Assembly: GCA_030390025.1 (NCBI GenBank)
Contig: CM059431.1
Coordinates: 120,406,001 to 120,470,000 of the forward strand
DNA from: Squalus acanthias
Lineage: Eukaryota
DNA length: 64,000 bases
Direction of reading: 5' to 3'
Shown here in pieces: positions 1 to 64,000 of the stretch; positions within the stretch are counted from its first letter, which is position 1; the number at the start of each line of letters is the position of its first letter. Made by a program: the position numbers and the translations under genes. The notes beneath the pieces were generated by a model. That model saw only the letters and a list, made by a program, of their open reading frames with translations, searched no databases and had not been told where the DNA came from.

Positions 1-3000
1 ACACCCAGGGTCTCGGATGCAGCACTCCAGCATGGTGCAGGGACTCAACATGAGATGAGTTGTCCTCTACCCAAAGGGGGCTAGGAGGGCCTCCAGAAAG
101 AAGGATGTGGGACCAGATCGCCGAGATGGTCACTGCCAGCAGTGTCGCCCTCAGGACCTGGCTCCAGTGCCCAAAGAAGTTTCATGAGCCCATCAGCTGA
201 CTCTCAATCATCAGCAAAGTGATGGAAGGTGTCGTCAACAGTGCTATCTAGCGACACTTGCTCACCAATAATCTGCTCACCGGTGTTCAGTTCGGGTTCC
301 GCCAGGACCACTCAGCTCCAGATCTCATTGCATCCTTTGTCTAAACATGGACTGAAGAGTTGAATTCCAGAGGTGAGGTGAGAGTGACTGCCCTTGACAT
401 CAAGGCAGCATTTGACCGAGTGTGGCATCAAAGAACCCTAGTAAAATTGAAGTCAATGGGAAACAGGGGGAAAACTCTCCACTGGCTAGAGTCATACTTC
501 GCAAAAAGGAAGATGGTTGTGGTTGTTGGAGGCCAATCATCTTAGCTCCAGTACATCGCTGCAAGAGTTCCTCAGGGCAGTGTCCTAGGCCCAATCATCT
601 TCAGCTGCTTCATCAATGACCATCCCTCCAACATAAGGTCATAAGTAGGGAATTTCGCTGATGATTGCACAGTGTTCAGTTCGATTTGCAATGCCTCAGA
701 TAATGAAGCAGTCTGTGCCCGAGTGCAGCAAGATCTGAATGACATTCAGGCTTGGGCTGATAAGTGGCAAATAACATTTGCGCCACACAATTGCCAGGCA
801 ATGACCATCTACAACAAGAGAGAGTCTAACCACCACCACCCCTTGACATTCAACGACATTACCATCGCCGAATCCCCCACCATCAACATCCTGGGAGTCA
901 CCATTGATCAGAAACTTAACTGGCCCAGCCACATAAATACTGTGGCTACAAGAGCAGGTCAGAGGCTAGGTATTCTGCAGTGAGTGTCTCACCTCCTGAC
1001 TGCCCAAAGACTTTTCATCATCTACAAGGCACAAGTCTGGAGTGTGCTGGAATACTCTCCACTTGCCTGGATGAATGCAGCTCCATCAACACTCAAGATG
1101 CTCGACACTATCCAGGACAAAGCAGTCCACTTCATTAGCACCCCATCCACCACCTTAAATGTTCACTCCCTCCACCACCGACGCACTGTGGCAGCAGTGT
1201 ATACCATCTACAAGATGCACTGCAGCAACTCGCCAAGCCTTCTTCGACAGCACCGCCCAAACATGCAATCTCTACCACCTTGAAGGACAAGGGCAGCAGG
1301 TGCATTGGAACACCACCACCTGAAAGTTCCCCTCCAAGTCATACAACATCCTGACTTGGAAATATATCACCGTTCCTTAATCGTCGGTGGGTCAAAATCC
1401 TGGAACTCCCTCCCTAACAGCACTGTGGGAGTACCTTCACCACACAGACTGCAGCGGTTCAAGAAGGCGGCTCACCACCACCTTCTCAAGGGCAATTAGG
1501 GATCGGCAATAAGTACTGGCCTTGTCAATGACACCCACATCCCATGAACGGTTAAAAAAAATGACCTCAGATGAGTTGTCAAGGTCAGTGACTGCATCTT
1601 CAAAAGCCATCTCTTACCAACGATACCACTAGCCTCATACACTGCTCAATGCACTACCAACAATCTCTACCAAACACGAGGCACACTTCACATTCCTAGC
1701 TTCACCTCGCCCCCTTGGAGGAGACGGTGCTGGCCATTCTTCACATGGCATGGCTGAGCCCTTGGCCCGCAGCGGGGCCTGAAAGAATATAAGATGCCGG
1801 TATCCTCATATGTTATCCTCCTTCTCACATCCCACTTCCCCCTCATCGCACAAAATCTTCTGATGTACAAGTTGCACATGGTGTAAGCATGCACCTCTTG
1901 CTTTCCTCCCCTCTCCTCACCATAACCCTACCCTAGTGCCTTCCTCATTTCAGACACCCAAGAAATCCAGCCTGCCCAGCCAATGGTTGACCAAGAAGAG
2001 GGAGCGGAAAGTGAAGAAGAAAAGAAGAAGAAGAAGAAAAAGAAGAAGAAACACCTTCACTGGATTTCACACTCCCAGCCACCAGCTCCTTGAGGTCGTC
2101 CTGCAAGGCCATTTGCAGTATACCCCACTGAAAGTCAGCAGCCTTCCACCAGCCATGCTGCAACCACTGGGGTAGCACTGCGAGACATCACTAGGATAGA
2201 TAAAGACACACACAGACAGTCACTAAGGGAATGCACATGGGTGATTAGTTGATTTTTTTAATGTAATATTGAATGCCTCTATGGATAAGGTTGGATTGGA
2301 AAGTTTGCTTTGTGGTGGCTTTTATTTCAGCATTGTGGCAAAGAGGGCACCGTGATGGTCAGTAACAGAGGGAAGGTAAGGTGTGGGACTAATGTTGAAA
2401 GGGAAATTGGGGTTATGGTCACTGGTAGCGCAGGTGGATAATTCAATTCCTGATATTGGCGCCTTCCTTTCACTTCCTCTTCTCCTTCTTCCTCTTTCCT
2501 CTGCAAGCAGCTTGTCCCCTTTGCTACCTCTGCTTCATCTCCATGTGATGTTGCAGCCCAAGGGGGACTGCAACTAGAGCCCCCAGGACTGTTAGCAAGT
2601 GGTCTTCTCAGAGGCTTTCCTTTAACATCCAAAGCCTTACAAGCGTCCAGCAGCACTCCCTGCACTCACTGCACACTTTAACAGCTTTTTAAATATATTG
2701 CACCGAGCCATTACTCCAATAAAATGTAACAAGAACACTCCAAAAGCTGAAATCAAAACTTACCTGAAAGATGTGTGTGTCCCTTTAAGAAGCGCTGAGA
2801 GCATCTCTGTAGTACTGCTGCATGCACATTCTTCGATGTGTGGTTTGGAGAGGGTGGTATGGAGAGCGGAGATGTCCAAAATCACAGATTGTGTGTCAAT
2901 GCAGGCGATGCACGCCGATGGACGTCACGATCTGCATATTTACATGGGAGAGGCGAGCGCAGGCAACGGCAGCATTGCCGACCTCTCCAAAATGGCGGCC

Positions 3001-3091
3001 ACCATGTTCCACGCCGGAAGCAAGGTGGCTGTAATTTTTTCAACAAAACCTTCCTTAACAGCCGACGCTACAACCTTGAATTTTGCTGCCC
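1..3091 (+). mobile_element. Degenerate PIF/Harbinger transposon (left end outside window) with Myb/SANT gene remnant; transposase almost entirely deleted
   Basis: 1-187 translates to ...WDQIAEMVTASSVALRTWLQCPKKF and resumes at 1561 after a LINE insertion. Intron and exon-3 sequence resemble the element at 34824-37801. Acidic transposase tail remnant on the - strand at ~2460-2560. TIR-like end TTGAATTTTGCTGCCC at ~3091. Confidence 0.75.
188..1560 (+). mobile_element. 5'-truncated, degenerate non-LTR retrotransposon (CR1/Jockey group, clade unresolved): RT C-terminal half plus 3' tail
   Basis: ORF fragments VTALDIKAAFDRVWH, ILGVTIDQKLNW and YKAQVWSVLEYSPLAW; short A tail at ~1554-1560; flanked by ATGA (184-187 and 1561-1564) inside the Myb exon. 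Confidence 0.9.
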
Positions 3092-4175
3092 GAGAGTTCA
3101 GCATAAGATTGGCTATAATACAATATGATCAATATGTGGAGTCAGTTTCTTCAGTAAAAATAAAGGCAGTGTTCAGGCAAAGCCTTTTACTGTCCAGGCT
3201 GCCAGTAAACTTTGATCCAAAATGTGCCATTACAGGAATTGGCCTGTAAGATTGAAATTATAAAACAGAATTTCCCTTTTAAATCTATTTTAAGCCATAC
3301 CCACCATAAATCTGTCAAGACATTCCAGAATTACCTTGAGCACCAAGCTACCTGGGAGATTGGAGAGCATTTTAATAGATGAGAGAATGGACAGAGGTTG
3401 GTTCATGAGATGCTGAGCCAGCCTTGAAACAAAGAGGAAAGATTTGTTCCTCTAAGAAGTTAGGTTATTCTTTCTCAGAAACTGACTGAATAACAGGTCA
3501 TCTGTTTAAGAAACAAACAAATAAGCTGTGTTTCATCTAAGAAACGGATGAGCATGACACTGTAAATGGTAAAGCACTTAAAACTGAGGAGTAGAGCATT
3601 TATATATATCAATGATTGGGACTTGAATGTAGGAAGTATGATTAAGAAGTTTGCAGCTGATACAAAAATAGGCCGTGTGGTTGATAATGAAGAAGAAAGC
3701 TACAGACTGCAGGAAGACATCAATGGACTGGTCAGGTGAGCAAAACAGTGGCAAATGAAATTCAATCTGGAGAAGTGTGAGGTAATGCATTTGGAGAGGG
3801 CTAACAAGGTAAGGGAACACACTATAAATGGTAGGGCACTGAGAAGAGCAGAAGATCAGAGGGACCTTGGAGTGCATGTCCACAGATCCCTGAAGGTAGC
3901 AGGACAGGTAGATAAGGTGGTTAAGAAGGCATACGGGATACTTGCTTTATTAGCTGAGGCATAGGATATAAGAGCAGGGAGGTTATGCTTGAACTGTATA
4001 AAACACTAGTTAGGCCGCAGCTAGAATACTGCTTGCAGTTCTGGTCACCACATTACAGGAAGGATGTGATTGCACTCGAGGGGGTGCAGAAGAGATTTAC
4101 GAGGGTGTTGCCTGGGCTGGGGAATTTTAGCTATGAGGAAAGATTGGATAGGCTAGGGTTGTTTTCTTTGGAACA

Positions 4176-4380
4176 AAAATGAGAAGTCGCACAACACCAG
4201 GTTATAGTCCAACAGATTTATTTAATTTTACAAGCTTTCGGAGCTGTCGCTCCTTCGTCAGGTAAGTTAGCAATGAGAGAATCTCCCAGAATTCACAATT
4301 TAAACCCAGACAAAATCTATTCACATTATTCGCTACAACAAAGAGCACAGCCAAGACAATGAGATGTGTCCCAGGGGGTC
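4176..4380 (-). mobile_element. 205-bp Penelope-like pseudo-LTR fragment (family B) with a 10-bp target-site duplication
   Basis: CTTTGGAACA at 4166-4175 and 4381-4390 interrupts the CR1 frame (FSLEQ|RRLRGDL). Contains a minimal hammerhead motif. PLE assignment is inferred from the hammerhead and TSD. Confidence 0.75.
4228..4265 (-). ncRNA. Minimal type I hammerhead ribozyme motif (family B)
   Basis: The - strand reads TTAC-CTGACGA-A-GGAGC-GACA-GCTCC-GAAA-GCTT-GTAA: CUGANGA/GAAA core, 5-bp stem II, 4-bp stem I, palindromic AAGCTT in place of stem III. Confidence 0.8.
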
Positions 4381-6696
4381 CTTTGGAACAGAGGAGGCTG
4401 AGAGGAGACCTAATTGAGGTGTATAAAATTATGAGGGGCCTAGATAGAGTGGATAGGAAGGACCTATTTCCCTTAGCAGAAGGGTCAATAACCAGGGGTT
4501 ATAGATTTAAAGTAATTGGTCGGAAGTTTAGAGGGGATTTGAGGAGAATTTTTTTCACCCAGAGGCTGGGGGAGGGGTCTGGAACTCACTGCCTGAAAGG
4601 GTGGTAGTGGCAGAGACCCTCATCACATTTAAAAAATACTTGGATATGTACTTGAAGTGCCATAATCTACAAGGCTACGGATCAAGTGCTAGAAAGTGGG
4701 AATAGGGTGGATAGCTCTATGTCAGTCGGCACGGACAAGATGGGCCAAATGGCCTCCTTCTGTGCTGTAAATTTCTATGATTCTATGATTCTATGATTAT
4801 GAGAAAACTGGTTGAGCAAAAATAGTGAGCCTGAAACTGTGAAAGGTACATACCTGAACCTGACTGACCTGAAGTTGAGAGAAAAAGATAGTTCACCTGA
4901 AACTGGTAAGAAAATAGAGCACCCAAAACTAACTAGCAAAGTTATCTTGACTAGAAACCAGCATAAGTATTTGTAAGAAAGCATCCTCAGAATTGACAGA
5001 GCAGAATTGACAATGACAGTGGATTGAAAAAAAAAATTCAAAAAAGAGCTGGAGTCAAATTTTAAAGCTTTTGAAAAAAAGAAATTGTGGAGATTCCACC
5101 TGAATGAGTTATATAGATTGTTCACCAGAAGGACACAGAACAGTATTCAGTGAGAACACTTGTTAACTTGCCCCTTGGCTTTGCACCAGAGTATCTGGAA
5201 CAAAAGTTTGACCTTTGATGATATTAAATGTTTTGCGTTTAACATGGCCTGCATTAATGTTTAACATTAGTATAGAGGTAGACTGGTTATTTAATAATAA
5301 CAAAATGCTTATATGTTATCAGATGTTAACTGTGTTAATGTAAATTGAGCTGCTTAATGTAGGACAATTCATGCTTGCCAAAGGTTTGGGCATTTAAAAG
5401 TGGATAGTGGGCATCCAGGCGATCCTCTTAATGAGGGTTTAGAGAGCTGTCTGGTGCTTGACAATTAATGTTTTCTTGCAAAACTTATGGGTTTAGCTAC
5501 CCATTGCTTTTATTGTAGCCTCATTCCTCAGGTTTGTGAAAAGAAATTTGCCTACATATCTTACTTTGGGTTTAATCATATGGGATGGTGAAAGGAGCCA
5601 TCTAATATTTGAACTTTCTCTTACAATGAGAAGCAGTCAGCAGCTGTGGAAGATAGTTTGTGAGCATTGAAATACTATAGAAATCTGAGATAGCTCTATT
5701 GGAATTGAATGCAGTAAGACATAAGCTTATATTTGTCTAGTAGCCTAACCTATCTTCATAACAAACAAGCACTAAAAACAGTGAAAGCAATGTTATAGAT
5801 CACAATTGCTGTCATCTTGAATCTTGCTTCCTTACACATGTGCTTTTTAGAAGTAATCAAAAAGATGTGCTAAAGCATTGTTTAGCAGTAAACGCCTAGA
5901 ATTTCATTGACACTGCACCCATTTTCCAGGCGTAAAATAGGTGCCTAATTATCTAATGTGGTGGGCGAAGTGCACATGCATATTCCCCGCTGGATGCACC
6001 ACCCACCATATTGGTAAAGATTCCAGTATAGGCATCCAGAACCCGTGCCTGAAACAGGCATTAGGTCCTTTGCATATGCAAATAGGAAGCCTAACTCCTG
6101 CTTGAGGCCCCTTTCCCAAAATTGGGCTGCCTTGCCACAGCCGGTGCAGGGCCTGTTACGTTTAAGATAACCATGTCTACATGCGGCCTAATCAGTGGTC
6201 TTTAAAAGGACCACTGGAGGCCTCCACCGAAGGGGCAAGTTTAAAAAAATACTTACTTGAATGTGGAGCTGGGAGGAGCAGGAGTGCTCCTCCTGGTTCT
6301 ACAGCACTCCCGAAGACCATTGACAGCCCCCACTCGGGGCCCCTCCCGGTCACCCCTCTCCCTCTCTCCCAATCGCCACAGCCGCCCCCCCCACCCTCAG
6401 GACCTACCTGAGAGCAGCTACCGGAGAGGCAGTTGGCCCAACTTCCTACTTGTGGAACTGGTGAGTTGCCTCTTGAGGTCTAATAGGCATCCACAGCTCG
6501 TTGGCCATAGGCTGATGAGGCCCGATTTTGGGTGAGCATCAGGCTTCTGGCTTCTGGTCCACGCGCCCTTATTTCAGGTTTGAAAGTGGGCCAAAACAAC
6601 AGCTGCTGATAATTTTTCAAACATTAATTTATTAAGTTGGCATCTGGTTAAAGTTTCCAATCTTCATGAAGTGGAAAAAAATGATAATTTCACAGG

Positions 6697-6970
6697 TTAA
6701 TGGGTAAATGCACCATGTAGGGTAGCATTGAGGAAGGTCTCTGGTTCAATCCCTGGCCTTTTCTGGTACCTGATATTAGATACAATTAGCCTCAGCATCC
6801 CTTGGGTTAGGAAAAGGAAGCCTCGACCAGGGATCCCATTTATAATTCTCTTGAAATGACCTGCTAATAGCACTTTCAAATATGTAATAAGGACAGAATT
6901 AGGGTTGATTGTGATGTCCCCTCGTGGTTGAATAACCTATTTTCACACATAAAGAATGGCCACCTGTCAG
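6697..6970 (+). mobile_element. Old tRNA-derived SINE-like repeat, diverged
   Basis: B-box-like GGTTCAATCCC at ~6743. The body resembles shark SINE sequence as I recall it (not verified). Confidence 0.4.
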
Positions 6971-7260
6971 CTCCCAGCTCCATACCCTAGCCCAGGAATA
7001 CTGATACATCACCTTTGGGAGAGGAGTGAAGGAAACTGGGGAAATGTCTTTAAGTAAAGACTCTATTTATAAATGATATTTGTTGTACTTGCACACAGTG
7101 CTTTGGGAAATAATAAATGATTCAGTCACTTAGTCCATCTGGTTGCATTTGTTTCCTTCCAGTTGTTGAAAATTAATTAAACTGTAATTTTAACAGGCCT
7201 TTGAATGGTTTGCTGAATTCTAACATTAGAAAATTAATATTGTCTCACGTATTAAACCAA

Positions 7261-7420
7261 GGGGATGAATTTCAGTGAAGTTTCTCCTGCTTGTCCATAG
7301 TAACTTTGGTGGAAGAGCTGTGGAAAACCCCTTGCAGAATGTTGCAAACTCCAAAGTTTCTGTGGCTCTTCCTACAAAGTCTTGGCAGACAAGTGGGAAG
7401 ATCCCAACTGTAATTCACCC
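7261..7420. mobile_element. Short palindromic MITE (related to 47267-47453)
   Basis: Imperfect TIRs GGGGATGAATTTCAGT / ACTGTAATTCACCC; CAA on both flanks; TAACTTTGGYGGAAGA..GGAAA(A)CCCC core shared with 47267-47453. Confidence 0.55.
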
Positions 7421-8780
7421 CAATACTTTGCATCGGCCTTAAAAAAAATTGTCACAAAGTATTCAAAATGGGTAGAAACTGAATCAAACACGAAAGGACC
7501 AAATTGATTTCATTCAAAATGTATTTTATATATTAAGGCCGAGTTACATGGTTGTACGTGAAAAACTTATGGTCTGAAATACATTTTGACATTCCTGTAC
7601 ACAAGAAATTTGGATTAAAATATATTTTTTTTGTTTTAATAGGAGGAACAAACACTGGAATCTTTTGGAAAATTTTGGTTTTGGGGAATACTTTTCTTTT
7701 GAAAGTGTAATGAATAAAGTCTCAAGCCTTGAATTTCCTGCGTGGGAACATCCCGGAAGTTAGACCCGAAAATGCGTCATTTCCACACCCATTCGCCCGA
7801 TCTCAAGATACGCTGCCAATCTAATTAGAATAGGCCCAAATCAGGGTAAACAATCAGGGTCCAAGAGAAGCTTGACACTCATACCATATATTACTTTAAG
7901 AATAAGTATTAACGTTTCAACTCATTCAAACAGCAGGCACACATGTTTAAGAACCTCCAATGGGGGAAGCTTTTCAGTTTGTAATGTGACTTATACTGAT
8001 GCCATAAAATCGCAATAAAAAAACCCACAAAATGCAGAGCAGGTCTCAGTGAGGATAAATAAAGAAAAAGCTCAAAAAATTTACATCAAACACCTGAAAA
8101 ATGATTTTGTTTCCTGCTGCACTTGAAAACCTGGTTGCAATTTGAAGAGAGCCTCTGAGCAAGTACGATTGCAGAAACTGGTGTATGAGGCTCTGTGACT
8201 TGGGGATGCAGCCAGATTTATGAGCAGCGATACGTTCGGGCGGAGGGATCGATAGACGGCCGTAAACTATCGTGGAGATGTGGGTGTATTGTACTTACAC
8301 TTACGCCCAAAATTGACCGATCTTTTCAGCCATGTCATTGCTTTGTGCCCAGGTAACGCATGTTTCTGGGCAAAAATACAGAGGAAGTTTAAGGCTGATG
8401 TGTGGAAACTGGTGAGCAAACCTGGCCTTTATTTTAAACTGATTGTTATTAGTTACTATGTAATATTGCTGCCATCATTAAGGGGCTGATAGACAAATGC
8501 AAAAATAACTGGGGGCGTGGGGGGAGGGGGGTTTGCTGCTTGCAAGTATCACCAGCAAGCTGTCAGAGTCAGAAGCAATGGAATTGGGGGTATCATCCCA
8601 CACCCATTTCCAACCTGACCCTTGTTACCAAAACTGACCTGACCCAACTCCTGATAGCTCTAACATACAACAGCTGGATGTAATTATTGCTCCAGCGCAA
8701 ATGTTAAAATGAATGTAAAAACAACAGAAAACGCTGGAAAAACTCAGCAGGCCAGGCAGCATCCATGGAGAGAGAAACAG

Positions 8781-8817
8781 AGTTAACGTTTCAGGTCGAA
8801 GACCTTTCGTCAGAACT
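8781..8817 (-). ncRNA. Minimal hammerhead ribozyme motif (family A) in the inverted pLTR
   Basis: - strand AGTT-CTGACGA-A-AGGTC-TTC-GACCT-GAAA-CGTT-AACT. Confidence 0.8.
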
Positions 8818-8850
8818 GGATAAAGCAGGAAATGAAATAGATTTAAAGCA

Positions 8851-9969
8851 CCTTCACATGGTCCATCTCCGACTCTTCCCTTCCCTTCCTCGACTTCTCC
8901 GTCTCCATCTCTGGGGATAGGTTATTGACTAACATTCACTACAAGCCCACTGACTCCCACAGCTACCTGGACTACACTTCCTCCCACCCCGCCTCCTTTA
9001 AGGACTCTATTCCATTCTCCCAGTTTCTCCGTCTCCGCCGCATCTGCTCTGACGATGCCACCTTCCATACCAGTGCTTCCGACATGTCTTCCTTTTTCCT
9101 CAACCGAGGATTCCCCTCTACTGTGGTCGACACGGCCATCGACCGTGTCCGTTCTATCTCCCGCACTTCTGCCCTCACCCCTGTCCCTCCCTCCCGGAAC
9201 CACGATAGAGTTCCCCTTGTCCTCACCTTTCGCCCCACCAGCCTCCACATTCAACGTATCATCCTCCGCCATTTCCGCCACCTCCAGCGTGATCCCACCA
9301 CCAAACGCATCTTCCCCTCACCTCCCCTTTCAGCATTCTGCAGGGAGCGCTCCCTCCGCGACACCCTAGTCGCTAAAGGTATCAAGGGATATGGGGAGAA
9401 GGCAGGTACAGGGTACTGAGTTTGGATGATCAGCCATGATCTCATCGAATGGCGGAGCAGGCTCGAGGGGCCGAATGGCCTACTCCTGTTCCTATCTTCT
9501 ATGTTTCTATGTTTTCTCTACCACCCCCAGCACCCCTTCCCCTTCGTCCGGCACCTTCCCGTGCAAGCGCAGGAGATGCAACACATGCCCTTATACCTCC
9601 CCTCTTCCCACTGTCCAGGGCCCCAAACACCCCTTCCAGGTGAAACAGCGATTTACTTGTACTTCCTGCAATTTAGTATACTGTATTCGCTGCTCACGAT
9701 GTGGTCTCCTCTACATTGGGGAGACCAAATGCAGATTGGGTGACCGCTTTGCGGAACACCTCCGTTCAGTCCGTAAGGAGGACCCCGAGCTCCCGGTGGC
9801 CTGTCACTTTAATTCTCCGCTCCACTCCCACTCTGACCTCACCGTCCTTGGCGTATTACACTGTTCCATGGAAGCTCAGCGTAAGCTCGAGGAACAGCAC
9901 CTCATCTTTCGTTTAGGCACCCTACAGCCCTCTGGACTCAATATCGAGTTCAACAATCTTAGATCATAA
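8851..9969 (+). pseudogene. PLE polyprotein C-terminal part: RT thumb, Cys-rich linker and GIY-YIG endonuclease; split by a CR1 fragment
   Basis: PFLDFSV, YKPTDSHSYLDYTSSHP, CKRRRCNTC, NLVYCIRCSRCGLLYIGET, RFAEH, PSGLNIEF. Confidence 0.92.
9372..9514 (+). mobile_element. CR1 3'-end fragment inserted in the PLE ORF
   Basis: KGIKGYGEKAG*, GGCCGAATGGCCTACTCCTG and (TTCTATGT)n tail, matching ~52510-52663. Confidence 0.9.
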
Positions 9970-10247
9970 CCTCAGCCCCTATCACATTTATATTTTATTT
10001 TTTCATCCATACTTTTGTTTGCCCCCCCCCCTTTTTTTTCCTCCTAGAAGCTGGCAGCTGTCCTTCATTCTGCCAGTGCATTTCACACTTCTTTTAGCCT
10101 CAACCTGTCACATTAACACCTCCTCTTGCCTTGATCATCTCTTAATGTCTCTCAATGTCTCTTAATCTCTCCTTTTGTTCTTTCATCCCCTCCCCCTTTT
10201 CCCAGCTTTATCCTTGCTTTAAATCTATTTCATTTCCTGCTTTTTCC

Positions 10248-10284
10248 AGTTCTGATGAAAGGTCTTCGACCTGAAACGTTAACT
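10248..10284 (+). ncRNA. Minimal hammerhead ribozyme motif (family A) in the 3' pLTR, sense to the ORF
   Basis: AGTT-CTGATGA-A-AGGTC-TTC-GACCT-GAAA-CGTT-AACT. Confidence 0.82.
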
Positions 10285-12847
10285 CTGTTTCTCTCTCCAC
10301 GGATGCTGCCTGGCCTACTGAGTTTTTCCAGCGTTTGCTGTTGTTAATTCGGATTTCCAGCATCCGCAGTATTTTGCTATCGTTAAAAAGAATGTATCTT
10401 GATTCAAAGCATTTTGATTGTTTCATTCATAACTTTAGTCAAATTTGCGTTTTGAATTTCCAATTGGCCAGCCACTTTTAATTTGTAGAGCATAGACATA
10501 TTTGACTAATGATACTTCGCACACTTATGAATATAAATAGCTCCCATGAAATGACCAATTGACGAGTGAAGCAGCTCAGGCATGTACAATGAATATTGCA
10601 TTAGTTATTGTAGTGCAAAACTTTGTTGGCTTGGTACCATATATTGTGGAAGCTGGTAAGATGACAGTATTTTCCCAACCTGTTTATTTTCAGCATGTGC
10701 ACGCCCACCAGTAATTTGTTAATTATACCCTTTCCTATGCCGAGGGTGAAGGTTTGGGCTGGAACAATAATTTCACATGTTTGCTGTACTTCAGCTTCAG
10801 GAGGAGTTGGGCATGGACAGGGGTGGGGAGGGGGGCGGGGGGGACAGTCAGGGGGGATAAGTGGCCATTGTTAGATCAGGAATAGTAGCAAGGGCCAGGT
10901 CTAGATGAATCTTGACTCGAAGCATTTGAGCGCAGCTTGATTCAAAATGGATCAGGTAGCTGTGTAGCTATGAGGCCTGGATAAGGAGGGCCTGTGACGT
11001 CCAGATGGACAATAGCAGAAAGTGAGATTTGCAAACATTCCTGCCAGGCATTTAGAAAACTGTCAGTCCCACGCTCTGAACTACTCGATTTACTACTGTT
11101 TCATTTTTCTCCTTGGTTAAGCAGCTCATTGTCTGCTTGAGAAGTGTGAAAATGAAGATTATTGCAAGTACATCCTGACTGGTCAATTTCTGACATTCAG
11201 TGGCACTAAACCAACGGAACGAAACATGGGAGTACCTGCAAGTTTGATTGGCGGCTGTTAGGCATAGGCTAGAGTTATAGCTTCACGAAACTTTAGGCAA
11301 AGAGGACAATATATCAATGTCTAAAAATGTGGTTATTGCCAAAGCACACAAAGCATCCCTTGACTAGATCATTAGGCTAATCTAGCTTTCTGCTGTTCCT
11401 CATCTAGCCTTCATATCTATTCCTTCAGCCAATTTAATTCCAGCTTTCCAAAGTACCAACCCTGTGCGAACTCACATCTTCCCACAATCTGCTGGGGATT
11501 TGATGAATATTTCCTATTATATTGCCAGAGATAACAGATTTAAACCCACTATGAATCTGGCAGCAATTGCTCGTGAATATGGAGAAATTAGACAGTCACA
11601 AAGCTGCAATGTGCAATGGCTGGCAAGGGAGGCAATCTCAGCATGAGACCAACAGGAAATACAGAAGACTTCCGTGTGCCCTCAGTCCACCTCAAAAACT
11701 GAGTGAAACTGGTCCGCATTTCTTTAAAAAAACATCGACTTTTGTAGCTGCACCAATATGAAGAATGACCAGTTATGATGAGCCACAAAAATTTAATTGG
11801 CATGTTAGTACACTTCTGCCCCAATGGCAACAATTTTCAAAGGCACATATGTTATGGAACTCAAAAATAATTTGGATATGGTCTAAGTTCTTTTTTTAAA
11901 TTCATATTCCATGATAGACAATAATGCAAAGAAGCATGATGGATGGATAAACTTGCATTAAATGTGCACTCCTCAGTTACCTGGCTGCATTTATGATATT
12001 AATTCAGTTCTCTTGATTTAAAAACAACTTGGCTCTGAGCCAATCTTACAAAAATAAATCAAAGCAAGTAGTGATTACACAATAATAGTTCCTTCTAATT
12101 TTGATATTACTGTTGCCCTTATTAGTAGATGAATTACCTCAGGTGCTTGTCTGACATTCCGTTGTCCACTATTTCAATGGAGGTATTACCCCATTTATTT
12201 TATTTTAACTGGGTTAATGCCTGCATTCAAATAATAGACAGAGGAATGTCATATGTTAGGCATTCGCCCACTAATATCACAAACAGTATTTACTAACCTT
12301 GAAAGATTGGTAAATCAAGTCAAATGTGCATCAGTTATTGACTTATCCTAACATCCCAGAAGTGACTCAGTTATTATGTGCTTCTTTTATTTAAAAAAAT
12401 GCTTGCTTCAAGACTTATTTTCTGGAATCCAATGCTTTCAATTATAAATAAAACAGCAGCCAAAACAATAATTTAGTTTTCCACAGTGATATAAATTCAA
12501 TCAAGTTCAGCTCCACAGTGGTTTTATATAATAATCTATTACATACATACAAACTTTCTGTGGAATTATTCATTCTGAATGATTTAGCTAAAACCTAGGG
12601 TTGAACATTTGGATAAATATGAAATCCAGATGTTCAATGTAGAATTTGTGAGTGTGGGCAGAAATAGTTCTCTGAGACAATGGTGGACCACAGACACAGC
12701 CCTTCTGTCTCATTCAACTGCCAGGGAACTGGAACACAACAGCCCAGTATCCCACTGTCAAGAAATTCACATAATATCTTCTTCACTTGTTTGCCATAGA
12801 ACTCAGAGGGATTGCCGAATAAAGACATTGCAACTATGGGGCCGAGA

Positions 12848-14577
12848 TGTAAGGGGTTTTGGCGTGCTTGTATCACAGACGGTGCTGGTGCGAGGTTAGG
12901 CCTTCGTTGCCTAATACTATTGCTTGCTCTGGTCTCCGGCCAGCCTTGTTGCAATAAGCACCTGTAAGTGGTTCGACCCACTCGCCCTTACGGTTCTAAC
13001 ACTGGACTTAGGTGCAAGAGCAGTAATGCAGAGAAAAACTCAAATAGACCTGGTTGAATAGTACGAAATGGAAATCTTTATTGCATAGCATCCAAAATCA
13101 TGAAGTACATGTCATAGGCACAAATTAACGAGAGTACAAGTATACATACATTCATAAAGCTTGCTCTATGGTAATGAAGAACGCACGGCACATCGTAAAA
13201 AGGGGAACACATTATACTTTAACCTTAATAAAACCACCCTCCCCTATCAATACCTACACTACGTCTAGATTTGTAGGATCGGGAAACATGCTCACCACTC
13301 GTGATACTTCGGAGAATTTTAAAGTGAGGCACTCGGCTCGTTCGTTGCAGCGCCTGACTGTCACATGTTTGGAGGTGTCTCTGTACCCCACTTGTTTATC
13401 TTCGCTGCTGCTGCAAGCAGGCCGGGCTCCCCGTTGTCATGAAGAACTCGACAGAACTCGGGCCCGGCTGTAGAACTCAAAGAAAAGTCTTCCTGTACCG
13501 ACACCAGTTGTCGGTAGAATTCAAAGAAGAGTCTTTCTTGTTGTTATGAGGAATTCGATGGACCCAAAACTGGTTCATGCAATAACCCGTAGAATTCAAG
13601 AAATGAGTCCTATATTTTCGGGCGTGGTCGGGGTTTACTGACTACGGCGGCACGTGGATTCTTCTTTTCTTGTCATTTCGTCTTGTCTTGTTGGGCCTTC
13701 GGGTCCAGACACCGTTTACCGCCTCTCGGGATGGTGCACCCGGTCACTTGCCCTTGTCGAGGCGGCTCATTCCGATTGAGCTCCACTCAACATTCGAATA
13801 ACCGTCCAGTACGACTAAAAGTCCAGAGTCAACAGAGTCCAGCCCTAGAGAAGAGCTTCAGCCCGCGATCGAGCGAGTCAGGAGAATAAGAATTGAATCA
13901 AGGGAATAAGAGTTCAGCCCGAGTCAAGAGACCGATGGACATTTGTTCACTATAGTTATAGTGCTGTGTTCCCTTATCTCCCGCCCAAATCTTAATGTTT
14001 GTCCTTTGTGAAATATTGGCGCTCAAAACTCCCAACATGGGGAGATTCTTGTCTTTAACGGGTTTCGGTAGCACCTGAAACTGGCCAACTACCCGTTAAT
14101 GTTTTCCCCATTGTTGACCCAGCCAGGATCGTATGAATCGTCTCCCTGACTGGTTTTGGGGGCCCCCGAATACTTGTTTAATCACCCGTCAATGTCTCTC
14201 TCATTGTAGAGCCGTGGGGGTATTTGTGTATTGATGTGTCTGGATGGGCCTTCGATTGCCCAGTACAATGGTCCTTACTTGTGCATGGAAAACGATTCCA
14301 GCACTTATATCTTTTGCTATTGTCACAAATGCAAACAGGTTGCATCCTGTCTTTATCAGTGTTTATCGAGTATGATCCCGTCTTATATTGAAATGTTTAT
14401 TCGAACGCCATCTTCTCTGCCCACTGTATTTCTGGAAGCTTCTGCCACAATGCGCGGCGGCCATTTTACAGGCTTCTGTGTCCTTTATATCATGACAGCA
14501 TTTCGTTTAATAAAACTGATCAAACGAATCTGCTTCTATCTTGTTATTTCGAATCGCGATAATTGCGAAACTTTACA
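12848..14577 (-). mobile_element. Probable long solo LTR (ERV/Gypsy-type); right boundary uncertain (14470 or 14577)
   Basis: TGTAA...TTACA termini; near-TSD GAGA/GAGG; CpG-richer than its flanks; AATAAA on the - strand at ~13080; TATA-like element at ~13955; short internal direct repeats (TAGAAYTCAA). Confidence 0.55.
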
Positions 14578-14924
14578 GAGGCTCTACAGGACTAAGGAAA
14601 AAATGAGTGAAGAGGCTTTCTCAAATACTAACTGTGAAAAATGTGATTGTTTTGATGACCCAGAATAACCGCTAATCATAATGCAGCTGCTATAATGGTC
14701 TTTCTACAATTCTGAAGTAGTTAATTAAGCCACTCAACACCTAAATTAGTTTTAAACATCTCAAGTGCAGTTAAGTTTTATGGGCGAGCTTTGGAAGTGC
14801 TAGTAAAGGCTGTCATGTAGTAACATAAGGACACTTTGCTTGATCAGTACAGACTGCAACATGCAAAAATATGCCCCAAAAAGCAATTATATGTTTCTGG
14901 AGAAAGACGGGATTAAGGAATAAG

Positions 14925-16133
14925 GGGGGAAATTTTCAACGTCGTCACCTGGGCAGTAACCTGGTGGAGCAGATCAACCCCTTTACAGAACCTGACCGAT
15001 TTCCGTCCCATGAAAATCAACCATCAAGAGGAAACAAAGGCCCCGATAATAACACTGAGGTGCCTTTGTAGCTGGGGGGGGGGGGGCGGGGGGCGGGGGG
15101 TGGTGTGGCAGGGGGTGCGATATCGCGTGGGAAACCCGAAAGAAGTTTCAGCCGGTCTGTCTGTGGTTTTAACTACAGCCACCTCATTATCATTTTACTT
15201 CCGGGTTTGCCGTCGATTGCACGGCAGTGGGCGTGGTTAGGACCCGCATGACGCAATCTCAACTCCAGTATTTATAGGGCCAATTCATAGATGGAATTTG
15301 GAGGCATTGGGAGTTTCAACAAAGAGTGGGTGAAGTCTCATCATGGACTCAGGATGCTCAAAGGCTGCGTCCCGCTTCAACAACAAATCCATTGGTATAC
15401 TGCTGGGGCCAGTGAGGAGTTGGAGAGAGATACTCTTCCCCAGCAACGGGAGGAAGAAAACAACTGCTGCCACGAAGAAGACGTGGCTGGAGGTGGCCCA
15501 AGATGTCAGCAGCAGGAGTATTGTGCCACACTCCTGGCTTCAGTGCAGGAAATGCTTTGATGACCTAACCAGGTCAGGAAAGGTGTGTCAGTTGCATGCT
15601 TTTGTATGCATCTACTCCCCTCACTCTGCCTTGTCAAACCTGCTCTATCACATCACTCCTCACAACCACTTACCTTGTAAGCGCACTCATCCTTCTCTTT
15701 CTATGCACTTCCTCACATCCTCATCTATCCATCCACCACTGCCACTTACCCTGATCATTATGCAATGTGATGCCTCACCCTCATAGGCACCCTCACCAAA
15801 TGCACTGTATCCATTGGGTGGACACATGCCATTACAGACAGTCATATGTCTGTTCTTTCCTCTGTTGCAGGAGAAGAGAACACAGAACACGCGGGACAGG
15901 GAGAGAACCAGTGGTGATCCTCCACAGATCTCACAGCTGACAACTGCAGAGGAGGAAGCGTCATCACAGGCGAAGTTGACATAATTGCCAGCCCTGGCAA
16001 CAAGCCATCAGTGACCTGCCTTATCCATTTTTGTGCAGCTGACAGGGCCTACGGGAAACCCGTTGTCCCGGGTTTCCCATCCGCCTCGGAGCCCCCCCTC
16101 CCCAAACCTGCCTTCTCTATTAAATTTCAGCCC
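14925..16133 (+). mobile_element. Internally deleted Harbinger derivative retaining Myb/SANT exons 1-2 (left boundary uncertain)
   Basis: 15343-15582 AASRF..REILFPSNGRKK..WLEVAQDVSSRSIVPHSWLQCRKCFDDLTRSGK|GT; acceptor TTGCAG|EKRTQN at 15871; right TIR-like TAAATTTCAGCCC. Confidence 0.75.
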
Positions 16134-17072
16134 GTTGTGTGTGTATGTGTGAGAGTGAGAGAAATGACATGGCCTACTGATTATACATGTTATAGCTTTT
16201 ATTTTCTGTTCTCCAAACTTCAGAAAGTGAAGTGTATCCTTCTTTCATCTTAACTTTAGGTCGTATTTAAAACAAACCAAGTTAAATTTAGAAGCAAGCA
16301 TTAAGCTTTCATTTAACCAGTGTTATGTTGCCTGAAAATTGAAATATTCTAATTGCTGACACCTGTGTGACAGGGAGAGAGAGCGATAGAATGAGATGTG
16401 CAGTGTGTCTTTCCTCATTCTAATGCATTTTTTTTTAAATCCCACAATTAAACAACATTTTGAAAGCATAGTATTTTTGAGGAAAATAGATAGGAGCCAA
16501 GGGGTTGGGGGAAATCGGTTCAGAGAGTGGGTGAATGGGAGAGTGGAAATGAGGTGGAGTGAATGGAGGGTTAAGGGTATGGCATGTGATCTGAGGCAGG
16601 GGGAGGGGAGGTTACAGGGGTTGATATGGGTAGTTCAATGGGGAAAAGGCAGGGGTAGCAATGTGAATGAGTCTGGGTAACAATGGAAGTGAGGGGCTAA
16701 TAAGAAGGAGAGGGGGCTGTGGGAAGGCAAAAGGATAGGGGACATAGTAGGAGTGAGGGGGTGGGGGGTGCAAAGGCAACTGCTGAGGGCCACAGTTTCT
16801 CCACAACTTCCAATGGAAAATGCAGCCTACAGTCATTGGAGGCTCTTATTACCTGCCACATCCCACGACACCCACTTCCTCCCACCCAAAAGAAAAATAC
16901 AGAAAGAGAAAAAAAGTTAGGGAGAGAGAAACAGAAGAGAAAGAAAGAGTGAGAAGCAGAAGAATAGAGACAAACAGCAAGCAACATGAGGACAATAGAG
17001 AAAGGTAGGAAAGAGACTATACTCTCTGACTTACTGCGTGTAACGCAATGGGAGATCCACTAATATTATATT

Positions 17073-17957
17073 GGCCCTAAATATGCGGTCGGAGGCTTCC
17101 CGTGGGGAAATGCTTCCGATCCACAAATAAAATGTCCTCGTACCTGGTGGTCTGGGAGGTATGCAGATTCGCGGTCCTGGGCCTCTCCGGGTACCCACGG
17201 GTAGAAGCCCACGTATCCAGGGGACGTATGCGGTTCACAAGTGCCCCCGGGATCACGTGGGCCGGCCCAATGAATAAAAGAAGGGAATCCCCATTCATGC
17301 TTATTCCTGCACCCTTCAGCTCGAAAATTATTTGCGCCATAACTTGCTGCAAGTGTGAGTTGATAATGGCACAGCATGGGCAATGGGGCATCTGGGACCT
17401 TAGTGAATGATGGGACCAAGAGTCTGTCTCCTTAAAAATGAGATTTAAGGATTGAGAAAGAAACAGAGGAACAACAGAGGAGGGTGAATTTGAGTCAAAT
17501 CAGGTACAGAAAGAGGAATAAAGAGAGGGAAAGAAAGATTGGATTAAGAGAGAGAGAATAAAGAGACAGAATGGAAAAGTAAGTAAAAAAAAAATTGAAA
17601 TTTTTTTAAAATCCAAGAAAAATTTGATGCAGGAATGAAATTGAACAGTTTTGATTTGTGTTGCATTAACAATTATCACATTGTTAAAAGGGTGCTTAGG
17701 CTCTTAATCACCAGCCCTAACATTCTACGGCATGTTTAATGGGCAAATCCAGCAAGTTCTTAAAAAAACGAGGAGGCTCAGGGCGAGATGCCGTTTGTGC
17801 GACGCAAACAGTGGAGCGATGTAAATCGACCAGCAAATTCTGGAGATTCGCAACTTACGCCGTATCTTTTCATCCTCTGAACATGCTGGCTGATTTGCGT
17901 ATTAATAAAAGGTGTGCATCGTTAACACGTAATTATTTTTCCAGCAAAATTTGGCCC
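17073..17957. mobile_element. Harbinger-type non-autonomous element (~885 bp)
   Basis: Imperfect TIRs GGCCCTAAATATGC / GCAAAATTTGGCCC; ATT on both flanks; internal sequence shared with 19590-19690 and 23030-23612. Confidence 0.7.
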
Positions 17958-19693
17958 ATTGTGTATTATATGGAACAAGACACATATCAGGAGCAAACAG
18001 CATGTCCTCCAACTTACCATGAACAACACCATGGGTGATCCGCTAACATTTATAAATAGTTTTAAGGATACATTTAGAAATGGCCTGCTCCCGCTGGGTG
18101 AGGCTCAATGCCCCGTGTGTACCATTGAACAATTTACCCTCTAGTATTATTCTTAGACTTTTTTTTAATGTTGCAATGTCACATATATCAACATATGTAT
18201 ATATGTGTATGTATGTGTCTTTATTTATAGCGATTTCATGGTTTACCAGATTTAGAGTTATTGGAACATTGACACCTATGTTTTCATTTACAAAACCATG
18301 GCAGCTGGTACCTTCTTTCAGTGAATAATTTAATTTGCAAATTCATTTATGTATTGACAGAGCTATCAGTCAACTCTTCCTGCCAATACTATTGGTTCCT
18401 GTTTTCTCCACTTCTAATTGGTATTTAATTATCAAGTCCCATTCATTGTCGACTTATGTGGGCCAGAGAGGCAAAGAGATCAATCATGATATCTGAAGCA
18501 AATCTTCAACATGGCAAAGGTTCCCTCAATTACACTATAAGTGGAATAAATGCCTGACAATATCTCTCCTCAGCAGATGTCTCTGTATTTAACATTAACA
18601 TCATCATCGAGGCTCCAGGACATAACCAATCTCATCTACTAAATGCCCTTGAACACTCGAGTCTGTTTTAAACCTCCACTAGATAGAAGATTGAGAATGG
18701 AATAGTCATGTAAATATGCAAGGTAATCAATTAATGATCATACACATGCTGATATAATAGTAGCATAAATAACAAACATTTTTTGAATAAAACTCTTTCT
18801 ATTGTGGAAAGCAATTTACTTCACTTAAAAAGCACGCTTATGCAGTTTGTTCTTCCTGCTCACAGGTCACAGGGAAACAGATGCAACAACTTGCTTGATT
18901 GATCAAAGTAGCTGTTATCTAACAAAAATATGCATTGCAGACTGGCTGATGACTGTCACATCATCGGCACGGGTTTGAAAAGAACCAGTGGCATAGAAGA
19001 TGAGCAGTTCAGTCACCTTCATGGCTATTGCAAGGCCATACTATTAACTCTCTAAATCCACTTACAATGTCATATGTAAATCTCTGCCTGCTTGTTCAAT
19101 CTGTAGCATGGTTTTTGCCAGATAGAGTGAGCAAACTAAATTAGGGAATATGGACAATGAGGTCTTTTACTTGGTCGCATTGTTCTCTTAGCATGCAGTC
19201 ACAGCCATTCTTTGGCACTCTGAGCAGCTTTTTGTCTTGCCAGCTAAACGGAGCTTGTTCTGTTTAATTTCTCCAGGGATTTGCTCTGCTTTTAGGAGGA
19301 GAAAATTAAAATTTGAGTGGAATAAAAAGAAAACTTCGGATGCAGTTACTGGTGCACATCTATCATTTGTAGAAATGATTTGTGCAAGTAAACTATTTGC
19401 TGCTGTACCTGGGTAAAGGCTGAGTCCTTTGTATTCTATAATACTTTTCGAGAGGAAGGGATCTCACAATTCTTTGATAGAATATTGCAGAGGAGATGCA
19501 TGTTTTGGTCACTCTACTCCAGGATAATGCTTTCCTTGCACTGTGTATAAAACTAAATGGATGGAATGATGGGGATATGGTCATCTTGCAGAGTGCCCCG
19601 TTAGTTAGACTATTTCCCTGCAATGCTGCAAGTTGCTGGAAGTGTCAGCTGATAAAGGCACGGCAAGGGCAATGGGGCATCTGGGACCTTGGA

Positions 19694-20113
19694 CAACAAA
19701 AACAACAACAACTTGTATTTATATAGCGCCTTTAACATAGTAAAACATCACAAGGCACTTCACAGGAGCGTTACCAAACAGAATTTGAGAACGAGTCACA
19801 GGAGATATTAGCACAGATGACCAAAAGCTTGTCAAAGAGGGAGGTTTTAAGGAGTCAGGCGATGCTACAGAGGTGGAAGTAGACGGTCTTGGTGATGGAG
19901 CAGACATGTTGTCAGAAGCTCATCTCGGGATCAGATACAACACCAAGGTTGCGACGGTCTGGCTCAGCCTCAGACAGTTGCCAGTGAGAGGGATGGAGTT
20001 GGGAGCTAGGGACCGAAGACAATGGCTTCGGTCTTCCCAATATTTAGTTGGAGGAAATTTCTGCTCATGCAGCACTGGATGTCGGACAAGCAGTGTGACA
20101 AATCAGAGACAGA
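19694..20113 (-). mobile_element. L2 LINE fragment, internally deleted
   Basis: CLSDIQCCMSRNFLQLNIGKTEAIVFGP; L2-type 3' end ...AAAGGCGCTATATAAATACAAG(TTG)n on the - strand. Confidence 0.85.
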
Positions 20114-20129
20114 GGCTGGAAATTCGGTG

Positions 20130-21342
20130 ACGCGATTGCCCCATGTCTTCAGGGCAATGTGGAGGGAAGTGGCACAGGACATCTCGGCCAGCCATGTGGT
20201 CCTCAGGACCCTTACACAGTGCCGTAAAAAATTCAACGACCTCACTCGGGTGGTCAGGGTGAGTACATGCTTCAACAAGTCCTACATACCAGGATCTGAC
20301 CCTCAGTCTGTACACACTGCACAAACCACCACACCCCCACCACTCACCCACCAAGCATCTCCACCTACTTAAACTCACATCCACATCTCACGCCTTGCCG
20401 ACAATCACAGCTATTCAACTATGGCAGGCACATCTCCCAAACACATAGCTGCACACTCACTCACACACTTTCCTTTCTCTTGCAGGCCAAGCTGGGCCAC
20501 AATAGGCGGGAGCAGCAACGAACAGGCAGGGGTGAAGCAGACATCCAACAGCTTACAGATCTGGAGGAGTTAGTGTTGAGAGTCATTGGGCGCCAGGTGG
20601 TGGGCGCCGTGGCTGTCGGCGACATCGACCCGCTTGATGGCAACAACGGCATGTTCATCCCCTCTCCTTCTCTCATCCCACTTCCCCCTCACAGCACAAG
20701 CCTTTCTCATTTTCCAGCTCATTATACTGTCTGCATTCCTTGCACCCTTCCTGCCCCCTTGCCCTCACCTTAACGCGAGTCTTGTGCCTTTATGCTTTCA
20801 GGTAATCAGCAACCAGATGACCAGCCTGTCCCTGAGCCTCCCAGTGAGAGTGAGGCGGGAGAAGAGGAGGAGGAAGAAAGCACTGTGTCACTGCATGTCT
20901 CACCCACAGGCAGCACCATACTGGGACTATGTAATCTTTAGAGGCAAGTTTGGTAGAGGGGTCTGCACTGGGTGATGCACTGGGGACGAGCGGGCTGCAA
21001 CAAGGCCAGGGGGAAAGGATAGCTCGGGAGGCAGGTCTCCGGAGGGCGAGTTCGCACGCGAGTTCTGCTGCACAGGACTCAGATGAGGACCTCGATAGGG
21101 AGGCATTCACAAGAAGGGTGATGGGCATGCACACGGAAATCATAAGTGCAATGGCAAGGGTGCCCGAGAGCCTGTCGACAATGGTAAGGAGCATGGAGGA
21201 GTCCGCCTCCAACAGTGCACAGAGCTCTGCGCACACCATGGAGCCCATCTTGGCAGTCTGCAAAGGATGCTGGACTCCCTGAGAGACCGTGGGGACCCAG
21301 ACCTTATGCCGAGTATCATGGGCGATGTGGCAGCATCCACTG
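20130..21342 (+). pseudogene. Harbinger Myb/SANT-like DNA-binding protein, three degenerate exons
   Basis: WREVAQDISASHVVLRTLTQCRKKFNDLTRVVR|GTGAGT (20258); TTGCAG|AKLGHNRREQQRTGRG (20486); exon 3 from ~20802 with a predicted coiled-coil segment. Confidence 0.85.
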
Positions 21343-21440
21343 CAGTGGGAAAGTGGAGTTGAGGTCGATGATCATCCATGATCTTACTGAATGGCGGAGC
21401 AGGCTCGAGGGGCCATATGGCCTACTCCTGCTCTTATTTC
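21343..21440 (+). mobile_element. CR1 3'-end fragment
   Basis: GAATGGCGGAGCAGGCTCGAGGGGCC..CCTACTCCTG followed by (TTCTTATG)n. Confidence 0.85.
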
Positions 21441-22528
21441 TTATGTTCTTATGTTCTTATGCCCTCCTCCTTGTCCTCCTCCTCTCCCTCTTCCCCCTCC
21501 TGAGGTGGTCCTGCTATACCTGGTGCCAATGGTTGGGCTCTCATGATGGCCAAGTTGTGCAACATGCAGAACACCACGACAAAAAGGGACACCCACTCAG
21601 TCAAGTACTGGTGGACTCCTCCCAAGCGGTCAAGGCAGCGGAACCATTGCTTGAACACCCCGATGGTCTGCTTGATGATGTTTTTTGTGGCGGCATGTCT
21701 CTCATTGTATGAGTGCTGAGCAGCAGTGTTGGGGTTGCGGTGGGAAATCATGAGCCAGGTGGAGATCAGATAGCCCTTGTCTCCGACCAGCCAGCCGTGA
21801 GCTTCATGTGGTGGCTGGAAGAGTGCTGGAACATCGGTATGGCGCAGGATGAAGGCATCGTGGCTGCTGCCAGGATAGCGGGCATTGACATTGAGGATTC
21901 ATTGTCTGTGATCGCACACCAACTGCACATTAAGTGAGTGGTATCCTATGAGTTACAGAATACCTCAGGATTGTTATGCGGTGCCCGCAAAGCCACATGG
22001 GTGCAGTCAATGGCGCCCTGCACCATGGGGAAACCCGCTATCCTGGTAAAGCCACATGCATGCTCGTCCTGCTTCTCTCTGGTCATGAGGAAGGAAATGT
22101 AGTCCATTCTCCTTCTGTAGAGAGCCTCTGTGACCTCCCGGATGCAGCAATGGACGGTGAACTGTGAGATGTTAGATGTGTCTCCTGCTGCAGACTGGAA
22201 GGATCCGCTGGTGTAGAAATTGAGGGCGACGGTGACCTTGACTGCCACTGAGAGCCGTGGTGGTCCTGATCAGCTCGAGGACTGGCTGCAGGAGGTAGCA
22301 GAGCTCTGTGACCACCTCCTTGCTGAAGCAGAGCCGTCTAAGACACTGCTCCTCAGTTAAATTTATGTAGGAGAAGTGCTCCCGGAATACCCTGGGAGGG
22401 TAAGGCCTTCTGTTGACAGCCCTGTTGGCCCTCCTCCCTCTGGTCACATTTTCCAATCTTTGTCTCTGCCTCCAATGCCTCCAACGTAGATGCTGGAGGG
22501 CGGGGTCGAGTGCCAGTACAGCCCCCAT
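21441..22528 (-). pseudogene. HARBI1-type DDE transposase, frameshifted
   Basis: VKVTVALNFYTSGSFQ, GFPMVQGAIDCTHV, WLVGDKGYL, IKQTIGVFKQWFRCLD, CMLHNLA, acidic tail. Confidence 0.92.
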
Positions 22529-23937
22529 TAACGTATCCAAGTGAAGGAGTTTGAAATCTCATCAAAATGAAACTGACAAATTTTTAGCAGCCAGAACACT
22601 CCTGAAAGTAATAAGCATTTACCTCACTGAAAACGGCTGTTTCCCTATGTTAAACTGAGAAGGCAGCATTGATTGACGACTAAAATCAAACCGGATGTTG
22701 ATGCCTTTAAATACCGCTCCTACATCGGCCATCCGACTGCATCACACCTCCTCTTCCAGCCGTTGTTCACGCCAGGCGCTAAGGCAGGGGGCGGCAGTCA
22801 ATTTTGCATCTGGGCCGTTAATGGGACGTTCCACATGCATCGACATCACAATCTGGCAGCCGCTAAAGGCGTAGGCGCTAAATGTTATCGGCAGCGCTAA
22901 ATCCCCGGTGAATGTCACATGCAGTGTTGGACTTGCCGCACCACCCCCCCCCCGCAAGCCCATTAGCACCCCGTTAGTGCCCACCTCAGCGCTAATTGGA
23001 GGTGCTAATGTGCCTAATTTCTCCCCCCAACAGTCTACCTCCATAACCAATAAAGTTTAAGGATTGTGAAAGAAACAGAGGAATGACAGAGAAGGAAATA
23101 GGGTGAATTAATGTCAAATCAGGTACAGAAAAAGAAATAAAGAGAACAAAGTAAAGATTGAATTAAGAGAGAGAGGAAAAAAAAGACAGGAAAAGTAAGA
23201 ACATTTAAAAAAAAATTAAAATCTCTAACAACAATTTACTACCTGTAGGTATCAGACGCCACAGTTTCAATTGTTCCATTTATGGACTGGAGAGGTTGAT
23301 TGGCATTGCAGGAACATAAATCATATAGTTAAAAAGTACTTACGCTGTTCGGTACCAGCCCTAACTTTGTGTGGCGAGTTTAATGGGCAACCAATGTGCA
23401 AATGTAACAACTTCATGAAACTCACAGGGAGGTTAAAGGCGATCTGCCGTTTTTGCAAGGCTAATAAGGGAGTGGGGCAAATCGTCCAGCAAAGTGTGGC
23501 GATTCGCAATTCACAGGGTATCTATTCCTTGCCACAAGTTGCTGAACTATTTACACATTAATAATGGTGAGCAGATTAAACTCACCGTTATTTTGGCAGG
23601 TAATTCTGGCCCAATAATTAGCTTTGAGTATGATACAAATCTGTAACAAACATATAAGGCTTTCAAATGATGTGATAAGCTTAAACATTGTGATGTATAT
23701 GAACTTGTTTGAACTGAGACTGGATGACTGCCTTGTGCAGTGCTATCTATGCATGCTTTTAAAAACCTAGATACATTTTGCTACATTTCTTCTGCCAGCA
23801 CAACAAGGCTTTCTCATTACTATTTGCATCTCCATGTTCATTTTTGTGACATAATTGCTCACAGGCAGACAGGAACATACATCAGAATCTGCACCAGGAT
23901 ATTTATTGTATAAACCTGTTCCATGTTAGTGTTAATA

Positions 23938-24068
23938 CAAAAGCAAAATACTGCGGATGCTAGAAATCTGAAACAAAAACAGAAAATGCTGGAAACACTC
24001 AGCAGGTCAGGCAGCATCTGTGGAGGGAGAAACAGAGTTAACGTTTCAGGTCGATGACCCTTCGTCAG
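23938..24068 (-). mobile_element. Short PLE pLTR-plus-tail fragment (family A-related) ending at the hammerhead core
   Basis: Homologous to 10252-10380; - strand CTGACGA-AGGGTC-ATC-GACCT-GAAACGTT-AACT at 24036-24068, with the 5' arm of stem I missing. Confidence 0.85.
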
Positions 24069-24410
24069 CCTACCCCGCATGCCTGAATTTCTGGGCCCTT
24101 ATCATTTAAACCAGCTTTTGAAATATAGAAAATCTCTCAATTTTACAAATGCGTATGCATTATTCAGCAGTTTAGTGCAATAAGACAGCATGTCATTCAA
24201 GCAATTCCAGATAGAATCTCTCACTATAAAACTCTTTAAAAATGGAAATAAAGTCTTTTTGCGTAGGTGAAATCCCTGCACGACTTGTGTAACTAACTGA
24301 CAGCAAGAAAGATTAATACTTATCACAAATGTTTTATTTTAGACCAATTTATCACTCAAAAGTAGAACATTTCACGCATAAAGTTTTAAATGAATATTCT
24401 AAAAGTGAAA

Positions 24411-25137
24411 AGGGGAAAAATTGGGTAGGTTTGCACCTCTCGTTAGTGCCCCCAGGGGGCGCTAACGGGGCGCAAATCCCCTAGCGCCCGGGCGCGGCAC
24501 CACTAACGCCTCCTGCGAAAGTCAGCGGGAGGTTAGCGGCGGCGGTAGCCGATAGCACCCTGCACCACTGGCGATGATGTCATCACCGTGCACAGCACCC
24601 CGCTTGCGCCCCGGCCGCAAACTTCCCTTGCGCCCCTTGACCTATTGCCGGACGACATGTCCGACAGGTTCAGGGGGCGGTTTTGCAGCAGCGGCGGCGC
24701 TACTTACAGGGCGGGTGTCGGGCAGCCATTTTTATTTTGGCCAACTACCAGCACCTGCCCCCTTTCACTTTTTTATGCTGGGTGCTGGCCGCGATCGCTC
24801 AGCCCGGCACTCCTCTTGCGAGCTGGGCTGTTTTCACGGCACCCCACTCCCCGGTGGTCCAGCAGGGCCCTGGTGCACACGGCGTTAGGCCCCTCCCCTT
24901 TAATCAGGGGAGGAGGCCTGGAATGATGCGGCGCTATGTGCCGCCTCGCGTGGTGCCGTGAAATTCAGTAGTAGCGCCCCAAGAAGGAGGTGGAACGCTT
25001 TCCAGTAGCGCCCCACCTCCTGCTTGGGGCGCTACTACTGAATTTACGTTGGAGGGGTGCTAACTTTATCGAGGAGCTAAAATTAGCGCCCCGGTGACGT
25101 TAGTGCCCCAAAATGGGTGCTACCCAATTTTTCCCCC
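24411..25137. mobile_element. Young GC/CpG-rich Harbinger-type MITE (~727 bp)
   Basis: Perfect 17-bp TIR GGGGAAAAATTGGGTAG (24412-24428 / 25120-25136); flanks AAA / TAA; many TAGCGCC/GGCGCTA motifs. Confidence 0.88.
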
Positions 25138-27314
25138 TAAACGGCCACATTTAATCATTGATTTTTTCATAAAATGGAGTTGTTTCTACAACCCTTAACA
25201 TCATCCTAATGTCCTACATAGGTACAGGTTCTGAATAAACGCATGACATGTCTGCTTACAAACTGGATTTTTACAACCAAGCTTGCAAGACAATGCTCCA
25301 ACAGGATGCTTGAGCAAACTTGCAGAAAAGGGGAAAAAAACAGAGAGGCAGTAGCAAATAATTTCAACAGTTCCTAAAATTCATTCACCTTATTAAAAGC
25401 ATGCAAAACACAGCAGTTCTCATTTCTACCAACCAAACAGCTCACGTGCAGCCTGAGTCCGGTTTAGACCCAAAAACAAATGAGGATCCGGGGTTTAAGT
25501 AAGATTTGTGTTATAATCCCATTTGAACAAAACATTAGAAAATGTAATAATTCGGCTGCTTGTCCAAATTTATGACAGCTACTTCTTGTCAGGTGGATTA
25601 GACATCCTAATTACTGAAAGTATGTGCACATTTTTCAGAACTCTAAAGACATGTGTGCGATGGATGCTGCTGGTGTAAGCTGGAGGAGAGATTAAGAGAT
25701 ATAGCCTGGAATTTCCAATTGGCATTATTTTAAGGCTGGTGGCACTGCCAGCACTTAAATAAGACTGATTAGAAAATGCAGGTTATATTCTTATCGGAAC
25801 CAATTACTTACTTCCTTTAGCTCCACAATTTTCCAGCTACCTCTGCCCCCACAAAAATAAAATGGTGGGCTTGCCAAAGAATATACAGAATTTGCTTATC
25901 CATGGTACAGTTTGGGGGAAATGGGGAATTTTCGTTGCGTATTATATGAAATGAAACCATAAACCCATTTATAAAGAACAGATTACCTATAGCGTATGCT
26001 AGAAACCTTCCCCAGGATGAGCAAACATGGACTTCTGACGATATATGTCTGTATACTATGTGTGTCTTACCAGATGATTAAAGGATGACTGTCTTCACAA
26101 AAAGAAGTGAGATTTCTATCTGTATGTCAAAATGATAACATAAATGAAATTGAACTGCATTACAAAAATTTTATCACATTGCTATGTCTGATAACGTGTA
26201 TACTTTCATTGTACAATATTGACTTCTCTGGGGTTCCATATTCTTATCTATTTTAGCCATACGTTGCAGTTATTTGACAATTATCATCTGCTGACAAAAG
26301 ATAGTGTGGGGCCAATTTCCATCTCTGTACCGTCCCATTTTTCAGCATGAACGGGGAAGTAGCAGGACAAAATATCAGAAAGAAAATTGCCACTTTATCT
26401 AGCCCAAGGCCCATCGATTGCAGATCAAGCAAATCAATCTGGCCTCCCGCTGATGTCATCAGGTACCGGCATCAAACAAGGACTACAGTCTGGCCTACAG
26501 TCTGGCTCCAAATCTTTGATACAATTACACTGAGACAGATGATGCTACTAAAGATACATACATTTTCTCACTGCTCCTACAACAATCAAGGTAAAACTCA
26601 TCATGGGAAACTGTCTCACTTTTTAGAAAGAGAGTTTATGATTAAACTACAATTATAGTCCATATTGACCCAGATTGTTCTATTAAAAGTTGACTATATT
26701 TAATGCACAGGTAGACTAAAATGCTCACACCTTTCACTACAAAGACTACGGCCAGGATTTTGTCAATGGATGCGGGATGGGAGCGGGTCAGGTGGTTTCC
26801 GGCTTCCAGTCACATCCCCAACTGCATCCGGCCCACGGATGTGATTTTACGTTGATTGACCTTGTTAAGCCCGCCCTGAGGGCTTGCCGGTCAATTAAGA
26901 GGAAGCCGGTCAGATGATGTCATTTGATGACGCGTCATCTGCCGGTTTTCTTAAAGGGACCACACACAATTTTTTTTGATAACTCATTTCTCAGTGTTTG
27001 ACAGCATTGAGGTGCTGCAAACACTGACAATCACAGTACAAAGGTGATCTCTTGCACCCAGGCTCTCCAGTGACTCCCTCCATTGGCTGGAACAGATGGC
27101 AGCTGCAGGTGAGGTGACAGGAGCGATCTGTCACTAGTGAGAGAGGTTCTCCCAATGAGATGGCACTAGACATCGTTTTCAAAACTTGTTAGCTAAAGAA
27201 TTGTGTAAATGCATTAAAAATGATTTTCCCAACATTTTCTTACCTCTGAGACTTACCAGTGCACCATTGGATCCTTCACACCACTTCTGCAGCTGTCATC
27301 AATGCAGAAACATT

Positions 27315-28049
27315 GGTCCAGAAATTTGACTCGGAGGCTTGCCGCGGGGGTAAGGATCGCACGCGATATCACACACCGCGCCGGCCGTTGTGTTTTGGGC
27401 CCACAGGAACTTCGGGTCCTGGGCCTCTCCCTAGTGCCAGCGCGCAGTGTGTGCGTGTCCCAGGGGCGCAGTTAGTGCGATGCGACCTCTGGGATCACGT
27501 GGGCCATGGAGAGCCAATGGCAGCAGACCATCTTTCATTCATAGATTTGAAAGAGACCCCAAAAGAACAGCTCAACCTCAAATAATTTTTTTAAAAAACC
27601 ATCACATTAATAAAATAACTATAGTTAAATAAATTAACCACTTTAAACAAAAATTTAAATTTTTGAAAAAATAAAAAAAAAATTAAAAGTTATGAAAATA
27701 AACTTACCTTTCTTTAAAGTCTCTAAAAAAGATAAACCCGTTGAAAAAAATTAAAAATGATACTTAATTAACTACTTACCTTGTTCAAAAGGGGTCTTAC
27801 GCCTCCTTTTTTCTTGTGTAAAATCTTCCACACTTACCCTCGCGTTGAAACCTGAAAAAAAACCTAAGTGTGCTGCGTGCGCACAGCCTGTAGTGTGCAC
27901 GCGGTTCACCTAGGAACCGCCCCCTTCGCCATACCGGAAGTGCCGGTTTCCTGCGCATGCGCAGTGCATGCAGGAAACCAGCACTTCGGGACTGAATACG
28001 GGTGAGTACGCAGCGGGTACTCTCCCGTATTCGGCTGAATTTTTGGGCC
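27315..28049. mobile_element. Nested Harbinger-type MITE (~735 bp) with GC-rich ends and an AT-rich centre
   Basis: TIR GGTCCAGAAATT / AATTTTTGGGCC; ATT on both flanks (27312-27314, 28050-28052). Confidence 0.78.
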
Positions 28050-28139
28050 ATTACAGCAGACTCACAACACGCCACACTTACCTGGCGTGGTGTCCAGATG
28101 TCAGGAAGCTCGAGGCAGAAGCGGCAAAATTAAAAAAGA

Positions 28140-28646
28140 TGATAGCAAAATACTGCGGATGCTGGAACTCCGATATAACAACAGAAAATGCTAGAAAAAC
28201 TCAGCAGGCCAGGCAGCATCCGTGGAGAGAGAAACAGAGTTAACGTTTCAGGTCGAAGACCTTTCGTCAGAACTGGAAAAAAGCAGGAAATGAAATAGAT
28301 TTAAAGCAAGTATAATGCTGGGAAAAGGGGGAGGGGATGAAAGAACAAAAGGGAAGGTCAGTGGTAGGATAGAAAGCAGGAGAGATTAAGAGACATTGAG
28401 AGACATTAAGAGATATACAAGGCAAGAGGAGGTGGTAATGTGACAGGTTGAGGAATAAAGGATGGCTCTAGATGAAGTGTGAATTGCGCTGGCAGAATGA
28501 AGGACAGCTGCCAGCTTCTGGGAGGGAAGAAAAATAGGCCAAACAAAAGGGTGGATAAAAAAATAAAATAAAAATATGTATATATGTGATGGGGGCCGGG
28601 GTTATGATCTGAAATTGTTGAACTCTATGTTGAGTCCAGAGGGCTC
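28140..28646 (-). mobile_element. Penelope-like element 3' fragment (family A): ORF end, 3' UTR, pLTR with hammerhead (28238-28274) and tail
   Basis: PSGLNIEFNNFRS* on the - strand; collinear with ~9925-10381; 12-bp TSD AATT(A/G)AAAAAGA at 28128-28139 and 28647-28658. Confidence 0.9.
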
Positions 28647-30343
28647 AATTGAAAAAGAGCCTGTCAACTACTCTCAACTACCTGTTAACAGGCAGGTAAG
28701 TGACTTTAATCCTCTTCCCGCCGCTTGGTGTTGGGCCATGCACAAATCGGGGACCCGACACTTGGGAAAATTGTTTGGAGGCGGGTTGATGGCGGGATCA
28801 GACCCCGCCATCAATCAAAACAATTTTAACCTTTGACCCGCCTCCAAACCCGCCCTCTCAGTGCCGATAAAATCGTGGCCTACTACTCGAACTAAACTAA
28901 GAATTAAGACTGAAGACAGAGAACTGAACTTTAGTGTCAAAATACCGTCTTATATATCCTTAAGTTCCAAAGGAACCTCCTGAGTGACACATGTTAGAAA
29001 AGATCAGCCCTTCACGCTGCCTTGTTTCTACACTTGATGCCTTCCAAATCACCTAGACATACCAAGTCACTCAAGTTGTAAATGTCTGTCAGTTCCTTCT
29101 TCTTGATTGATTAAGTGTCTATTGTCATTTTCTGATTAAAACTTCAGCAACCATTCAGGGAAGTGCTGATGGCATTTGAGTTTTAATCAGGGCATTGATG
29201 AGCATTGCCACAGGAGACCTATTCGTTTCTTATATAAAAAAACACAATTAAACCAAGATAAATAATTTTAGAAACTGTTGTAGCTCACCCTTTAGAACAG
29301 GGGTGGAGCCTGGGGACTGGGGACTCGAGCAAAACCAATGAGTGAGCTGCACAATTACTCAGAAACATGAGCCCTGATACATAGAAATTTTTTAAAAAAT
29401 CCATATACAAAAATTCTAACACACCATTATACCACTAACACCTGGTATTATTGTTTAAGTGTTACTGAGATGATTATAATCTTAGCATAAGAGGATTTCA
29501 AAGCGATTCTGCAAAATTCAAAATTATACTCATATGGACTGCAAACATAAACATGCATCAGCACCATCTTAAAATTGCCATTGCACGAATTTTATAAACA
29601 GAATCTGCAGCATGTTATTTTCTTTCCAATTCTTGCCTTTTTCCATTGTGTTTTATTATTTACTTCTCTTCTTTACATTTGCATCTTCCTTTCTTTCAGG
29701 TTGAATTTATGTTTCAAAGATTTCCTCTTCTATTCCATCATTTTATTTACATCTGTTTTCTTTTTGATTCCCTAGTTTGAAATTTTTTTTCATCTTTTAT
29801 TTTTTTCTCATTTGCTTTTTGGTTACGTTTCTTTTACACTTTCAGAAGTTGCAGGTCTGACGATGTGATTTTGCTGGTGATTACTGTCACTCATTTTATC
29901 CAGGGCACCATTAGTTTTCATTTCAAATCACATCCTTTAAAAGCAGCAGTTACTTCAGTCACTATTTATTACCTTTTAAAATGGAATTATACATAAGAAT
30001 GTCTTTTAACAAACTCCAATCATATGGCGCAGTATAACTGTCAAGTTTGCTCACTTCACATATTTTGTACTCTTGGCTGTCATCCTGAATCTGTTTCACC
30101 GATCAGTAAAAGTGGTTGTAATGATTCTGGCAGTTGCTCAGAGAATCTCCAACAAGCTTCACATCTTATAAAATTAATGGATAGTTACCGTGGTGACAAT
30201 CTTTTTTTTAAGTGCACTGACCACTATTACCACAAACTGTATTCAAGACTGACAGCATCACCACATAGCTCCCACAATGTCAACATATATGGGAACATCT
30301 TAGCCATACCAGAGGCTTGATTTTGAAGCAGTATATTGAGTGT

Positions 30344-30460
30344 AACATAGAAACATAGAAACATAGAATCTAGGAGCAGGAGTAGGCCATTTGGCCCGTC
30401 GAGCCTGCTCCACCATTCAATACGATCATGGCTGATCATTCAAATCCAGTACCCTGTCCC
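30344..30460 (-). mobile_element. CR1 3'-end fragment
   Basis: (AACATAGA)n followed by GGAGCAGGAGTAGGCCAT..TGGCTGATC. Confidence 0.88.
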
Positions 30461-30524
30461 TGTGTAATAGTAGTACCAAATATATATTGGGCTAAAGTCT
30501 ACCCATCTAAAATTAAGGGTATAA

Positions 30525-31253
30525 TTAGTCTCCCTTGTCAAAGTCTCAGGCTGAAACAGACTGTTTGCAACCTCGGCGTCCTATTTGACCTGGAGCTGAC
30601 ACCATTAACTCTTCTATCACGAAGGTCACCTACTTTCACCTCCGTAAGACTGCCTGTCTACTCCCCTGCTTCAGCTTATCTGCTGCTGAAACCCTCATCC
30701 ATGCTTTTGTTACCTCCAGACTCGACTATTCCAACGCTCTCCTGGTCGTCCTCCCATTTTCCACCCTCCATCAACTTGAGCTCATCCAAAGCTCTGCTGA
30801 CCATATCCCAACCAAATCCCACTCACTCTCTGATCTACATTGGCTCCCAGTCCACCAAAGCCTTGAATTTAAACTTCTCATCCTCATGCTCAAATTCCTC
30901 CATGGCCGCACCCCTCCCGATCTCTGTAACCTCCTCCAGTCCTACAACACTCCAAGACCTCTGTGCTCCTCCAACTCTGGCCTCTTACCCACCCACACTC
31001 CCTTCGCCCCACCATTGGCAGCTGCGCCTTCAGCTGTTGAGGTCATAAGCTCTAGAAATCCTTCCTTAAACCTCTCTGTTGCCCTCGCCTCCTTTAAGAC
31101 TCCTTAAAACCTACTGCTTTAACCAAGCTTTTTGTCACCCATTCTAATATCTCCTTCTTTTGCTCGGTGTCAAAGTTTTGTCTGCTCATGCTCCTGTGAA
31201 GCGCCTTGGGACATTTTCCTACCTTAAGGGCATGATATAAAAGTTGTTGTTTT
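30525..31253 (+). mobile_element. L2 LINE 3' fragment
   Basis: LRLKQTVCNLGVLFD, LIHAFVTSRLDYSNAL, LHWLPV; 3' end CTGTGAAGCGCCTTGGGAC..GTTGTTGTT. Confidence 0.88.
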
Positions 31254-31427
31254 TGAAGCAATTAAGTCTGCTGGACCAATATTCAGTCTCTCTCTCTTCC
31301 CTGAATACACAAAATTTGCCCAATTTGATCACTGCCCTCATGTTCAACTGTCTCATTTAGGAATGTGAACATATATGTTCATGTAGTACATTTGCAAATA
31401 AAATGCAAAAGATTACTGACAAAATTA

Positions 31428-31500
31428 TTCCTACATTACAACAGTGACTACACATAGAAGAAAATGTCGTGAAAGGCACTACATCACTGCAAGTTCTTGC
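31428..31500 (+). mobile_element. 3' fragment of a DeuSINE-like SINE (same family as 55612-55752)
   Basis: TTCCTACATTACAACAGTGACTACAC..GTGAAAGGCACTA..TGCAAGT. Confidence 0.6.
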
Positions 31501-31709
31501 TCTCTTAAACCAATATTAGCACTTCAACTTGCAAGCTAATGGCGTGCACACCAAAATATGACAGCTCCTGACATTGTTGGGACAGACGCATGAAGTGGAG
31601 ACTTAGTACATTCCCACAAGATGCAAAAACTCACATTTTGGCATCTGCTAAAAGATTTTAAAAACTCCTTCTGGACCATCTCAGCAGATCTATGCACCAT
31701 CATGGAGTC

Positions 31710-34228
31710 TATGAACATAAGAACATAAGAAATAGGAGCAGTGTAAGTGGTTTTCTCGGGCGCACTGAAAACACACCTCTTACTACAAGTTCTGGACGAT
31801 AGGGATTATAAGGACAGATCAGACTCGGCCACCCGTTTGAGCTCAACCGTATTGTGTTTAATAGGATTAACAATAAAACTCGTAACAGTACAAAACAATA
31901 TAACCCTGGCTTGTCTAACAAGCCATACAGTGCCAAATTACCACGGTCTAATGAAAGATCCCTTCCATGAAATAAACTAACACAGGACCCCAGCACTAAA
32001 CCCCTCTAAGGTTTGGTTGGGACTTACAATCACCCCCTCACACAGCTACGTGGTCTTGTGGATGTGTAGGTGCAGGCAATATGCTCACCCCGATTGCCCG
32101 TTGTCTTGCTTGCAGCTTCTTCCTGTACGTCTCGCTCCTGGTTCCGTACCACTGACGCAGTATCCAAGTTCCAGTTTGAGTCGAGGTCCGTTGATGAGGG
32201 ATGAAGAGCAGCGCTCAGCTTCCGGCGGTGTTCCGTCGAGCCGAGCCCCACTCGGGAGACTCACTGTAGACTGATGCCGAGGAGAAGAGAAGAGCGAGAG
32301 CAACCCTCGGACGGCTCCTGATATACCCAAAACCCATCGCCTTTTCCTCCTGCCAATACTGATCGATGTATTGACTCAAGTGATCTGTCTGGACCCCCCT
32401 GTGGCCTGGAGTGACTCATGACCTTTGAAATCTTTGTGAAAAATGATATTCCGTTTCCCCGCTCCCAGGCCTGGCACCTGGAGAGACAATGAGTGCTGAT
32501 TACTGGATGTCTGTCGTTTCCTGAGTTGATGGCCCCCATTAGCAGGTAATGGGTTTCAGTCTCAAACCAAACTTGCTTAACTGGCTTATCTCCTGGAAGA
32601 CAATGGCCTGGCCATCTCCTGCCTTCCACCAGTTTCGATTGGGACTGTGCTTTATTGATAGTGTCTCTGAGTTACCTCTTGGGGTAGTGTTCCCAGTGAT
32701 CATGTTAGATGGTGATGACGTCAATGTGAGATGGCCATTTGCATATAAATGCACCTTAGTCAGGTTAGCCTGGATCCTATTCCCTAAGCCACTCCCACAA
32801 GCTTGTCCAAAAGTACAGTTCTTTTCTTCGGGTTTTGGATATAAAATATGACTCATAAAAAATGGCCAGAAAGCTGGTGCTACAGCAGGAGTAGGCCATA
32901 CAGACCCTCGAGCCTGTTCCATCATTCAATAAGATCATGGCTGATCTTCTACCTTAACTCCAATTCACTCCCTATCCCCATATCCCTTGATTCCCTTAGT
33001 GTCCAAAAATCTATCAATTTAAATCTTGAATATACTCAACGACTGAGAGACCACTGCCCTCTGGGGTACAGAATTCCAAAGATTCACAACCTTCTGGGTG
33101 AAGAAATGTCTCCTCATCTCAGTCTAAAATGGCCGACCCCTTACCCTGAGACTATGGTCCCTAGTTCTAGACTCTCCAACCAGGGAAACAGCCTCTCAGC
33201 ATCAACCCTGTCAAGCCCTCTAAGAATTTTATGTTTCAATGAGATAATCTCTCATTCTTCTAAACTCCAGAGAATATCTACTCAATCTCTTCTCAGAGGA
33301 CAGCCCTCTCATCCCAGGAATCAACCTTTGTTGCACCCCCTCTAAGGCAAGTATATCCATCCTTAGGTAAGGAGACCAAAACTGTACACAGTACTCCAGG
33401 TGTGGTTTCACCAAAGCCCTATACAATTGCAGCAAGACTTCCTTACTCTTATACTCCAACACCCTTGCAATAAAGGCTATCATACCATTTGCCTTCCTAA
33501 TTGCTTGCTGTACCTGCATGTTAACTTTTGTGATTTGTGTACAAGGACACCCAAATCCCTCTGCATACCAACATTAACTAGCTCACCTTTTAAAACATAT
33601 TCTGCTTTTCTATTCTTCCTACCAAAGTGGATAATTTAACATTTTCCCACATTATAGTCAATCTGCCACCTTCTTGCCCACTCACTTAATTTGTCTATGT
33701 CCCTTTGCAGCCTCTTTGTGCTCTCCTCACAGCTTACTTTCCCACCTAGCTTTGTATCACCAGCAAACTTGGATACTCAGTCATATAAGCCATTGATCTA
33801 GATTGTGAATAGCTGAGGCCCAAGCACTGATCCTTGCGGTACCGCACTAGTTATAGCCTGCCAACCCGAAAATGACACATTTCTTCCAATTCTCTGTTTT
33901 CTCTCCGTTAACCAATCCTCAATCCAAGCTTAGATATTACCCACAATTCCATGAGCCCTAATCTTGTGTGGCACCTTATCGAATGCCTATTGAAAATCCA
34001 AATATACCACATCCGCTGGTTCCCCCTTACTACTCTGCTAGTTACACCCTCAAAAAACTAGATTTGTCAAACACGATTTCCCTTTCATAAAATCGCGTTG
34101 ACTCTGCCTAATCGTGTTATGATTTTCTAAGTACCCTGTTATCACGTCCCTAATAATAGATTCTAGCATTTCCCTAATAGTGATGTCAGGCTAACTGGCC
34201 TATAGTTCCCTGTTTTCTCTCGCCCTCC
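31710..34228 (-). mobile_element. CR1 LINE (RT region to 3' tail), interrupted near its 3' end by a solo LTR
   Basis: (AACATAAG)n tail at 31710-31735; QVQQAIRKANG..LYRALVKPHLEYCVQFWSP; GNYRPVSLTS near 34200. Confidence 0.92.
31742..32884 (-). mobile_element. Solo LTR, 1143 bp, with a 4-bp TSD
   Basis: TGTA...TACA termini; GCAG at 31738-31741 and 32885-32888, and removal restores the CR1 3' sequence GGAGCAGGAGTAGGCC. Orientation inferred from ATTAAA (~31860) and TATA-like (~32323) motifs on the - strand. Confidence 0.85.
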
Positions 34229-34823
34229 AAAACAAGAGCTCCCAAACACACTGGGTGCAGGAAAGATGCAGTTGAATGGATGCAACATCACTTATGATAG
34301 ATTGGTTGAAGCTGCTGTAATTGATTTGCTGTACATAATTCATTTGCAAGTCCTCACAAAGGAGACTGAAAACGGAGCTTTGCCAATTTGTCACCACTGA
34401 ATACAAAATGTTACTAATCAAAGCGTAAGCATTTTAAAAATAACTTACACACACAGAAATGCTGCAATGGGAAAATGCTGGAAGCCATTGACCTTGTGAA
34501 GAGAAAGCTTTGTGAAAAATCTGCCTCATAGATAGCATGTAAATATAAGTGACAAATGCTTCAAGCTAATTGAACTCCTGCTCACTCCTCTTAAATTCAA
34601 GGGGACTTCATAGCTTACTGTTAATGGCACTTAACCCACTAGTGAAAGAAGACACATTTTGTGACCAAATTCAAGCTGTAACAAGATGCACCAATTCTTT
34701 ATATTCTCAATGAATTAAGAAATACTTTATGATGCTGAATATTCCACCAATTTTACCTTACAATGTTTACATTAGTCATTTTAAAAATAAGTACAGAAAT
34801 GAATGTCTTATTGGAAAGAACAA

Positions 34824-37801
34824 GGGGGTTAAATTGGATAACCCCCGAAAATGGGCGCAGGAATCGTGATGCGCGATTAACCCGCCCCCATTGATTGAAA
34901 TGCAGACAGGACGCCAACTTTATGCTGCCGGCGCATTAACATGCGCTGTTGATTGGCTGCAGCATCAGCAGGGGGCCCAATATCATGAGTGCCTAGCACT
35001 ACTTAAAGCTAGCCTGCACTACTTAAAGCTAGACAGCACCTCTTAAAGAGGAGGAGCATTGTGGCTGCTGGAGGTGCTGAGATCATTGGGAATAGTCTGC
35101 TATGCAACCATCAACAATGGCTGACCATTTGAGAGCACGGGCACCAAGGTTCTTGGACGCTGCACTGGAGGTCTTGGTTGAAGAGGTGGAAGAAGGAGAG
35201 ATGTCCTGTACCCTCAGGTGGGCCTGAGACCCTCCAGACACATGCTCAGGTGGCAGTGGCAAGAGATAGCAGAGGAGGTCAATGCCAGGAATATAGCTCC
35301 AAGAACTTGGATGCAGTGCAGGAAGAAGTTTAATGATCTCACATGAGTGGTCAAGGTCAGTGAATGCATCTTCAAATGCCATATCCTACCAACTGCACCA
35401 CTAGCCTCATCCACTGCTCAATTTACCACACCCCCATCACTCACCTACCAACAATCTTTATCGATCAGGACACATACCTAACATTCATATGCTTCACCTC
35501 ACCCTCACACACTTAACACTGTTGAAAGCCTCAAACCCACATCTCACAGCTTGCACACACTGACAGCTATTCAACCATGCCAGCCACATCACCGAAACAG
35601 ATTGTATGACACCCAATGACACACTTCCCTCTCCCTTGCAGGAGAAGGTGGCACACAACCGATGGCAACAGGATCTACCTGGAGGGGAAGAGGTGCCCCT
35701 GCATGTTCTGAGCCCCATGGAGGTGATGGTGCTGGTCATTATGGGAAGGGCCATTGCTGAGGCTGTGGCCATCAGTAGGGCTTAAGTGATTAAAGATGAG
35801 GTTATCCGCATACCTAATCCTTCTTCTATCGTCCCACTTCCCCCTCATTCAACAATCTCTTCTGACTGAGAAGCTGCTGATGATGTAAGCTTGCATTTCT
35901 TACTTTCTCCTCTCCCCTCACCACATCTTGTCCCTTTTTCTTTTCAGATACCCAAGAACTGCAACCTATCCAGGCAGTGGAGGAAGACAGTGAAGATAAA
36001 GACACACTGTCACTCGATTTCACAGTTGCATCCAACAGCTCAGATACGGACACTGTGCATAATTTAGAGGATAGCAAAGAGGCGGGATCTGCACGTGGTG
36101 AGACAACGTATAGAGGTACGCTGCAGCCAGGGGGAGGGGAGAAGGGTAGCGTAGCTGCTAGCTTGCCGGACGGCGAAGTCGCACTCTAGTTCTGCTGTAG
36201 AGGACTCAGATGATGACTTCGATGGGCCAGGCTACAGAACAAGGCTGATGGGTGGACACACCCAAATTCTTGGTGTGCTGAAAAGCCTGCCAGGAAGCCT
36301 GCGTTCAATGTCAAGGAACATGGAGGAGTCCGGCACCACCTTGGCACAGGGCTTTGCGTAGACCTTTCCAATGTGGAATGGGTGGCTTCCTCCAGCAGCA
36401 CACATGTGGAACCCAGCATAATGCAGCGTCTGATGGCCAATGTCTCGTCTTCCATTGCAGCACAAGCAGCATCCACCCAACGTCTGAGATCTGCAGTGGA
36501 AGCTCAGCCTGCTGCCATCATGGTTCTGGAAACCTATGTTCAAAGAGGCTTCCAGGGTGTCACAGCACTTCAGCAATCTGCTCTCCAATGGATTACTAGG
36601 ATTGCTGAGGCCCCGCCCCGGGAAAGTGACTTTGGCTCCATGGAATATGAAGCTGCTGTCCTCTCTCAGGATGACAGCATTCATTCTCCCACCACTGCCA
36701 CTCCGCCAGTGCCCTTGCTGTTGCCTTTCAGCCAGCCAGCCCAGACTGCTGCAGTCCAGGCCGAGATGGTGCAGTCTGAAACCAGGCTACGAGGCCCAGA
36801 GCTGCTCGAGGTTGCCCTCCAAGGGCATCTGCAGTCTTCTCCACTGAATGTCAGCAGCCTTCCACTAGCCATGTTGTATCCACTGGGAAAGCACCTCATA
36901 GGAGCACTAGGACAGGCAAAGTGGCACTAAGAGAATGCACAAGTTTATTTTTGTGTGCACTATGGCACGATTTAATTTATAGATTTGGATTGGAATGGGT
37001 ATTTTGTGTTAGCTTTTATTATTGCATTTTGTTTAAGTGAACGATATGCTGGTCGTTGACAGAGGAAAGGTACGGAGTGTGGGACTGTTGGTGAATGGGG
37101 AATTGCGGTTGATGTTACTGGTACCGCTAATTAATTATTTGGTAACATAGATCCCAGGCAGAAAGGGGCTGTCTAGGTTGGAGCCTCCCTTCCTCTTCTT
37201 CCTCACCCGCCTCCTCCTCTTCCATCTCCACCTCCTCCCTCTTCTAGCAGCTTGTCCTGCTCTGCATGCCCTCCGCTCATTCTCCCAGTCATGCTAAATT
37301 CTAAGAGGAAGGTCTGCTAGTGCAGAAGCCTTTAAGTCAGCAAAAAAGTACTTCAGCACCCGCCACACCACCCTCTATACACTATTAAAACTGTAGATAC
37401 CTGTTCCTATTGCTCCTGCATGAAACTGTAGAAAGCCCCCGAAAAGGGTAGAATTGCAGCAACAGCCAGAAAAATAAACCAGCAACTAACCTGTAATTAG
37501 TTCATGTTCCCTTTAAATAGAGCTAGTGGGGGGCCATTCATGCCGTTTAACATCGTGTTTAGCTGTGCGAGGTTGAGAGGGCATAGGTTGGACCGTGAAG
37601 CTCCAAAATGGCAGTGCTGGATTGACGTCATGATCTGCCTGCTCTACATGCTGCTGGCGGACGTTAGGTGCACGCATGCAAACACCTTTAGGAAGATGGC
37701 GTCCGGCGAACTTCCCGTTGGAAGTGTGTGCACGCGCCGTGGACGCCAGTTTCAACACTTAAGGGGCCTCAAAATGTGCTACAGAGCCCAATTTTATCCT
37801 A
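34824..37801 (+). mobile_element. Harbinger deletion derivative (~2.98 kb) with Myb/SANT gene and only the acidic tail of the transposase
   Basis: Imperfect TIRs GGGGGTTAAATTGG / CCAATTTTATCCTA; CAA on both flanks. Confidence 0.8.
35117..36930 (+). pseudogene. Myb/SANT-like gene, exons ~35117-35355, 35642-35800 and 35948-36930, degenerate
   Basis: MADHLRARAPRFLDAALEVLVEEV..WQEIAEEVNARNIAPRTWMQCRKKFNDLT*VVK|GT; CAG|EKVAHNR; long exon 3 with frameshifts. Confidence 0.87.
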
Positions 37802-38089
37802 CAAATGTGCGGTTTGAAAGCCAAGAAATCTTAAAATTATCAAATGATGATGTGAAATCTGCAGCAGCAATAAATTTGCTACACAGCGTTGCTTCTGTCC
37901 TAGGTTTATAACGGTTGATTTTAACTCGGTTTGCCAGGTGCGAACTGGGTGGTACGGACATGAAACGGCAAATGGGACCAGTATTTAAAGGGGAACTCAC
38001 CTGCAAGCACTCAGATCATTTGTATCTATGTGCAGCTGAGTTGGTGGGATTTCTTCAGCAGTCTTTACATTGGAATTTGCTGTATTGCT

Positions 38090-39250
38090 CTGTTAATCTG
38101 CTTCTGCACCTTCAAGAAGCACAGGGCTCAAGATGGGAGTCATCCTGGACACTCGATTGTGGTTAAAGGAAGAGGAGCAATGGGAGCTGCAGGAGCAATA
38201 GGAACAACAGGGCAAGGACCTCAAGGAGCTCCAGTTGCAGCTGTCAGGACCACACAATAGCAGGGCTGCTCGCAGGCATCCTTATCCAGCCCATAGGGTC
38301 TATAGGTCCAAAGTGAGTTACCTCCAATTTTCTGAGGAATAGTGCATCAGGAGGCTGTGCTTGTCCAAAGGGGCTGTCACAGACCTGTGCATCCTTTACC
38401 TGCAACCCACTCTCCCAGTTGTCAATGCATTGCCTTTAGCAGTTAAAATGACTACAGCCCTTAATTTATTTTTGTCTTGGGCGACCAGGCTGCAGCCGGT
38501 GACATCAGTTGCATAAGTCAGTGTTCTGTTCATGCCTGCATCAACACTTATGTTCTTTTTGCCATGGCCAATGATTACATTGCATTCACCATGGGCATCA
38601 GCTGTCTGCCAGAAAGGGCTGAGGGCTTTGCTGCTACAGCAGGCGTCTCACAAGTTCACACTGTCATTGACTGCATGCACATAGCTATTAGGCCACCTCT
38701 CACTCATCCAGCAGCTTTCCTGAATACGAACGGCTACCACTCCATCAATGTTCAGCTGGTGTTGATCACCACCAGTGAATCATGTGCCCAGTTTTGTGGC
38801 ATGACACATGCATACTGCGCCAGTCCACCATGAACCTCTCCTACCCCCCACCCCCTACTCTTTGACCCGTCTTAGCACAACAGAGGCTGGCTGCTAGGGG
38901 ACAAGGGTTACCCTCTGCATATATGGTTCATGACACCTGTATGGAACCTGAGTTCTCCCCCAGGATGGAAATAAAACCAAAGCCATTAGACCACTAGAGC
39001 CATCATAGAGTATACTATGGCATTGCTCAAACAACACCTTTGTTGCTTAGACAGGTCTGAGGGTTCTCTGCAGTACAGCCTGCAGAGAGTCTCCTGTATT
39101 GTGGTTGTGCAACGGAGACAGCACATGGACGTGACGATCCTCAGTCTAATGACAAAGACCCGGATGACGGTGAGGAAGGAGCAGGTGGGCAGCAGCACCA
39201 GCCTACAGCCAGAGCAATTCGCGAGCAGTTAGTTGTCCAATGCTTCAGCT
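38090..39250 (+). pseudogene. HARBI1-type transposase, heavily degenerate, no adjacent Myb gene detected
   Basis: [65 protein letters not shown]. Confidence 0.88.
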
Positions 39251-41301
39251 GATCTGCTCCTTCTCTGCCCTCCCTCCCCTCTCGCAAGACCTACCTGAGG
39301 GCCGCTGCAAGCGACGCAGTGGCCCAAAATTCAAACGGTCTTTATCGGCGAGCTGCCTGGGATGCCCAGCAGACAGCTGCAGCTCGCAGGTCTGATGTAA
39401 ATAAGGCTGAGGCCCAATAGCAATCCCTGAGCCTAGTTCACGCCGAGATATTTCTAAGCCAATATCTTTTCTGTTGATAAACTTAAAATATACATGAAAA
39501 TGGACTGGGCTGGAACATAGCGGTTGGTAAATTAGGTACCTTTAATAGTTTCATGGAAAGAGCCCAATGTCACAACACAGATCAAGTCATGCTTATCACA
39601 TCAATTTCAACGAGTTGATTAAAACATAAATGTCTCAGTTTCATCCAATTATATTTGCCATTCATTCTGATTTATTTTTATATACAAATGATTGCTGAGT
39701 GTAACGAAACCAACCAATGGTATCTAAATGACCTTTTCACGTTCCATGCTTTCTTCTGTTCTCACAATGTAGTGGATACAGTTTTAATTAATACTTCTGT
39801 TCAATGCATTTCAAATGTCCTGTTTAATGAAATGGAAAACGTCAACCGGCTGAAGTACAAGTCCCTTAAATTTTAAGGGCTACTGCTACTGCAGCAGAGT
39901 CTTGCACATAAAAGGATGTGATTGGTGATCCAACAACATAATACTTAAATTTGTTTCAGTAATTATATATTTGGTGTGGGGTGGGTAAGTGCACTATGAT
40001 GATTACACGTTGTGGGATCTAATGAGTGTCAGCTGAAGTTCTGAGCTGTGGGAAACTAGCATTGAGGCTCCTTCATCTCTGAGGAACACCACCTTCCCAC
40101 AAAGCAGTCTCTCAGGATCATTACATTGCATATATTGTCACAAAGTGAATGAGATCCCCTGATTGTTGCACTCAAAAATCGTAGGTTTGAACGCTGCATA
40201 GCATACAATAGCAGTTGAATTTACAGTAAAAGTGGGAACGAGTTTTATTTACAAAAGCACAGTTGCATACAGGGCTTCTTCCCTAACCTGTACTATTTTA
40301 ACCTTCTGTCTTTCCCCATTATATTAAAATAGTGCCATGTATATCCTTGCATTCAAGCCTCTAGCTACCTCCAGACTATGGCCCTCAGCCCCAGGATCCT
40401 ATTGCACTTTCAGATTTTGTCCTCTAGATTCAATCTGACTGCAATTTCAGCCTCTAGTCCTTTAAGCCTTCATGTGAGGGCTGGACCAGTTCCTGGCTGG
40501 GGTGAAGAGCGCCTCATAAAAGAGGCAGGCAAATTGTAACGTTGAAGGGCCAGAGTGGTTTCCTGGACTACTTTTAAATGCCTAAGGGGGTCAGAGAGAA
40601 ATTTTCCATACTTTTTTTCTGTCTAATTGGCCTGGGTTTTTATCTCTTTTTTCACCTCTCCCATGAGATTACATGGCTCTGGGTGGGGTGGGGAGTATAT
40701 GTATTGTGATGCATACTGCGTCACAAAAGTAGGTCTTTTCCTGTCTGACGTTTTGGCCGGAATTTTCTTGCGTCCGTGCAGGTGGGATTGGAGGCGGGTC
40801 GGGAGTGAAAGTTGAAATAACTTGGAACGGGTCGGGAACCCGCCGTCGTCCCACCCTCATGCGCCTTTCACTCGGGCTGTTTGCCAGCGCGGCCGTGACC
40901 CTAACGGCAGAGGCGGCCGAGCTAATTTAGATCATTATTAGGTACTTGTCAGACCCTTAAGCATCCTTTTACCCTACCTTTCCAATTTCACTTGATGACT
41001 ACGGGAATCATGCAACTCGGGAACCACGTCTGTGAACCTGAGGCGGAAGTTCAGTGGCCACTGATGGAACTCATTAGTGCCCAGCATGGAAAGCACAATA
41101 AATACTCCCAACTGACACCTGGTTACTTTGCTAAGGCAGATGCTGTTGCTGAGTACATTGTCAGCACAGATTCAGCTTTCCAGAGTTTCCAAGTACTTTC
41201 AGCAAAGTCGGGGTCCACTGTAACCTTATTGGTAGAACCTATCACACCGTTGACAGATTGCTTCTTTCATCTCTACTTGACCTGCCATCTATTCCATCAG
41301 C

Positions 41302-42352
41302 ATGGGTGCCGCTTATACTGTCTCACCTTGGTCCTCAGATTTGTACCACGATGAGCTCCAACACCAGCAGCACCAGGCACACCAGCAGCACCAACAACAA
41401 CACCACCAACCTTTTCCGCAACAACCTGAAGCTGCACAGGACAGAGAGCATCAGCGCAGGGCTGCACTGTGCCAGGGGCGATACCCTCAACACAGGGTAT
41501 ACAGGCAGAGGATGAGATCCCTCAACATGATTGTGCAGCAGTGCCAAAGGAGGCTCAGGCTGTTAGGCCAGGTCGTCGCAGACATTTGCAACACCCACAA
41601 CTTCTTTGCCTCCGGCTCCTTCCAGGGATCTGCAGCAGACATTTGCGGCATCTCGTAGTCGGCCACCCACAGATGCATCACTCAAGTCACCGATGCCTTG
41701 TTTGACAAGTCAGCCAATTATATCAACATTGCCACTGATGAAGCCAGTGATACCGAGTGGGCGTCAGTTTTGCCACTCTGGTTGGCTTCCCATGGGTGCA
41801 GGGCATCATCGACTGTACACATGTAGCCATCGGGGAACCGCATCATCACTCAAGAGTCTTTATCAACCGCAAGGGCTTCCGCTCCCCCAATGTGCAGCTC
41901 ATCTCTAACTATAGGAAGATCATCATGCATGTGTGCGCCAAATTCGCTGGCAGCTGTCATGACTCTTTTGTCTTGTGCCAGTCCACCCTCCCTCAGCTCT
42001 TCGCTCCTCCAAACAATCTTTCCGACTGGCTGCTTGGAGACAAGGGCATTCCGTAGAGCAAACAATAGGCATGCTGAAAATGTGCTTCAGATGCCTTGAC
42101 AGATTTGGAGCAGCCCGGGTCTCCAGAATCATTGTGATCTGCTGCGCCCTGCACAACATAGCACAGCAGCGAGGATTAGCACTGCATGAGGAGCAAGGCA
42201 CTGAGCACACAGCCTCTTCAGAGGAGGAGGAGCATCAGCTGGAAGACAAGGAGGAGGAGCAGGAGGAACCTGTGGTCTAGATCCCACCAGCATCCGAGCA
42301 CATTGCTGCCTGGGAGGCCAGGGATGTCCTCATCATGGCCAGATTTACTTAA
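41302..42352 (+). pseudogene. HARBI1-type DDE transposase with stops, frameshifts and deletions
   Basis: [76 protein letters not shown]. Confidence 0.93.
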
Positions 42353-42663
42353 CTTCAAGCATTACACCTATATGGCTGCTATATGCTGCGCCAGGTTCCC
42401 ATCAGCCCACAGCAACACCATAAAGTATCCTTCAATGACCAAGCCATTCCTTTCATGCTGACCACCATTGTTGGAGGTAACGTTATTTCTCACTATTCAC
42501 TCCAACTCACTAAGCCTCTTCCAAATTTGCAGACAAAATTGGCCATAACCAATAATTGGTTGAAATATAGCGGTGAAAATAAATATTTTTATCTGTGACA
42601 TCAGAGTAACGGAAACTGTACACAAACAGTTATTAAAACACCCAAGTGCTTACCGTTGTGCAT

Positions 42664-44516
42664 CTACTTGTGTTTCATCTTTCTCTTACACATGCTTCTA
42701 TGAGGTGCTACCCCTGTGGCTTCAGCAGAGGTAGAGGCAGCCTCCTCACTTCCCTGCTGCGACTGCATAGACATTTTTGGCGGATGTCCTCTGGGTCTTG
42801 GAGCCTGTGATGGCCCCGCCAAAGTCTACTCCTCCTGCGAATGTGCAGGGGCAGACTCAGCCATCGCGATCCCAGGAGGCATGTGGGGCTCTGACTGAGG
42901 GGATTGCAATGGGGGAGAAGTGTGAGCACTTTGAGAGGAGCCCCCACTTCCATGTCCCCTCTCACCGTCATCCCTCTCATGGGCCACATGCACTTCCCTG
43001 CTGGCAAGGAGCTGGAGAGCACCTTGCTGCACAGCAGTGGGGCCATGAGGACCCAATTCTATGTTGACATCCCTCTTAGAGAGGAAGTGTATGAGCATCT
43101 GCCCTCCATAGATAGCCATCTATTCTCCATAGAGACCATGTGCTCCTGTGAGTGGCGCATTAGCTGCTCCATGCAGGTAGCCATCCTTTCCATGGAAGAG
43201 CATACAGTCGCCATCGCGTGCAACATGTTGGAGACAGCCTCCTCCATTCTCTGCTCATTTGCAGACATCGCGCTCGCAAAATCTGTCAAAGCCTCCTGCA
43301 CTTCTTGCTGCACCTCCAGGATCACCCTCTTCTGGATGGCCACTGAGGCTGAGCGTCTGCATTCAGCTGAGCAGAACTGGGAGCATCCTGCACCCTCTGG
43401 CGAGGAGTCTCCACTGCTGTCCCTGTCTCCACCATCTGCTCTTGCTCACTTGTGGCTTGTGACTCACCAGGTGACAACACTACTCTATCTCGCGTGGGAC
43501 CCACCGAGGTATGCGTATCTGCGCTGGTGCTGGGTGCGCTTATGTCTGCTGGAGGCTCCTCTGAGGAATCCTCTTCCTCTTCCTCCTGGACAGTGAGGGG
43601 GGGGGGGGGCTCTTGATGGACCTGTGGGAGAGTAAAGAGATGATTTAGAAATGTTATATCAAGATTGGGTAATGATACCATTATGCACATGATGAACATT
43701 CATTGGCTGCTGACATCAGTCCCCATATGAGGGACCACTGTATGCCATGTGGCTGTATGAGATGTAGTTCTGTCACCAGGTTGCTGAGATGTTCCCCTCT
43801 CTCCATCTCCCACCTCCAGCTGCTCTGTGACTCCTGATACTTCCAGGGCGACTTCCTCTGCTGCAGTTAAGGTGGCCAGTGATGGAGGGCCACCTCCGGT
43901 TCTCTCCCTCACCCTCTTATTATGGGCTCTCTTCTCCTGCAAGGAGGGAAACAAGAGAAGTTTGAGTGAGAGTGATGGAATGAGTGTAAGGAATGGATGG
44001 GTTACATCTTTAGAGTGTGACTATGATGGAGTGGGGTGCCAATGCCAAATGGCCTCCTTGTGTGTCATTAGTTGGTATGATTGCATTAGGATGAGAGTGA
44101 GTGTGAGGGGTGGTTAGTCAGATGGGGCTGTGATAATGTAGATAGAGAGAGAGGGATGGGTGGACATGCAAGGTATGCTAGTGTGAGTAATGATGTGCAG
44201 GAGTAGGCTTGGGGAGGCAGAGTGATGGGGATGTGATGAGAGGCACAGCAGGATGTCGATAAGTGTGGCTTAGCACTCACCTTTCCTGATCTAATGAGAT
44301 AATTGAAGCATTTCCAGCACTGCACCCAGGTCCTCCTGACAACATCCCTGCTGTACACCTTGCTATCTCCAGCCAGGCTCATTTGGTCTGCTGGGGAGGT
44401 CTCTTTCACCCATTCGAAGGGAAACTGACCTCCCTGCATGCTCTCACTCCCTCCACAAGCATATGGAGGGAGTCATCTGAGAACCTGGGTGCAGCCATCT
44501 GCCTCTCAACAGTCAT
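42664..44516 (-). pseudogene. Myb/SANT-like gene, exons ~44516-44281, 43936-43777 and 43621-42664
   Basis: MTVERQMAAPRFSDDSL..RRTWVQCWKCFNYLIRSGK|GTGAGT; CAG|EKRAHNKRVRERTGGGPP; predicted coiled coil (ILEVQQEVQEALTDFA) and basic C-terminus. Confidence 0.9.
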
Positions 44517-45753
44517 GTTTCCAAGGCTTAGCAACACTCAAATGCTCCAATACAGTGCATGCGCAATCCTAGATGAACCTTCAAATGCAATGTGGCCATA
44601 GCTCCTTTTAATATCCCAGCTGAAAATGCGTCATCGATGACATCATCAGACCCACACCATTTAATAGGGCCGGGTAATGTGCAGGGCTGCCTTAATAGGC
44701 GCCATTAAAGGAAAGTCAATCTCAGGAGCGGGATGAATTGAGGAATGGAGTCGGGACCCACCACGCCAACCGTAGGCACCCAACCCGCCCAGGTATAGAA
44801 AATTCCAGCCTTTTTGTATGTTCATAAGCCTAATGTTTGTTCGTCCTTTGATATCAAAGAAGACAGACAGAATATCATTTAATTTTTTGCAATGAATTCT
44901 TTGATGACAAATGAGACCTATTTTTGGTCAGAATGATCGTCCACGGATTGAATAGTGTATCCCAGATGCACCAAGTAGGGAATCTTGACTTTTCAAGCAA
45001 GACTTCCTCAGCTGGCATTAACATTCAGCACTGTGAGCCTAATAGGCAGTTTCACATTAACTAGAGTACTGTGCAGTGTCTGCAAGAAATATGAGAGACC
45101 TGCCTGAGCTTTCTCTCTATGATGTAGAGGACAACTGACAATTGACTCAGTCTTGTCATAAATCTTTCCTTCGGTTTAAAGACCTGTGTAGGCCTTAATG
45201 ATTTGAACTAAAGTAGTTTAATAACACAAACACATTAGAGACACGTTTAACCTGAACCTACCCATCGGGAAACTGATGGAATCAGGGGCAATGCTGGTTT
45301 TACATCCCGCACAATTGTACTTTCCATTGTAGTCAGCGGAGCACAATATTGGGTGGGGTGTAAAACAAGCATTCCACCTGATCCTGTAGGTTTCCTGTCT
45401 GGCAAGTAAAGTTAAAATTACCCACAATTGTCTATTACAATGTGTAAATGTTTGTAAGATGTGCGGAATTACCCCTCGCCCCGTCCAACAGGTTATAGAG
45501 TTCGGACTTGAGACTTATGAGAAATTACACCAGACACAGCAGTTCTGTCTTTAACCTTTTATTGTTCCTAAGACAGATTCAAAACCCCAACCACTATACA
45601 AGCAGTTCACCAATAATGTTACAGCAAATCATACATACAACCACCCGCCGATGATCAGTCCAGCGTTGATTGTAGGCCACATCCTTTTGACTGCAGCTCT
45701 TCACCTTTCGACTGCAGCTCTTCGAGTTGAGATGATTCATGCGTGCATAAAAG

Positions 45754-45914
45754 TACCCCCAGCAATCTATATACCCTACAGTTTACTCCAGCAATCTATA
45801 TGCCCTACAGTTTACTCCAGCAATTTATATGCTCTGCAGTTTACTCCAGCAATTTATATGCTCTACAGTTTCGTACATAAAAGTACTCCCAGCAATGTAT
45901 ATGCCCTACAGTTT
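45754..45914. repeat. 29-bp minisatellite, ~5 copies (TACTCCAGCAATYTATATGCYCTACAGTT)
   Basis: Direct inspection. Confidence 0.9.
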
Positions 45915-45942
45915 GTTAATAAGTAAAAATACCCGAGCAATA

Positions 45943-46086
45943 TTTTTTTAAAAATTTGCTTATGGGATCTGGGCATCGCTGGCAAGGCCAGCATTTATTG
46001 CCCATCCCTAGTTGCCCTTGAGAAGGTAGTGGTGAGCTGCCTTCTTGAACCGCTGCAGTCCGTGTGGTGAAGGTACTCCCACATGC
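45943..46086 (-). mobile_element. 3'-end fragment of the LINE family seen at 188-1560
   Basis: Reverse complement matches ~1420-1560 (CTGCAGCGGTTCAAGAAGGC..AAGGGCAA.TAGGGATGGGCAATAAATGCTGGCC). Confidence 0.88.
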
Positions 46087-47266
46087 TCTATGTCTGACTT
46101 TCATACATATACTCCTCCTTGGGTGATCAGTCCGAATCAGTGGTAGGCTTCAAAAGTTGACTGGCCATTCAAAACAGCTTTCTTTGTCCTGCTTTGACTA
46201 ATTCTCTTCTCTTTATAGTGTCCTCTGAATGGGCCCCCTTGTATTTCTTCAGCTGCCTTCCTCTGATAGGTCAGTTTCACTCCCAACTTTTCCTGATTGG
46301 TGTTCCTTCTGCATGATACGCTCATGTCCCTGTGATGTGTGTGGGGGGTGGGACTTCCTCTTCATCTTGTGTTTCACCTGCCTGTCCATGTGGTCTTCCA
46401 AACAAAGGACCACATGCTGATGTCCTCCATTTTGAATCTTTACAAACAATGGACCACATGCTGACCTCCTCCATTTTGAATCCATCCGTTATCATCTCAT
46501 AATTCATTCACAATTTCAATCTCCACACAGTAGCAACGGTTTTATTACGTGTATAGCAGCTTACATGTTAAGCACATAAATGTGCATTTCATGACTCACA
46601 TAGATTACTGTCTTGTTTTTCTAATCACATGGTTTATTTACCTAGGGAGCTGTTGTTCCCAAAACTTGCATTGCAACTTTTGGATGGGAAAAGACAAAAG
46701 CCATTAATAGTTTCAAAGACTCATTCAGAAAATAAGAATAAAACATATCTGACAGCTCTCAGTAATATCTCTCATGAAGCTAATGAAGTAACTACCTGCA
46801 TGGGTGCATTATAAATACTAGCCCCTAAAATCCATGTGCCAATGAATGAATGAAAACCAGGCGGGATGGGTGGAAGGCCCTGCCAAATCCCCAACGTAAA
46901 GCCAGGACCCAAAACACCTATATAAGGACATATATGCAAATGCCTATAGTGAACCCCATGGTAAAGGCTTCATGACAAGAAACAGATTTCTCCACCTGAA
47001 AATGCCGAAAGGCAGCTTGCCGAATCGATGCACAGCTGCGGAAATATTTTTCTAGTTGCTTCACTCATAGCTAGTGGTTCAGACAAAGTTTGCGGCCATT
47101 CACAGTTTACGAACCACTTCCTAGTTTGACAAATGATGCAGTAACTTTCCTCTCTTTTCTCAAAGCTTGACTTGTCAGGTTCACCTATAGGCTTAAATAT
47201 CAGAATTCCTGGGCCAGCAGCTTTTTCCCTCATTTTCCGTCCATTTGCATAACTGCACCAATTCCA

Positions 47267-47453
47267 CTGGAATTTAGCACGGAGTGGAATTTCCGCGGAG
47301 GTTGCCCAATCACCCGGCATAACTTTGGCGGAAGATCATTGGAAACCCCAGAGAAATGGCATAAGTAGCTCTTCACGCCGTTTCGTCCAGGTTTCCACAG
47401 ACCTTCCGCTGAGGTTACGGCAGACAATCAGGAGAATCCCGGATAAATTCCAG
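47267..47453. mobile_element. Short palindromic MITE (related to 7261-7420)
   Basis: Inverted CTGGAATTTA / TAAATTCCAG and internal dyad symmetry. Confidence 0.55.
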
Positions 47454-50400
47454 GTGTGTATCTTTTAGTACAGGTCTTACACCCCAAATTCTAGTCCCCT
47501 AAACAGAGATACACATTTTTGCCCCATACCCCCAAAATCTCAGAATTTTGGGCTCATTTAAATAGATAAGGAAATCCCAATAATTTCAATAGAAATGTTA
47601 TCTTCTCTTCTGAGCTAATCTTTGTAGCTTTTTAATAGTTGGAACAGAATGGTTATTTTGACACTAATGCTAATATTTCTGTTAATGCTGTAAACTCTCA
47701 TTATTGTAGTTAATTGAACACAAGCACATTACATTACTGCACAAGGATGAAACCACTAATTGTCAATGGGTGGACCTGCCTTTAACAAGCCAGTAATTGC
47801 TTATCACATACCAGGAACATATATTTAGTATAAAGCACAATTGATGTATTTAGACAGTGTTAATGCTCACAGGAATCTTTAGCAATGTTATTGAATTACA
47901 GCAACAGCTCAGCGGCAGTACATTTGTATTGACAGCAACTGCCTCACAGTCACAGAGGAAGCAAAAGCAGAAGGCATCATTCTTTCAGAGGAATTTGTAG
48001 ACAGAGTAGAATTAGGTGCGGCAGAAGGAAAGCTCACTGTTCTTTTGCCTTAGGGACCCAATTTTTCTTCGCCTGCTAGCTGCAGTTGTCTTCCAGAAAA
48101 TTATTTCTCTCAATCCCAAACTAGCAGGTTATGAACCATATCAGAAAACTAACCATAATATAAATAAAAGGTCCAATTAAATTAACACATTTCTGAATTA
48201 TTAAGGCATTATCAAAAACCTTATGATTGGGAAGTTTTGATGATGACACCTGGGGCCCAAAATAGAAGTATTCCATTCTTGAATAGTACTCAACTTTATT
48301 GTTACAAAAAAAATCACTTACACATGTATACCTGTGGAATCATTGCCAATACAAACCTTTATGTTATTGCTTTTTTCTAGACTACAGGGAACAATTATAT
48401 TGTAATCTTATACACAACCATGTTCAACAATATACAGAAGGTCACTGATACATTGTTTCCTAAAATACACAGTTCCCTAAAAAAGGAGCTACTGATAAGA
48501 ATTTCGGGATAACATAATGGCAGTAGAAAAATGTGACGCAACTATCAGCAAGGCAAAAATAGAATCCATATGGACAGAGATAAAAGATAATAAAGGATCA
48601 ATCACACTAATAGGTGTAGTCTACAGACCACCTGATAGTGGAAGGGAGGTGGAGGAAGAAATATGCAGACAAATTAGGGAAATGAGTAAAAAACATAGAA
48701 TAATAATCATGGGGGATTTCAACTACTCCAATATTAATTGGACGGAAGAGGTAGGTAAAGGGGATAAGGGAATGGAGTTCCTACAATGTGTACAGGACTC
48801 CTTTCTAACCCAATATGTAAAAAACCCGACAAGGGAAGATTCATTACTGGATCTAGTAATGGGGAATGAACCAGAGCTGGTAAGAAAAGTAAAATAAGGG
48901 AACATATAGGCAATAGTGACCATAATATAATACGCTTTAAGATGATAATTGAGAAGGACATCAGTATGACGAAAACCAGGGTAATAGATTGGAGAAAAGC
49001 TGATTTTGAGGGGCTGAGAATAGAACTTGGGAAAATAAAATGGACAACAATATTGGCAAACAACGATGTAGAACAGCAATGGGAAACAGTTAAAATGGTG
49101 TTCAACAGAGTGCAGGAACAATATATTCTGCTAAAAGGAAAGAACAAACTAAACACTAAAGAGATTCCATGGATGAATAGAGCCATAAGGGAACAATTGA
49201 GGGTAAGGAAAGAGGCATGCATTAAGTACATAGACAGCAGGGGAGTGCATGATAAGGGAGAATATGAAGAGATTAGGAGAGAAGTAAAAAATAATTCCCC
49301 TACTAAAGGAGAAAATAGAAGAACATCTGGAAACCAAAAATATGGTAATGAATAGTCAGCATGGATTTCAAAAGGAAAAGTCTTGCTTGACCAACCTCAT
49401 TGAATTTTTTGCAAAGGTAACAGAGAGAGTAGACAATGGTAATGCAGTAGATGTAATTTATCTAGATCTTCAAAAGGCCTTCGATAAGGTACCCCATAAC
49501 AGACTGATGAATCTGGTCAGAGAATGCAGAGTCAGGGGACAAGTAGCAGAGTGTATAGCTAGCTGGCTTCAAGACAGAAAGCAGAGAGTAGTGGTAAAAG
49601 GTAGCTATTCACAGTGGCAGAAGGTGGGTAGTGGAGTTCCACAAGGATCAGTGCTGGGACCACTGCTGTTCACAATTTATATTAACAATTTAGACTTTGG
49701 AATCAAAAACACAATTACTAAATTTGTGGATGACACCAAATTTGGGGGGATAGTCAATACTGAGGAGGACAGCAACTAATTACAGGAGGACAGAGGCCTG
49801 AGGTGAGTCAATAAAGGGAGGCCCGAGGCTCAGGTAGGCCTCAGACCAGCGTCGACAGCGGGGAGGAGGAGCCTTTCTTTCTTTCTCTCTCCCACAGAAT
49901 CAATATGGGTTGAGCTGCAGAACACCAAAGGGCAGAAAACGTTAGTGGGAGTTGTGTACAGACCTCCAAACAGCAGTGGTGAGGTGGGGGAGGGTATGAA
50001 ACAGGAAATCAGAGGTGCGTGCAAAAAAGGCACGGCAGTTATCATGGGTGACTTTAATATGCATATAGATTGGGCTACTCAAACTGGAAGCAATACGGTG
50101 GAGGAGGATTTCCTGGAGTGTTTAAGGGATGGTTTCCTAAACCAATATGTTGAGGAACCAACTCGAGGGGAGGCCATCCTGGACTGGGTGTTGTGTAATG
50201 AGGAAGGACTAATCAGCAATCTTGTGGTACGAGGCCCCCTGGGGAAGAGTGACCATAGTATGGTGGAGTTCTACATTAGGATGGAGAAGGAAACAGTTAA
50301 GTCAGAGACCATGGTCCAGAACTTAAATAAGGGCAACTTTGATGGTATGAGGCGTGAATTGGCGAGGTTAAATTGGCAAGCAATATTTAAGGGGCTATCA

Positions 50401-50819
50401 GTGGAAGGGCAATGGCAGACATTTAGAGATCGCATGGATGAACTACAACAATTGTACATCCCGGTCTGGCGTAAAAATAAAAAAGGGAAGGTGGCTCAAC
50501 CATGGCTAACAAGGGAAATCAGGGATAGTATTAAAACCAAGGAAATTGCATACAAATTGGCCAGAAGTAGCAGCAAACCCGGGGACTGGGAGAACTTCAA
50601 AACTCAGCAAAGGAGGACGAAGGGTTTGATTAGGGCAGGGAAAATAAAATATGAAAGGAAGCTTGCAGAGAACATTAAAATGGATTGCAAAAGCTTCTAT
50701 AAATATGTAAAAAGAAAGAGGTTAGTAAAAACAAACGTAGGTCCCCTGCAGTCGGAAACAGGGCAAGTCGTAATGGGGAACAAGGAAATGGAAGATCAAT
50801 TGAACAAGTACTTTGGTTC

Positions 50820-50919
50820 AAAATAACAACAGAAAACGCTGGAAAAACTCAGCAGGCCAGGCAGCATCCGTGGAGAGAGAAAGAGAGTTGACGTTTCAGG
50901 TCGATGACCTTTCATCAGA
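50820..50919 (-). mobile_element. 100-bp solo PLE pLTR fragment (family A) with a 10-bp TSD
   Basis: ACTTTGGTTC at 50810-50819 and 50920-50929; sequence nearly identical to 8720-8815. Confidence 0.93.
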
Positions 50920-50922
50920 ACT
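50886..50922 (-). ncRNA. Minimal hammerhead ribozyme motif with a GUC triplet
   Basis: - strand AGTT-CTGATGA-A-AGGTC-ATC-GACCT-GAAA-CGTC-AACT. Confidence 0.82.
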
Positions 50923-53668
50923 TTGGTTCGGTGTTTACTGTGGAGGACACACACAACCTGCCGGAAATAAAAGGGGTCAGAGGATCTGGTAAGAGGGAGG
51001 AGCTGAGGGAAATCCTTATTAGTCGGGAAAAGGTATTGGGGAAATTGATGGGACTGAAGGCTGAAAAATCCCCGGGGCCTGATGGTCTGCATCCCAGAGT
51101 ACTTAAGGAGGTGGCCTTGGAAATAGTGGATGCATTGACGATCATTTTCCAACATTCCTTAGACTCTGGATCAGTTCCGATGGAGTGGAGGGTGGCCAAT
51201 GTAACCCCTCTTTTTAAAAAAGGAGGGAGGGAGAAAGCAGGGAATTATAGACCGGTCAGCCTGACATCGGTCGTGGGTAAAATGATGGAAGCAATTATTA
51301 AAGATGTCATAACAGACCATTTGGAAAGTGGCGACATGATAGGTCCAAGTCAGCATGGATTTGTGAAAGGGAAATCATGCTTGACAAATCTTCTGGAATT
51401 TTTTGAGGATGTTTCCAATAGGGTGGACAGGGGGGAACCAGTAGATGTGGTGTATTTGGACTTTCAGAAGGCCTTCGACAAGGTCCCACACAAGAGATTG
51501 GTGAGCAAAGTTAAAGCACATGGGATTGGGGGTAATGTGTTGACGTGGATTGAGAACTGGTTGGCACACAGGAAACAAAGAGTAGGAGTAAATGGGTACT
51601 TTTCAGAATGGCAGGCAGTGACCAGCGGGGTACCGCAGGGTTCGGTGCTGGGACCCCAGCTGTTTACATTATATATTAATGATTTGGACGAAGGGATTAA
51701 ATGTAATATCTCCAAATTTGCGGATGACACTAAATTGGGAGGCAGTGTGAACAATGAGAAGGATGCTAGGAGGCTACAGAGTGACTTGGACAGGTTGGGT
51801 GAATGGGCAAATGTATGGCAGATGAAGTACAATGTGGATAAATGTGAGGTTATCCACTTTGGTGGTAAAAATAGAGAGGCGGACTATTACCTGAATGGTG
51901 GCAGATTAGGGAAAGGGGAGGTGCAACGAGACCTGGGCGTCATGGTACATCAGTCACTGAAGGTGGGAATGCAAGTGCAGCAGGCAGTCAAGAAAGCAAA
52001 CGGAATGATGGCCTTCATAGTAAGGGGATTTGAGTACAGGAGTAGGGAGGTGATGCTACAGTTGTACAGGGCCTTGGTGAGGCCACACCTGGAGTATTGT
52101 GCGCAGTTTTGGTCTCCTAACTTAAGGAAGGACATTCTTGCTATTGAGGGAGTGCAGCGAAGGTTCACTAGATTGATTCCTGGGATGGCCGGACTGACAT
52201 ATCAAGAAAGATTGGGTCAACTGAACTTGTATCCTCTGGAGTTCAGAAGAATGAGGGGGGATCTTATAGAGACATTTAAAATCCTGACTGGTTTAGACAA
52301 ATTAGATGCGGGCAGAATGTTCCCAATGTTAGGGAAAACTAGAACCAGGGGTCACAGTCTAAGGATTAAGGGGAAGCCATTTAAGACTGAGCTGAGGAGG
52401 AACTTCTTCACCCAGAGAGTGGTGAATCTATGGAATTCTCTTCCACAGAAGGTTGTTGAGGCCAGTTCGCTAAATATATTCAAAAGGGAGTTAGATATAA
52501 CACTCACAACTAGGGGGATCAAGGGGTATGGCGAGAAAGCAGGAATGGGGTACTGAGGTAGCATGTTCAGCCATGAACGCATTGAATGGCGGTGCAGGCT
52601 CGAAGGACCGAATGGTCTACTCCTGTACCTATTTTCTATGTTTCTATGTTTCTATGTTTCTATGACATTAATAAACTTGCAGAATGGGCATATAATTGAC
52701 CTGTGAAGTTCAACACAGATAAATGTGAAGTATTACATTTTGGTAGGAAGAATAGGGAGGTCACTTATAACTTGGAAGTTGCGACTCTAGGTGGGGTAGA
52801 GGAACAAAGGGATCTCGGAGTACAAATACATAAATCACTAAAAGTTGTGACACAGGTTAGCAAGGCCATATTAAAAAATCAAACCAAGCACTAGGGTTTA
52901 TACCTAAAGGTATAGAATTGAAAAGTAGGGAAGTTATGCTAAACTTGTATCAAACCTTGGTTAGACCACACTTAGAGTGCTGCATACAGTTCTGGTCACC
53001 ATATTATATGAAGGATATAGAGGCACTGGAGAGGGTGCAGAGAAGATTTAAAAGGATGATACCAGAAATGTGAGGGTATACATATCAGGAAAGAATGAAC
53101 ATGCTGGGTCTCTTTTCTCTTGAAAAAAGAAGGCTGAGGGGTGACCTAATAGAGGTCTTTAAAATTATAAAAGGTTTTGATAGAATGGATACAGAGAGAA
53201 TGTGCCACTTGCGGGGAAGAGCAGAACTATAGTCCATCAATATAAGATAGTCACCAAGAAATCCAATAGGGAATTCAGAAGAAACCTCTTTACCCAAAGA
53301 GTGGTGAGAATGTGGAACTCGCTGCCACAGGGAGTGGTTGAAGCAAAAAGTATAGATGCATTTAAGGGGAGGCTAGACAAGCATATGAGGGAGAAGGGAA
53401 TAGAGGGTTAAGCTGAAAGATTTAGATGAGGAAAGATGGGAGGAGGCTCGAGTGGTGCATAAACACCGGCATGGACTGGTTGGGCCGAATGGCCTGTTTC
53501 TGTGCCGTATATCTCTTGTAATCCTATGTAATTTAACAAAAGTTCCCTGTGACATACTATGTGTGTGAGACTTAACAACATGTCTAAATTATCAACCAAG
53601 AAGATCACTGGGATCTCATTAAACCTCATTTGGCTATAAACACTAGAACCTCATAGGATAGACTCCTG

Positions 53669-54486
53669 GGGGGGGATTTTGCCAGCCCTGGGGAGGCAGG
53701 TATGGAGGCGGGACTGATGGGTAAATGGCAGAATCTGGGAGCGGGTACCGAACCCGCTCCCAACCCGCCTCCGTGCCATCGTCCCGGGAGGCGGGTCCCC
53801 GAGTCGCGCAGGGACCCATCTCCTCGAGGCGAGAAGGGGATTACAGCCAATTAACTGCCTGTTAACAGGTAGTTAACAGGCAGTTAAGAGGATTATCCCC
53901 ATTTTACCCACACAAGACGGCTGTGAACCTCGCCAGGGTCAGCGAGACGAGCAGTGGGTTTGCGGGGGTGAGAGGGGTCGAAAAGTCCACTGTGGAGGTG
54001 AGTGATGGGTGCAAGTGTGGAGAGGTAAGTATGGGAGGTGAGTGTAAAGTGTGAGAAAAAGTTTACTTAACTTTGCTACTTCCTGCAGGCTTCAACCCTT
54101 GGGGATCCGGAGGCTCCTCATCTCAATGGCAGAGATGACAGAATGGCTGCTGCATTCTCCGATGCAACAGCCATCTGATTTCTGCTAAAGAAAGAGGATT
54201 GGTGAGTCTTCAGTACAAGGACTCACCAAAGAACAGAGATTGTCAGTGTTTGACAGCTTCTCAAAGCTGTCAAACGTTGACATTTCATCTGTCAAACATT
54301 TTTGACAGATAAAACGTTATACGCTGACATGCTCTGTCACCGGCTTTCCCTTAATTGGCCTGCGGGCTTAACAAGGTCAATCAAGGGAAAATAGCATGGG
54401 TTGGCCAGACGTCGTTGGGGGCGGGACTGAAACCCGACAACCAGCAGTCCCGCCCCCAACGCATCCCCATTGATATAACCCAGCCC
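53669..54486 (+). mobile_element. Non-autonomous Harbinger-type element (~818 bp), palindrome-rich family
   Basis: Degenerate GGGCTGGATTTT-type TIRs; CTG on both flanks; collinear with 55762-56605. Strand is arbitrary. Confidence 0.78.
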
Positions 54487-55611
54487 CTGGATGCCTGATT
54501 GGAGATCCAGGTCTGAGTTGAAAATCTTTAGAAAAAGCTATGGTGGGATTACTATGAGTTTGGACCATGGGAAGTGTCAGCAAAAGGGTATGGCCAGGAG
54601 AGCAGAAGAGAACAAGAAGGAAGCAGAGAGTAAAACTGGTGCAGTGAAAGAAATGGATAACAGTGTAAGAAGTAAAGGATCATTCAGAAGAGAAACAGAG
54701 AAAGATTGAGATCTGAAACTGTTGCAAAAAAGATGGAAGTGAATAGAAAAAAACTCAGGATTTCAATGTAATCAGAGACCAATGAAAAGAAGGTATGGTA
54801 AGTAACAGTAAAGAGGTGTAGTTGGAAGAAAAGTAGCACAGGACTAAGCATTGGATATGTAGGATTATTTTGTTTCAAAAACGTTTTAGATTTTTGAAGC
54901 ATATTCATTATTTCTAAATTAATTCAATTTATGATTACAATTCAAAATATGGATATTCATAACAAAAAGTTACATTTTGGCCCATATTATGATAATTTGG
55001 GTTCATCTATATAAAGCTCCTTTAGAAAATGGTACCATGCTTGCACAAAGGAACAATTTGTTCTTTTGTGGTCATTCTGTACTTTCACTTCTATTTAGTA
55101 GTTTGCAGGTACATGCTGTCTGCAAGGTAGCATATTAAAAGCTGGAACAGAAAAAAATCTTCAAAGGCAGGTTGTGTTTATTGTATTTCCCCATATTTCC
55201 TTGCAAATCTTTGCTCTACATTGTTCCTGTTGTAGCATAATGACTCTCTCGGGTTTCCTCACAGTTTAGTTGCTCTCTCATCTTCAGTACTGATGTTTTA
55301 AATGCGTACTTTGAATTCCTATTTAAAGTATCTGAATTCTGAATGTTGGTCAACATCTGAATCTGAGGTGCATATGAGTTTTAATCCCTTTTAGAAATGT
55401 AAACAAGAGAAGAAAACAGTTTTTTATTCAGACATTTGAGTTGCTCCAAGTTTAACTAGAGCCAAAACAAGTGCACTGAAGTTTCCATCAAATCAAGTCA
55501 AAACTTGATTTAGCTCCAAAATGTTTTGGCTCAGAGTCAGATTACGATTCTAGAAAATGTCACCTCTAGAATTAACTCATTTAGTAAAGCAGAAATTACA
55601 AAAGAAAGGAA

Positions 55612-55752
55612 GACTTGCATTATATAATGCCTTTCATGCCCTTAGGATGTCCCAAAGTGCTTTACAGCCAATGAAGTACTTTTGAAGTGTAGTCACTGTT
55701 GTAATGTAGGAATTGTGGCAGCCAATTTGTACACAGTAAGATCACACAAACA
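55612..55752 (-). mobile_element. DeuSINE-like (SacSINE1/AmnSINE1-type) SINE 3' fragment
   Basis: - strand CCTACATTACAACAGTGACTACACTTCAAAAGTACTTCATTGGCTGTAAAGCACTTTGGGACATCC..GAAAGGC..TATATAATGCAAGTC. Family name is from recall. Confidence 0.7.
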
Positions 55753-55761
55753 AGACAGTAT

Positions 55762-56605
55762 GGGCTCAATTTTCACTGGCCCGTGGAGGCGGGTTTGGAG
55801 GTGGGAGTGGTGTGAAAATAGCAGATTCGGGGGTCCCGAACCCATCCCGCCCCCAACCCGCCTCCATGCCAGTTTCCCAGGAGGCGGGTACCCGACCTGT
55901 GCTGGGACCCGCCTCCCCGAGGTGGGAAGGGGATTAGTGCCAATAAACTGCCTGTTAACAGGTAGTTAACAGGCAGTTTTTTGCCTAATCCCTATTTTTA
56001 GCCCTGAAGTGTGGGCTTCCCGACAGGTCCAAACCACGCCGATTTAGCGAGGCGGACCGTCGGTCTGGAGGGCTTGGAGGGGTCGAGATGTTCGGTGTGC
56101 AGGTGAGTGATGGGTGCATGAGTGCAGAGGTAAGTGCGTTTGGTGTGTGTAAAGTGTTTTAAGAACTTTTACTTACCTTAACTTTGTCCTGCAGGCTAGC
56201 TTCCTTAAGGTGTCGGGAGTCCCTCACATCCACGGCACAGAAAGCAGAATGGCCGCGGAGCTGTCAAAAGCTGCAGTCTCTGCTTTCTGTGCTGGATTGA
56301 TTTCTAACTGAGTCTAAGTACAGGGACTCAAGTTAGAAATCATATTGTCAGTGTTTGACAGCTTCACAGAGCTGTCAAACGCTGAAATTTCATCTGTCAA
56401 AAGCTCTTGACAGATGAAATTTCAATGGCTGACGTCACCTGTATCCAAGGGACCCTTGATTGGCCTACTAAGCCCGCTGGGCGGGCTTAACAAGGTCAAT
56501 CAAGGGAAAATACAGTGGGTTGGCCACAAGTCGATGGAGGCTGGACTAAAACCCAAAAAGTGGGAGTCCCGCCTCCATCACGTTCCCATTGACAAAATCC
56601 AGCCC
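55762..56605 (+). mobile_element. Non-autonomous Harbinger-type element (~844 bp), palindrome-rich family
   Basis: TIR GGGCTCAATTTT / AAAATCCAGCCC; TAT on both flanks. Confidence 0.82.
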
Positions 56606-56653
56606 TATGACTCATTTCTAAGTCGAGATACACCAGGATTTGACATTACTTTA

Positions 56654-56866
56654 ACAAAAGCAAAATACTGCAGCTGTTGGAAATCTGAAATAAAAACAAA
56701 GAATGCTGGAAGCACTCAGCAGGTCAGGCAGCATCTGTGGAGCGAGAAGCAGAGTTAACATTTCAGGTTAATGACCTTTCATCAGAACTTTCACCGACCT
56801 GAAACTTTTACTCCATTTCTCTCTCTACAGATGCTACCTGACCTGCTGAGTGTTTCCACCGTTTTC
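56654..56866. mobile_element. ORF-less PLE derivative: two inverted pLTR pieces with a decayed hammerhead
   Basis: 56654-56790 (-) plus ~56795-56866 (+); 12-bp TSD GACATTA(C/T)TTTA at 56642-56653 and 56867-56878. Confidence 0.82.
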
Positions 56867-56982
56867 GACATTATTTTACTGCATTTAAGATAATGATGAC
56901 CTTGGGTACCATAGTTATCCTTTTCACGTCAGATTCACATTCGACGGTGGCGCAAAATGGGCAGTAGCGGATCAGCCACATT

Positions 56983-58076
56983 GGGGGGAATTTTAACCCC
57001 AAAAAAAAATGGGTGGATTGGGAGCGTGGGAGTAGTTAAAGTGTTAAATATGTGAATCCTGACCTGAACCTGAGGTAGAAGATCAGCCATGATCTTATTG
57101 AATGACGGAGCAGGCTCAAGGGGCCGAATGGCCTACTCCTGCTTCTATTTCTTATGTTCTTATGAACCTGCCTCCTACCCGCCCAGTTCCAGTTTTAATG
57201 GAGGCGGGATGGGGGCGGGCAGCCAACCCGCTGCCAGGAGGCGGGCGGTCTATTTTAATATTATAATGAGGCTGGAAACCTCTTCTTTAACCTCCATTTT
57301 GTGTTTAACTGTAGCTGGTTGGGTTTTGCACACTTCGTAAAACCCGGCAGCTACAGCAAAGCAAGGACTGCTGCATCCAGGAGGTAAGTGCCTTTGCACT
57401 AGCCTCCTGGATCCAGGGTCCCTGCCTAACCCGCTTCCCACGATTGGAGACCCTCCCCATAAGGCTTCCAATCACCCACCACCCCCGCCCTCCCCCACGA
57501 GGCCACCAATTCCCCTCCCCTCCAGGCCTCCGATGCCTCCACCAGGCCTCCCCCACCCTGCTCCTCCAAGCCTTCCCAATGCTGCTCCCAGCCCATGATC
57601 TTCTGCAGACCACCCCACCCCTGCTCCTCCGGCCACCCCGTGGGCCATCGCCCCCGATCTTCTGCAGAGCATCCCCCCTCGTGCTTTCCCAGCCCGTGAT
57701 CGATCATCAACCCTCCTCCCCTGTGCTCCTCCGGCCACATCCTGGCCCGTGATCATTTTTGTACTCGCCCTATGCTCAGCCGGCCATTTCCTGGTCCGTG
57801 ATTGTCTTCGGACCCCACCCTGTGCTCCTCCAGCTGACCCCGGCCCCCATGTGATCCCTCCTTCCCTCCTCTGTGCAGCCTAGTGCAGGTCTACCCACCA
57901 GGGGCCAGCCAGCCTTTCAATCTGACTGGTTGCGGGTCGGAAATAGAGGCTTCCTATGCAAATCAGGCCCTGCCGTTAAAGTCGGCAGGGCCTGCGGGAA
58001 ACCCATTCTCCCGTGTTTCCCAACCTCTTCGGAGACCCCCCACCCCTAACCCGTCTTCCCCATTAAAATTCAGCCC
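56983..58076. mobile_element. Harbinger-type non-autonomous element containing a CR1 3' fragment (~57071-57162) and C-rich degenerate repeats
   Basis: TIR GGGGGGAATTTTAA / TTAAAATTCAGCCC; ATT on both flanks; TGAACCTG duplicated around the CR1 piece. Confidence 0.8.
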
Positions 58077-59309
58077 ATTGACTCAATGGAATGTAAAACT
58101 GGATGTAATGTATAATGGGCAACCAATTCAATACCGCAAAAGTTGAATTTTACTGTCGCACATTCCATGGAAGTCATTTCCATTAATCTTGGATGTATAA
58201 TGTTTCTAGTCAATGTATTCTGAATTTTCAGATCCTATTAATCCTTCAGTTTGCAGACTATCAACTTGAATGCTCTGAGCAGCATTATAAGATTCCTTAG
58301 GTCTGCAAAGAATATGATTGGTTATTATAAATACAATGGTTTATAACTAATTCCTTAGTAGTGTATTTAAGTACTTGCGCTGATATGACCTCACCAAAAA
58401 AAGGGCACACAGATTGATATTATACTTAATCTTGATGGAGTCCTATACCAGACCAATAACACAGATACACTGACAGAACAATGCTAGCAACCATTTTTTC
58501 ATCAAATAGCCAGATGTTAATGGTTTTCAAAAATGATTGTTGTCACAATAATGGATTCCACTGCAAACATTATGCATTAATAGCTTTTAATTATGATTTT
58601 CCATTTAGGTTATGCATTGCTCAGTTTATACTTGAGAATATTCTAATAGTCCTAAGCCTGTTCAAATGGAAGGCAGACAGTTTACAAAACGAGCACTGAA
58701 TATTCAGCAAGTGTCACTAAATTAAACAGTCATCCCAAAGGGAAAGAGAAAAATCTTCAACCAAGTAATGCAAGAATCTAATTTGTTTCACTCTGTATTT
58801 TATTTAATGTTTCAGAATCATTATGGGAATATCTAGTGTCAGTTTTCAGTAGCAAGCATATTTCCAAAAACTAGAATTGCATAGGGATTTTGAGTTGCAA
58901 TCATCAGTTTCTAAATGCATTAATGTAGCCAGTACTGGTCATAACCCACCAAAATTAAATTTCCAGGTATGTAATGGGAATAAAGCAAACTATGCATTCT
59001 GAAAAATACTGAATGTGTGTCCTGGGAGTAACCAGAGGTTATGGAATCAAGGGCAAGCTAATATTAATATTCCACAATACAAAGCCTTCATAATTAATCT
59101 GATACAGTTACAATAAGCCTTATTTTGTTTTAAGTAGTTCAATATAATAATGAACCCACATGTGAATAGGACATAACTAATCACTTGTAACTTAACACAC
59201 ATATTTTGAATTCAACAGCTACAGTGAGCAACATCAAAGTTTAGGCAATGCAGTGCGATAGCATATTTTCCTTTCACCCGTGGATCAGCTCCGACTAATG
59301 GGACAAAAT

Positions 59310-59916
59310 AGGCTGGATTTTGATACTGGGGCGGGTTGGGGTCATGTCATCCACTTTTCGTGTTATCCACCCGACTGCAATTGGATGTGGGAGATTGATG
59401 CAATTTTCACCTAATTGGGCAATTGAGTTCCAGCATGTGGGAACCCATGAACCAATTAGTGTTTTCAGTCTGAAAGTCGCCTCTGATGATGTCATCATTG
59501 CTGCTGCATTGAAGGTCTGCAAAGACTGCCTGGCCTTTGCTGCGAGAGGACCTGGATGCAAAATGATGAGCAGCAGCGAGAGAGAGAGAGAGAGAGAGAG
59601 ATCCAGCCAGCCAAATGTGCTCCCACCAGGTTTCACAATCGTGGTTCAGAACAGGCGTGCTTCACGTAGAACAAGGGTTAAAATCACAAAGGCCTTTCAA
59701 AATGGCATTATAGAGCCAATTTAGTGCTTGTTAAGGACTTTAACAGCCTATCCCGTCTCTTAAAGGCGGGACGCAGTCGGGACCAGCAGACACGATTGAA
59801 TGAAAATTGCGTGGAGGCGGGATGGAGGCGGACGTGTGCCCGCCTGCCAGTTTTCGCAATTTTAACGCCCCACACACCTCCAAACCCGCCTCCACGGGTC
59901 AATGAAAATCCAGCCC
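59310..59916. mobile_element. Harbinger-type MITE (~607 bp)
   Basis: TIR GGCTGGATTTT / AAAATCCAGCC; AAT on both flanks; right ~100 bp resembles the reverse complement of the 55762 left end. Confidence 0.8.
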
Positions 59917-60051
59917 AATGTCTCCACCCTGCTAGGTGTAAAGTTCTGAAGTGAAATGAGTTCACAAAGTCTTAACTTGGCCCCCAGTTGATATATGTCC
60001 AAAAAAAGTGCAATACAGAACTAATTCACACAAAACAATAGTTTCATTCAA

Positions 60052-60315
60052 GGGCAATTTTAACCCTACTCGCTCAGCAGAGACCTGGCCGCTGGGCAGT
60101 TAAAATCGCCTAGGCTCTTAACTGTCCGAAAGCTGCGATGATTACAACATCTGACAGTTTAACCTGCTCCTGAGCAGGCAGCAAGGACACGCGCCCGGAG
60201 CCAACAGGATCCTTCTTTACACATGCATGTTGTGGCCCGATGACATCATTGAGACCCGACTGTAATTTTAACTCAGGCCTGAGCAGGCAATCCACCTGGA
60301 GTTAAAATCGGGGCC
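60052..60315. mobile_element. Possible short MITE
   Basis: ATTTTAAC / GTTAAAAT inverted motifs at the ends and internally; no clear TSD. Confidence 0.4.
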
Positions 60316-60743
60316 ATAGCACGAATGGTATGGAACTGAAAGGGACACACTGGTGCACTCGAGGGTTTCCTTCAAGGCTGTTGTTGTGCATTATTATGGC
60401 AGATTAGCCAAGTAGCCAGATTGCATGGCTTTTCTTTTTGGGAAGTAAGATTTTTGTGCCCGTCAAGATAAAGGCCGCAAATTTATTGGAGGAGGCGGGT
60501 TGGAGTTGGGTTGCCTGGTGGACGGGTTCCGGTCCCGCTGCCAGTTTCAGCCACTCCCGATTTCTGATTTTGGTTTAATTGACCTAATTTGTCCCATCGT
60601 GCGCGCTGCCCAGTCCAATGAATGGGAGCAGGTCTGCTTCTCTCCACTGATGACGCCATTGCTATAGTTGTTTTTAAGGGGTCCATGTAGCCTCAGCCTC
60701 TCATTTCTCCTGTCTGCTGCTGTTTGAATCGGCCCAGGTTACA

Positions 60744-62624
60744 ATGACTGCTGCCAAAGCCAAGGCTGCTCCAAGGTTCACTGAGGACTCCCTCCAAGCT
60801 CTTGAGAAGGGAGTAAGAGGGTGCAGGGAGATTCTGTTCCCTCCCGATGGCCGGAGGAAACCTCCTCAGCAAACACTAGTCAGTCTAGCTGCAAATTGCT
60901 GAGGAGGTCAGCGCAAGGTCCTTATGTTCACGCACTTGGGTCCAGTGCCGGAAAAGATTTAATGATCTTCTGAGATCATCAATAGTGAGTATCACATCAC
61001 ACTTACCTTCAATCTGCTTCCCTTCTCTTCTCATTACCAGCACTCTGCTTTGTAAGTCTACTCCTCCACATCCCACCTTACCCTTACCTCCCTTGCACCC
61101 TTACCTATCCATCTCTCTCTCTGTACTCAATCACTTCACCATCCTACTATGTACCCCTCACACTCGCTCTCACTTTTATGCCATGACAACAACTAACAAT
61201 GCACAGGGAGGCAGCTTCCTCTTGGCACCTCATTCCATCTTGGTCTCCCTCTAATTTTCTATGTTATGGATTCTTCACAGTCACTCCATCACTCTCACTG
61301 AAACTTCACTTGTGTCCCTCCTTGCAGGAAAAGATAGCCCACAATAAGAGGGAGAGAGCATCGACAGGAGGAGGCCCACCATCCCTGGCGACATTGACAA
61401 GCGCTGAGGAGGCTGCTCACGAGATCGTGGGAGGTGGCGAGGAGCTGGAAGTGGGGGACGGAGAGACGGGTGCACTAGACGAAGCTGGTGACCGAATATA
61501 TTTTCAAACCTCTCATTTAGATTTGATGATTGACTGCAATGGCATATGATGTTCATACAGATTGACTTTTGAACATCTGCACAACAGGATGTGTCTGCTA
61601 CTTAAAAATCAGATGTCTAACTCATGCCTTTACTCTCCCACAGGACCATCGAGAGCCCCCTCCCCACTGTCCAGGAGAAAGAGCCGGACGACTCCTCAGA
61701 GGAACCTGCAGCCTCTGAGAGAGCAGCGTCACCAGGACTCAGCGCACCCAGCACAAGCGCAGAAACGCACACCTCGGTGGGACCTTCGGGAGATAGAGTA
61801 GTGTTGTCACCTGGTGTATCACAGCTCACAAGTGAGCATCAGCAGATGGTGGAGACAGCGACAGCAGTGGAGAGTCCTCGTCGGAGGGCGCAGGAGGCTC
61901 CTAGCTCTGCTCAGCTGCGTGTAGAAGCTGTGCATCTGGGGCAATCCACAAAGAGAGTGGTGCTGGAACTCCAGGAACAAGTGCAGGAGTCTTTGACAGG
62001 ATTTGCATCCAAGGTAAGTGCGAGTGTGCAGAGAATGGAGGAGTCCATCTCAAACATGAACACTGCCTTTGTGGAGGGTGGCAACCTCCATGGAGGACAT
62101 AAGTCACCAGACTCAGAGGAACATGGTGACTCTGCTAAATAGATTCTGCTATGGAGGATAGATGAGCATCTATTGAGGAGAGAGACCAGAGGTACATGGA
62201 CATCCCCGTTATGAGGATTGTCAGTACAGAGATGGGTCCTCATGGCCCCACTGATGTGCAACAAGGTGCTCTCCAGCAACTTGCTAGCACTGAAATGCAG
62301 GTGACTCATGAGAGGGATGTTGGTGGCAGACAACAAGGAAGTGTGAGCTCCTCTCCAAGCACTAACACGACCATGCCACTGCGGAGCCCTCGGTCAGAGC
62401 CCCAGATTCCTCACCCAACTGAGATGGCCGTCTCAGCCCCTGCACAGCCGCAGGAAGAGCAGACTGTGGAGGAGCCCTCCCAGGCTCCCAAACCCAAAGG
62501 ATGCCCGCCAAAGGTTTCTAAGCAGGCGCAGCATCAAAATGAGCAAGGTGCCTCTACATCTGCTGAAGCCACAGGGGAAGCACCATGTAGAAGCACGCGT
62601 AAGAGGAAGTTAGCACTCAACTAG
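60744..62624 (+). pseudogene. Myb/SANT-like gene, exons ~60744-60984, 61328-61487 and 61644-62624, few frameshifts
   Basis: MTAAKAKAAPRFTEDSL..RTWVQCRKRFNDLLRSSI|GTGAGT; CAG|EKIAHNKRERASTGGGPP; predicted coiled coil; C-terminal RSTRKRK. Confidence 0.9.
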
Positions 62625-62907
62625 TCACAAGGGTAGTCACTTGGGTATTTTGTTCTGTTGTAAAGTATCGATTGTCATCCTTATTGTGATACGATAAAAC
62701 AAAAGTGATGGCAAAGAGTTGAGGTTCTGACCTATTTTTTTCTGAGAAATGGAAGTTGCACAGTGAGGGCTCAGGGCGACTTGCATTTGTAATGATGGTG
62801 CTGAGCGTGATAAGAAAGCACGTTTGGAGAGATGATGTATGGCGCATTAAGAAGGTCGTCCACACATTCATAGCCATATGCCAGCCACCTGTGGTTGAAG
62901 CGTAAGC

Positions 62908-64000
62908 TTACGCAAATCTGGCATGGATGAGTGCATCCCTCGCCTGACGGCCAGCAATGTGGTCGCATGCTGCTGCATTGGCCACATCCGGCCCTGCAAG
63001 GCATGCCTCCTCCCCCTCGTCCTCATCCTCGTCCTCCCCCTCCTCCTTGGCCTCCTCCTCGTCCTCTTCCTCCTCATCCTCCTCCTCTTCTTCCGAGGAG
63101 GCTCTGTGCTGAGCCACTTGATCCTCAGGCAGCGCTAAGCCACGCTGCTGTGCGATGTTGTGCAGGGCACAGCAGACGATGATGATTCTGGACACCCTTG
63201 TTGGTGCATACTGCAGGGCTCCACCAGATCTGTCGAGACATCGGAATCACATTTTGAGCAAGCCGATGGTTTGCTTTATGATGTTTCTGGTGGTAAAGTG
63301 GCTCACATTGTACCGCTCCTCAGCCTCGTTTGATGGCCTCCTCATCAGTGTCATGAGCCACTTTTTCAGGGGATAGCCCTTGTCACCAAGGTAATGGTAG
63401 CATAGTTGTTATGTTACTGGACTAGTAATCCAGAGGCCTGGACTAATGATCCAGAGACGTGAGTTCAAATCCCACCACAGCAGCTGGGGAATTTAAATTC
63501 AGTTAATTAAATAAATCTGGAACAAAAAGCTAGTATCAGTAATGGTGACCACGAAACTATCGGATTGTTGTAAAAACCCATCTGGTTCACTTATGTCCTT
63601 TAGGAAGGAAATCTGCCATCCTTACCTGGTCTGGCCTGTATGTGACTCCAGACCCACAGCAATGTGGTTGACTCTAAACTGCCCTCTGAAATGGCTCACC
63701 ACCACCTTCTCGAGGGTAACTAGGGATGGGCATAAATGCTGGCCTTTCCAGCGATGCCCACATCCCATGAACGAACAAAAAAAAAAGTAGCCATCTGGAA
63801 AGTTGTGTTGGCGGATTGAAGAGCTGAGGCACAGTAGACTGCCGCAGGATGAACGAGTCATGGCAACTGCCAGGGTACTTTTCAAAAACATGCATGATGA
63901 ACTTCCTGTGGTTACACACCAGCTGGACGTTAAGGGAGTGGAATCCTTGCGGTTGACAAAAGCAGTTGGGTTGTGATGGCGTGCCCTAATGTGTGCAGTC
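62908..64000 (-). pseudogene. HARBI1-type transposase (C-terminal part), split by a SINE
   Basis: [63 protein letters not shown], acidic tail. Confidence 0.92.
63391..63784 (+). mobile_element. Near full-length tRNA-derived SINE with a LINE-derived 3' tail
   Basis: A-box-like TGGTAGCATAGTTG, B-box GAGTTCAAATCCC (63461-63473), A tail, AAG duplicated; last ~80 nt match 1469-1550. Confidence 0.9.

What the first reader, a model, noticed from the sequence alone, without database searches (positions are those of the whole stretch)
4176..4380. A second, sequence-unrelated hammerhead carrier showing compensatory stem changes
Seen: a 205-bp insertion with a perfect 10-bp TSD has no obvious similarity to family A except for the same geometry. 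Stem I is TTAC/GTAA (vs AGTT/AACT), stem II is GGAGC/GCTCC (vs AGGTC/GACCT) and the palindrome is AAGCTT (vs AACGTT), with the same CTGACGA-A and GAAA core. Inference: covariation between two families in one window supports a selected RNA structure, and the different palindromes could make dimerisation family-specific.
Basis: partly seen in the sequence, partly recalled or inferred. Interest (0 to 1): 0.72.

Follow-up and report, generated by a model that had tools for sequence, protein, structure and literature searches.

The report
Shark-type Penelope fragment with minimal hammerhead
This 205-base insert is a truncated end of a young, abundant Penelope-type jumping gene that carries the small hammerhead RNA motif already known for this class; it and the window's other family are predicted to be unable to pair up with each other, but this lone copy is likely inert.

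Summary
In detail: a 205-bp minus-strand insertion (4176-4380) with a perfect 10-bp target-site duplication interrupts a CR1-type LINE and carries the stated hammerhead geometry. It is the 5'-truncated end (pseudo-LTR) of a young Penelope-like element: 1,239 exact matches to its 36-nt core in the genome, sister copies 97-100% identical, and intact parents with an 892-codon RT + GIY-YIG-type ORF and a Neptune-type zinc linker. Family A's parent is a distant homologue (31-32% protein identity), so the two hammerheads are paralogues. Minimal, palindromic, dimer-type hammerheads in several covarying families per genome were published in 2014 (PMC4209133), including both palindromes in one genome. 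A/B heterodimers are predicted to fail (3 of 12 intermolecular pairs), through stem I as much as through the palindrome; untested. Most copies were made from uncut RNA (93 of 100 run past the cut site). A roughly twofold rise of 5' ends at the predicted cut site is a weak, confounded hint of cleavage in cells. The scan has noted this kind of motif before, in this and other shark-like genomes. New member of a known kind.

The parts
4176..4380 (-). 5'-truncated 3' end (part of the pseudo-LTR) of a young Neptune-type Penelope-like retrotransposon, family B
   Evidence: 100% identical over 205 nt to the pLTR of intact parents L031 and L034; 97-100% identical to the copies at 30 core-bearing loci
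4166..4175 (+). left copy of the 10-bp target-site duplication
   Evidence: empty sites in other CR1 copies hold it once
4381..4390 (+). right copy of the 10-bp target-site duplication
4228..4265 (-). minimal type-I hammerhead motif (stem I 4 bp, CUGACGA, bulged A, stem II 5 bp with 4-nt loop, GAA, AGCU palindrome, U17)
   Evidence: fits the min-HHR consensus in the supplement of PMC4209133; fold z = -2.2 for 4220-4275
4231..4232 (-). predicted cleavage site, 3' of U17 (between 4232 and 4231); 91 nt upstream of the ORF start in the full element
   Evidence: hammerhead numbering (established knowledge); distance; cleavage not shown
4176..4180 (-). 3' end of the copy, at the first of the family's two 3' end clusters (no 'tail')
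   Evidence: 83 of 151 arms end at insert positions 201-215 and 61 of 151 at 234-253
3599..4796 (+). host CR1-type LINE 3' fragment (end of ORF2, 3' UTR, short tandem tail) interrupted by the insertion; limits approximate
   Evidence: open frame across the empty site; extent of matches to other genomic copies; the name CR1 is recalled from the protein motif and tail, no library call gave it
8781..8817 (-). nearest family A hammerhead (comparison only): same geometry, other stems, ACGU palindrome
   Evidence: PLE ORF fragments beside it at 8853-9942

Best explanation
The insert is a 5'-truncated copy of the 3' end of a young Penelope-like retrotransposon with a Neptune-type linker, likely pasted into a CR1-type LINE by target-primed reverse transcription of an RNA whose hammerhead was uncut, and this lone copy is likely inert. 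Shown: duplication, family, intact parents, motif anatomy, two 3' end clusters about 38 nt apart. Inferred from the literature: the element's protein nicks the target, primes internally just downstream of the hammerhead (PMC11167929), and here stopped after about 205 nt. The hammerhead lacks a stable helix III and would cut only as a dimer with a second family B motif (in cis between the two pLTRs of a tandem transcript, about 3,045 nt apart) or with protein help; purifying selection keeps core and stems in the master elements while N7, loop II and H17 drift. Families A and B descend from one PLE ancestor, have diverged in stem I, stem II and the palindrome, and are predicted not to cross-dimerise; that is most likely a by-product of divergence.
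For: TSD and empty site. 1,239 exact core matches, control 0; 16,069 matches to a downstream anchor for the wider B clade. Intact 919-codon stop-to-stop ORF (892 from ATG) between two pLTR copies 3,046 and 3,044 bp apart in L031 and L034; RVT_1 E = 2.3e-08; C-terminal domain aligns with family A's, which hits Pfam GIY-YIG; CX4CX2C linker as defined for Neptune in PMC8557442. Inverted 5'-truncated partners and one-sided tails; 14 of 17 insertion units with 7-15-bp duplications. Among 64 arms spanning the motif, recurrent changes fall at N7, one A-U to G-U site and loop II, and just outside stem I; none recur in the core or palindrome (biased, about half came from an exact-core search). 95.3% of cells paired in 33 B-clade variants, 0 of 500 shuffles as high; U-A to C-G in stem I in 6 of 33. 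93 of 100 listed arms extend 5' past the cut site (read by eye). No second family B copy in the window.
Against: Pfam did not call GIY-YIG on the family B C-terminal 144 aa at E up to 1; the domain rests on motif and homology to family A. Clade rests on the linker, no tree. Stem II pairing is circular (it was in the descriptor); the outer stem I pair fails in 12 of 33 variants; sequence downstream of the motif is as invariant as the motif (partly the anchor). The nearest-neighbour energy of the homodimer is no better than two free hairpins (-18.7 vs -18.6 kcal/mol), and a 125-nt context folds into another structure, so folding into the active form is not a given. About 1.6% of one subfamily's arms begin exactly at the cut site, twice the three upstream positions, so 'uncut template' is not absolute.
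Confidence: 0.9

Rival explanations
1. The hammerhead does cut in germ-line cells, and a minority of family B insertions were copied from cut RNA, so their 5' ends pile up at the cleavage site.
For: For the subfamily of this copy, matches whose 5' neighbour departs from the element number 125 at the cut site (27 of 30 read loci are true breaks), against 64 one base upstream (not read) and 142 for the next two positions together (23 of 30 read are breaks, G at a third position excluded): about 112 against about 55-64 each. Many junctions carry A/T-rich filler. Two earlier AI notes report the same in other genomes (leads only).
Against: No sharp peak: 113 matches one base downstream (not read), and in 100 listed breaks over positions 144-156 the counts by eye are 18, 4, 1, 6, 11, 5, 9 (cut site), 10, 11, 7, 8, 3, 1 plus 6 indels. 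5' ends are about as dense just upstream of the motif (166 matches over 20 nt for a family of roughly 1,240-1,400), so A/T-rich microhomology or a stop at the hairpin can explain the step. Family A's 100 listed rows were not tallied and are crowded with subfamily indels. PMC11167929 found no RNA-seq reads ending at the cut site in Anolis.
Confidence: 0.3
2. Stem I plus palindrome form a selected, family-specific pairing code that keeps A and B ribozymes from cross-cleaving in shared host transcripts.
For: A/B heterodimer keeps 3 of 12 intermolecular pairs and costs about 11 kcal/mol against free hairpins. Of 165 distinct descriptor hits, the two large classes are ACGT and AGCT, each tied to its own stems. 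A and B copies lie on the same strand 4.5 kb apart in this window.
Against: Orthogonality follows from any divergence of a self-complementary motif; only four 4-nt palindromes are possible, and all B subfamilies share AGCT while differing in stem I, which argues against pressure to diversify. Both palindromes in one genome are already listed for Schistosoma mansoni. Nothing here measures selection against cross-pairing.
Confidence: 0.12
3. The motif is kept as a protein-binding or priming structure, not as a working ribozyme.
For: Most copies come from uncut RNA; hammerhead mutants did not affect insertion in vitro in PMC11167929; the motif lies 55-95 nt upstream of both 3' end clusters; intact copies with G at position 17 exist (2 of 30).
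Against: What varies is what catalysis tolerates (N7, loop II, H17 = U or C) and what is fixed is the catalytic core; the Anolis motif cleaved when its protein was added.
Confidence: 0.15
4. The 205-bp unit is a non-autonomous SINE-like element or retrozyme with its own defined ends.
For: Short hammerhead-bearing solo copies are numerous; animal retrozymes derive from PLE pLTRs (bioRxiv 10.64898/2026.07.22.740005).
Against: 5' ends are scattered, most sister copies run on into the ORF, the insert is 100% identical to the pLTR of intact elements, and no tandem array of the unit was seen.
Confidence: 0.03

Closest known systems
Minimal hammerheads (min-HHR) in pLTRs of metazoan Penelope-like elements (Cervera and De la Pena 2014, PMC4209133)
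   Same: CUGANGA + extra base + G-C-closed stem II + GAAA + 2-nt palindrome + UH, short stem I, no helix III; located in both pLTRs; thousands of solo truncated copies; several covarying families per genome; the GAAAGCUU form is listed for a turtle and both ACGU and AGCU forms for S. mansoni.
   Different: No shark row was found in the one supplement file that could be searched (file 1 not searchable). This family is very young, with intact masters. The paper (parts read) does not discuss family-specific dimers.
Neptune clade of EN+ Penelope-like elements (definitions in Craig et al. 2021, PMC8557442)
   Same: Single ORF, RT then C-terminal GIY-YIG-type domain, CX2-5CxxC linker, partial tandems forming pLTRs, inverted 5'-truncated partner, 30-40-bp tail at one end.
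   Different: Assignment is by linker only; no tree. Insertions seen here have clear 7-15-bp duplications and are not confined to microsatellites.
Poseidon element of Anolis carolinensis, PAc (Frangieh et al. 2024, PMC11167929)
   Same: Two 3' end clusters downstream of the hammerhead (internal priming sites); uncut RNA as main template; hammerhead near the ORF start.
   Different: In PAc the ORF starts inside the hammerhead and priming is about 111-118 nt into the ORF; here the ATG lies 91 nt after the cut site and the end clusters lie just before and at the ATG. PAc lacks the Neptune linker (PMC8557442 definition of Penelope/Poseidon).
Non-LTR retrozymes of animals (PMC7229834, listing only; bioRxiv 10.64898/2026.07.22.740005, part 1 and passages)
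   Same: Type-I hammerhead in a short non-coding repeat related to PLE pLTRs.
   Different: Retrozymes are tandem arrays of a defined unit; this is a solo, randomly truncated copy of an autonomous element.

Membership tests
EN+ Penelope-like element | Single ORF with reverse transcriptase | tested here: met
   892-codon ORF in L031 and L034; RVT_1 E = 2.3e-08 above cut-off
EN+ Penelope-like element | C-terminal GIY-YIG endonuclease | tested here: met
   GIY-YIG-like motif pair visible at the C-terminus and aligned to family A's domain, which hits PF01541 at E = 7e-05; family B alone gave no Pfam hit at E up to 1, so the call is indirect
EN+ Penelope-like element | Partial-tandem pLTRs, inverted 5'-truncated partner, one-sided 30-40-bp tail | tested here: met
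   pLTR copies 3,046 and 3,044 bp apart; inverted partners; 3' ends 83 of 151 at 201-215 and 61 of 151 at 234-253
Neptune clade | CX2-5CxxC linker between RT and endonuclease | tested here: met
   CX4CX2C in both family B and family A proteins; definition from PMC8557442 passages
Neptune clade | RT phylogeny groups with named Neptune elements | not tested
   No named PLE reference proteins were fetched; no tree built
Minimal type-I hammerhead of PLEs | Core CUGANGA / GAAA / UH, extra base before stem II, G-C closing pair | tested here: met
   consensus line in supplement of PMC4209133
Minimal type-I hammerhead of PLEs | Palindromic 15.2-16.2, no helix III; short stem I | tested here: met
   AGCU; stem I 4 bp here, 3 bp in 12 of 33 variants
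Minimal type-I hammerhead of PLEs | Self-cleavage as a dimer or with protein help | not testable with these tools
   Only an indirect genomic test: about twofold step of 5' ends at the cut site, inconclusive
Non-LTR retrozyme | Tandem array of a defined non-coding unit, hammerhead in each unit | tested here: not met
   Solo copy, scattered 5' ends, identical to the pLTR of autonomous elements

The most novel reading that the evidence does not exclude
The thousands of near-identical family B insertions record hammerhead cleavage in the germ line: 5' ends rise about twofold exactly at the predicted cut, and each PLE family in the genome runs an orthogonal stem I + palindrome dimer code, so that a ribozyme whose role in living cells has never been shown can be read out, family by family, from genome sequence alone.
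Probability: 0.25. Interest if true: 0.55.

Novelty: new member of a known kind. Interest (0 to 1): 0.2.

Why it matters
As a motif it is ordinary: a further family of the minimal PLE hammerheads described in 2014. Its use is practical. The genome holds intact, near-identical master copies of family B beside a distant family A, a ready pair for asking whether these dimer-type ribozymes cut in cells and whether families cross-react, which PMC8557442 calls still unclear. The breakpoint counts bound the answer: most copies come from uncut RNA, and any cleavage footprint is under about 1% of arms in excess.

Tried and rejected
DNA search of the genome with the whole insert returned nothing because common words are skipped. 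Rfam at E up to 1 lists no hammerhead in the window. No solved-structure relative of the ORF at E up to 0.01. Pfam gave no GIY-YIG hit on family B's last 144 aa. Sequencing runs: 21 listed, all held as contigs; four laid (X1, X2, X5, X16) cover pLTR and ORF, but their RNA status is a guess and contigs cannot show ends, so nothing on expression or cleavage follows. My first reading, a sharp pile-up of 5' ends at the cut site, shrank to a roughly twofold step once neighbours were counted. The lead that the RNA starts capped at the motif's first base was not borne out for family B: among 30 loci 5' ends spread over positions 98-117 (6 at 116) and the preceding base was C 8, A 8, G 7, T 7. Family A breakpoint rows were inspected but not tallied. 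Literature: 'Penelope-like'+'shark'+'Neptune' 0 papers; 'hammerhead'+'heterodimer'+'Penelope' 0 papers; 'shark genome'+'Penelope'+'retrotranspos' 2 listings, not read; five-term search on cleavage-site truncation 8 listings, none on genomic footprints by title. Lunse, Weinberg and Breaker 2016 (dimer cleavage of PLE hammerheads) is not held; I saw only its citation in PMC6765202, and it may already treat heterodimers. No R-scape is available; the count of structure pairs was used instead.

Full report
Observation. The insert is as described. A perfect 10-bp repeat flanks 205 bp at 4176-4380, and the site without it reads as one open LINE ORF2 frame; 60 of 67 BLAST hits among fetched loci cross the junction with no insert. 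The host is called CR1-type from recalled protein and tail motifs, not from a library call. On the minus strand the insert holds stem I TTAC/GTAA, CTGACGA, one extra A, stem II GGAGC/GCTCC, GAA, AGCT and U17. It has no nucleotide match to the six family A motifs of the window. The motif class is not chance: 14 hits with a stem II of 4 or more pairs in 760 kb of evenly spaced genome samples against 0, 1, 0, 0, 0 in five shuffles, and 13 of the 14 carry ACGT or AGCT though the descriptor did not ask for it. Rfam does not model it.

Parent. The 36-nt core has 638 + 601 exact matches in the 3.7-Gb genome G000, control 0. The core-bearing copies at the first 30 loci are 97-100% identical to the insert, 20 of them over nearly its whole length. 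Two fetched loci, L031 and L034, hold an intact 919-codon frame (892 from the ATG) between two copies of the insert 3,046 and 3,044 bp apart. [quoted passage not shown] Pfam did not call that region in family B but did in family A (E = 7e-05), and the two align. The linker marks the Neptune type in PMC8557442 (passages read); no tree was built. The family shows the PLE hallmarks: inverted truncated partners, 3' ends in two clusters, 83 of 151 arms at insert positions 201-215 and 61 of 151 at 234-253 (2 of 153 arms dropped), and 7-15-bp duplications in 14 of 17 units. The window copy ends in the first cluster. A downstream anchor finds 16,069 arms of the wider B clade. That the host is a cartilaginous fish is my recall of these repeats and agrees with earlier AI notes; no call names it.

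Family A. Its 39-nt core has 4,402 exact matches. Locus L069 has two motifs 3,193 bp apart around a broken PLE ORF with the same linker, 31% and 32% identical to family B over 391 and 266 residues. So the carriers are unrelated in DNA but homologous as elements, and the hammerheads sit at the same place in the pLTR: paralogues, not independent inventions.

Is the structure selected? Across all fetched loci the descriptor gave 165 distinct contexts in 74 variants, nearly all of class ACGT or AGCT. In 64 arms collected by a downstream anchor, recurrent changes fall at N7 (C 45, A 12, G 7), at one stem II site (A-U to G-U, 11), in loop II, and just outside stem I; none recur in the catalytic core or palindrome (about half of these arms came from the exact-core search, so invariance is overstated, and the sequence 3' of the motif is equally invariant). 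In 33 B-clade variants 95.3% of cells pair, 0 of 500 shuffles as high; one stem I pair changes U-A to C-G in 6 variants, probably one event; the outer stem I pair fails in 12; stem II was in the descriptor and so is circular. H17 is C in several variants, so the conserved palindrome is the 4-mer, as a double hammerhead needs. This supports selection on the master elements. It says nothing for this copy, which is simply young.

Dimers. In a double hammerhead both helix III and stem I form between the two motifs (established topology). A/A and B/B keep 12 of 12 such pairs; A/B keeps 3 (2 of 4 in helix III, 1 of 8 in the stems I) and is about 11 kcal/mol worse than free hairpins, while homodimers only break even (-18.7 vs -18.6 and -9.7 vs -10.4). 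Specificity is therefore predicted, owes more to stem I than to the palindrome, and would arise from divergence alone. All B subfamilies share AGCT. The window has no second B copy, so this motif has no partner nearby and is likely inert.

Cut or uncut template? The window copy spans the motif, and 93 of 100 listed arms extend past the predicted cut (by eye). I tested for a footprint of cleavage. In this subfamily (43 of those 100 rows, about 6,900 arms) 125 matches begin at the cut site; 27 of 30 read are true breaks, 3 are intact motifs with another base 17. Neighbours: 113 one base downstream (not read), 64 one base upstream (not read), 142 for the next two upstream positions together, 23 of 30 read being breaks. 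That is about a twofold step, not a spike; 100 listed breaks over positions 144-156 spread broadly (by eye), and ends are about as dense just upstream of the motif (166 matches). A/T-rich filler and microhomology shift apparent ends in both directions. The excess is under 1% of arms. A minor footprint is not excluded and not shown. Public runs were contigs only and could not help.

What is known. [quoted passage not shown] PMC11167929 (parts 1-2 of 4) shows internal priming at two sites that explain the tail, protein-assisted cleavage, uncut RNA as the dominant template and no reads ending at the cut. PMC6765202 (passages) reviews the dimer model and cites Lunse et al. 2016, which is not held. 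bioRxiv 10.64898/2026.07.22.740005 (part 1 and passages; supplements closed) finds PLEs and retrozymes in one chondrichthyan. Searches for shark Neptune elements and for heterodimers found 0 papers, which covers only the open library. The scan's own notes report this motif class in this genome and others.

Verdict. Real, well explained, a new member of a known kind. Interest 0.2; the boldest reading left open (a readable cleavage footprint plus orthogonal dimer codes) has probability about 0.25.

Noticed in passing
window 8781-8817 (-), 10252-10276 (+), with PLE ORF fragments at 8853-9942: Family A inverted pair around broken PLE ORF pieces (32-37% identical to the family B protein).
   Followed up: partly
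window 24044-24068, 28246-28270, 50894-50918, 56761-56785 (all -): Four more family A motifs; the last has a decayed palindrome (ATGT), and Rfam's MIR8643 match at 56709-56856 (E = 4e-06, far below its cut-off) lies on it, probably a short inverted PLE insertion folding as a hairpin.
   Followed up: no
window 63407-63483 (+): tRNA-like match at Rfam's cut-off (29.3 bits), likely the head of a tRNA-derived SINE.
   Followed up: no
L159:1518-1560 (-), L165:1518-1560 (-): Otherwise intact family B motifs with G at position 17, which the hammerhead rule excludes; they differ in stem II, so probably separate mutations.
   Followed up: partly
L014-L017, L250/L251, L160, L164: Very short back-to-back inverted insertions whose junctions fall on self-complementary parts of the motif (stem I arms, AGCT in stem II, the palindrome), suggesting these guide the joining of the two cDNAs.
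   Followed up: partly
L037 (G000:C2:25683000-25692000): An inverted family B unit of about 2.8 kb duplicated in tandem, each with an older B-clade insertion beside it.
   Followed up: no
window 4176-4300 (-): In a 125-nt context the predicted minimum-energy fold pairs the motif's 5' half with the sequence at the first 3' end cluster instead of forming the hammerhead; not more stable than shuffles (z = -0.56).
   Followed up: no

Follow-up and report, generated by a model that had tools for sequence, protein, structure and literature searches.

Positions 8718 to 10381 of a 64-kb stretch of DNA (64,000 nucleotides, here called the window) carry two hammerhead motifs on opposite strands, one near each end. 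What is this unit, how did it come by an inverted end, and would its hammerheads cut the transcripts that cross it? We consider it probable that the unit is a dead Neptune-type copy of a Penelope-like element (PLE), that its inverted arm arose by double priming and that its two motifs are masked passengers.

We analyzed the boundaries of the unit. Positions 8718 and 10381 lie flush, with zero offset, against a direct repeat of 15 bp (left copy, AT-rich, 8703 to 8717; right copy, 10382 to 10396; both on the + strand) in which 14 of 15 positions are identical, and the 15-mer occurs at just two places on the + strand of the window. As in endonuclease-positive PLEs, this target-site duplication encloses the entire unit, a thumb piece is followed by an endonuclease piece (the reverse transcriptase [RT] core itself is truncated away), and direct and inverted pLTR sequence (an arm of 131 nt) is accompanied by a tail of 36 nt at one end, within the 30 to 40 bp of such elements. 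The domains, the homologs and the duplication thus agree with the PLE identity put forward in a preliminary description of this DNA, and we are nearly certain both of that identity and that the architecture is one already known.

The coding remnants were then compared with related proteins. The ORF piece at 8851 to 9371 (+), truncated at its 5' end, contains the end of the RT and the thumb and no RT catalytic core; over 174 amino acids it is 40% identical to residues 582 to 753 of a protein (P0016) whose domain order is RVT_1 and then GIY-YIG. The piece alone had no Pfam match. It is followed at 9372 to 9513 (+) by a secondary insertion, a LINE 3' end comprising the final ORF2 codons, the 3' UTR and a short octamer-repeat tail; this insert is 85% identical to 52515 to 52651, where a LINE whose ORFs contain RVT_1 and Exo_endo_phos_2 terminates. 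About 3 PLE bases are missing at the insertion site, no target duplication was seen at the flanks of the insert, and the loose-end consensus of 32 family contigs continues through the site without it. We take the insert to be of CR1 type (HER1). HE1/HER1 elements are listed for sharks and rays.

Downstream of the insert, positions 9514 to 9969 (+) encode, up to the stop codon, a CX4CxxC linker and a GIY-YIG endonuclease with CCHH residues, as recognized from Pfam, homologs and alignment. The Pfam match to GIY-YIG (E 5e-4) scored 20.7 bits, under the cut-off of 22.6. The piece has 43 homologs, the best of which are shark and ray proteins by name (63 to 69% identity), and in the alignment the columns C16, C21, C59, H81, H97 and YIGET are invariant. 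A pyrimidine-rich 3' UTR (9970 to 10247, +), shared with the copy at 28141 to 28645, closes with a pyrimidine tract and CAG at the edge of hammerhead helix I.

Neptune and Poseidon are the PLE clades reported from vertebrates. A CX2-5CxxC linker between RT and endonuclease together with a CCHH endonuclease is given as a trait of the Neptune clade in PMC8557442, and both are present here; the linker also occurs in Nematis, and with the RT core for placement missing, the assignment would go by linker and endonuclease. The unit is likely a dead copy of a Neptune-type PLE, inserted in 5'-truncated form: its RT is truncated, its coding sequence is interrupted at about 9372 to 9513 and it has no direct 5' pLTR. 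The host is likely a genome of shark or ray type. Among 128 of the 130 window frames of at least 95 amino acids, Pfam matches above cut-off were to transposon domains only, a search that small host exons would escape, so that the locus may be intronic. The family is abundant, with 44,659 and 59,128 contig records from two DNA runs aligning to 961 bases of the element. Across the right junction, one contig among those listed reaches 22 letters into the element, not enough for bridging. Two runs presumed to be RNA do not cover the right flank (10411 to 10480), which has no bearing on expression; all four runs compared consisted of contigs, and no evidence of transcription was seen at the locus. 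Two pattern scans of metagenome contigs found no locus, and a protein-alignment scan of viral contigs confirmed none of 43 pattern matches.

We then compared the two arms. Positions 8720 to 8850 match 10345 to 10215 over 131 nt with 96% complementarity (5 differences), so that 8718 to 8850 (-) is an inverted copy of the 3' end with two extra bases at 8718 and 8719. The remainder of the pLTR (10285 to 10345, +) is common to both arms, and the left arm ends where 10345 would match and hence is without the 36-nt tail (10346 to 10381, +), which is found at the direct end only. Each arm is uninterrupted across the predicted cut site, and the left arm mirrors sequence 1364 nt distant, not DNA at the junction. 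The upstream end had been called an inverted pLTR without the tail; inversion and missing tail are as described, but it is no true 5' pLTR, rather an inverted, 5'-truncated copy. Among copies of the family in the window, the tail is absent from the inverted arm in both fold-back insertions and present in 4 of 5 direct copies. A search for a target-site duplication around the 24-kb copy of the family found none.

A PLE with an inverted 5'-truncated copy and a tail of 30 to 40 bp at one end is described as typical in PMC8557442 (Craig et al. 2021) and PMC3846280 (Arkhipova et al. 2013). These endonuclease-positive units share with 8718 to 10381 the order of RT and GIY-YIG, the pLTR, the inverted copy at the 5' end, the one-sided tail and a short duplication. 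The rotifer cases presented there have duplications of 8 to 10 bp versus 15 bp here, and unlike those units the present copy lacks a direct 5' pLTR and is interrupted by a LINE end.

How could the inverted arm have formed? By double priming, an endonuclease would nick AT-rich DNA at two points 15 bp apart. The 3'-OH of the bottom strand would prime at a distal start (10381), from which about 1.4 kb, the later insert uncounted, would be copied up to a stop in the thumb; the 3'-OH of the top strand would prime at a proximal start (about 10345), from which 131 nt would be copied. The two first-strand cDNAs would then be joined head to head at 8850/8851, and both templates would be element RNA that was uncut and continuous across the hammerhead cut site. 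According to PMC11167929 (Frangieh et al. 2024), the protein of PAc, a Poseidon element of Anolis carolinensis, cleaves and extends both target strands from two start sites that bracket the tail; it uses unprocessed RNA as a template, and the hammerhead cuts only with the protein. PAc resembles the present element in its hammerhead upstream of the tail, its AT-rich target and its copies ending on either side of the tail, and differs in that it belongs to another clade and is active and full length. Double priming has as its basis a pair of fold-back insertions and in vitro experiments on an element of the Poseidon clade, which belongs to another family; we judge its chances to be even.

The same arm could have formed if the 5' end of an originally longer insertion folded back and primed itself, the direct 5' pLTR and the greater part of the ORF being lost to a later internal deletion; a full-length 5'-end fold-back followed by an internal deletion yields a picture identical to that of double priming. 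At 56659 to 56866 an inverted arm immediately adjoins a direct copy that begins at helix I, and each of the two fold-backs in the window has arms of a single subfamily, both of which are consistent with self-priming. For rotifer Penelope elements, PMC3846280 documents inverted junctions of palindromic form, puts forward self-priming with an antisense template and shows one copy in which an inverted pLTR is combined with an internal, microhomology-mediated deletion. Against this origin, the joint at 8850/8851 has neither a palindrome nor a remnant of a direct 5' pLTR, a second event is needed, and the end of the inverted arm at the tail boundary is not explained by itself. We regard self-priming as possible but rather unlikely.

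To describe the hammerheads, we used a strict descriptor of the minimal motif. It had 5 matches in the window, namely both arms, two further family copies and one motif of another family, and none in 300 shuffled 64-kb windows; Rfam gave no hammerhead family between 7000 and 12000 up to E 10. The earlier reading as minimal hammerheads of type I whose helix III is palindromic is supported, and every letter of the motif is found in both arms, at 10248 to 10284 (+, N7=U) and 8817 to 8781 (-, N7=C). Each arm has CUGANGA, GAAA and NUH with helices I and II and a palindromic 15.2-16.2. On the + strand, helix I (10248-10251/10281-10284) is followed by C3-A9 (10252-10258), an extra A (10259), helix II closed by A-U (10260-10264/10268-10272) and G12-A15.1 (10273-10276); the palindrome occupies 10275-10280 and the GUU triplet 10278-10280. 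The cut is predicted, as proposed before, between 10280 and 10281 (8785/8784 on the - strand). A weak repeat at 7899 to 7919 is without a hammerhead core and was set aside as chance.

These motifs resemble the minimal hammerheads (min-HHR) described from metazoan PLEs by Cervera and De la Pena (2014, PMC4209133) in CUGANGA, the extra base between 9 and 10.1, GAAA, the palindromic 15.2-16.2, the short helix I and the C-G-U-U ending (15 of 56). By our hand count over the 56 motifs in Fig. S3 of that paper, which include no cartilaginous fish, GUU, which had been called unusual, is the commonest triplet (15/56), with GUC in 14/56 and U17 in 24/56. Less common is closure of helix II by A-U (A10.1-U11.1), seen in 3/56, where G comes first in 51/56; in the window the consensus though not universal G10.1-C11.1 pair is replaced by A-U in 5 of 7 rows and G-U in 1, and is unpaired in 1. 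A PLE at a proviral locus of Cotesia congregata (Fig. S4A of PMC4209133) is likewise 5'-truncated with a second, opposite-strand motif at its 5' end. Because the two motifs here lie on opposite strands around coding remnants, the unit is not a non-LTR retrozyme, defined in a 2026 preprint by tandem non-coding units with at least 2 consecutive same-sense hammerheads.

Would the locus cleave? The preliminary description had each read-through transcript carrying one ribozyme. There is indeed one sense motif per RNA, but the two-way cleavage that this implied is doubtful: in both directions of transcription the 131-nt antisense arm precedes the motif, and the single sense copy has no same-sense dimer partner. 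In equilibrium secondary-structure models, which leave aside tertiary contacts and proteins, the antisense arm pairs with the sense motif at a mean probability of 0.999 (+) and 0.972 (-), with 127 and 128 of 131 arm positions paired arm to arm, and the double-hammerhead structure has -10.9 kcal/mol versus -19.8 and -23.4 for a pair of monomers folded into an inactive structure. In PMC4209133 a single minimal hammerhead was not cleaved, and dimers were cleaved at a low level only. Read-through RNA would likely have its two ends paired and go uncut, and the two motifs are predicted to be inherited passengers, masked in any such transcript. We hold it very likely that the hammerheads are inert at this locus.

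The intact core and helices of both motifs, and the presence of one sense motif per strand, would suit a two-way cassette acting on every host transcript that runs across the locus. The predicted pairing with the antisense arm, transcribed first either way, and the poor cleavage of minimal monomers and dimers speak against it, as do the A-U closing of helix II and the scattered differences (5/131 between arms, 1/15 in the duplication), which are as expected under drift. We consider such a cassette extremely improbable.

Among 7 window copies, 0 of 71 core cells differ compared with 29 of 385 downstream (Fisher p 0.014, for copies that are related and with several of the free sites CpG). Since the core is better kept than the downstream sequence, the motif may have mattered in the source elements, and this weighs against passenger status in the family as a whole. 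Covariation was seen in none of 9 pairs in the 7 window rows, the copies being too alike. In active source elements, the motif is probably a slow, protein-assisted, dimer-dependent ribozyme.

Such a ribozyme could cleave during replication, dimers releasing a unit that is ligated to a circle, with copies crossing the cut site as the circle restores it. A circle model was proposed in PMC4209133. No core position varies among the 7 window copies, changes falling mainly at N7, loop II and 15.2-17, and in four runs N7 (10256) and loop II (10265) are the variable hammerhead positions among 40 of 148 rows; head-to-tail joints of a unit of about 130 nt are present in both DNA runs. Yet none of the 7 window copies starts at the cut site 10281, whereas 3 start at helix I (10247 to 10252), as short copies of the family often do, and both tandem joints lead back to 10245 and 10251 instead of 10281. 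In PMC11167929, the anole element still inserted normally when its hammerhead was mutated, and reads ending at the cut site were absent; of nine Xenopus retrozyme dimers, one was cleaved in vitro. Cleavage in replication is unlikely in our judgment. Splicing at an acceptor-like site at 10249 is possible but not supported: no joint ended at 10249 among 15 of 93 listed, and the loose ends there have no common upstream sequence.

A further possibility, which we think improbable, is that the palindrome is mainly an RNA dimerization signal. It would pair two uncut pLTRs and thereby let a dimeric RT-endonuclease start on both nicked target strands at the same time, one from each end of the tail, with the RNA starting at the first base of helix I. 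If so, the many copies of about 100 to 135 nt would be run-off cDNAs, fold-back insertions would be a fossil print of the double-priming step, and the motif's retention despite poor cleavage, and its being dispensable for insertion in vitro, would be explained. Taken singly, this locus carries little weight, being a dead member of an abundant family with a layout that has been published since at least 2013-2014; it is useful as a clean, duplication-bounded example for the origin of the inverted copy and the one-sided tail and for the role of the hammerhead.

Reading the sequence directly, we found the hammerhead motif at 10248-10284 on the plus strand and at 8817-8781 on the minus strand, as the preliminary description had claimed. 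Both motifs lie in a 131-nt inverted repeat (8720-8850 versus 10215-10345), the arms of which are oriented head to head and are 96% complementary, with five differences. The proposed ends of the Penelope-like element (PLE), 8718 and 10381, were borne out: each adjoins a 15-bp direct repeat (14/15 identical), and the left copy of this repeat has only two matches on the plus strand of the window, both at the element ends. The upstream terminal repeat (pLTR) is indeed inverted and without the 36-nt tail (10346-10381), since its left end corresponds to about 10345, not 10381. The left arm is the mirror image of sequence 1364 nt distant, not of the DNA at the junction.

Between the arms lie two coding pieces. 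The end of the reverse transcriptase (RT) and the thumb (8851-9371) match residues 582-753 of P0016 at 40% identity (174 aa aligned). This protein is 902 aa long and has RVT_1 followed by GIY-YIG; the RT catalytic core is absent from the element. The second piece (9514-9969) codes for a GIY-YIG endonuclease preceded by a CX4CxxC linker; the Pfam match to the endonuclease, at E 5e-4, falls short of the cut-off. Of 351 candidates compared with this piece, 43 were homologs, and the best of those with names come from skates, rays and sharks. The cysteines, histidines and YIGET are invariant in the alignment of these homologs. Since such a linker marks Neptune and Nematis in the available text of PMC8557442, and since the PLEs of 35 animal genomes (31 from vertebrates) were sorted into Hydra, Naiad, Neptune or Poseidon in that of 10.64898/2026.07.22.740005, the element likely belongs, by its sequence, to the Neptune clade. 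The 3' end of a LINE separates the two pieces (about 9372-9513) and is 85% identical to 52515-52651, the end of a LINE whose frames encode endonuclease and RT; the consensus of loose ends from 32 family contigs runs through without this insert. The stretch 8718-10381 is real, well bounded and an ordinary PLE copy, and this copy is dead.

Among 130 frames of at least 95 aa across the window, domain matches above the Pfam cut-off were to transposon domains only, namely LINE RT and endonuclease near 48.5-52.6 kb and DDE_Tnp_4 or Myb/SANT pieces near 15.3, 21.5, 41.8-42.3 and 63.7 kb. Four shark or ray proteins named as host genes (P0004, P0006, P0009 and P0007) contain the PLE linker-endonuclease piece, which exonisation or mis-annotation would account for. 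In P0007, the C-terminus looks like the hammerhead region translated through.

The arrangement of the element is already in print. As far as the text of the sources extends, PLEs typically have an inverted and 5'-truncated copy next to their 5' end, and one of their ends bears a tail of 30-40 bp (PMC8557442, PMC3846280); motif pairs on opposite strands were reported in 2014, and a 5'-truncated Cotesia PLE carries another motif at its 5' end, on the opposite strand (both PMC4209133). Cartilaginous fish do not appear among the 56 motifs of PMC4209133, and a search confined to the literature found no paper on this shark/ray PLE family.

A strict minimal-hammerhead descriptor matched five times in the window; 300 shuffled windows yielded no match. 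An Rfam search of 7000-12000 gave no match to a hammerhead family up to E 10, presumably because the motif lacks helix III. The motif fits the minimal type I hammerhead consensus published by Cervera and De la Pena (PMC4209133): helix III is absent, one additional base stands between 9 and 10.1, and 15.2-16.2 is palindromic. The GUU triplet had been called unusual; in the alignment of that paper it is the commonest by our hand count (15/56, against 14 for GUC and 24 for any U17), and one window copy of the family has GUC. Rather, it is the A-U closing pair of helix II that is less usual: this helix opens with G in 51 and with A in 3 of those 56 motifs. Among seven window rows, differing cells numbered 0/71 in the core (11 positions), 3/113 in the helices, 11/53 at free positions and 29/385 downstream; the core-downstream comparison (Fisher p 0.014) is only indicative, since the copies share ancestry and several of the free positions are CpG sites. 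Helix pairs changed on both sides were 0/9 in these rows. Among the 40 of 148 rows listed from the sequencing runs, the variable hammerhead positions were N7 and loop II.

The family is abundant, with 44,659 and 59,128 contig records matching 9520-10480 in two DNA runs, and five further pieces lie in the window. Two of these form a second, older-subfamily fold-back insertion of about 210 bp (56659-56866), in which a tail-less inverted arm adjoins a tail-bearing direct copy that begins at helix I; a 12-bp duplication (11/12), found with a small offset, surrounds it. The others are direct copies on the minus strand: 50821-50922, which has GUC, lacks the tail, begins at helix I and interrupts the ORF of a LINE; 23942-24068, which begins at C3; and 28141-28645, which begins close to where the endonuclease frame ends. 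Thus, in the window, both inverted arms lack the tail and four of five direct copies have it. A minimal hammerhead at 4228-4265 (minus strand), with a G-C-closed helix II, a 4-bp helix I, another 6-base palindrome and a CUU triplet, probably belongs to the terminus of a different PLE family. In each of the two DNA runs, X1 and X5, one contig joins 10374 to 10245 and another joins 10383 to 10251, head to tail; retrozyme-like tandems of the ~130-nt hammerhead unit may be present at other sites of the genome.

Three of seven copies in the window start at the equivalent of 10247-10252 and none at that of 10281, just past the predicted cut (between 10280 and 10281). Among the 24 of 2186 rows listed, loose ends piled up not at the predicted cut site but, in X5, at 10247 (96 contigs) and 10249 (143) and, in X1, at 10249 (205) and 10250 (159); the sequence upstream of them was long and unrelated (agreement 0.33-0.35). 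These starts suggest that an RNA or cDNA terminus falls where helix I begins. The 10247-10252 site is initiator-like and is also splice-acceptor-like. In Drosophila virilis the intron ends at this helix I edge, according to the available text of PMC4209133.

The polarity of both insertion ends, shared by 56659-56866, is that of first-strand cDNA primed from a target 3'-OH. In the part of PMC11167929 at hand, the PLE protein of Anolis carolinensis, a predicted dimer, nicks AT-rich DNA on both strands and extends each of them, and its reverse transcription has two internal start sites, one on either side of the tail. We infer that the element most likely arose when both target strands primed reverse transcription: cDNA started at the distal site (10381) would form the right end and cDNA started at the proximal site (about 10345) the left, and the 15-bp duplication would come from nicks 15 bp apart. 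Self-priming at the end of a longer insertion followed by internal deletion, described in the available text of PMC3846280, is a less likely alternative, and a simple snap-back does not yield a left arm mirroring sequence 1364 nt away. Both arms cross the predicted cut site unbroken, and therefore the templates were uncut or re-ligated; that the palindrome dimerises two uncut pLTRs and so enables the double priming seems improbable.

Transcripts crossing the locus were expected to carry one ribozyme in either direction. Each would contain one sense motif, but cutting is unlikely: because the arms lie head to head, transcription in either direction would produce the antisense arm ahead of the sense motif, with which that arm is predicted to pair. 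In folds of 8690-10410, computed as secondary structure without tertiary contacts or protein, arm-to-arm pairs formed at 127 (plus) and 128 (minus) of 131 arm positions, and the bases of the motif were paired with the opposite arm at a mean modelled probability of 0.999 and 0.972, respectively. Folded alone, the motif prefers to pair its core with the palindrome, and the double-hammerhead structure reached -10.9 kcal/mol versus -19.8 and -23.4 for two such misfolded monomers. Published cleavage tests, as far as their text was available, agree with this result: a single minimal motif did not cleave and dimers cleaved weakly (PMC4209133), the anole motif cleaved only with the protein of its element (PMC11167929), and one of nine Xenopus retrozyme dimers cleaved (10.64898/2026.07.22.740005). 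A transcript crossing the element, if made, would probably not be cut.
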